Assembly: GCA_050507695.1 (NCBI GenBank) | Contig: CP191473.1 | Coordinates: forward strand, 3,307,888 to 3,331,887 | DNA: 24,000 nt | Source: Salmonella enterica | Lineage (GTDB): Bacteria; Pseudomonadota; Gammaproteobacteria; Enterobacterales; Enterobacteriaceae | Direction of reading: 5' to 3' | Part shown: positions 1-24,000 of the stretch, piece after piece | How the letters are laid out: every line of letters starts with the position of its first letter | Position numbering within the stretch: the stretch's first letter is position 1 | The notes under the pieces: generated by a model | Seen by the model: only the letters and a program-made list of their open reading frames with translations | The model's database searches: none | Told to the model about the DNA's origin: nothing | Position numbers and translations under genes: made by a program

Positions 1-987
1 CCGACTGGCGGAAAGTTCGATGGTAATTTTGGCGTGCTATCAGCGCTGGAGGTGATCCGCACACTCAATGATTACGGTATTGAAACCGACGCCCCGGTAG
101 AGATGGTTTTCTGGACCAATGAGGAGGGATCGCGTTTTGTACCGGTTATGATGGGATCTGGCGTTTTTGCAGGCATCTTTCCGTTAGAGTTGGCTTACGC
201 TGCAACAGATACCGAAGGCAAAACGGTGCGCGATGAGCTATTTAAGATTGGCTACGCCGGGGAGAACGTTCCCGGTAAGCACCCGATTGGCGCTTATTTT
301 GAGGCGCATATTGAGCAAGGGCCGATTCTTGAAGATGAGAATATCGCTATCGGCGTCGTACAAGCCGTACTCGGTATTCGCTGGTATGATTGCACCGTTA
401 CGGGTATGGAGTCTCATGCCGGCCCAACGCCAATGGCGATGCGCAAAGATGCATTGCAGGTCGCCACCGGGATTATGCAGCAGGTGATAACCATCGCTCA
501 GACATTCGCGCCACACGGGCGCGGTACGGTTGGCATGGTGCAGGTACATCCGAACAGCCGTAATGTGGTGCCTGGCAGCGTGAAATTCTCCATTGATTTT
601 CGCAATATGACCGACGCGCTGGTTGATGAAATGGATGCGGCATTACGGGCCTTTATTCAGCAAACGTCGCAAGAAACCGGCCTGGATATTGAGCTTACGC
701 AAGTTTCACAATATCCCGCCGCGCCTTTTCACCCCGAATGCAGGGCAGCGGTGCGAAATGCCGCCGCGCAAATGGGTTACAGCTATATGGATATCGTCTC
801 CGGTGCCGGACACGATGCTGTCTATATGAGCATGCTTGCCCCTACGGGAATGATTTTTATCCCCTGTAAAGATGGTATTAGTCACAACGAAATTGAATAC
901 TCTTCACCGGAGCAGGTCACTGCCGGAGCAAATGTATTGCTCCATGCGATGCTGGAAAAAGCAGGCGTGGCAGCACGCAAAGCATAA
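1..987 (+). CDS. M20-family Zn-dependent amidohydrolase (allantoate amidohydrolase / N-carbamoyl-L-amino-acid hydrolase type), 5'-truncated by the window edge
   Basis: Frame 1 is open from base 1 (PTGGKFDGNFGVLSALEV...) and the track ORF is 34..987. Motifs EEGSRF, HIEQGP, ESHAGPTPM, SGAGHDA and GISHN are typical of AllC/HyuC/AmaB-type M20 hydrolases. It is clearly diverged from E. coli AllC itself. Confidence 0.85.
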   Translation, partial: PTGGKFDGNFGVLSALEVIRTLNDYGIETDAPVEMVFWTNEEGSRFVPVMMGSGVFAGIFPLELAYAATDTEGKTVRDELFKIGYAGENVPGKHPIGAYFEAHIEQGPILEDENIAIGVVQAVLGIRWYDCTVTGMESHAGPTPMAMRKDALQVATGIMQQVITIAQTFAPHGRGTVGMVQVHPNSRNVVPGSVKFSIDFRNMTDALVDEMDAALRAFIQQTSQETGLDIELTQVSQYPAAPFHPECRAAVRNAAAQMGYSYMDIVSGAGHDAVYMSMLAPTGMIFIPCKDGISHNEIEYSSPEQVTAGANVLLHAMLEKAGVAARKA

Positions 988-1000
988 ATTTCGTTTTTGC

Positions 1001-1033
1001 CGGATGGTGCTATGCGAAGATATGCGCCATCCG
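1001..1033 (+). terminator. REP-like or terminator-like hairpin after the amidohydrolase gene
   Basis: cggatggtgc (1001-1010) pairs with gcgccatccg (1024-1033), a 10-bp stem with one G.T pair and a 13-nt loop. A T5 run precedes it but no U-tract follows. Confidence 0.35.
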
Positions 1034-1246
1034 CTAAATAACCAGCAGATCATATTGCGCTAACGCTTAAGAATTTGACTTAAAACCTTCAGACGTTTAC
1101 AAAAGAGAGTTCATTCCCTTCGTCAGACTTGCGACTTTACCATTTTCGTCCAGGCTTCCATTTCATCCTGCGAAAAATAGCGGTTGTGATGAGATTAGTG
1201 TGTGACCGACAGTTTGACCGGCAAGCATCTGTGAGTGGAGTAGCGA

Positions 1247-2470
1247 ATGTTCTCTTTTGTCGCCCGCCAGGCGATTTTCGATGTAAATATGAATACTGTC
1301 GGCTACGAGTTGTTGTTCCGGGACAGTATGACCAACCGTTTTCCCGATGTTACGCCGGAATATGCCACCGCACAGATCATTGTCGAACAATTTCTCGGCG
1401 CGCCGCTGGGGCGCCTGAAAGAGTACAGCGCAATCTTTGTCAATTTTCCCTATGACCTGCTGGTGCAAGGCATGGCGGAAACGCTGCCGAAGGATCGGGT
1501 TATTGTCGAAATTCTGGAGACCGCCGAACCGACTCCCCTGCTGCTGACTACGGTAAGGCAGCTATCCAACCAAGGTTTTCGCATTGCGCTGGATGATTTC
1601 TCATTAAGCGATAGCTGGGACACCTTTTTATCCCATATCGATATTATTAAATTCGATGTTCGGGTACATACGCCGCAACAGATTGGCGACTATATTCGCG
1701 AGAAAGCGCATCTGTTAACTGAAACGGTGTTCCTTGCCGAGAAGGTGGAAACCCAGCAGGAATTTAGCTGCTTTAAAGATCTCGGCTGTACGCTTTTTCA
1801 GGGACATCTGTTTAGTAAACCTGAGATCCACGCGGCAAATAAATTAATTCAGAACCAGACCATCACCTTAATGCTGATGAAAGAGGTGAATGCCGATTCC
1901 CCCGATTTTGGCAAAATCGAAACGCTGCTGAAACAAGACCTGGCACTCTCTTTTAAACTGATGCGCTATGCACAAAACATCGTTTTCAATGCCAGGGGTA
2001 TCAAAAATTTTCGCAGCCAGTCATTGAAGGACATCATTTTCTATCTGGGTGCCAATGAATTACGCCGTTTTGTGCTGGTCTCTTGCCTGACGTCGGTCAA
2101 TAAAGAAAAGATGAGCGAGATATACCGACAGAGTCTGATTCGGGCAAAGTTTTGCGAGCTAGTCTCTGCACATTCGGTTAGCCGCCACTCCGCAGATGAT
2201 GCGTTTATTGTGGGTCTCTTTTCCCAGTTGGATAAAATATTTGAGATGCCCATGGCGGATCTTATTAGCCAGATTGATGTCTCGGTGAACGTGATGATGG
2301 CGCTACGGGATAAAAAAGGCCCCCTCAACCCCTGGTTACAACTGTTCGAATTATATGAACAACATCAGTGGGAAGAGGTGAGCGCACTCGGACATCGGCT
2401 GGGCTTAAATCGTAGCCTGGTGGCAGATCTGATTAAGATCGCGAGCAAATGGACGGATGATATTCCGTAA
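1247..2470 (+). CDS. EAL domain + HDOD domain protein (putative c-di-GMP phosphodiesterase or effector)
   Basis: 407-aa ORF with GGAG 8 nt upstream of the ATG. EAL-domain landmarks are present: YELLFRD, VNFP, EILE, ALDDF, KFD, AEKVE and QGHLFSKP. The C-terminal about 200 aa (LMLMKEV...LSFKLMRYAQN...FIVGLFSQLD) resembles an HDOD domain. Confidence 0.8.
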   Translation: MFSFVARQAIFDVNMNTVGYELLFRDSMTNRFPDVTPEYATAQIIVEQFLGAPLGRLKEYSAIFVNFPYDLLVQGMAETLPKDRVIVEILETAEPTPLLLTTVRQLSNQGFRIALDDFSLSDSWDTFLSHIDIIKFDVRVHTPQQIGDYIREKAHLLTETVFLAEKVETQQEFSCFKDLGCTLFQGHLFSKPEIHAANKLIQNQTITLMLMKEVNADSPDFGKIETLLKQDLALSFKLMRYAQNIVFNARGIKNFRSQSLKDIIFYLGANELRRFVLVSCLTSVNKEKMSEIYRQSLIRAKFCELVSAHSVSRHSADDAFIVGLFSQLDKIFEMPMADLISQIDVSVNVMMALRDKKGPLNPWLQLFELYEQHQWEEVSALGHRLGLNRSLVADLIKIASKWTDDIP

Positions 2471-2480
2471 AATAGTTCTG

Positions 2481-2816
2481 TTAATGTTTATGTAATCGTC
2501 GCCAGACGCCTGGCGGCATTTGATATTTACGCGTAAAGACGCGGGTAAAGGTCTGTTGGGAATCGTAACCAAAGCTCATCGCGATAGCCATTACAGACTC
2601 TTCTGTGGTCAGTAGTGCTTGTGCGGCGCGCTCCAGTTTTTTGTTACGGATATAGGACCCTATCGATACCCGCGTGACCTGCTGGAACAATCGTTGCAGA
2701 TGCCATTTGGAGTAACCAGCTCGCGTAGCGACTTCACCGATACGCAATGGCCGATCAATATTGTCGTCTATCCACCGCCGGATCTCATAAATCACCGCTT
2801 GTTGCATACCCATCAT
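2481..2816 (-). CDS. Small AraC/XylS-family activator of the MarA/SoxS/RamA/Rob type
   Basis: 111 aa consisting of the two HTH units only. WIDDNIDRPLRI...AGYSKWHLQRLF...YIRNKKL...FGYDSQQTFTRVFTRKY aligns closely by eye with SoxS, RamA and MarA. GAGGAG lies 6 nt upstream of the ATG at 2816. Confidence 0.9.
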   Translation of the reverse strand: MMGMQQAVIYEIRRWIDDNIDRPLRIGEVATRAGYSKWHLQRLFQQVTRVSIGSYIRNKKLERAAQALLTTEESVMAIAMSFGYDSQQTFTRVFTRKYQMPPGVWRRLHKH

Positions 2817-2819
2817 TTA

Positions 2820-2843
2820 AGGCTCCTCTCACTAAAGGAGCCT
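2820..2843 (-). promoter_or_regulatory. 5'-UTR hairpin that sequesters the Shine-Dalgarno of the marA/soxS-like gene
   Basis: Perfect 7-bp inverted repeat AGGCTCC (2820-2826) / GGAGCCT (2837-2843) with a 10-nt loop. On the minus strand the 3' arm contains the GGAG SD just upstream of the ATG. Confidence 0.4.
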
Positions 2844-2957
2844 CAACTTAACGCGGCCATTCTTACTGAAAAATGACGCTAAAAAACTCTAAGTATTTTC
2901 CAGAAACTTCCGATAACGATAAAGGATATCTAACCACGCAATAACTCAGGAAGAAAA

Positions 2958-3191
2958 ATGAAAAGACATCCATTGGCCTGCCGCGCCCTCAAAGCAGCGG
3001 GATACGATCCGACATGCAGCGTGCTGGAGCTTGAACATAGCAACGGACGAGTTGAACAGTATCTTGGCGTACCGGCTAAAACCTGGCAGGGATTTTTGAT
3101 GAGCCATGAGCAAGAAAAATATTTCCGCGAAAATATCGCGAACAGCTATCTGAAAGTCGTTATCGAACAGGCCAATCACAGCCGCTTTTAA
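2958..3191 (+). CDS. KTSC domain-containing small protein
   Basis: 77-aa ORF with AGGAAG upstream. The pattern GYDPTCSVLELEHSNGRVEQYLGVPAKTWQGFLMSHEQEKYF fits the KTSC (lysyl-tRNA synthetase C-terminal-like) domain. Confidence 0.65.
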   Translation: MKRHPLACRALKAAGYDPTCSVLELEHSNGRVEQYLGVPAKTWQGFLMSHEQEKYFRENIANSYLKVVIEQANHSRF

Positions 3192-3304
3192 CGCTGCTCT
3201 TTTATTTTTGCTAACAGAAAATAAGCAAAAACAATGGCGTGAAGGAACCTATATTCTGGCGTTAGGTGTACTATTCCGTGCATGTTCATTCACCGGAGTT
3301 GTTG

Positions 3305-4237
3305 ATGAATATCATCGACGTCATCATGTCGGCGGGCAAGGTTTCTGTAGATGTCGCGCTATATACCTTGCTGCCTATCATGGTTGTGATGCTAATCATT
3401 ATGAAGTACCTGGAAGAAAAAGGGATTCTCGACGGGATTGTGCGTATTACCGCTCCTGTTTTGAAACCCTTCGGTATTAGCGGCATGGCGATTTTTGCGC
3501 TTATTCAGCTTAATTTTGTCAGTTTTGCCGCACCGCTCGCCGCACTGGCAATTATGGATAAAAGAGGTACATCTGACCGCCACCTCGCCGCGACGCTGGC
3601 GATGCTGTTTGCTATGGGGCAGGCCAATGTTTTCTACCCGCTAATTCCCTTTGGTCTGCATTGGGGAACGGCTATTTTATTCTCACTGATTGGCGGCCTG
3701 GCAGCCTCAACCTTGACGTACCATGTTACAGGAAGAAAACTCTCTGCCGTCAGTTTGCGAAATACAGAGGATGAAACATTACGGGACAAGCCCCCGGCGG
3801 GCATTATCGCAGTGATAAACGGCGCCGGCGCAGATGCCATCCGCCTGTCATTGGGTTCGTTGCCAATGCTGCTACTGGCATTAACCGTTGTGGGATTACT
3901 GAAAGCGGCTGGAGCAGTCGAAGCGCTCACCGCCTGGCTGACACCGTTACTTGGCTGGTTTGATCTCTCCAGCGCCTATGTCCTACTGACGCTAACAAAA
4001 TGTCTGGCAGGCGGTACGGCTTATTTTGGTATTGCTTCAGAAATGGCGCAAAACGGGCAACTCAGTGCCGAGCAGATCAACGCCTCGGCGGGTTTTCTGG
4101 TGCAGACGCTGGATCTGCCGGGAATCGGCATATTTTTAGGCATCGCCAGCCGTTTTCCCCGGCTATTTCGTTTTGCCCTTCCCGGTGCGATTATCGGCAT
4201 TCTGATCCGCACCGTTTTACATGCCACTGTCTTCTGA
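3305..4237 (+). CDS. Nucleoside-recognition (Gate) domain membrane protein, SpmA/SpmB/YjiG-YjiH-like
   Basis: Polytopic hydrophobic ORF. I prefer the internal ATG at 3305 (MNIIDVIMSAGK...), which has GGAG 8 nt upstream, over the track start at 3266. Confidence 0.7.
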   Translation: MNIIDVIMSAGKVSVDVALYTLLPIMVVMLIIMKYLEEKGILDGIVRITAPVLKPFGISGMAIFALIQLNFVSFAAPLAALAIMDKRGTSDRHLAATLAMLFAMGQANVFYPLIPFGLHWGTAILFSLIGGLAASTLTYHVTGRKLSAVSLRNTEDETLRDKPPAGIIAVINGAGADAIRLSLGSLPMLLLALTVVGLLKAAGAVEALTAWLTPLLGWFDLSSAYVLLTLTKCLAGGTAYFGIASEMAQNGQLSAEQINASAGFLVQTLDLPGIGIFLGIASRFPRLFRFALPGAIIGILIRTVLHATVF

Positions 4238-4271
4238 CACAGGGTTAAATGATTAATACCAGTAACGCAAT

Positions 4272-4697
4272 TTACCGGGATTCAACCAAAATAAACTCTT
4301 CAAACAGTAATTCCATATCCGGGGCGAAGGTGCCTTCCCGCTCGAAAAAGGCGCGATGCGCATCGCGCCAGTAACTCAGGCTTTTATCACCTTCGCCTTC
4401 AAGACGCGCTTCGTATTCAGTGATTTCGTTGAAACGAAGCAGCTTCATCGCCACTGTGCGTATAACGCACGCCGGCTCGCCTTTGCCATCAAGCACAATA
4501 TGATAATCCCCCGGCAGGATTTTTCTCTCTAATGTAAGAAAAGAACTATACGAGCCACAGGTACCCGTTTTTTCGCCACAAACGACCAGATGCGCTAATT
4601 CATCAGCCAGTTCAGGGGTATCACCAAAATGCCAGACATGAGCCTGAGGATAATGTTGCTGTAAAGACTCTAATTTTAATGACATGCAAAAATCCAT
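4272..4697 (-). CDS. ASCH domain-containing protein
   Basis: 141-aa ORF. WHFGDTPELADELAHLVVCGEKTGTC...RFNEITEYEARLEGEGDKSLSYWRDAHRAFF is the typical ASCH/PUA-like pattern. The start is ambiguous between 4697 and 4685. Confidence 0.7.
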   Translation of the reverse strand: MDFCMSLKLESLQQHYPQAHVWHFGDTPELADELAHLVVCGEKTGTCGSYSSFLTLERKILPGDYHIVLDGKGEPACVIRTVAMKLLRFNEITEYEARLEGEGDKSLSYWRDAHRAFFEREGTFAPDMELLFEEFILVESR

Positions 4698-4802
4698 TTG
4701 ATTTTCAAGAAAAACAATATTCTATCCACAGTTCAATATTTATAAAGCGCAGCGATCACAATACAAAAAAAATTTAAGTTATTATTTGCTTACTATTATT
4801 TT

Positions 4803-5171
4803 TTAAAGTTCATCTGTGCCGATCTTCAGATAGCGCATCAACCCTTCGTGTGCACTTTTTTTGGCTTCAGCATTTAATGCCACTAAATAAAAACCATCAG
4901 CCACACCATAAGGCGCTTTTTCCGGTGGATAGAGCGCATAATTGATGTTGCGTTCGACCCTCGCTGTAAGTGTATGACAGGCCATTGCCCATTTATCTGC
5001 TGTAATCTTCGCGGCTTCACAACTCACCGGGCCATAACTATTACTCAAATAAGAAGTGACGCGTGTCTGCGCCTTATCGACAAACGGGGGTTGCGGCTCT
5101 GTTTGGGTAGACTTATAAATAATAAAGCCGATGCCTGCAATCAACGGCAAGAAGATAAGTAGCTTTTTCAT
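4803..5171 (-). CDS. Hypothetical exported or membrane-anchored protein
   Basis: The ORF has an N-terminal hydrophobic segment, MKKLLIFLPLIAGIGFIIY. I prefer the start at 5171. No family was recognised. It is flanked by AT-rich DNA. Confidence 0.5.
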   Translation of the reverse strand: MKKLLIFLPLIAGIGFIIYKSTQTEPQPPFVDKAQTRVTSYLSNSYGPVSCEAAKITADKWAMACHTLTARVERNINYALYPPEKAPYGVADGFYLVALNAEAKKSAHEGLMRYLKIGTDEL

Positions 5172-5437
5172 ATAAAATTCCGTCATCTCGCATTAAAACA
5201 CAAGACAAAACGATGCCAATACAAAAATTATAAACATTTTGTTGGAGCAGCGACAGCCTGCCAAAGTACCAATTAGCGAGAGCTTACGTCGGTAAAAGTA
5301 CCGATTGCACAACTTTAGCAGCCAAATTAAATGAATGAGTAAATTCTTATGAATGATAATATTTATTACTTTTCAGCGTTATGGCGAAATTTTATTGCTG
5401 TGCTAAATTTTTTGTACTTAAAACAGAGGATGTAAAA

Positions 5438-5635
5438 ATGAAGTTCAATGATAAGCATACGGGGCTTATTGGCTTAGCAATTGGCACTGCGGTAATCGGT
5501 CTTGTTGCTTCACGTAAAATTATAAACAGGGACAGCATCATTGCAGAGATTGAGCGACAAGGACGGGACAGAGGAGATGGTGTGGAAGGCGATATTTTTC
5601 TCAAGGCCGCAGATTTAGTCCGTAAAGGATTCTAA
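5438..5635 (+). CDS. Small single-TM hypothetical protein (65 aa)
   Basis: The internal ATG at 5438 has AGAGGA upstream. It carries one predicted TM segment (GLIGLAIGTAVIGLVA) and is followed by a strong hairpin. Confidence 0.4.
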   Translation: MKFNDKHTGLIGLAIGTAVIGLVASRKIINRDSIIAEIERQGRDRGDGVEGDIFLKAADLVRKGF

Positions 5636-5637
5636 TT

Positions 5638-5659
5638 GAGCTTGCCCAATGGCAAGCTC
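5638..5659. terminator. Hairpin between two convergent genes
   Basis: Perfect 9-bp stem gagcttgcc / ggcaagctc with the 4-nt loop caat. There is no clear U-tract on either strand. Confidence 0.5.
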
Positions 5660-5673
5660 TGGCTCATACGCGA

Positions 5674-6765
5674 TTACTTCACCGTTCCCTTTATCCCATG
5701 GGGTTCGGCACGTCGATATTGTGGTGCGATATACACTGCTCCGTGCAATGTGGCCGCAGCATGCCACGGCCAGCGCGGATCGTAGAGTGCGCCTCGTGCC
5801 AGCGCGATAAAATCGGCATCGCCCTGTTGCAGAATATCTTCAGCATGCTGCGCCTCGGTGATCAAACCAACCGCGACCACTGGCATTTTGGTGCGTTGAC
5901 GCAGCGTGCTGGCAAACGGAACCTGATAACCAGGTGCCACTGTAATATGCTGTAGAGGAGAAAGGCCACCGCTGGAAACATGCAGATAGTCTCCCCCCAG
6001 CGCCTCGATTTTTTGTGCCAGCACAGCAGATTGCTCTACATCCCATCCTCCTTCTACCCAATCGGTAGCGGAGATGCGAATACCGACGGCAACTGATGAA
6101 GGCACCGCTTCACGTACCGCCCTAAAAACATCAAGCGTGAAACGCAGACGATTTTCAAGGCTTCCGCCATACTCATCGGTGCGCTGATTTGAAAGTGGCG
6201 ATAAAAACTGATGCAGTAAATAACCGTGCGCAGCGTGGATTTCGATAAGCTCGATGCCTAGCTTGACCGCGCGCAGGGCGCTATCAACGAAAGCCTGCTT
6301 AACTCGCACTAAATCCTGCAATGACATCTCGTTCGGCGGAATATCGGTTTCGGCATAAGCCTGTGCAGAAGGCGCGAGGGTCTGCCAGCCACCCGCCTGA
6401 GGCGATAGCTGTTTTCCTCCCAACCACGGGGCGCTGCAGGAAGCTTTACGCCCTGCATGACCTAACTGGATACCGATTTTTACCGGTGAATAGTGACGGA
6501 TATCCGCAATAACACTCTGCAGGGCTTGTTCCGTTTCATCATTCCACAAGCCAAGATCTTGTGGCGAAATACGGCCTTCAGGCTCAACGGCTGTCGCTTC
6601 GATGATCACTAAACCTGCTCCGGATAGTGCCAGGTTGCCCAGATGAATACGATGCCAGGCAGTGGCTTTCCCCTCATCGGCAGAGTACTGGCACATGGGC
6701 GCAATAATGATACGGTTATCCAATACAAGATTGCCGATTTTGGCTTGCGAAAATAACTTGCTCAT
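5674..6765 (-). CDS. NADH:flavin oxidoreductase, Old Yellow Enzyme family (XenA/YqjM-like)
   Basis: 363 aa. APMCQY, HLGNLA..GAGL.IIEATAV.PEGRI, HAGRKAS, IEIHAAHGYLLHQFLSP..N.RTDEYGGS and the C-terminal ARG.LYDPRWPWHAA all match the XenA-type OYE subclass by eye. Confidence 0.9.
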   Translation of the reverse strand: MSKLFSQAKIGNLVLDNRIIIAPMCQYSADEGKATAWHRIHLGNLALSGAGLVIIEATAVEPEGRISPQDLGLWNDETEQALQSVIADIRHYSPVKIGIQLGHAGRKASCSAPWLGGKQLSPQAGGWQTLAPSAQAYAETDIPPNEMSLQDLVRVKQAFVDSALRAVKLGIELIEIHAAHGYLLHQFLSPLSNQRTDEYGGSLENRLRFTLDVFRAVREAVPSSVAVGIRISATDWVEGGWDVEQSAVLAQKIEALGGDYLHVSSGGLSPLQHITVAPGYQVPFASTLRQRTKMPVVAVGLITEAQHAEDILQQGDADFIALARGALYDPRWPWHAAATLHGAVYIAPQYRRAEPHGIKGTVK

Positions 6766-7468
6766 ATCTTATCCTTTCCAGCTAAACATGTTTTCCCAGC
6801 GGTAAAAGACAACTCAATGCTTTGTTGAATTATTAAAAATAATCAATGAATGACTATCTGTCAGATCATTGGGCATGTCGTTGGTGGGATGTGCTATTTA
6901 AAGCAGTAAGTAGCCGGTTTGGCCCGCTTACCCGGATGAGTTAAGAAGTTGTCACGGGCAGCTGAGCAAGCTTCCTCCACAAAATGGTTAAGTTTTTCCT
7001 GTTGCTGTGAATGAGGCGGTGAAAAAAGAAATAAAAACCGAGCATCGTATTGACATTAACGAATGCAACGCCCATTTAGTCGCAAAGAGTCAGCACTCCC
7101 GTACAGGAAGAGTAAAATACTGCAATTTAAAATAAACAACTGTGAACAATATATTTTACAGACCAAAAACAAACGGCTCTTTACAGCAAAGTTGTCGTTT
7201 ACCTGTTAAGGATTCTGCTTAAGCAGTCATTATTGACGCCTTGCCCGAGGGTACTAAAAAATTTCCTTGATAAGAATTATCAAAAAATGTAACGCCATAT
7301 TGCAGCGATTGAACTTCCTGCGATTTACTTCCATCAGATGACCTGCAACTCATAGGGTTGCATATTGGTACATATATTTGATAAAACATGGCACGCTGTA
7401 TTGATCTTTATGTCGTTATCTATAAAAATTAAATGGAAACCTTTATTTCCATGACAAGGAGTGAAGTG

Positions 7469-7873
7469 ATGTCCGAAGCACTTAAAGCATTAAATAACAT
7501 TCGTACCCTACGAGTTCAATCTCGCGAAGTAACTCTTGAAACACTTGAAGAGATGCTTGAAAAGCTCTCTGTCGTTGTTGAAGAGCGTCGCGAAGAAGAA
7601 GCCTCTTTGCGTAAAGAGCAGGAAGAGAAAGAGGCAAAGCTTGCCGCTTTCCGTCAAAAATTATTGGATGAAGGTATCGATCCAACTGAACTTTTATCCT
7701 CTTTAAAAGGACAAGCGCCTAAATCAAAATCAGGCCGTGCCCCTCGTCCTGCCAAATATAAGTATGTGGATGAAGATGGCAGCGAAAAAACCTGGACTGG
7801 CCAGGGTCGTACGCCAAAAGCAATCGCCAGGGCACTTGAAGAAGGTAAAAAACTGGAAGATTTTGCCATCTAA
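7469..7873 (+). CDS. H-NS family nucleoid-associated protein (H-NS/StpA/Hfp-like paralogue)
   Basis: 134 aa from the ATG at 7469, with AAGGAG 7 nt upstream. [15 protein letters not shown]...[20 protein letters not shown]...[26 protein letters not shown] matches the H-NS dimerisation region and the [12 protein letters not shown]-binding motif. Confidence 0.9.
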
Positions 7874-7880
7874 AAATAGA

Positions 7881-7908
7881 GGGGCAGGCCATACACTGCC
7901 CCTGCTTT
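7881..7908 (+). terminator. Intrinsic terminator of the hns-like gene
   Basis: GGGGCAG (7881-7887) / CTGCCCC (7896-7902) form a stem with an 8-nt loop, followed by tgctttca. Confidence 0.55.
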
Positions 7909-7910
7909 CA

Positions 7911-8697
7911 ATGGCTGAAAATTTAGCGCAAATGGGCGCATCCCCTGTCAGTCTAATCAACTTGCATGGTAATCCAGTTATCTATAAGCAGAACGTAACA
8001 GACGTTGAGCTGAATTTTTATCGCCATGCCGCTGAACCACTTAGCGCAGAAGGGCTACATCTCCCCCCGCCTCATTGGATTAGACATCCCCCGCCAGCAA
8101 CTACTGCTGGAATATATTCCGTTACCCGTTTCACAAGACGAGCTTGGCAGCAGCGATACCATTGTTAATTTATTATCCATTATTCACAAACATCTCCCAG
8201 CCGCACATTATCACTTCAAAAGCCATTGCTGGCGCGAAGATCGTCTCGCAGAGGTCTATCATTTATTAGATTTTTCTAACCAACAGATCGCTATTTTTGA
8301 AAAGCTGAGAACGACCAGTGACATTCTGTTTGCGCCATCCTGCATAATTTCAGGGGACAGCAATGCCGGAAACTGGGGCCGGCGGAGCAATGGTGAGGCT
8401 GTTTTATTTGACTGGGAGCGTTTCGGACAGGGCTCTCCTGCAATTGACCTTGCTCCCTTGATTAAAGGTATGGGCACCACACGTGATTATATCCAGCTGG
8501 CCGAAAGGTATACTCAGATAAACAAGCACTATACGATAAAGCAGCTCAGCCGTGAAATCATGCTCAGCAAGGCCTGGATAGTAACAGAAGTAGTGACGTT
8601 ACTCACTGCAAGGAATAACCGACACCTCTGTGCTTATATTGCGTGGTATAAAGCTCATTTACCGGACTGGTTATCCCATATCCACCAACTGATTTAG
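7911..8697 (+). pseudogene. Aminoglycoside/choline-kinase-fold phosphotransferase family gene, apparently frameshifted near 8052-8068
   Basis: The N-lobe (MAENLAQMG...VIYKQNV..ELNFYRHAAEPLSAEG) reads in the 7737 frame. The rest (ISPRLIGLD...LLLEYIP...ISGDSNAGNW...FDWERFGQGSPAIDLA) reads in the 8026 frame. The span is 787 nt (3n+1), consistent with one extra base near the GGG run (8052-8054) or the C6 run (8063-8068). Confidence 0.6.
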
Positions 8698-8726
8698 TTC
8701 TCTTTAAGCGACGAGACAGCACAGTG

Positions 8727-9707
8727 TTAAAGCGACAGTGCTATCACTGCATCGCCGGAGTGCAAATATTTTTTAGCGTATATGGGTAACGTTTGACAGC
8801 CTCTGCTATTCGTAACGATAACAGGTATTGCTGTATCATATCCAGCCAGTTTGACATTCGCCAGATCGAATGTCAGCAGCAACTCTCCTTTTTTGACGGC
8901 ATCCCCCTCCTTGACCTTCATCTGAAAATATCGACCATCGAGCTGAACGGTATTAATTCCTACATGAATTAAGATGCTGGTTCCAGCTTCTGAGATAATG
9001 CCAATGGCATGACCGCTGGCAAAAGTACTGACAATATGCCCATCTACCGGTGAATATATTCGTCCTTCATCTGGTAAAATGGCAAAACCTGGCCCAACAA
9101 TGCCTGTCGAAAAAACATTATCATCAACATCCATAAGCGGGATTAATGTTCCGGTAGCCGGCGCAGCAATCTGCTCAGGTGGAATGAAGGCTTTCTTTGG
9201 CATTGTTGATTTGAGAGCCAACTCGTTGTTATCCCCTGGTGTGGGCACAGTATGAGCCTTCAGTATGAACGGTTCATCAAATCCAGCAATCAATGCCAGA
9301 ACCAGGCTGCCAATAAATGCGAAGGTACAGCCAAGAGTAAAACCAATGAAAATTTCGCCAAAGAAGATAGGCAGCGCCAGAACTCCGTACATCACCAGCG
9401 TAATTACTGCACGTTTCGTCTTTGAATAGGACATCTGTACATGCGTGGTTAACCCTGTATTGTCTTCGTTCAACGTAGTCAACGCAGCGAAAATTTCCGC
9501 TACACGATCTCCAGGCACTACCTGTAAAACGCCTGCATGGTTAAAAACGGCAATCACCCCATCCAGCGCTTTTAGCCTTGTCAGATTAACTTTTTGATTG
9601 TCAATAATGTCGAAGCGTAGCCGTGTTGCACAGTGCTGTAATGCTGCGACATTGTGTTTTCCCCCCAGCAGCTTAAAAATATCCTCTGCCAGCGCTTTAT
9701 CATTCAT
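8727..9707 (-). CDS. PTS glucose/beta-glucoside-family protein with EIIB and EIIA domains joined by about two TM helices; no EIIC domain
   Basis: The N-terminus LLGGKHNVAALQHCATRLRF carries the EIIB Cys motif. The middle segment VITLVMYGVLALPIFFGEIFIGFTLGCTFAFIGSLVLALIAG is hydrophobic. The C-terminus DNVFSTGIVGPGFAILP...GHAIGI...ILIHVGINTVQLDG is EIIA-Glc type with both His residues. At 326 aa it is far shorter than the about 625-aa BglF. Confidence 0.8.
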   Translation of the reverse strand: MNDKALAEDIFKLLGGKHNVAALQHCATRLRFDIIDNQKVNLTRLKALDGVIAVFNHAGVLQVVPGDRVAEIFAALTTLNEDNTGLTTHVQMSYSKTKRAVITLVMYGVLALPIFFGEIFIGFTLGCTFAFIGSLVLALIAGFDEPFILKAHTVPTPGDNNELALKSTMPKKAFIPPEQIAAPATGTLIPLMDVDDNVFSTGIVGPGFAILPDEGRIYSPVDGHIVSTFASGHAIGIISEAGTSILIHVGINTVQLDGRYFQMKVKEGDAVKKGELLLTFDLANVKLAGYDTAIPVIVTNSRGCQTLPIYAKKYLHSGDAVIALSL

Positions 9708-9764
9708 TGTGATAACGTCCGAAAATATCTTTTAAGACACTCGCGCCAGTCACTTATCATCTGT

Positions 9765-10592
9765 TTAGCCACGCAACCGATTAATATGGATAGTCAAAAA
9801 CATTATTTCATCCGTGGTTAACTGACATTGATAATTTTTAACCACATAGTCGTCGATTTTCACTGCGCAAGAGTATGCGCGTGGCATTAACTGGATAATT
9901 CCTTGATAGATGCTGTCGTCACCCTGGGTAATTACTTTTCGATTGAGTAAACGCAGGGCGAAAAATTTCAGATGGGTAATGAAACGCTGATAATCCAAAG
10001 ACTCTTCGTTAAAAGTGATATGAAGATCATATTTGAGGATCGTTAATACATCTTTAATTATCGTAGCACTCTGCATAATAGTATGCATATCACTATTGTT
10101 TTTGGCGTTTGCCAGATGCAGGGCGATAAATCCGGCCTCATCCTCGGGCAAACTGATATTGAGCTTTCTTTTAATTAACGCCAACGCTTCCAGACCGACG
10201 GCAAACTCTTGCGCATAGAAACGCTTTATATCCCAGAGCAAAAAATTTTTTATTACCAGACCATTTAGTTGACGCTGCAGAGCAAAATTAATATGGTCAC
10301 TCAAGGCCAAAAAGAGCGTATCTTGCACGGTTATGGCCAGTCGCTGCTGCGCCAGGGCAATAATTTGCTGCGTAACAGCTAAATAGGGAGCGGGTATTTC
10401 TGCCAAAAGCTGTGCTAAAACATCAGCCAGCCCTTCGCTTTTTTTAACAAATGTGCTCTCAATCTGGCTATCATCAATTCTGTCACCTGTTTTTTTACCA
10501 AAACCGATCCCCCGCCCAATTGCCACGATCTCTTCTTGCTTCGCGGTCGTAAGCAGGACAGCGTTATTGCTGAGTATTTTTTCTACTTTCAT
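9765..10592 (-). CDS. BglG/LicT/SacY-family transcription antiterminator (CAT domain + two PRDs)
   Basis: 275 aa. MKVEKILSNNAVLL......IVAIGRGIGFGKK.GD.ID is the CAT RNA-binding domain, and PRD His contexts are present (FIALHLANA, MFLTIHINR). GAAGG lies upstream of the ATG. Confidence 0.9.
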   Translation of the reverse strand: MKVEKILSNNAVLLTTAKQEEIVAIGRGIGFGKKTGDRIDDSQIESTFVKKSEGLADVLAQLLAEIPAPYLAVTQQIIALAQQRLAITVQDTLFLALSDHINFALQRQLNGLVIKNFLLWDIKRFYAQEFAVGLEALALIKRKLNISLPEDEAGFIALHLANAKNNSDMHTIMQSATIIKDVLTILKYDLHITFNEESLDYQRFITHLKFFALRLLNRKVITQGDDSIYQGIIQLMPRAYSCAVKIDDYVVKNYQCQLTTDEIMFLTIHINRLRG

Positions 10593-10691
10593 TTCAGCCT
10601 TCTCGCCCTGTGTCCCTTGCCCCAGGTTCTGAAATTCACATACATCAGCGATTACAGAACGTCATCCCACAGATCCATCTTCAGAAAAGAT

Positions 10692-10747
10692 GTAAAAAAA
10701 AACCCGATTCCATTAAATCAGCAAGCGCTTTTTAATAGAATCAGGTT
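10692..10747 (-). terminator. Strong intrinsic terminator in the leader of the antiterminator gene
   Basis: On the minus strand AACCTGATTCTATTAAA pairs with TTTAATGGAATCGGGTT, a 17-bp stem with two G.U pairs and a 13-nt loop. A T9 run follows. It lies about 100 nt upstream of the ATG at 10592. Confidence 0.75.
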
Positions 10748-10775
10748 TCGCTCAGTCCTTTCCTGATGACGTCCC
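10741..10775 (-). promoter_or_regulatory. RAT-like (ribonucleic antiterminator) element overlapping the 5' arm of the terminator
   Basis: The minus strand reads GGGACGTCATCAGGAAAGGACTGAGCGAAACCTGA. Its 3' part GCGAAACCTGA matches the bgl/sac RAT 3' consensus GCAAAACCTGA at 10 of 11 positions and shares AACCTGA with the terminator stem. Confidence 0.55.
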
Positions 10776-10883
10776 TTTATAACTCTTATATCTAATCAAT
10801 CACCATTGCTCAACCCCTCAGGATTAGAAATGTGATGATTATCATAACAGCCACATAATGTTTGGTATATAAAGCCCCCTTTT

Positions 10884-11291
10884 TCACTCAAAAAATAATG
10901 GGCAGCTGCGGTCGATTGATTGACACTCCCCAGAATAAAGCAGGCATTGTTTACAAGTCTGTACCAACGCCCATCCCTGAACAAGGGTTAATAATGGCCC
11001 GGTATTAAACTCTGGCAAACAATCATCAATATAAAGATAATAAGCATCAATCACCCGCTTAATGTCATTTAACTCGTTCTTTTCTCTCAATAATTGCCAG
11101 ATGGTACAAAAGTAACGAGCGTGTAATCTGTTCTGCTTATCCAAAAACCACTCGTTGGTAAATGGATACACTTTTCTTTTATTGTTTGCTGTTTTTCCTT
11201 GTTCAGCAATGAGCTGCACGCGAGCATCATTACTCACCAGGAATAGTGCCAACGAAATTTTTTGCATTTCAACATATAGATAATTATTCAT
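10884..11291 (-). CDS. FlhC-family transcriptional regulator-like protein, probably frameshifted (C-terminal continuation in the 10796..10984 frame)
   Basis: YPFTNEWFLDKQNRLHARYFCTIWQLL...VIDAYYLYIDDC...GPLLTLVQGWALV parallels E. coli FlhC [27 protein letters not shown]...VIKAYRLYLEQC...GPLLALTRAWTLV. The stop falls right after the T6-A5-G5 homopolymer cluster. The adjacent frame supplies ...LCGC.... Confidence 0.6.
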   Translation of the reverse strand: MNNYLYVEMQKISLALFLVSNDARVQLIAEQGKTANNKRKVYPFTNEWFLDKQNRLHARYFCTIWQLLREKNELNDIKRVIDAYYLYIDDCLPEFNTGPLLTLVQGWALVQTCKQCLLYSGECQSIDRSCPLFFE

Positions 11292-11449
11292 TATAACAGA
11301 GATAAAAAGACATTAACTATTTAAGGTTATTTAGTTAATCATACATATTAAATATAACTTTTCCAGACATATTTCACTTCACTTAAAAAAATTATATAAC
11401 TCACAAAAAAACATATGCCATGTTAGTCTTAATGACTTCTTAATAAACA

Positions 11450-11467
11450 GATAAATGATCATTTATC
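11450..11467. promoter_or_regulatory. Perfect 18-bp palindrome GATAAATGATCATTTATC in an AT-rich intergenic region
   Basis: Exact dyad symmetry, read directly. Each arm, GATAAAT, resembles the H-NS high-affinity motif TCGATAAATT. The whole element loosely resembles a Fur box. It lies about 160 bp upstream of the FlhC-like start. Confidence 0.35.
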
Positions 11468-11584
11468 AGACAACTATTGATGCAAAAAACAGCAACAGTA
11501 AAAACCAGCATAAATATTATTTAAAGTAGCAGTTTAAACTATATCATTACTACATCACATATTCGTTGTTGCACAGAAAATTTA

Positions 11585-11992
11585 TTATTTAAAATAGCCG
11601 AGCTCCTTACAAACTTTAATCGCCGCAAAGACCCCCGCATCATCACTATTAAACGCGATAACTTGTGCGTGGATATGATTATTTTTATTCATCAGCATAA
11701 CCAGAAAAGGTGTAAAACCGGCATACGCACCATAGGAATTTTTCCCATTAACATAGCCGCAATATTCGCCTTTACCATTTGCAATATATTTCGAATGCCG
11801 AAATTCCGCACTAGCGGGGTCTTTTAGTTTTTCTTTTATAGACTTTTCTATTGCTGCTTGTTCATCAAAAGAGAGGACGCGCCACTGCGCTGGCTGCATC
11901 GGGGTTATTGCCATATCTGATTGTTTATGGGATGCAGCCAAAACCGGTCCCGCCATCAACAGTACAGCCAGAACGATAAATATCTTTTTCAT
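11585..11992 (-). CDS. Hypothetical secreted protein with a signal peptide
   Basis: 135-aa ORF. MKKIFIVLAVLLMAGPVLAAS is a typical Sec signal ending in an AxA-like cleavage site. No family was recognised. AT-rich spacers of about 300 bp and 250 bp flank it. Confidence 0.6.
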   Translation of the reverse strand: MKKIFIVLAVLLMAGPVLAASHKQSDMAITPMQPAQWRVLSFDEQAAIEKSIKEKLKDPASAEFRHSKYIANGKGEYCGYVNGKNSYGAYAGFTPFLVMLMNKNNHIHAQVIAFNSDDAGVFAAIKVCKELGYFK

Positions 11993-12180
11993 ATCCTTGT
12001 CTCATTATCCATTTATACTGCTGAGGCAATAGTAACAGGTATTTATTTTAGAAAAAACGTATAAACAAAATAATTTAACTTATACAAAATATGAATGTTT
12101 TAATTAAAAAATATAAAAACAAATAGTTCAACATTCACTGAGTGGATATTGAGTTACTTTTGAATAAAAATATATGAAGT

Positions 12181-12238
12181 AAAAAATTAACCCTCCAGGA
12201 TTGAATAATACACTTCATTTTATTGTTCAACGCTGGAG
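12181..12238 (-). terminator. Probable intrinsic terminator of the phospholipid operon
   Basis: On the minus strand CTCCAG...CTGGAG form the outer stem with inner AT pairing (AATAA/TTATT). GGTTAATTTTTT follows. Confidence 0.5.
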
Positions 12239-12247
12239 CAGGATCGT

Positions 12248-12394
12248 CTACGGGGTCAGTGCAGAATGCAATAACAGTTTGACCTTAACGACCGCAGAAG
12301 CCAGCATCATCCCCAGAATTTTAGGGGCATAGTCATGGATCCAGGTAGAGACCAGTTCATCGACAATGTGCTGCAGACGCCCGTCCTGACTCAT
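12248..12394 (-). CDS. 48-codon ORF translationally coupled to the acyltransferase gene (hypothetical small protein)
   Basis: Hand-translated as MSQDGRLQHIVDELVSTWIHDYAPKILGMMLASAVVKVKLLLHSALTP. Its ATG overlaps the upstream TGA (ATGA at 12391-12394). It is below the 60-aa cutoff of the ORF track. Confidence 0.35.
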   Translation of the reverse strand: MSQDGRLQHIVDELVSTWIHDYAPKILGMMLASAVVKVKLLLHSALTP

Positions 12395-13023
12395 GTAACT
12401 TTCCTTGTCGCCTGCTGTTGTAATGTGACGAAACGAGTGAGTAACGATTGCTTAAAGGTGACTTTGTCCGCGTCATAAAACAGCGGTTCGTCGATAAATA
12501 TGTCGATAAAAAACGGCACGGGGATTTTCTGCCCTTTGCCCATGGAACGGTCCAGGCCGTGCATATAGACAGGAATAATCGGCACCTCCGGGCACTGCAG
12601 GCTCAAATGCCAGATGCCGGATTTGATCTCTGAAAATTTCCCCGGCTCACCGCGCGTGCCTTCGGGAAAAATAATCACAATTTTCTTTGCTGCCAGCGCA
12701 TCGGCGCAGGCCTGTAACGGATTTGCCTGATAGGCTCCGCGATAAACAGGAATGATGCCGATGACCTTCAGGGCGAACCAGCTAATCACTTTGTTTCGCA
12801 GGAAATAGTCTGCCGCCGCCACGGGCTGCACATTCACCAGAGTTGAAAGTGGAAACAGCGTGAACAGCGTCAGCACATCCAGATGGCTGTTGTGGTTCGC
12901 GACGATAATAGCCGGGCCTTCCACTGGCAGCTTTTTGCGGCCGGACACACGAACGCCCAGCCAAATCCAGACCACGGGGTACGCGATGCACAGCATAAAG
13001 ATCCAGCGCAGAAAACGGTTCAT
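12391..13023 (-). CDS. 1-acyl-sn-glycerol-3-phosphate (lysophospholipid) acyltransferase, PlsC family
   Basis: 210 aa with an N-terminal TM. The acyltransferase motifs NHNSHLD (HX4D) and IFPEGTRG are present. The start lies 9 nt after the upstream stop. Confidence 0.85.
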   Translation of the reverse strand: MNRFLRWIFMLCIAYPVVWIWLGVRVSGRKKLPVEGPAIIVANHNSHLDVLTLFTLFPLSTLVNVQPVAAADYFLRNKVISWFALKVIGIIPVYRGAYQANPLQACADALAAKKIVIIFPEGTRGEPGKFSEIKSGIWHLSLQCPEVPIIPVYMHGLDRSMGKGQKIPVPFFIDIFIDEPLFYDADKVTFKQSLLTRFVTLQQQATRKVT

Positions 13024-13032
13024 CTGCGCCCC

Positions 13033-13962
13033 TTATATATAGAAGTAGTAATAGAAGTGGAAAAACAGTGGCGCGGTGTAAATCAGCGAATCCAGACGGT
13101 CAAGAATACCGCCGTGCCCCGGCAGTAGTTTCCCGGAGTCTTTCACGCCAAAATCTCGTTTGATTGCCGACATCACCACATCGCCACAGAACCCGCTCAG
13201 GCCGATAATCACCCCAGCTTCCAGCGAATGTTTCCAGTTCATCGGCGTCAGAAGCGGACCGAAAATAGCCGCCAGCAGCGTGGTGGTCAGCACACCCCCC
13301 AGCAATCCGGCCAGCGTTTTATTCGGGCTGACCTTCGGCGTGACCTTAATTTTGCCCAGCGATTTCCCCCACAGATATTGGGAAATATCGTTAAGCTCGG
13401 TGGTCGCCACCAGGAATATCACCAGCAGTGCACCTGCTTTGATATCCACGCCTGGTAGCATCATCAGGAATGCGACATGGCTTAAAGCAAAGACCGTAGT
13501 CATCATGCCCCAGTGCATGACGGATGCAGAGTGTAAAAAACCTTTTGTATCGCCAACGAGCACCATGCGGGCGGGCAGGAATAAAAAGACGTAAATCGGG
13601 ATGAAGATAATAAACATGCCGTACCACGCCATCCCCACCCAGATATATTGCAGCGGGATAGCGGCGTACATCCACAGCAATGGCACGCTGTCGGAGCGGC
13701 GAGTCGGCGCCAGCGTCAGATATTCCTTCAGTGACAGGAAGCTGAGAAATCCGAAGAAGGTAAGTGCCAGCCCTTTGGGTGAAAGCATCGCCAGCGAAAA
13801 TAAGCCAACGATAACCCACCAGCTATTGATCCGTTGCTGCAGCTCAAGCCAGTCACGCTGCGGGCGGAACTTTTTTAGAACGAAGATGATAACGGTCGCC
13901 AGCACTAAAACGCTGAAGATCCCGCTGAGGCAGTAATACAAAGTGCGCAGAGAATCAGGCAT
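13033..13962 (-). CDS. Phosphatidate cytidylyltransferase (CDP-diglyceride synthase), CdsA/YnbB-like
   Basis: The C-terminal signature SAIKRDFGVKDSGKLLPGHGGILDRLDS is present in a polytopic protein. I prefer the ATG at 13962, which has GGAGG 7 nt upstream and overlaps the upstream gene end by 8 nt, over the track start at 14049. Confidence 0.85.
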   Translation of the reverse strand: MPDSLRTLYYCLSGIFSVLVLATVIIFVLKKFRPQRDWLELQQRINSWWVIVGLFSLAMLSPKGLALTFFGFLSFLSLKEYLTLAPTRRSDSVPLLWMYAAIPLQYIWVGMAWYGMFIIFIPIYVFLFLPARMVLVGDTKGFLHSASVMHWGMMTTVFALSHVAFLMMLPGVDIKAGALLVIFLVATTELNDISQYLWGKSLGKIKVTPKVSPNKTLAGLLGGVLTTTLLAAIFGPLLTPMNWKHSLEAGVIIGLSGFCGDVVMSAIKRDFGVKDSGKLLPGHGGILDRLDSLIYTAPLFFHFYYYFYI

Positions 13963-14557
13963 TCTTGACCTCCAGCGCGCTACGGCAGCGGTTGATTGAG
14001 GTCCAGGCCAACGGCCCTGCCAAAGCACCAAAGACGATATTGGCAACAATGGGGTATTGCGGCCAAAGCGCGATAAAAAAACCTAAAGCCCCCAGAACAA
14101 AGGCACGGTCACTTTTGCCCATCGGGCCACGATAATTTCGGCTACCCGTCAGCGTCTGGGCGATGACGCCGCAAAACTCTGTCAGCCACGACAGTAGTAC
14201 CACCAGCACAACCAGCCACGGAGAAACTCCGGTCAAAAAAGCAAACGCGAGATAGAGCGCGGCATCAGCGATAATGTCGCCGACCTCATTGAGAATCGCT
14301 CCAGGCACGGATTGCTGGTTAAACTCCCGCGCTAACATGCCGTCGATAGCATTCAGCGCCATACGGAACAATAAGAAGACCGGAAGTGAGATAAAAAACA
14401 GAGGATTCGGGAAACACATCAGCACGCCGCCGAGCAGAACCGAGGCCAGCATTGCCAATAGTGTTACCTGGTTTGCCGTCGCCCCCATGACATGCAGTCT
14501 GACGACGGTGGGTCGAAGTAAATTCTGAAACTGAGGTTTGATATCATACAACGTCAC
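13955..14557 (-). CDS. CDP-alcohol phosphatidyltransferase family protein (YnbA-like)
   Basis: 200 aa with a GTG start and AGGAG upstream. It carries the motif DGMLAREFNQQSVPGAILNEVGDIIAD (DGx2ARx8Gx3Dx3D). The N-terminus MTLYDIKPQFQNLLRP resembles E. coli YnbA as I recall it. Confidence 0.85.
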   Translation of the reverse strand: MTLYDIKPQFQNLLRPTVVRLHVMGATANQVTLLAMLASVLLGGVLMCFPNPLFFISLPVFLLFRMALNAIDGMLAREFNQQSVPGAILNEVGDIIADAALYLAFAFLTGVSPWLVVLVVLLSWLTEFCGVIAQTLTGSRNYRGPMGKSDRAFVLGALGFFIALWPQYPIVANIVFGALAGPLAWTSINRCRSALEVKNA

Positions 14558-14589
14558 GTTATGGCTCCTGCCTTCTGTTTGACGGTTTT

Positions 14590-15042
14590 CTATTTCAATG
14601 GCCCAACCACCGCCACAAACTGCGCATTTTCATCCATCGGGATATCGAGGTTGACCGTCTGACCGGGGTTAACCATTACAGCGCATAGCGATTCCAACCC
14701 ACCATCAAACAGACCGGATGGGTGGCGGTATTTCCTGCCACCACACGGAGACATCGGTATCCGGTTGGGTCATTACTGCCTCATCCAGAAATACACAATG
14801 TGCAAATTTAATTTCATCGGCAAAAGTATTAGGCGCACCAATGCATGGTGTTTTTGCTGAACTTGCCCGCTCATTTTTTCACAGTGTTGATAAGGGCTAT
14901 ATCGACAATCACACCGGGAATATTCCTGATGGCTAAAGTCAGGAGCCATGTCCCCGAAATATATTATCGCTGGATGCAGGTGTGATAGCTTTTGCCTGAA
15001 TATCCGTCCCGGAATGCGTTGAAGGCACGTTGTTATATCCAT
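14590..15042 (-). pseudogene. Decayed gene remnant spread over three frames; possibly a TssJ/SciN-like small beta-sandwich lipoprotein
   Basis: Colinear fragments appear in different frames: ...TDIQAKAITPASSDNIFRGHGS, IPGVIVDIALINTVKK, FADEIKFAHCVFLDEAV and LCAVMVNPGQTVNLDIPMDENAQFVAVVGPLK*. The last one fits the L.PG....L......A.FVGVVA pattern of T6SS TssJ C-termini. No signal peptide or lipobox is left. Confidence 0.3.
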
Positions 15043-15394
15043 GATTAGAATAATAATTATTGTCTACAATGGTATTGGTGTGCGATACGACAGGCAATGA
15101 AACGGGTGTTACAAAGTGTAACCAAGAAGATATTTCACTCTCACAAACCTTGCCACATGCTGAATTGGAATTAATCTAAAAATATCCAAAACGTCTATTC
15201 AATAATTTATTATTTTATTCAGGCACTAAAAACATTCACACAAAAAATATATAGCCATAAATCATTGCCAAAAAAATTTATAACATCCAGCCAAAACGTA
15301 AGCATTAATTCCCAACCACAACAACTGTGCATGTATGGAGAAAGTCTGACCCGCAACGGGTAATTCAGATGCTTCAGAGCCGTTGATAATATTA

Positions 15395-15614
15395 TGTAGA
15401 TTCAATTGGTCAACGCAACAGTCATGTGAAAACATCTGGTTGCGAAAAATTTTTGGATGAGACGGAAATTTACAGCAAAGGAAAAAGCATTTGTTTTTGA
15501 ACTGTGGAAGAACGGAACAAGCTTCAGTGAGATAGCTAATATCCTGGTTCGAAATCAGGAACTATCTTCCCTATGTTAAGAGATACTGGCAGAATAAATC
15601 CCAATGAACGCGAG
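15395..15614 (+). mobile_element. IS30-family remnant: left terminal inverted repeat plus a frameshifted, 3'-truncated transposase N-terminus
   Basis: TGTAGATTCAATTGGTCAACGCAACAG at 15395 matches the IS30 IRL as I recall it. The ATG at 15457 gives MRRKFTAKEKAFVFELWKNGTSFSEIANIL, against IS30 MRRTFTAEEKASVFELWKNGTGFSEIANILGSKPGTIFTMLRD. After a 1-nt shift the reading continues GSKSGTIFPMLRDTGRINPNER and then homology stops. Confidence 0.75.
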
Positions 15615-15632
15615 ATAACTTATTGTTTTTTA

Positions 15633-15709
15633 TGGTACGCCCTGTAGGATTCGAACCTACGACCTACGGCTTAGAAGGCCGTTGCTCTATCCAACTGAGC
15701 TAAGGGCGC
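15633..15709 (-). tRNA. argU: tRNA-Arg (anticodon UCU)
   Basis: The reverse complement GCGCCCTTAGCTCAGTTGGATAGAGCAACGGCCTTCTAAGCCGTAGGTCGTAGGTTCGAATCCTACAGGGCGTACCA folds as a cloverleaf. The anticodon loop is CU-UCU-AA, CCA is encoded, and the sequence is close to E. coli argU. Confidence 0.95.
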
Positions 15710-15748
15710 ATTGCGCGGATGTTCCACTTTGAGCCGGAAACGCCTGGA

Positions 15749-15776
15749 ATTATACGGTCAGCGCCTGGTGAGTCAA
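15749..15776 (-). promoter_or_regulatory. Near-consensus sigma70 promoter of the tRNA-Arg gene
   Basis: The minus strand reads TTGACT-16 nt-TATAAT. The -10 element ends about 40 nt upstream of the mature tRNA 5' end. Confidence 0.65.
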
Positions 15777-15983
15777 TGTATTTTCCGTCAGTTGCTTGCT
15801 TAATGAACGGCTATGCGCATTTTCGCGCCATATACTCAGATTTCTGGCGAAATATCCCCTTTTATCGGCACCGCCAGCTCGCTATCTGCTTCACTACGCA
15901 AACGTTAACTGACAGCGCGCCCCGCTTCTGACAAAATAGCGGTATCCCCCTTAGTTGATGTGACAGATGGAAGCCTTTCTCTG

Positions 15984-16850
15984 ATGGCAGCAAAGATTAT
16001 AGATGGTAAAACGATTGCGCAGCAGGTGCGCTCTGAAGTTGCGGAAAAAGTACGTGCCCGCGTGGCGGCAGGAAAACGCGCTCCAGGACTGGCCGTTGTG
16101 TTGGTGGGTAGCAACCCCGCCTCGCAAATTTATGTCGGCAGCAAACGTAAAGCTTGTGAAGAGGTGGGTTTTATCTCCCGTTCTTACGATCTGCCAGAAA
16201 CCACCAGCGAAGCCGAACTGCTGGAGCTTATCGACAAACTGAACGCCGATAAGACCATCGACGGTATCCTTGTTCAGTTACCGCTGCCTGCGGGTATCGA
16301 TAATGTGAAAGTACTGGAGCGCATTGCGCCAGATAAAGACGTGGATGGTTTTCACCCTTACAACGTTGGCCGTCTGTGCCAGCGCGCTCCGCGTCTACGC
16401 CCTTGTACACCTCGTGGCATCGTTACGCTGCTGGAGCGTTATAATATCGACACCTTCGGCCTGAATGCAGTCGTCATTGGCGCTTCAAATATTGTCGGTC
16501 GCCCAATGAGTATGGAACTGTTGCTGGCGGGCTGCACCACCACGGTAACGCACCGCTTTACTAAAAATCTTCGCCATCATGTAGAGAACGCCGATCTATT
16601 AATTGTTGCGGTCGGTAAGCCCGGTTTTATTCCCGGTGAATGGATCAAAGAAGGCGCAATTGTTGTCGACGTCGGCATTAATAGGCTGGAAAATGGCAAA
16701 GTTGTTGGCGATGTTATTTATGAAGAAGCCGCCGCGCGCGCCGCTTATATCACGCCAGTGCCGGGAGGGGTTGGCCCAATGACCGTAGCAACGCTAATCC
16801 AGAACACGCTGCAGGCGTGCGAAGAATACCATGATGTAGAAGGTGTATAA
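15984..16850 (+). CDS. folD: Bifunctional methylenetetrahydrofolate dehydrogenase / methenyltetrahydrofolate cyclohydrolase
   Basis: 288 aa from [20 protein letters not shown]..., near-identical by eye to E. coli FolD. I prefer the internal ATG at 15984 over the track start at 15960. Confidence 0.97.
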
Positions 16851-16851
16851 G

Positions 16852-17064
16852 ATGACAACATTTTCCCTGGGAAAACATCCGCACGTTGAGCTGTGCGATT
16901 TGCTGAAACTCGAAGGCTGGAGCGAAAGCGGCGCGCAGGCCAAAATCGTTATTGCAGAAGGTCAGGTTAAAGTTGATGGTGTCGTTGAGACACGTAAACG
17001 CTGTAAAATTGTCGCCGGACAAACGGTAACTTATGCGGACCAATCCGTAACCGTCACTGCCTGA
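16852..17064 (+). CDS. ybcJ: S4-domain ribosome-associated RNA-binding protein YbcJ
   Basis: 70 aa. MTTFSLGKHPHVELCDLLKLEGWSESGAQAKI.IAEGQVKVDG matches E. coli YbcJ. The ATG lies 1 nt after the folD stop. Confidence 0.93.
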   Translation: MTTFSLGKHPHVELCDLLKLEGWSESGAQAKIVIAEGQVKVDGVVETRKRCKIVAGQTVTYADQSVTVTA

Positions 17065-17214
17065 TTATTTCCACGCCCTCTTCTATGAGGGCGAAAAGCA
17101 AACTATTCCCCATAACCATAACGGTTAATTCTCGATCAACCTCAAACAATCAGCATCTCGTCTGACTAAATGTGAAAATTTAGTTGCGCCATGTTTTGCC
17201 TTCTCTCACGATAA

Positions 17215-17244
17215 GTAGAACGTTCTACTAAAACGTTCTACTAA
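17215..17244. promoter_or_regulatory. LacI-family operator: 14-bp perfect palindrome GTAGAACGTTCTAC plus a tandem 13-bp repeat AACGTTCTACTAA x2
   Basis: The palindrome spans 17215-17228 and is centred on CG like LacI/MalI-type operators (the MalI box is GATAAAACGTTTTATC). The direct repeats are at 17219-17231 and 17232-17244. The element lies 40-70 bp upstream of the PTS start. Confidence 0.6.
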
Positions 17245-17284
17245 CAATAACAGCACACATACACGTTATTCGGGGGAAGTCAGC

Positions 17285-18784
17285 ATGAGCCTGATATCAG
17301 GGTTTGTTAAGGCACTATCGAAGTTATCCATGATTGGCCGCGCACTAATGTTGCCGATCTCACTGTTACCTGCCGCAGGTTTATTACTGGCCTTCGGTGA
17401 TAAATTTCACCTGCCTTTGATGATGAATGCAGGTGGCGTTATTTTTGATAATTTACCGCTGCTCTTTGCTATCGGCTCTGCCGTAGGACTAGCATCAGAG
17501 TCCGGAATTGCTGCCTTATCTGCAGCCGTTTCAGTATTTATAACCAATATCACTATCGGCACGGTATTAAATATCACCCCGGAAATGGCTTCCCAGGGTG
17601 GAAAATATGCAATGGTAGTGGGTATTCCAACACTACAGATGGGCGTGTTTGGTGGCCTGATTTGCGGGATCCTTGCCGCCTGGTGCTACAACCGCTTTCA
17701 CACCATGCAATTACCTGAATTCCTCGGTTTCTTCTCCGGCAAGCGTTTTGTCGCCATCGCCACCGCATTTTTATCGTTTATCCTCGGCCTGTTATTGCCA
17801 TATGTCTGGCAACATATTCAGGCGGGTATTGACGCACTATCCATTATTGTCAACGGCGATAATCAGGCGGCATCGACCTTTATTTTTGGCCTGGTAGAAC
17901 GCGCCTTGATCCCGCTTGGCCTGCACCATATCTGGTATCCCTCATTCTGGTACTCCTTTGGCGATTACACTACTCAGGCCGGGCTGGTCATTCATGGCGA
18001 TCAAACTATTTGGTTCAAAATGCTGGAAGAGGGAACCAAATCCTTTAGCAGTGATACTTACCAAAATGCCGGTAAATTTATGCAGGGTGAGTTCCCACTG
18101 ATGCTATTTGCACTTCCAGCCGCCTGTCTGGCGATGTATCACGAAGCGCAGACTAAAAATAAAAAAATCGCCTCCGGTATTCTCTTTTCAGCCGCGCTGA
18201 CCTGCTTCCTGACCGGGATTACTGAGCCGGTAGAATTTACCTTTATTTTTGTGGCCCCCATCCTCTATGTCTTTAATGCCATCATGGCTGGCCTGGCATA
18301 TATGACGATGTACCTGCTCCATGCGCACATTGCAAAATCCTTTTCAGCCGGGCTGATTGACTATATTTCGTTTGGCATTCTGCCGTCTTTTAATGGTTAC
18401 CAGACCAATTTTCTTAATGCGGTGATCATTGGTATTCCGATGGCGCTTATTTACTACTTCACCTTCCGCTTTGTCATCCGTCGTTTTGATATCAAAACAC
18501 CCGGTCGAACCGACGTTACCGCAACAGCGAACGATAAAACGGATAACGAAATTGCCACTGAGATTATTACCTTGCTGGGCGGTGCGCAGAATATTGATTC
18601 CGTCGGTTCATGCATTACCCGCCTGCGTCTGGAAGTGGCCAAAAGCGAGATGGTAGACAAAGACGGACTCAATAGCGTCGGCGCACGTGGCGTCGTTTTT
18701 GTCGGGGATACCGGTATCCAGGTTATTTTTGGCGCCAGAGCACAATTTATCGCGCAGAGCATGTCCACAATGATCGGTAAATAA
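17285..18784 (+). CDS. PTS glucose-family EIICB component (PtsG/MalX/NagE-like)
   Basis: 499 aa. The EIIC core (LIPLGLHHIWYPSFW, GITEPVEFTFIFVAPILY) parallels PtsG. The C-terminal EIIB carries LLGGAQNIDSVGSCITRLRL. There is no EIIA domain. Confidence 0.9.
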   Translation: MSLISGFVKALSKLSMIGRALMLPISLLPAAGLLLAFGDKFHLPLMMNAGGVIFDNLPLLFAIGSAVGLASESGIAALSAAVSVFITNITIGTVLNITPEMASQGGKYAMVVGIPTLQMGVFGGLICGILAAWCYNRFHTMQLPEFLGFFSGKRFVAIATAFLSFILGLLLPYVWQHIQAGIDALSIIVNGDNQAASTFIFGLVERALIPLGLHHIWYPSFWYSFGDYTTQAGLVIHGDQTIWFKMLEEGTKSFSSDTYQNAGKFMQGEFPLMLFALPAACLAMYHEAQTKNKKIASGILFSAALTCFLTGITEPVEFTFIFVAPILYVFNAIMAGLAYMTMYLLHAHIAKSFSAGLIDYISFGILPSFNGYQTNFLNAVIIGIPMALIYYFTFRFVIRRFDIKTPGRTDVTATANDKTDNEIATEIITLLGGAQNIDSVGSCITRLRLEVAKSEMVDKDGLNSVGARGVVFVGDTGIQVIFGARAQFIAQSMSTMIGK

Positions 18785-18790
18785 TAAAAT

Positions 18791-18845
18791 GCTGTTATGG
18801 TTCGTCTCCTGTAATACCCAGGAGATATGGCCATAACAGCTATTT
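18791..18845 (+). terminator. Compound stem-loop between the PTS gene and the repressor gene
   Basis: The outer 10-bp stem is perfect: gctgttatgg (18791-18800) / ccataacagc (18831-18840). The inner stem is tctcctg / caggaga. The sequence tattt follows. Confidence 0.45.
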
Positions 18846-18857
18846 CAGGGAGCGGAT

Positions 18858-19874
18858 TTGAAGAAAGTTAGCATTATTGATGTCGCAAAACAGGCTGGTG
18901 TATCAGTATCAACCGTCTCATTGGTATTACGCCAGAAAGGGAAAATCTCGGATGCGACAATCGAAAAAGTACATGCAGCGATAGCAGCACTCGGCTATGT
19001 GCATAATATCGCCGCTGCCAACCTGCGTGCCAATACCTCGAATCTAATCGGTCTGATCCTGCGGGATTTCAGCGATAGTTTTTCAATCAAAGTCATGACC
19101 AGTATTGTGCAGGAGCTGGAACAGCAAGGGTACATGGTATTTCTCAGCCAGCCTCTTAACGATGGGGAACGACTTGAGCGTTGCCTTCTTTCTTTCAAGC
19201 AACAGGGAGTCGCAGGAGTTATCTATCTGGCATCAGATTCACGCACCTCAAGACTCCCGGCTCAAATCCGCCAGTGCCCTCTTCCTCTGGTTGTAGTCTC
19301 TCAGTCATTGCTGGAGGAGGAGTGTGACCTGGTCATGCGTGATAATCGTCAGGCCGCCAGCCTGGCGACGCGGTATTTGATTGAACGTGGACACCGTAAT
19401 ATCGCCTATGTTGGCGGGGCAGAAGATGACTTAATTCGCTATCAGCGATTGCTGGGTTTTCGTTCTGTAATGACGCAACATGGCCTGCTTTTACGCGAGG
19501 AGATGACGCCTGCCAGTAGTGACGGTACGCAGGCTGCGGGTTTCGCCACCCGGCAATTGCTGGAGAAAAACAACACCATTACCGCTCTGCTATGTCACTC
19601 GCCCGATGCATTGATCGGCTCAATTGCTGGCATTCATCAGACCGGGCGTACGGTAGGGAAAGATGTCTTTCTGACACAGCAGGTGGCACTGATTGGTTTT
19701 GAGGATATGCTACACGTTAATCTCACCTCCCCGGCAGTCACCTATGTCTCTTCAGCGAGTGAAGAAACTGGACGACAGGCCGCAGGGCTGATTATCCGTA
19801 AGATAAAAGAACCCGAGCGACAAACGCAGCGCATCACGCTTTCCGGGCAATTAATTGTCCGTGAGTCGGCATGA
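18858..19874 (+). CDS. LacI-family transcriptional repressor (MalI-like)
   Basis: 338 aa with a TTG start and GGGAG upstream. The N-terminal HTH IIDVAKQAGVSVSTVSLVLRQKGKIS..T..KV..AI..LGYV.N resembles MalI, followed by a periplasmic-binding-protein-type sugar-binding core. Confidence 0.9.
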   Translation: MKKVSIIDVAKQAGVSVSTVSLVLRQKGKISDATIEKVHAAIAALGYVHNIAAANLRANTSNLIGLILRDFSDSFSIKVMTSIVQELEQQGYMVFLSQPLNDGERLERCLLSFKQQGVAGVIYLASDSRTSRLPAQIRQCPLPLVVVSQSLLEEECDLVMRDNRQAASLATRYLIERGHRNIAYVGGAEDDLIRYQRLLGFRSVMTQHGLLLREEMTPASSDGTQAAGFATRQLLEKNNTITALLCHSPDALIGSIAGIHQTGRTVGKDVFLTQQVALIGFEDMLHVNLTSPAVTYVSSASEETGRQAAGLIIRKIKEPERQTQRITLSGQLIVRESA

Positions 19875-19876
19875 GA

Positions 19877-19907
19877 TTTTTGCCGGATAGCGATTATCCG
19901 GCAAAAA
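19877..19907. terminator. Bidirectional intrinsic terminator between the repressor gene and cysS
   Basis: tttttGCCGGATAgcgatTATCCGGCaaaaa forms an 8-bp GC-rich stem flanked by a T5 run and an A5 run, so it can serve both convergent genes. Confidence 0.75.
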
Positions 19908-19916
19908 TGTTCAGCC

Positions 19917-21302
19917 CTATTTGCGACGCCAGGTCGTCCCTTGCGGGCCATCTTCCAGCACGATACCCATCTCGTTGAGCCGATCCCGCGCAGCATCCGC
20001 CGCCGCCCAATCCTTCGCTTTACGGGCATCCAGACGCTGCTGGATGAGCTGTTCGATTTCAGCAACTTCGTCGCCACCTGCCTGCGCACCGCTTTGCAAG
20101 AAGAGATCCGGATCCTGCTCCAGCAGTCCCAGCACGCCCGCGAGCTTACGCAAATGCGACGCCAGCGCATTTGCCGCATCGCTCTCTTCGGCTTTCAGTC
20201 GGTTCACTTCACGCGCCATATCAAACAGCACAGAATAAGCCTCCGGCGTGTTGAAATCATCATCCATCGCTTCAACAAAACGCGCTTCAAAAGCCTCACC
20301 ACCACCGGCAGCGACACTTTTATCTGTACCGCGTAACGCAGTATAAAGGCGCTCCAGCGCAGAACGAGCCTGTTTAAGGTTCTCTTCGCTATAGTTCAGT
20401 TGGCTGCGGTAGTGACCCGACATCAGGAAGTAACGAATGGTTTCCGCGTCGTAGTACTTCAGGACATCACGCACAGTAAAAAAGTTGCCCAGCGATTTAG
20501 ACATTTTCTCGCGGTCAACCATGACCATACCCGAGTGCATCCAGTAATTAACGTATTCGCCATCGTGCGCGCAGGTCGATTGCGCGATTTCATTTTCATG
20601 ATGCGGAAACATCAAATCGGAACCGCCGCCGTGAATATCGAAATGAGTGCCTAACTGTTTGCAGTTCATCGCTGAGCACTCAATATGCCAGCCCGGGCGC
20701 CCCTCTCCCCACGGTGATGACCAGCTTGGCTCACCCGGCTTGGACATTTTCCACAGCACAAAATCCATCGGGTTGCGTTTGACTTCCGCCACTTCCACCC
20801 GCGCACCTGCCTGTAACTGCTCCAGATCCTGGCGCGACAGCATGCCGTAGTTAGGATCGGTAGGTACGGAGAACATCACATCCCCGTTGTCGGCAACGTA
20901 AGCGTGCCCCCGCTCAACTAAGCGGCTGGTGAGCTCGATAATTTCGGCAATATGGTACGTTGCGCGTGGTTCGCTATCAGGCATCAGGATATTGAGCGCA
21001 TTAAAGTCTTTATGCATCTCGGCAATCATGCGATCCACCAGAGCGACAAAACTCTCGCCGTTTTCATTGGCTCGTTTGATGATTTTGTCATCAATATCAG
21101 TAATGTTACGCACGTATTTCAGCTTATAGCCAAGAAAACGCAGATAGCGCGCAACCACATCAAAGGCAACGAAAGTACGACCATGCCCAATATGACAGAG
21201 GTCATAAACAGTAATACCACACACGTACATGCCGACTTCCCCGGCATGGATAGGTTTGAATTCCTCTTTTTGGCGCGTCAGTGTATTAAAGATTTTTAAC
21301 AT
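19917..21302 (-). CDS. cysS: Cysteine--tRNA ligase
   Basis: 461 aa from [42 protein letters not shown]...KMSKSLGN, near-identical by eye to E. coli CysS. I prefer the start at 21302 over the track start at 21341. Confidence 0.97.
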
Positions 21303-21474
21303 CGAAGATTCCATGTAGACGTGTGTGGAACGAAACCGCATATACTACCTGTAATTCAACCCCGAAGCAGCACACTTTGCAAGGTGATCCGGCCTCGCGG
21401 TTATGCTATAACAGGCGCTTATCTCTGACCCGCTGACGGGTCTGCGCACCACACTATCAGAACAGGATGCAATA

Positions 21475-21969
21475 ATGGTTACTTTCCACACTAATCACGG
21501 CGATATCGTAATCAAAACTTTCGATGACAAAGCGCCTGAAACAGTTAAAAACTTCCTGGACTACTGCCGTGAAGGTTTCTACAACAACACGATTTTTCAC
21601 CGTGTAATCAATGGATTTATGATTCAGGGCGGCGGTTTTGAACCGGGCATGACTCAGAAAACAACAAAAGATCCAATTAAAAACGAAGCTAACAACGGGC
21701 TGAAAAACACCCGCGGTACGCTGGCGATGGCGCGTACTCAGGCACCGCACTCCGCAACAGCGCAGTTCTTTATCAACGTAGCTGATAACGACTTCCTGAA
21801 CTTTAGCGGCGAAAGCATGCAGGGTTGGGGCTACTGTGTCTTCGCAGAAGTAGTAGAAGGCATGGATGTCGTCGACAAAATCAAAGGCGTCGCGACGGGT
21901 CGCAGCGGTATGCACCAGGACGTGCCGAAAGAGGACGTTATTATTGAAAGCGTGACTGTTAGCGAGTAA
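21475..21969 (+). CDS. ppiB: Peptidyl-prolyl cis-trans isomerase B (cyclophilin)
   Basis: 164 aa. [55 protein letters not shown] matches E. coli PpiB. Confidence 0.97.
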
Positions 21970-21972
21970 TTC

Positions 21973-22695
21973 GTGACAACACTCTTTATTGCAGATCTGC
22001 ATCTGCAAATAGAAGAACCGGCGATCACCGCCGGTTTTCTGCGTTTTTTAACCAACGAAGCACGCAAGGCAGATGCGCTTTATATCCTGGGCGATCTATT
22101 TGAAACCTGGATCGGCGATGATGATCCTAATCCTCTGCATCAACAAGTTGCTCAGGCCATCAAAGCCCTGAGTGAAAGTGGCGTTCCTTGCTATTTCATT
22201 CATGGCAATCGTGATTTTCTGCTCGGTCAGCATTTTGCACGCCAGAGCGGTATGACATTACTACCACAAGAGCAAGTACTCGATCTCTATGGCCGCAAGG
22301 TGCTAATTATGCATGGCGATACGCTCTGCACCGATGACGCCGGTTATCAGGCCTTTCGGGCTAAAGTGCACCAGCCCTGGCTACAGAAACTTTTCCTCGC
22401 CCTGCCCCTGTTTATTCGACGTCGTATCGCCGCTAAAATGCGTGCCGGAAGTCGCACCGCGAACAGCAGTAAGTCACTGAAAATCATGGATGTAAACCAA
22501 CAGGCTGTCGTCGAGACAATGGAAAAATATCAGGTGCAATGGTTGATTCATGGTCATACACACCGCCCGGCAGTGCATGAGTTCGAAGCGAATAACGCCG
22601 TCGCTTACCGCGTCGTATTGGGCGCATGGCATAGTGAAGGCTCGTTAATCAGCGTCACAAAAGAAGAAGTTAAACTCCTCTCATTCTCTTTATAA
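21973..22695 (+). CDS. lpxH: UDP-2,3-diacylglucosamine diphosphatase
   Basis: 240 aa with a GTG start 1 nt after the ppiB stop codon. TLFIADLHL...[16 protein letters not shown]...GNRDFL...HGHTHRP matches E. coli LpxH. Confidence 0.95.
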
Positions 22696-22757
22696 GCGAA
22701 TACAATGCCCTCGGTGCATTTTTATGCGCAGTGCAACAGAAGGCCGCTTCCCCGTTG

Positions 22758-22773
22758 ACGCAACCGTTTTCCT
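22758..22773. promoter_or_regulatory. PurR operator (PUR box) upstream of purEK
   Basis: ACGCAACCGTTTTCCT fits the PurR box consensus aCGCAAACGTTTTCnT. It lies about 75 bp upstream of the purE ATG and overlaps a TTGACG hexamer. Confidence 0.7.
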
Positions 22774-22845
22774 TGCCCTTTTTCCATGCTATTCTCTGTG
22801 CCCTCTTATGTAGTCTGAAGCACACCCACAGGAGTTTTGAGACGC

Positions 22846-23355
22846 ATGTCCTCAAGCAACCAACCGGCGCGCATCGCCATCGTTATGGGCTCAAAAAGCG
22901 ACTGGGCCACCATGCAGTTCGCCGCCGAAATCCTCGATACCCTGAACGTCCCGTACCACGTTGAAGTTGTCTCTGCCCACCGCACCCCCGATAAGCTATT
23001 TAGCTTTGCCGAAACCGCAGAGCAACAAGGTTATCAGGTTATTATTGCCGGTGCTGGCGGGGCAGCGCATCTGCCGGGCATGATTGCCGCTAAAACGTTG
23101 GTGCCGGTACTGGGTGTGCCGGTTCAGAGCGCCGCGTTAAGCGGTGTTGATAGTCTTTATTCTATTGTACAGATGCCGCGCGGTATTCCTGTGGGGACGC
23201 TGGCTATCGGTAAAGCTGGCGCGGCGAATGCCGCACTACTGGCAGCGCAAATCCTTGCTCAGCACGATGCTTCCTTACATCAGCGTCTGGCAAATTGGCG
23301 CCAGGCCCAGACTGACGAAGTGCTGGAAAACCCGGACCCGCGGGGTGCTGCATGA
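22846..23355 (+). CDS. purE: 5-(carboxyamino)imidazole ribonucleotide mutase
   Basis: 169 aa from [29 protein letters not shown]...[10 protein letters not shown], near-identical by eye to E. coli PurE. I prefer the start at 22846. Confidence 0.97.
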
Positions 23356-24000
23356 AGCAGGTTTGCGTTTTAGGTAATGGTCAGCTTGGCCGTATGTTGC
23401 GTCAGGCTGGCGAGCCGCTCAGCATTGCCGTCTGGCCCGTGGGGCTGGATGCCGCACCTGAGGCAGTGCCCTACGCACAAAGTGTCATCACTGCTGAAAT
23501 TGAACGCTGGCCGCAAACCCCCCTAACCCGTGAGCTGGAACGCCACCCGGCATTTGTGAACCGCGATGTTTTCCCGGTTATCGCCGATCGCCTGACGCAG
23601 AAACAGCTTTTCGATACGCTTCAACTCCCAACAGCGCCGTGGCAACTGCTATCAGAGAAAAGCGAATGGCCGCATCTCTTTTCCCGTTTGGGCAAACTGG
23701 CTATTGTTAAACGCCGTGTCGGTGGTTATGACGGGCGTGGACAGTGGCGTTTATATGCGCAAGATATCGATCAGTTGCCTGATGAGTGCTACGGCGAATG
23801 TATTGTCGAGCAGGGCATTAATTTCACGGCTGAAGTTTCGCTGGTCGGGGCGCGCGCGCGCGATGGCAGCACAGTGTTCTATCCGCTAACGCATAACCTG
23901 CATCAGGATGGCATTCTGCGCACCAGCGTGGCATTTCCACAGCCAAATGCTGAACAGCAACGGCAAGCAGAATCCATGCTGAGAGCGATTATGCAGACGC
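23352..24000 (+). CDS. purK: 5-(carboxyamino)imidazole ribonucleotide synthase, 3'-truncated by the window edge
   Basis: The ATG at 23352 overlaps the purE TGA (ATGA). [23 protein letters not shown]...[16 protein letters not shown] is the PurK ATP-grasp N-terminus. The frame is open to base 24000, so it is absent from the ORF track. Confidence 0.95.

Follow-up and report, generated by a model that had tools for sequence, protein, structure and literature searches.

Downstream of a LicT/BglG-type antiterminator gene, the 24-kb stretch of DNA analysed here (the window) carries an ORF of 326 aa (8727-9707, minus strand), which is composed of an EIIB domain, a hydrophobic segment and an EIIA-Glc domain and lacks EIIC. 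Judged from alignment and synteny, this gene arose from a normal EIIBCA bglF by an in-frame deletion in its interior. With a rough probability of 55%, its product (EIIBA) is a selection-kept, transport-less and probably membrane-tethered EIIA-to-EIIB relay, which could phosphorylate the adjacent LicT. No description of an EIIC-less BglF-type protein was found in the literature searched.

Domain architecture of EIIBA and LicT

An antiterminator paired with a BglF-like protein without the EIIC transporter domain had been described in a first-pass annotation of this DNA, and both ORFs were confirmed (Table 1). In the 326-aa protein, EIIB (PF00367) was matched with 49 bits over residues 9-41 and EIIA (PF00358, EIIA_1) with 157 bits over residues 179-302, and the EIIA part also passed TIGR00830 (138.6, cutoff 97.5). 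PF02378, the EIIC family of about 10 TM, gave no match in the ORF. The motifs HCATRLRF, GHAIGI and IHVGINTV were all present, as had been claimed for the EIIB Cys and the EIIA His sites, and in the alignment with E. coli IIA-Glc, His233 and His248 take the places of His75 and His90.

The beta-glucoside EIIABC model TIGR01995 matched in two stretches, residues 100-323 corresponding to profile positions 401-616 and, when the N-terminal segment was scanned alone, residues 5-80 corresponding to positions 3-78. The whole protein stayed below the permease cutoffs of TIGR01995 (269.5 vs 614.7) and NF007335 (222.4 vs 894), so that the EIIB Cys, the EIIA His and the descent of a BglF permease were found together with neither its EIIC nor its whole-protein score. 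Nor was it a stand-alone EIIA-Glc (Crr), scoring 102 against a cutoff of 212 for NF006962 and having the extra EIIB and hydrophobic segment. Generic EIIB models scored its EIIB as well as the EIIB of functional orthologues. The protein is named 'glucose PTS transporter subunit IIA' at NCBI, which hides its origin and likely role.

A single continuous hydrophobic block was observed at about residues 100-143, with Kyte-Doolittle means >1.6, preceded by KTKR and broken only by E120. AlphaFold2 gave pLDDT >90 for EIIB and EIIA and <50 for residues 88-109 and 146-166, and in the membrane region only one helix (112-141) was confident. The earlier estimate of about two TM helices is thus plausible from the block and left in doubt by the structure model; a single TM helix would put EIIB on one side of the membrane and EIIA on the other.

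For the antiterminator, the CAT RNA-binding domain PF03123 was found at residues 1-53 (69.4 bits) and PF00874 (PRD) in two stretches, and the ORF scored 337.5 bits against the LicT equivalog NF046042 (cutoff 300). Its CAT region matched the LicT and SacY CAT structures 1L1C and 1AUU. The motifs DHINFA, ALHLAN, THLKFF and TIHINR correspond to His100, His159, His207 and His269 of B. subtilis LicT (1TLV), and all four phosphorylatable PRD histidines are kept. By its CAT, two PRD, equivalog score and RAT-terminator leader the ORF is a member of the BglG/SacY/LicT family, and RNA binding and antitermination under PTS phosphorylation control are predicted for it.

Table 1. Features of the licT-EIIBA locus and its flanks (window coordinates)
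Feature	Position	Strand	Remarks
H-NS paralogue	7469-7873	+	H-NS domains; downstream synteny anchor
APH/thiamine-kinase-like ORF	8026-8697	+	weak PF01636 and TIGR02721; at the Kosakonia porin position
C-terminal tail, codons 303-326 and stop codon	8727-8801	-	25-38% identity to orthologues
EIIA-Glc domain, codons 179-302	8802-9173	-	PF00358; His233 and His248
Flexible linker, codons 147-178	9174-9269	-	poorly conserved in all homologues
Hydrophobic remnant, codons 98-146	9270-9416	-	putative two-helix membrane anchor; homologous to last EIIC hydrophobic segments
Junction peptide NEDNTGLTTHVQMSYSKT, codons 80-97	9417-9470	-	in place of ~314 EIIC residues
EIIB domain, codons 1-79	9471-9707	-	PF00367; active-site Cys25 in HCATRLRF
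licT-EIIBA spacer	9708-9764	-	57 nt; without RAT/terminator pair; weak Shine-Dalgarno
licT/bglG-type antiterminator gene	9765-10592	-	275 aa, complete ORF; CAT, PRD1 and PRD2
Intrinsic terminator	10691-10748	-	long hairpin 10700-10748, then U9 tract 10691-10699
RAT (ribonucleic antiterminator), GGACGTCATCAGG...CTGAGCGAAACC	10744-10774	-	conserved with eight relatives
Candidate -10 hexamer TATAAG	10785-10790	-	putative, by position only
CRP-like half-palindrome ATGATAATCATCACA	10831-10845	-	licT promoter region; conserved in relatives
Orphan FlhC-like gene	10884-11291	-	PF05280; upstream synteny anchor

Origin of the truncated gene

The closest homologues of the 326-aa protein were syntenic full-length BglF proteins (623-640 aa) of Kosakonia, Pantoea and Klebsiella sp., the nearest available relatives, and of Erwinia. 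Orthology was assigned by best match and by synteny on both flanks, the shared gene order being flhC-like, licT, bglF, hns. Identity to full-length bglF was 58-61% when counted in the columns of EIIB, the last TM and EIIA. About 314 EIIC residues (orthologue residues ~87-400) are missing, with 18 unassignable residues instead, and alignment with Kosakonia BglF resumes at residue 401 with the hydrophobic remnant; PF02378 lies at residues 112-389 of the Kosakonia orthologue. A nucleotide-exact deletion junction was sought and given up: the borders are approximate, at orthologue residues ~87 and ~400, and when all frames of full-length bglF were compared, neither the junction peptide nor its DNA was more similar to them than shuffled sequences were.

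On the upstream flank, an FlhC-like homologue preceded licT in five related loci (four of Kosakonia and that of Enterobacter sp. EA-1) with 35-42% identity. On the downstream flank, the H-NS paralogue shared a 90% cluster with H-NS-family proteins of Kosakonia, and an H-NS gene adjoins the bgl-type locus in K. oryzendophytica.

Both GH1 and a LamB-type porin are encoded in the loci of the full-length relatives. Across the 24 kb, neither of the two was detectable, nor was any remnant of a bgl-type EIIC, which extends to the whole window the earlier remark that the operon has no phospho-beta-glucosidase gene; by comparison with these relatives, the locus has also lost its GH1 phospho-beta-glucosidase and its LamB-type porin. 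An identical 326-aa protein was encoded in an independent SRA assembly (L001), which rules out faulty assembly as the source of the truncation. The kinase-like ORF is frameshifted in the window by a 1-nt indel at 8063 vs L001, where it encodes 277 aa, and differs between the two strains by 3 non-synonymous and 2 synonymous changes.

The window and L001 were 99.0% identical over 14.3 kb. Because the deletion is common to two strains about 1% apart and is accompanied by a large lineage-specific substitution excess (see below), it is, on these comparisons, an old one, neither recent nor strain-specific. The first-pass annotation had offered a recent in-frame deletion as its alternative, to be recognised as strain-specific with full-length copies in close relatives; the in-frame deletion of a full-length bglF and the full-length copies in relatives were borne out, the recent and strain-specific character was not. 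When about 15 billion proteins were clustered at 90% identity, LicT and the EIIBA protein each stood alone in their cluster, the next LicT being 86% identical. No closer relatives by which the deletion could be dated were present in the metagenome scan, and no same-species genome was present in the genome contig scan.

Leader and intergenic spacer

The licT leader was aligned with eight leaders of Kosakonia, Klebsiella sp., Pantoea and Enterobacter sp. The ATGATAATCATCACA block, a candidate CRP site by its TCACA half-site, was invariant or nearly so, the candidate -10 element read TTATAAG or TTATAAC in nine of nine leaders, and CTGAGCGAAACCTGATT of the RAT was invariant in all nine. The 3' end of the RAT overlaps the 5' arm of the terminator, which had an MFE of -30.1 kcal/mol (z = -4.9) with none of 200 shuffles folding equally well. 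The hairpin arms differ among the species of the nine leaders with pairing maintained, and the RAT and terminator stretch had 0 differences between the two strains. By this conservation the leader RAT and terminator are intact.

The leader RAT was the sole full RAT match in the window, no other LicT target was visible in the 24 kb, and Rfam gave no matches in 7000-12500. Kosakonia bglF has its own leader with CRP site, RAT and terminator; an own bglF promoter, RAT and terminator are absent from the window locus. The sole RAT resemblance in the spacer was GGACGTTATCAC at 9709-9720, a one-mismatch match to the RAT 5' half. That EIIBA is preceded by such a half was set aside as ambiguous, MAFFT aligning the same bases with the Shine-Dalgarno region of Kosakonia bglF.

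Substitution rate and selection

Pairwise dS to Kosakonia was saturated, so classical dN/dS was unusable on the deep branch, and dN, relative-rate tests and profile-fit simulations were used instead. In Tajima relative-rate tests the EIIBA columns had 48-60 window-unique changes vs 5-16 (p = 1e-7 to 1e-9). The 326-aa protein evolved 5-10x faster than its orthologues, whereas LicT did not: six comparisons gave window-unique changes from 9 vs 13 up to 22 vs 11, with p = 0.34-0.72 in four of them and p = 0.019 and 0.056 in the other two, both with Pantoea as outgroup. LicT was 84-86% identical to Kosakonia LicT with dN about 1x the value among Kosakonia, and by these measures it is under normal constraint and its rate is not raised.

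For EIIB the dN to Kosakonia was 0.31-0.34 vs 0.02-0.07 among Kosakonia. Relative to the among-Kosakonia value dN was about 7x for EIIB, about 6x for the TM remnant and about 2x for EIIA. In the 326-aa protein 47 of the 178 positions invariant in 11 full-length homologues were altered, the non-conservative changes including I65P, G57H and Q60V, and V24Q beside the catalytic Cys.

Between the two strains the EIIBA gene had 6 synonymous and 0 non-synonymous differences (P ~0.002, transitions only considered), which is the only within-lineage test, the known carriers of the truncated gene being two genomes of one lineage. Profiles from distant homologues were then compared with neutral simulations having an equal number of amino-acid changes (n=400). 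The fit was 74-75 bits vs 34 +/- 10 for EIIB and 167.5 bits vs 120 +/- 8.5 for EIIA (orthologues 172-183), and none of the 400 simulations reached it in either case. Neutral-like loss was confined to the EIIC-profile fit of the TM remnant (31 bits, reached by 77/400), and the hydrophobicity of this remnant was 1.96 vs 1.59-1.63 in orthologues, a value reached by 0.2% of neutral simulations. Such a gain in hydrophobicity without EIIC-specific fit is as expected of a putative anchor-only role.

Survival of a stop-free ORF under neutral substitution was mildly improbable (P = 0.05-0.16) and is weak evidence. By the 6:0 count, the profile fit and a frame intact in two strains the gene did not behave as a pseudogene. 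The 6:0 count, the profile fit, the catalytic residues and the constrained LicT and leader argue that EIIB and EIIA were retained by selection after transport was lost.

Proposed mechanism and alternative explanations

Control of LicT by the 326-aa protein is proposed after the BglF/BglG paradigm, and the phosphotransfer steps, the membrane topology and the regulatory output are likewise modelled on BglF/BglG and BglP/LicT. The phosphoryl group would pass from PEP through EI, HPr and EIIA His248 to EIIB Cys25. Because there is no EIIC and no sugar as phosphoryl acceptor, EIIB~P would transfer it to PRD1 of LicT (His100/His159), and LicT would be held inactive, perhaps at the membrane. Phosphorylated LicT would not bind its leader RAT, and transcription would end at the terminator. 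Since both genes stand behind the RAT/terminator leader, licT and EIIBA could form a self-limiting loop, with its set-point given by the general PTS phosphorylation state instead of beta-glucoside availability. LicT most likely still has a job, because it is under normal constraint; it may be employed for example at RAT-controlled operons elsewhere, the remnant preventing constitutive LicT activity. The transport-less phosphorelay suggested in the first-pass annotation is partly supported, through the selection signals on EIIB and EIIA. The architecture is not a designed one, the gene being derived from full-length bglF.

More tentatively, and rather against the odds, the pair might be a natural sugar-blind PTS sensor, in which a remodelled BglF remnant serves a LicT re-targeted to RAT-controlled genes outside beta-glucoside catabolism. 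The more hydrophobic anchor, an EIIB freed from EIIC contacts and a LicT coupled to global PTS phosphorylation would belong to this same doubtful reading.

Some observations go against the LicT-directed relay. A loop with a permanently phosphorylating partner looks pointless unless other LicT targets exist, and a locus in which catabolism and transport are entirely lost looks like one in decay. The weak Shine-Dalgarno, the changed invariant positions and the one confident AlphaFold2 helix also count against it, as do the mere two carrier genomes, the only mildly improbable survival of the open frame, the occurrence of other EIIB-(TM)-EIIA ORFs in degraded sugar loci away from antiterminators, and the lack of a further visible LicT target in the window.

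It is possible, and on the whole unlikely, that EIIBA is a slowly decaying remnant of a dying bgl-type operon, an ORF without a role that stayed open by chance or passively. The loss of GH1, EIIC and porin together, the accelerated evolution with non-conservative changes at otherwise invariant sites, the frameshift in the adjacent kinase-like gene, the weak Shine-Dalgarno and a no-stop probability of 0.05-0.16 would all suit such decay, and similar B-A ORFs are maintained at other degraded loci, in one case across 17 contigs. This is opposed by the 6:0 count and by an EIIB and EIIA profile fit far above the neutral level, and the catalytic Cys and both His were retained. Anchor hydrophobicity rose where neutral change would erode it, no frameshift is present although the implied neutral divergence should presumably bring indels, and LicT and the leader show no relaxation.

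That the tethered EIIA-Glc, with or without EIIB, chiefly serves other permeases without EIIA or with a separate EIIC, and not primarily LicT, is quite improbable. EIIA is the best-conserved part by dN and comes close to the orthologues in profile fit, and selection on a C-terminal EIIA would also hold the upstream frame open. Yet EIIB itself is clearly constrained, which an EIIA-only role leaves unexplained, the tight 57-nt linkage to licT behind one RAT/terminator was kept, and enterobacteria normally have Crr. A possible client does exist in the EIICB at 17285-18784, which has no EIIA, and a link to this gene 7.6 kb away had been suggested. Its 90% cluster counts 4500 sequences (Enterobacter, Kluyvera and others) and that of the EIIBA protein only one, so no specific partnership is indicated; as a specific one this link was rejected, the EIICB being common in genera without the EIIBA protein. 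More generally, membrane-bound EIIA-Glc-type domains of B. subtilis PtsG, GamP and YpqE do complement EIIA-less permeases (PMC6148471), and earlier work, as cited in the discussion of the same paper, has E. coli BglF replacing EIIA-Glc for PtsG and ScrA.

Comparison with known systems

The classic example of a transporter that also acts as the sensor of its own antiterminator is BglF, and the phosphorylation of BglG is independent of the sugar-translocating function. To our knowledge, sensing and transport of BglF have so far been separated only with engineered constructs. Like E. coli BglG-BglF and B. subtilis LicT-BglP, the window locus combines a CAT-PRD1-PRD2 antiterminator that keeps all four regulatory His with a partner in which a BglF-type EIIB (Cys) precedes EIIA-Glc (two His). 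Its leader likewise has a RAT that overlaps a terminator; a CRP-like site is shared too, and so is the AT-rich setting beside an hns-family gene. Unlike in these systems, the partner has no EIIC and hence no predicted sugar binding, transport or sugar-dependent dephosphorylation, the operon has no phospho-beta-glucosidase, and there is a single RAT/terminator with none before the permease gene. BglF has two actions on BglG, phosphorylation and sequestration at the membrane (review PMC12591593). With the full-length bglF of Kosakonia, Klebsiella sp., Pantoea and Erwinia the gene shares its position between flhC-like/licT and hns and the same active-site motifs.

Many short B-A proteins were found by exhaustive HMMER search. 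The metagenome EIIB-(TM)-EIIA ORFs (P0027, P0070, P0003, P0220, P0263 and P0305, along with soluble B-A fusions of about 250 aa) have the same domain content without PF02378, and in some of them B and A are separated by one or two hydrophobic segments. They were only 27-44% identical to the window protein. The contexts of P0027, P0003 and P0070 were degraded sucrose/trehalose-type loci with LacI-type regulators and no antiterminator. Thus the B-TM-A architecture was not met beside bglG homologues elsewhere, the metagenome contexts being free of antiterminators where readable, and a conserved 'EIIBA regulator family' including the window gene was rejected, those contexts being decayed sugar loci. 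P0004 was discarded as a B-A case, being a eukaryotic gene-model artefact with EIIC spliced out.

If long kept by selection, this natural EIIC-less derivative would demonstrate the ability of the regulatory half to survive alone, and it would offer a ready-made system for what an antiterminator senses with a sugar-blind partner. Candidate inputs for such a pair are the PTS state, cross-talk with other permeases, and restraint of an otherwise constitutive regulator. If the remnant is inert, it would still be a well-resolved example of stepwise bgl-type operon decay.

In the Listeria bvrABC locus, a beta-glucoside sensor, the EII protein mainly controls a BglG-family antiterminator. In SacX-SacY too, a PTS EII protein mainly controls a BglG-family antiterminator and not catabolism, SacX being a low-activity EIIBC sensor with negative control of SacY (review PMC12591593). 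Unlike these sensors, which keep EIIC and sense a specific sugar, the window protein is predicted to be unable to bind sugar. Engineered BglF IIB/IIA constructs separated from EIIC were reportedly made by Chen and Amster-Choder. In B. subtilis, detached PTS EIIA and EIIB domains regain activity when membrane-anchored, a heterologous or minimal TM anchor restoring it (PMC6148471). As in these engineered detached domains (BglF IIB/IIA; TkmA-anchored EIIA/EIIB of B. subtilis), EIIB and EIIA stand apart from EIIC in the window protein, but its gene is natural and has signs of long-term retention. PTS-Ntr (EI-Ntr, NPr and EIIA-Ntr) is a permease-less PTS branch which serves regulation only. The window locus is like it in concept, as a permease-less regulatory PTS branch, and differs from it in being a lineage-specific derivative, whereas PTS-Ntr is ancient and widespread, uses another EIIA family, and has no EIIB and no antiterminator partner.

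Architecture of the EIIBA protein and its antiterminator

The gene adjacent to licT encoded a protein (the EIIBA protein, XTZ37374.1, genome locus tags ACQYRI_) in which Pfam recognised PTS_EIIB (residues 9-41) and PTS_EIIA_1 (residues 179-302), with no match to PTS_EIIC along its 326 aa. The catalytic Cys was found within HCATRLRF, and both EIIA His residues aligned to the E. coli IIA-Glc residues His75 and His90. TIGR01995 (beta-glucoside EIIABC) matched in two pieces, the C-terminal one (residues 100-323) corresponding to profile positions 401-616, and the whole protein reached 269.5 bits (cutoff 614.7). The first-pass annotation, which described a BglG-type antiterminator beside a BglF-like protein with EIIB and EIIA and without EIIC, was thus borne out by the ORFs, the domain scan and the active-site motifs. 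Its count of about two TM helices is plausible: residues ~100-143 were strongly hydrophobic, with E120 as the sole break and KTKR just before, but AlphaFold2 (44-sequence alignment) gave one confident helix, 112-141, with low confidence at 88-109 and 146-166 and pLDDT >90 for EIIB and EIIA.

The licT product is a typical antiterminator of the BglG/SacY/LicT family. Against the LicT equivalog of NCBIfam (cutoff 300) it reached 337.5 bits, and residues 58-272 aligned to the PRD structures of B. subtilis LicT with His100, His159, His207 and His269 all kept. Orthologues with 73-86% identity were present in Kosakonia, Klebsiella sp., Pantoea, Erwinia, Brenneria and Pectobacterium.

Features of the locus and its surroundings (positions in the window)
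Feature	Position	Strand	Remarks
EAL + HDOD domain protein (NCBI name)	1247-2470	+	singleton at 90% identity
H-NS paralogue, not canonical hns	7469-7873	+	adjoins bgl-type locus
APH/thiamine-kinase-like ORF	8026-8697	+	in place of Kosakonia porin gene
EIIBA gene	8727-9707	-	326 aa, start 57 nt downstream of licT
licT antiterminator	9765-10592	-	275 aa; CAT RNA-binding domain, two PRD stretches; among ORFs behind label doubt
RAT, GGACGTCATCAGG...CTGAGCGAAACC	10744-10774		licT leader
Terminator hairpin overlapping RAT			licT leader; -30.1 kcal/mol, U9 tract, z = -4.9
TATAAG, -10 candidate			licT leader, after CRP-like half-site
CRP-like half-site			first element of licT leader; conserved with eight relatives
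Orphan FlhC-like gene	10884-11291	-	135 aa, no adjacent flhD; directly upstream of licT leader
Three-gene lipid-type cluster	12391-14557	-	lysophospholipid acyltransferase, CdsA-like gene, CDP-alcohol phosphatidyltransferase
tRNA-Arg(TCT)	15633-15709	-	
Further ORF behind label doubt	18858-19874		
lpxH	21973-22695		singleton at 90% identity

Alignment showed that the licT leader was conserved with eight relatives, and its ribonucleic antiterminator (RAT) and terminator were without any difference between the two strains available. No second full RAT was found in the 24-kb window. Between licT and the EIIBA gene lie 57 nt with a weak SD and without a RAT/terminator pair, so the two genes probably form a single transcription unit behind the licT leader, whereas bglF of Kosakonia is preceded by a CRP site, RAT and terminator of its own.

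Origin of the EIIBA gene

In the loci of relatives, the EIIBA protein without exception matched best to a full-length EIIBCA (623-640 aa). Its first ~83 residues matched the EIIBCA N-terminus, and residues 98-326 matched EIIBCA from residue 401 on (52-61% identity); PF02378 occupies residues 112-389 in the Kosakonia protein. Residues 80-97 (18 aa) had no likeness to bglF in any frame, so mapping the deletion junction by alignment, as proposed in the first-pass annotation, gave approximate borders and not an exact breakpoint.

Synteny was kept on both flanks, with the orphan flhC-like gene upstream of licT and the hns paralogue beyond bglF. The order in Kosakonia is flhC-like gene, licT, RAT/terminator, GH1 phospho-beta-glucosidase gene, CRP site/RAT/terminator, bglF, LamB-type porin gene and hns. 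Compared with it, the GH1 gene, ~314 EIIC residues and the porin were all absent, and no remnants of them were detectable across the 24-kb window, which agrees with the earlier remark that the operon has no phospho-beta-glucosidase gene. Sequence comparison thus identifies the EIIBA gene as an old in-frame deletion derivative, in a locus stripped of every catabolic and transport function. A purpose-built or independently designed architecture was ruled out by the bglF orthology, the synteny and the losses from the locus.

An independent assembly of a second strain (Logan SRR22859383, contig L001) was 99.0% identical to the window over 14.3 kb and encoded the identical 326-aa protein. The truncation is real and older than the split of the two strains, and a recent or strain-specific deletion, the alternative first offered, did not hold.

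Tests for selection on the EIIBA protein

The strains differed at six sites in the EIIBA gene, all synonymous transitions; as ~35% of its possible transitions are synonymous, P is ~0.002 for 6/6. The 14 genes of the strain-shared region combined had 53 synonymous and 21 non-synonymous differences. The neighbouring kinase-like ORF (8026-8697) had two synonymous and three non-synonymous differences and was frameshifted by an indel at 8063 (223 aa here, 277 aa in the second strain), and is probably decaying.

LicT of the window was 84-86% identical to that of Kosakonia (dN 0.095-0.117), against 84-88% among Kosakonia species (dN 0.07-0.105). On common columns the EIIBA protein was 58-61% identical to Kosakonia, and Kosakonia pairs 78-82%. 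For EIIBA, Tajima relative-rate comparisons gave 48-60 window-unique changes versus 5-16 (p = 1e-7 to 1e-9), the excess lying on the window branch. No excess of this kind was seen for LicT, whose counts lay between 9 vs 13 and 22 vs 11 (p = 0.34-0.72 in four of six comparisons, 0.019 and 0.056 in the two with a Pantoea outgroup). The dN was over baseline ~7x in EIIB, ~6x in the TM remnant and ~2x in EIIA, and 47 of 178 columns invariant in eleven full-length homologues were changed in EIIBA (0-10 in leave-one-out controls). Judged from these rates, the selective regime of the EIIBA protein shifted long ago, and that of LicT did not.

Fit to profile HMMs built from distant homologues (<=45% identity), in bits, with neutral simulations of equal amino-acid change count, stop codons excluded
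Segment	Window	Orthologues	Neutral	Simulations reaching window
EIIB	74-75	85-95	34 +/- 10	0/400
EIIA	167.5	172-183	120 +/- 8.5	0/400
TM remnant	31	60-71	25 +/- 7	77/400

On generic EIIB models (sucrose, trehalose and Asc types) the EIIB of the window scored about as the functional orthologues, and the beta-glucoside-specific score alone was lower (80 vs 98). EIIC-specific sequence in the TM remnant was lost at a neutral-like rate; its mean hydropathy was 1.96 versus 1.59-1.63 in orthologues, a value met in 0.2% of neutral simulations, and one Pro and one Gly were gone. The between-strain differences, the rates, the profile fits and the TM remnant are four independent lines, together consistent with two phosphotransfer domains that were kept, contact constraints with EIIC that were released, and a hydrophobic leftover now serving as a plain membrane anchor. 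Survival of a stop-free ORF under neutral substitutions alone, without indels, had P = 0.05-0.16, weak evidence by itself. The evidence favours continued selection on both phosphotransfer domains and the anchor; of the earlier choice between a transport-less relay and a recent deletion, deletion and apparently selected domains stood and recency did not.

Source lineage and neighbouring genes

The identical protein is named 'glucose PTS transporter subunit IIA [Salmonella enterica]' at NCBI. In a 90%-identity clustering of ~15 billion proteins, the core LpxH, a MalI-like repressor, LicT, EIIBA itself and the products of several nearby genes came out as singletons; the adjacent H-NS paralogue clustered with Kosakonia. 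The Salmonella enterica label is doubtful, and the genome probably belongs to a mislabelled, unsampled species of Enterobacteriaceae. Since this lineage is barely sampled, the rarity of the protein, seen in two genomes of one lineage, is that of the lineage and not a sign of a strain-specific accident.

Five related loci, four of Kosakonia and that of Enterobacter sp. EA-1, carried a syntenic homologue of the FlhC-like gene (35-42% identity). An H-NS paralogue also lies beside the bgl-type locus of Kosakonia oryzendophytica (L003, 12666-12822), a position of note, as the bgl operon of E. coli is the classic example of silencing by H-NS. Homology to L001 ended at 15602, ~30 nt from the 3' end of tRNA-Arg(TCT), and an AlpA-type HTH_17 gene and a glycosyltransferase gene followed in L001, which points to integration of a strain-specific island at the tRNA. 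The AT skew of the lipid-type cluster was unusually high, reaching 0.29, and the cluster had more non-synonymous inter-strain differences than its neighbours; its products were singletons at 90% identity, and its CDP-alcohol phosphatidyltransferase resembled archaetidylinositol/PIP synthases. The EAL match of the EAL + HDOD protein was partial and weak (residues 77-200).

Proposed role of the EIIBA protein

In the BglF/BglG and BglP/LicT model, the EIIB of the permease phosphorylates the antiterminator and keeps it membrane-bound without sugar, sugar transport drains the phosphate and frees it, and HPr activates it via PRD2 (PMC12591593). An EIIC-less BglF could still be phosphorylated from EI through HPr and EIIA His248 to EIIB Cys25, while its phosphate could not go to sugar, so that it would both tether LicT and serve it as a phosphoryl donor that does not sense sugar. 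In B. subtilis, detached EIIA/EIIB domains worked poorly in the cytoplasm and were active again once membrane-anchored (PMC6148471), which fits the anchor retained here. LicT activity would then track the general phosphorylation state of the PTS, and the pair, behind a LicT-controlled terminator, would limit its own expression. As LicT was not relaxed while its partner evolved fast, LicT probably still acts on some target, plausibly RAT-controlled operons elsewhere. Loss of the remnant would leave LicT constitutively active, which by itself could account for selection on the remnant. We give a probability of roughly 55% to this sugar-blind membrane relay restraining LicT, of which phosphotransfer, topology and output are predicted.

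A slowly decaying remnant would be in agreement with the loss of all metabolic genes of the locus, the fast evolution of EIIBA, its non-conservative changes (I65P, G57H, Q60V, V24Q), the weak SD and the degraded sugar loci in which other B-(TM)-A ORFs sit, but the 6:0 count, the profile fits and the anchor hydrophobicity all speak against it and make it rather unlikely. Still more doubtful is a role in which the protein, tethered to the membrane, donates phosphate through EIIA to other permeases or docks onto them. EIIA is indeed the best-conserved part, and BglF could replace EIIA-Glc according to earlier work cited in PMC6148471; such a donor, however, leaves the constraint on EIIB and the kept linkage to licT unexplained. 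Docking onto the EIICB encoded 7.6 kb away, as once suggested, found no support, as nearby EIICB is common in genera without the EIIBA protein.

Comparison with known systems

Many short EIIB-EIIA proteins turned up when 1.84 billion cluster representatives were searched exhaustively; those inspected were unrelated remnants or artefacts. One, a 323-aa 'EIIB-EIIA' of Phytophthora cactorum (P0004, L039 1452-3377), was an artefact of a 1926-nt gene model whose 'intron' removed EIIC, evidently from a bacterial contaminant bglF. EIIB-(TM)-EIIA ORFs without EIIC were also seen on metagenomic contigs (L035 6001-6855, L041 5001-6068, L040 5001-5762), adjoining fragmentary alpha-amylase, hydrolase or LacI genes, one of them on 17 contigs. 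Glc-family PTS genes may repeatedly decay or be repurposed through in-frame loss of EIIC. The literature searched, the coverage of which was incomplete, did not describe any natural BglF-type protein that lacks EIIC and partners an antiterminator.

The EIIBA protein is of BglF descent, yet it is without the family-defining EIIC and below the curated score, and should not be filed as a permease; nor is it a Crr-type EIIA (NF006962 score 102, cutoff 212). It has a conceptual likeness to PTS-Ntr, a transport-less regulatory PTS branch, and to EII domains that were detached or re-anchored in laboratory constructs. Its nearest functional counterparts would be the regulatory half of BglF/BglP and EII proteins of the sensor type, SacX for example.

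Follow-up and report, generated by a model that had tools for sequence, protein, structure and literature searches.

The locus is best explained as a deletion derivative of a six-gene accessory lipid operon of the ynb type, the type also represented by antagonism resistance cluster 1 of Pseudomonas aeruginosa (Arc1, PA2541-PA2536; Ting et al. 2022, eLife, PMC8926400; Nat Commun 2025, PMC12663445), with the three remaining genes likely serving Arc1-like lipid remodelling or repair; we put the probability of this reading at roughly 0.7. The window, meaning the whole stretch of DNA analysed, covers 24,000 nt of Salmonella enterica (GCA_050507695.1, contig CP191473.1, 3,307,888-3,331,887 of the forward strand). 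[quoted passage not shown]

Layout of the locus and the ynbC remnant

The features of the locus, in window coordinates, are:

12181..12238, minus strand: weak terminator-like hairpin followed by U6, 3' of the ynbC stump
12248..12394, minus strand: ynbC pseudogene stump (the "mini-ORF"), 48 codons
12391..13023, minus strand: PlsC-superfamily (LPLAT) acyltransferase, 210 aa, third gene of the ancestral operon
13033..13962, minus strand: ynbB-type CdsA paralogue, 309 aa, ATG start at 13962
13955..14557, minus strand: ynbA/arc1-type CDP-alcohol phosphatidyltransferase, 200 aa, GTG start with SD-like GGCAGGAG upstream
14602..14724, minus strand: stump of tssJ (type VI secretion lipoprotein), directly upstream of ynbA
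15633..15709, minus strand: tRNA-Arg(TCT), boundary of the accessory region

The open reading frames and junctions match the first-pass annotation of this DNA, which had described three consecutive minus-strand lipid genes with an 8-nt overlap (ynbA/ynbB, where ynbB starts at the ATG at 13962), a 9-nt gap (ynbB/acyltransferase) and an ATGA overlap (acyltransferase/stump). Its description of the locus as tRNA-associated also stands, the region adjoining the tRNA-Arg(TCT) found by ARAGORN. A longer ynbB reading frame from a TTG at 14049 received no support from relatives. A Yersinia relative (L019) has the identical 8-nt overlap, 9-nt gap and 4-nt overlap, and its fourth gene is a full-length ynbC. 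The hairpin at 12181..12238 (MFE -15.7 kcal/mol, z -1.59, 13 of 200 shuffles equally stable) is only suggestive of a terminator. A promoter scan of positions 11900-15700, in which the hairpin is not listed, gave 6 sites against 6.3 expected, no better than shuffles, and the native promoter may have been lost together with the T6SS genes.

The mini-ORF, which had been annotated as a gene, is on sequence comparison a ynbC pseudogene stump. The native ynbC start is preserved within the ATGA overlap. Beyond it, blastn and tblastn comparisons with the ynbC genes of loci L013-L019 identify three ynbC scraps in collinear order, between which 129 and 192 nt have been deleted in frame, and homology stops at 12274. 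The stump matches E. coli YnbC at residues about 47-57 and 120-148. These scraps, together with a nonsense codon in the corresponding stump of a close relative (L094), rule out a genuine small protein. The genome holds no other copy of ynbC, ynbD is absent from both window and genome, and a genome-wide search found no second ynb cluster or relocated ynbC or ynbD. The position expected in the window for the sixth gene, which encodes a small membrane protein, lies, like that of ynbD, beyond the end of homology.

The three remaining enzymes and their housekeeping counterparts

The resemblance of the first two genes to ynbA-ynbB is borne out by 52% and 56% identity, respectively, to the E. coli proteins. 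In profile searches the YnbA-like protein scored 39 bits against PF01066 (Pfam cut-off 22). The YnbB-like protein, which is 68% identical to a plasmid copy, scored 224 bits against PF01148, above the Pfam cut-off, and 96 bits against the housekeeping CdsA equivalog NF008635, for which the cut-off is 385. The acyltransferase likewise exceeds its Pfam cut-off (PF01553, 85 bits) and falls below those of the PlsC models (NF011593, 18.5 bits vs 501; TIGR00530, 66.5 vs 102.95); its best NCBIfam match is an Aas-type lysophospholipid acyltransferase model (73.5 bits), and its relatives across 80 loci range from 96% to 43% identity. The motifs HX4D (HNSHLD) and FPEGTRG, both carried by the acyltransferase, and PGHGGILDRLDS are present in the translations.

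Housekeeping genes were presumed at first pass to lie elsewhere, and they do: cdsA (544 bits, in an uppS-cdsA-rseP context), pgsA (372 bits) and plsC (510 bits) were all found outside the locus, which rules out that it holds the sole copies of a housekeeping pathway. A linear scheme from lyso-PA through PA and CDP-DAG to a lipid would be plausible. The statement that the ynbA and ynbB products are functionally unresolved is out of date, since YnbB has been characterised as having CDP-DAG synthase-type activity while being unable to replace CdsA (PMC6362211), and a defence phenotype has been published for Arc1 (PMC8926400, PMC12663445).

The active-site signature of the YnbA-like protein departs from the canonical one. 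The literal motif DGx2ARx8Gx3Dx3D given in the first-pass annotation is absent; the protein instead reads N-x2-DG-x2-AR-x8-G-x3-N-E-x2-D-x3-D (N69, D72, N90, D94, D98). Relative to the four-aspartate form D1-x2-D2-G-x2-AR-x8-G-x3-D3-x3-D4, D1 and D3 are therefore asparagine (N69 and N90), D2 and D4 are retained, and D98 is additional. Asparagine at D1 and D3 is invariant in 71 of 71 members of the YnbA family, which also conserves a basic motif, RxYxGPxGKSDR. With asparagine in place of two metal ligands, catalysis could be altered or reduced, and the occurrence of asparagine at two of four signature aspartates throughout the family suggests that the chemistry is non-canonical or the acceptor unusual.

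An AlphaFold2 model of the protein (pLDDT 91.3) has phosphatidylinositol phosphate (PIP) synthases as its nearest folds in Foldseek, with TM scores of 0.72-0.78. Against models of PIP and archaetidylinositol-phosphate synthases the protein scored 72.6 bits (NF045883, cut-off 180) and 47.9 bits (NF040950, cut-off 170). A genome-wide profile search found no inositol-1-phosphate synthase (PF07994), and inositol phosphate is therefore unlikely as the acceptor.

A further reading, which we regard as improbable, is that YnbB and YnbA form an MPIase-type branch making a GlcNAc-PP-DAG-like lipid, in which the phosphate of a sugar-1-phosphate would be the nucleophile and the aspartate-to-asparagine changes would suit an anionic acceptor. 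Overproduction of E. coli YnbB raises MPIase, and published work describes YnbB as a dedicated enzyme of MPIase synthesis (PMC6362211, PMC11448367, PMC11413397); the invariant asparagine pair and the conserved basic motif of the YnbA family are also in keeping with it. However, the MPIase papers credit formation of compound I to CdsA or YnbB and never to YnbA, and deletion of ynbB barely alters MPIase (PMC6362211). Such a branch is compatible with an Arc1-like role of the locus and does not exclude it.

The six-gene operon, its reduction and its type VI secretion context

In its full form the operon runs ynbA-ynbB-acyltransferase-ynbC-ynbD-small membrane protein, and all six genes are present in 29 loci, with order and junctions conserved. 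There YnbC is a fusion of an alpha/beta hydrolase with Methyltransf_20, YnbD combines PAP2 and dual-specificity phosphatase domains, and the sixth protein is a membrane protein of ~133 aa. Earlier annotation had ynbC and ynbD replaced by an acyltransferase and the mini-ORF; this does not hold, as the ancestral operon already has the acyltransferase, placed after ynbB and before ynbC. A further 32 loci carry only ynbA, ynbB and the acyltransferase. When gene neighbourhoods were surveyed for a ynbA-ynbB-plsC-like arrangement, about 70 of 80 loci drawn from many phyla had the same order, a recurrence far too frequent for chance. Methylococcaceae, Planctomycetota, Microcystis, Opitutales, Alphaproteobacteria and Gemmatimonadota conserve the trio without the other genes, and within Enterobacterales and Snodgrassella this trio-only form has arisen repeatedly (L027, L030, L043, L049, L051, L055). 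Because it occurs alone in many phyla, the trio is probably the functional core. Its neighbours in distant phyla were only scattered methyltransferases, transporters and one unassigned membrane protein, which gave no hint of the head group.

This distribution also bears on the initial interpretation of the locus as a purpose-built, self-contained pathway from PlsC through CdsA to the phosphatidyltransferase, accompanied by a genuine, translationally coupled small membrane protein and yielding a novel minor phospholipid. Domain order and tight coupling fit that interpretation, as does the wide occurrence of the trio alone, but the small-protein part is refuted by the ynbC scraps and by the stop codon in the nearest relative, the acyltransferase is not PlsC-orthologous, and the nearest relatives (90% nt identity) carry the six-gene form. 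The locus is a deletion derivative rather than a self-contained module, and we consider the interpretation as a whole very improbable.

The position of the operon in relatives links it to type VI secretion. In 10 of them it lies between tssM-tssJ and tssF-tssG or tssA, and in Enterobacter and Pantoea relatives it is found inside T6SS clusters, which provides independent genomic support for the Arc1 phenotype. The tssJ stump in the window was detected by tblastn with the TssJ of one relative (L014; 88% identity over residues 111-136, E 1e-10), the identity of TssJ itself having been established on the relatives' gene by PF12790 (87.6 bits). The window, L094 and Y. pestis all have tssJ remnants upstream of the operon, and blastn and tblastn show the order folD, tRNA-Arg, tssJ remnant, operon to be common to the window and the Yersinia pestis contig (L019).

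Selection on the surviving genes was assessed by comparing the window with L094, a relative that is 98.8% identical and carries the same deletion. Over the 2166 nt of the three genes, 14 codons have changed synonymously and 9 non-synonymously; the ynbC stump differs at 7 of 147 positions, with 0 synonymous and 7 non-synonymous changes, the nonsense codon included. As judged from codon changes, the trio is shown to be under purifying selection, in a test that rests on only 23 such changes.

These results weigh on the alternative that the trio is a non-functional relic, the not yet degraded rest of an operon vanishing with its T6SS cluster, silent or useless once ynbC, ynbD and the sixth gene are gone. 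Every neighbour has decayed, including the tssJ and ynbC stumps and an IS30 stump reported in the first-pass annotation; ynbD is missing genome-wide and the place of the sixth gene in the window is past the end of homology; no promoter stood out in the scan. The cluster is also scarce, being found in 1 of 19 other species of the genus and 2 of 19 sampled in the family, and this rarity marks it as dispensable. Against this, none of the three reading frames is truncated or lacks a residue that is invariant in its family, their changes since the deletion are mainly synonymous whereas the adjoining stump accumulated only non-synonymous ones, and the trio-only state, which is the normal arrangement in many phyla, has appeared independently among enterics. 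We therefore judge a relic to be unlikely and prefer the reading of a deletion derivative whose three genes likely retain an Arc1-like function.

Proposed function and comparison with known systems

Under the preferred reading, YnbB would supply a local pool of CDP-diacylglycerol from phosphatidate, an activity that has been shown for E. coli YnbB. YnbA, which is PIP-synthase-like with a modified metal site, would transfer the phosphatidyl group to an acceptor that is probably anionic or phosphorylated, and the acyltransferase would provide phosphatidate or re-acylate lysolipids. The analogy with P. aeruginosa Arc1 suggests that the module most likely remodels or repairs membrane lipid, raising tolerance to the phospholipase effectors of rivals. 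With YnbD gone, any phosphorylated product would depend on housekeeping phosphatases for its processing or else stay phosphorylated; as half of the operon is missing, including its only phosphatase, the pathway may be blocked or changed.

A more specific proposal, offered tentatively and rather unlikely in our estimate, is that the trio is a self-sufficient Arc1/ynb core, in which YnbB would channel CDP-diacylglycerol to the asparagine-site YnbA and thence to an unusual anionic acceptor, giving an undescribed lipid. Either that lipid, or salvage of phosphatidate and lysolipids after phospholipase attack, might by itself confer tolerance to T6SS lipases. If true, the proposal would account both for the location of the operon inside T6SS clusters in Enterobacterales and for the repeated loss of ynbC, ynbD and the small protein. 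The repeated natural reduction to ynbA-ynbB-acyltransferase marks the trio as the minimal unit for reconstitution. The Salmonella locus alone adds little, being a decayed copy; its value lies in the comparison that it prompted.

Among solved structures and sequences, those nearest to YnbA are the actinobacterial PIP synthases (PgsA1/PIPS; PDB 6H53, 6WM5, 5D92; profile E 7.6e-11), with which it has in common the six-helix CDP-alcohol transferase fold at the TM scores given above. In the full six-gene operon the downstream phosphatase YnbD mirrors the PIP to PI logic of these enzymes. They differ from YnbA in that identity is only 18-21% and in that D1 and D3 are asparagine in YnbA.

The ynbABCD operon of E. 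coli K-12 resembles the locus in having ynbA and ynbB homologues in the same order with overlapping junctions. There ynbC follows ynbB without an intervening acyltransferase, the sixth small gene is missing, no T6SS genes adjoin the operon, and ynbC and ynbD are retained, whereas the Salmonella locus has the acyltransferase and lacks an intact ynbC, ynbD and the small gene. The literature searched contained no functional studies of ynbC, ynbD, ynbABCD or the domain combination beyond those cited here.

Among the closest known systems is also Arc1, one of a small number of non-immunity defences known to act against T6SS attack. PA2541-36 is required for surviving T6SS attack by B. thailandensis, with PA2541 and PA2536 the strongest hits (PMC8926400), and arc1A has a part in resisting two lipase effectors, TseL and Tle1 (PMC12663445); what has been shown of the defence role concerns P. 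aeruginosa and its complete cluster only (PMC8926400, PMC12663445). The published PA2541 primer served to retrieve Arc1 contigs, one of which (L097) also carries the published 3' end. Their proteins are 54% (YnbA-like, the PA2541-type protein), 55-59% (YnbC-like), 43% (YnbD-like) and 35% (acyltransferase) identical, and a small protein resembles the sixth gene product (28% identity, E 6e-6). The YnbA-like protein of Arc1 has the same asparagine pair as that of Salmonella. By homology, the same six families make up Arc1 and the six-gene ynb-type operon, the CdsA-like member (at the PA2536 end) being taken from the published description (PMC8926400).

The two systems differ in gene order, which is A-C-D-small-acyltransferase-(CdsA-like) in Arc1 and A-B-acyltransferase-C-D-small in the six-gene ynb-type operon, and in the Salmonella locus C is reduced to a stump and D and the small protein are lost. 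Regulation by Gac/Rsm, as in Arc1, is not applicable to the Salmonella locus. Both are accessory to the housekeeping phospholipid genes, and both are linked to type VI secretion, Arc1 by its phenotype and the Salmonella lineage by where the operon lies, within T6SS clusters or beside them.

Layout and accessory status of the lipid module

Four minus-strand open reading frames lie in a row at 12248-14557, and the domain search that identified the first three gave no match for the fourth.

Open reading frames of the lipid locus (window coordinates)
13955-14557, minus: ynbA-like, 200 aa; CDP-alcohol phosphatidyltransferase, PF01066 (39 bits)
ATG at 13962, minus: ynbB-like, 309 aa, like its homologues; CdsA family, PF01148 (224 bits)
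12391-13023, minus: acyltransferase, 210 aa; PF01553 (85 bits)
12248-12394, minus: mini-ORF, 48 codons

Read from the ATG at 13962, the ynbB-like gene shares 8 nt with the ynbA-like gene and is followed by a 9-nt gap and then an ATGA overlap. These junctions are as the first-pass annotation described them, and are identical in a Yersinia relative (L019; 8-nt overlap, 9-nt gap, 4-nt overlap), which has a ynbC of 587 aa in fourth place. The HX4D, FPEGTRG and PGHGGILDRLDS motifs that it named were all present in the protein translations; the CDP-alcohol signature that it quoted is not literally present in the YnbA-like protein.

The window's genome, a single 4.68-Mb contig that is 100% complete, carries elsewhere one further gene each with PF01148 and PF01066, and five more with PF01553. 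Judged by NCBI equivalog cut-offs, three of these pass as the housekeeping genes cdsA (544 bits; between uppS and rseP), pgsA (372 bits) and plsC (510 bits), while the window's own proteins score far below the same cut-offs (CdsA, 96 against 385; PlsC, 18.5 against 501; PgsA, 25 against 109). The lipid module is therefore accessory, as had been proposed, and its locus does not hold the only copies of these genes.

Loss of the distal half of a six-gene operon

Among the 80 loci fetched through the acyltransferase, 29 carry ynbA-ynbB-acyltransferase-ynbC-ynbD and a sixth gene, encoding a membrane protein of ~133 aa with no Pfam match, and 32 carry the first three genes only. These counts identify the E. 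coli K-12 ynb operon as the form without the acyltransferase, whereas the window has kept the acyltransferase and lost the distal half; on this comparative evidence, the acyltransferase is an ancestral member. The window proteins are 52% identical to E. coli YnbA and 56% to YnbB, and the mini-ORF aligns to residues 120-148 of YnbC. The nearest relatives have ~90% nucleotide identity over the three genes, and beyond the acyltransferase stop codon three collinear scraps of their ynbC can be aligned before homology is lost at 12274.

Scraps of ynbC (window; relative's locus)
12394-12377; 6630-6647
12383-12350; 6770-6803
12355-12274; 6990-7071

This collinearity implies that 129 and 192 nt were deleted from within ynbC, in each case at short repeats. 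Both deletions, at 6-7 nt microhomologies within 12274-12394, are in frame, so that 48 codons can still be read from the native ynbC start; the chance of two in-frame deletions together is ~1 in 9. A search of the window's genome found no other ynbC and no ynbD.

The nearest relative with the same truncation (L094, a contig of a public run) is 98.8% identical to the window across 5955-15602. A 135-aa frame at 10884-11291 (minus), also kept in L094, matches FlhC (PF05280, 59.7 bits); no FlhD gene lies close to it.

Differences between the window and L094
ynbA: 4/603 nt; 2 synonymous, 2 non-synonymous codon changes
ynbB: 9/930 nt; 6 synonymous, 3 non-synonymous
acyltransferase: 10/633 nt; 6 synonymous, 4 non-synonymous
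stump: 7/147 nt; 0 synonymous, 7 non-synonymous, one a nonsense change leaving 40 codons

These counts, which are small and come from one relative, indicate that the trio has been under purifying selection since the deletion and that the stump is drifting, a pattern that speaks against the rival reading of the trio as a silent relic. The nonsense codon argues against selection for a stump peptide, and the mini-ORF, being made of ynbC scraps and interrupted in L094, was rejected as a real gene. A further rival, the purpose-built pathway of the first-pass annotation, had the acyltransferase and mini-ORF replacing ynbC and ynbD; the former is instead ancestral and the latter is a ynbC stump. Its observation was largely correct, and its interpretation held for accessory status and failed for this replacement.

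Genomic settings and distribution

[quoted passage not shown] The window retains a tssJ stump at 14602-14724 (88% identity to Scandinavium TssJ over 26 residues), and tssJ remnants also lie directly upstream of ynbA in L094 and Y. pestis. As the order folD, tRNA-Arg, tssJ remnant, operon is common to the window and Y. pestis, this site beside tRNA-Arg(TCT) is shared by two genera. Identity between the window and L094 ends at 15602, beside the tRNA-Arg 3' end; upstream of the break, the content of L094 (1-2683) is different, with an HTH_17 (excisionase-like) gene and a glycosyltransferase, which marks the tRNA site as an active swap point. Far from this locus, the window's genome has two other T6SS clusters that look intact (TssC and TssJ matches), at ~1.94-1.95 Mb and 2.81-2.83 Mb; the organism is thus T6SS-armed, and the cluster that once flanked the lipid operon is gone. 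In Citrobacter spp. (L038-L047), ydbH (PF11739, intermembrane phospholipid transport) and a DUF1318 gene immediately precede the six-gene operon, so that besides the T6SS setting there is another, separate neighbourhood related to lipids.

The trio occurs in the same order in Enterobacterales, Snodgrassella, Andreprevotia, Methylococcaceae, Planctomycetota, Microcystis, Opitutales, Alphaproteobacteria and Gemmatimonadota, with neither ynbC nor ynbD within 6 kb in most of the distant lineages. Trio-only forms also recur inside otherwise six-gene lineages (L027, L030, L043, L049, L051, L055), L030 retaining 84 codons of ynbC. L027 belongs to a congener of the window's genome (100% identical to G314), and its trio, with 75% nucleotide identity to the window's and another genomic context, represents an independent case. 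YnbA homologues are patchy, occurring in 44/301 sampled genomes of the order, 2/19 of the family and 1/19 other species of the genus. The module was matched at seven places on E. coli plasmids; on one of ~104 kb (NZ_CP027341.1, 52460-56562), ynbA-ynbB-acyltransferase-ynbC and a 62-aa ynbD stump are flanked by IS66, IS91 and IS4 remnants, so the module is plasmid-borne too, and there as well its decay starts at the distal end. In five distant loci, mostly from alpha- and gammaproteobacterial MAGs (L065, L070, L074, L086, L089), the gene directly after the trio encodes a conserved polytopic membrane protein (~190 aa, unmatched in Pfam) that may be an alternative accessory partner. In Microcystis (L078, L079, L092), the trio is followed by a 284-aa protein corresponding to the YnbC methyltransferase half (residues 312-580), without the hydrolase domain.

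The YnbA active site and the relation to Arc1

In CDP-alcohol phosphatidyltransferases, four signature aspartates bind catalytic metals or act as base. The YnbA-like motif reads N69-x2-D72-G-x2-A-R-x8-G86-x3-N90-E-x2-D94-x3-D98, and alignment to mycobacterial PIP synthase places N69 and N90 at the first and third of these aspartates. Invariant positions in the family include N69, D72, G73, A76, R77, G86, N90, E91, D94 and D98, as well as an RxYxGPxGKSDR block. The strict conservation of asparagine at two aspartate positions suggests that the enzyme is active and that its metal or acceptor chemistry is altered. Mycobacterial PIP synthases were closest to the family profile (41 sequences; E 7.6e-11, full length), and PIP synthases matched the AlphaFold2 model (pLDDT 91.3) at TM 0.72-0.78; the top NCBIfam models, archaetidylinositol-phosphate and PIP synthase, both scored well under their cut-offs. 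No inositol-1-phosphate synthase was found in the window's genome.

E. coli YnbB has CDP-DAG-synthase-type activity and cannot replace CdsA (PMC6362211). YnbB would feed CDP-DAG to YnbA, which would make a phosphatidyl-X(-phosphate), and the acyltransferase, whose best NCBIfam match is an Aas-type lysophospholipid acyltransferase model, would supply PA or re-acylate lysolipids. With YnbD gone, dephosphorylation would rest on housekeeping phosphatases. Overall, the module would remodel or repair membrane lipids and thereby blunt phospholipases injected into the cell; a rival reading ties the trio to the MPIase glycolipid.

In P. aeruginosa, PA2541-36 was named arc1 by Ting et al. (PMC8926400), who related five of its six genes to phospholipids and likened four of these to enzymes of phosphatidylglycerol synthesis. 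Survival under T6SS attack by Burkholderia thailandensis required the cluster, with PA2541 and PA2536 the strongest hits (PMC8926400), and arc1A has a part in resisting the lipase effectors TseL and Tle1 (2025 study; PMC12663445). Four metagenome contigs were retrieved with the 21-nt PA2541 primer of PMC8926400, one of which also has the published 3' end. Their YnbA-like protein has 54% identity to that of the window and shares its two asparagines. The contigs also encode the acyltransferase (35%), a fusion like YnbC (55-59%), a phosphatase like YnbD (43%) and a protein of 150 aa with weak similarity to the sixth gene of the enteric operon (28%, E 6e-6). By these shared proteins, Arc1 is the enteric operon's gene set reordered, as read from contigs that stop before its sixth gene. 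Three features are useful leads for solving the Arc1/ynb lipid: the embedding in T6SS clusters, the recurrence of the minimal trio and the N/N active site. The window locus is a truncated member of this known system.
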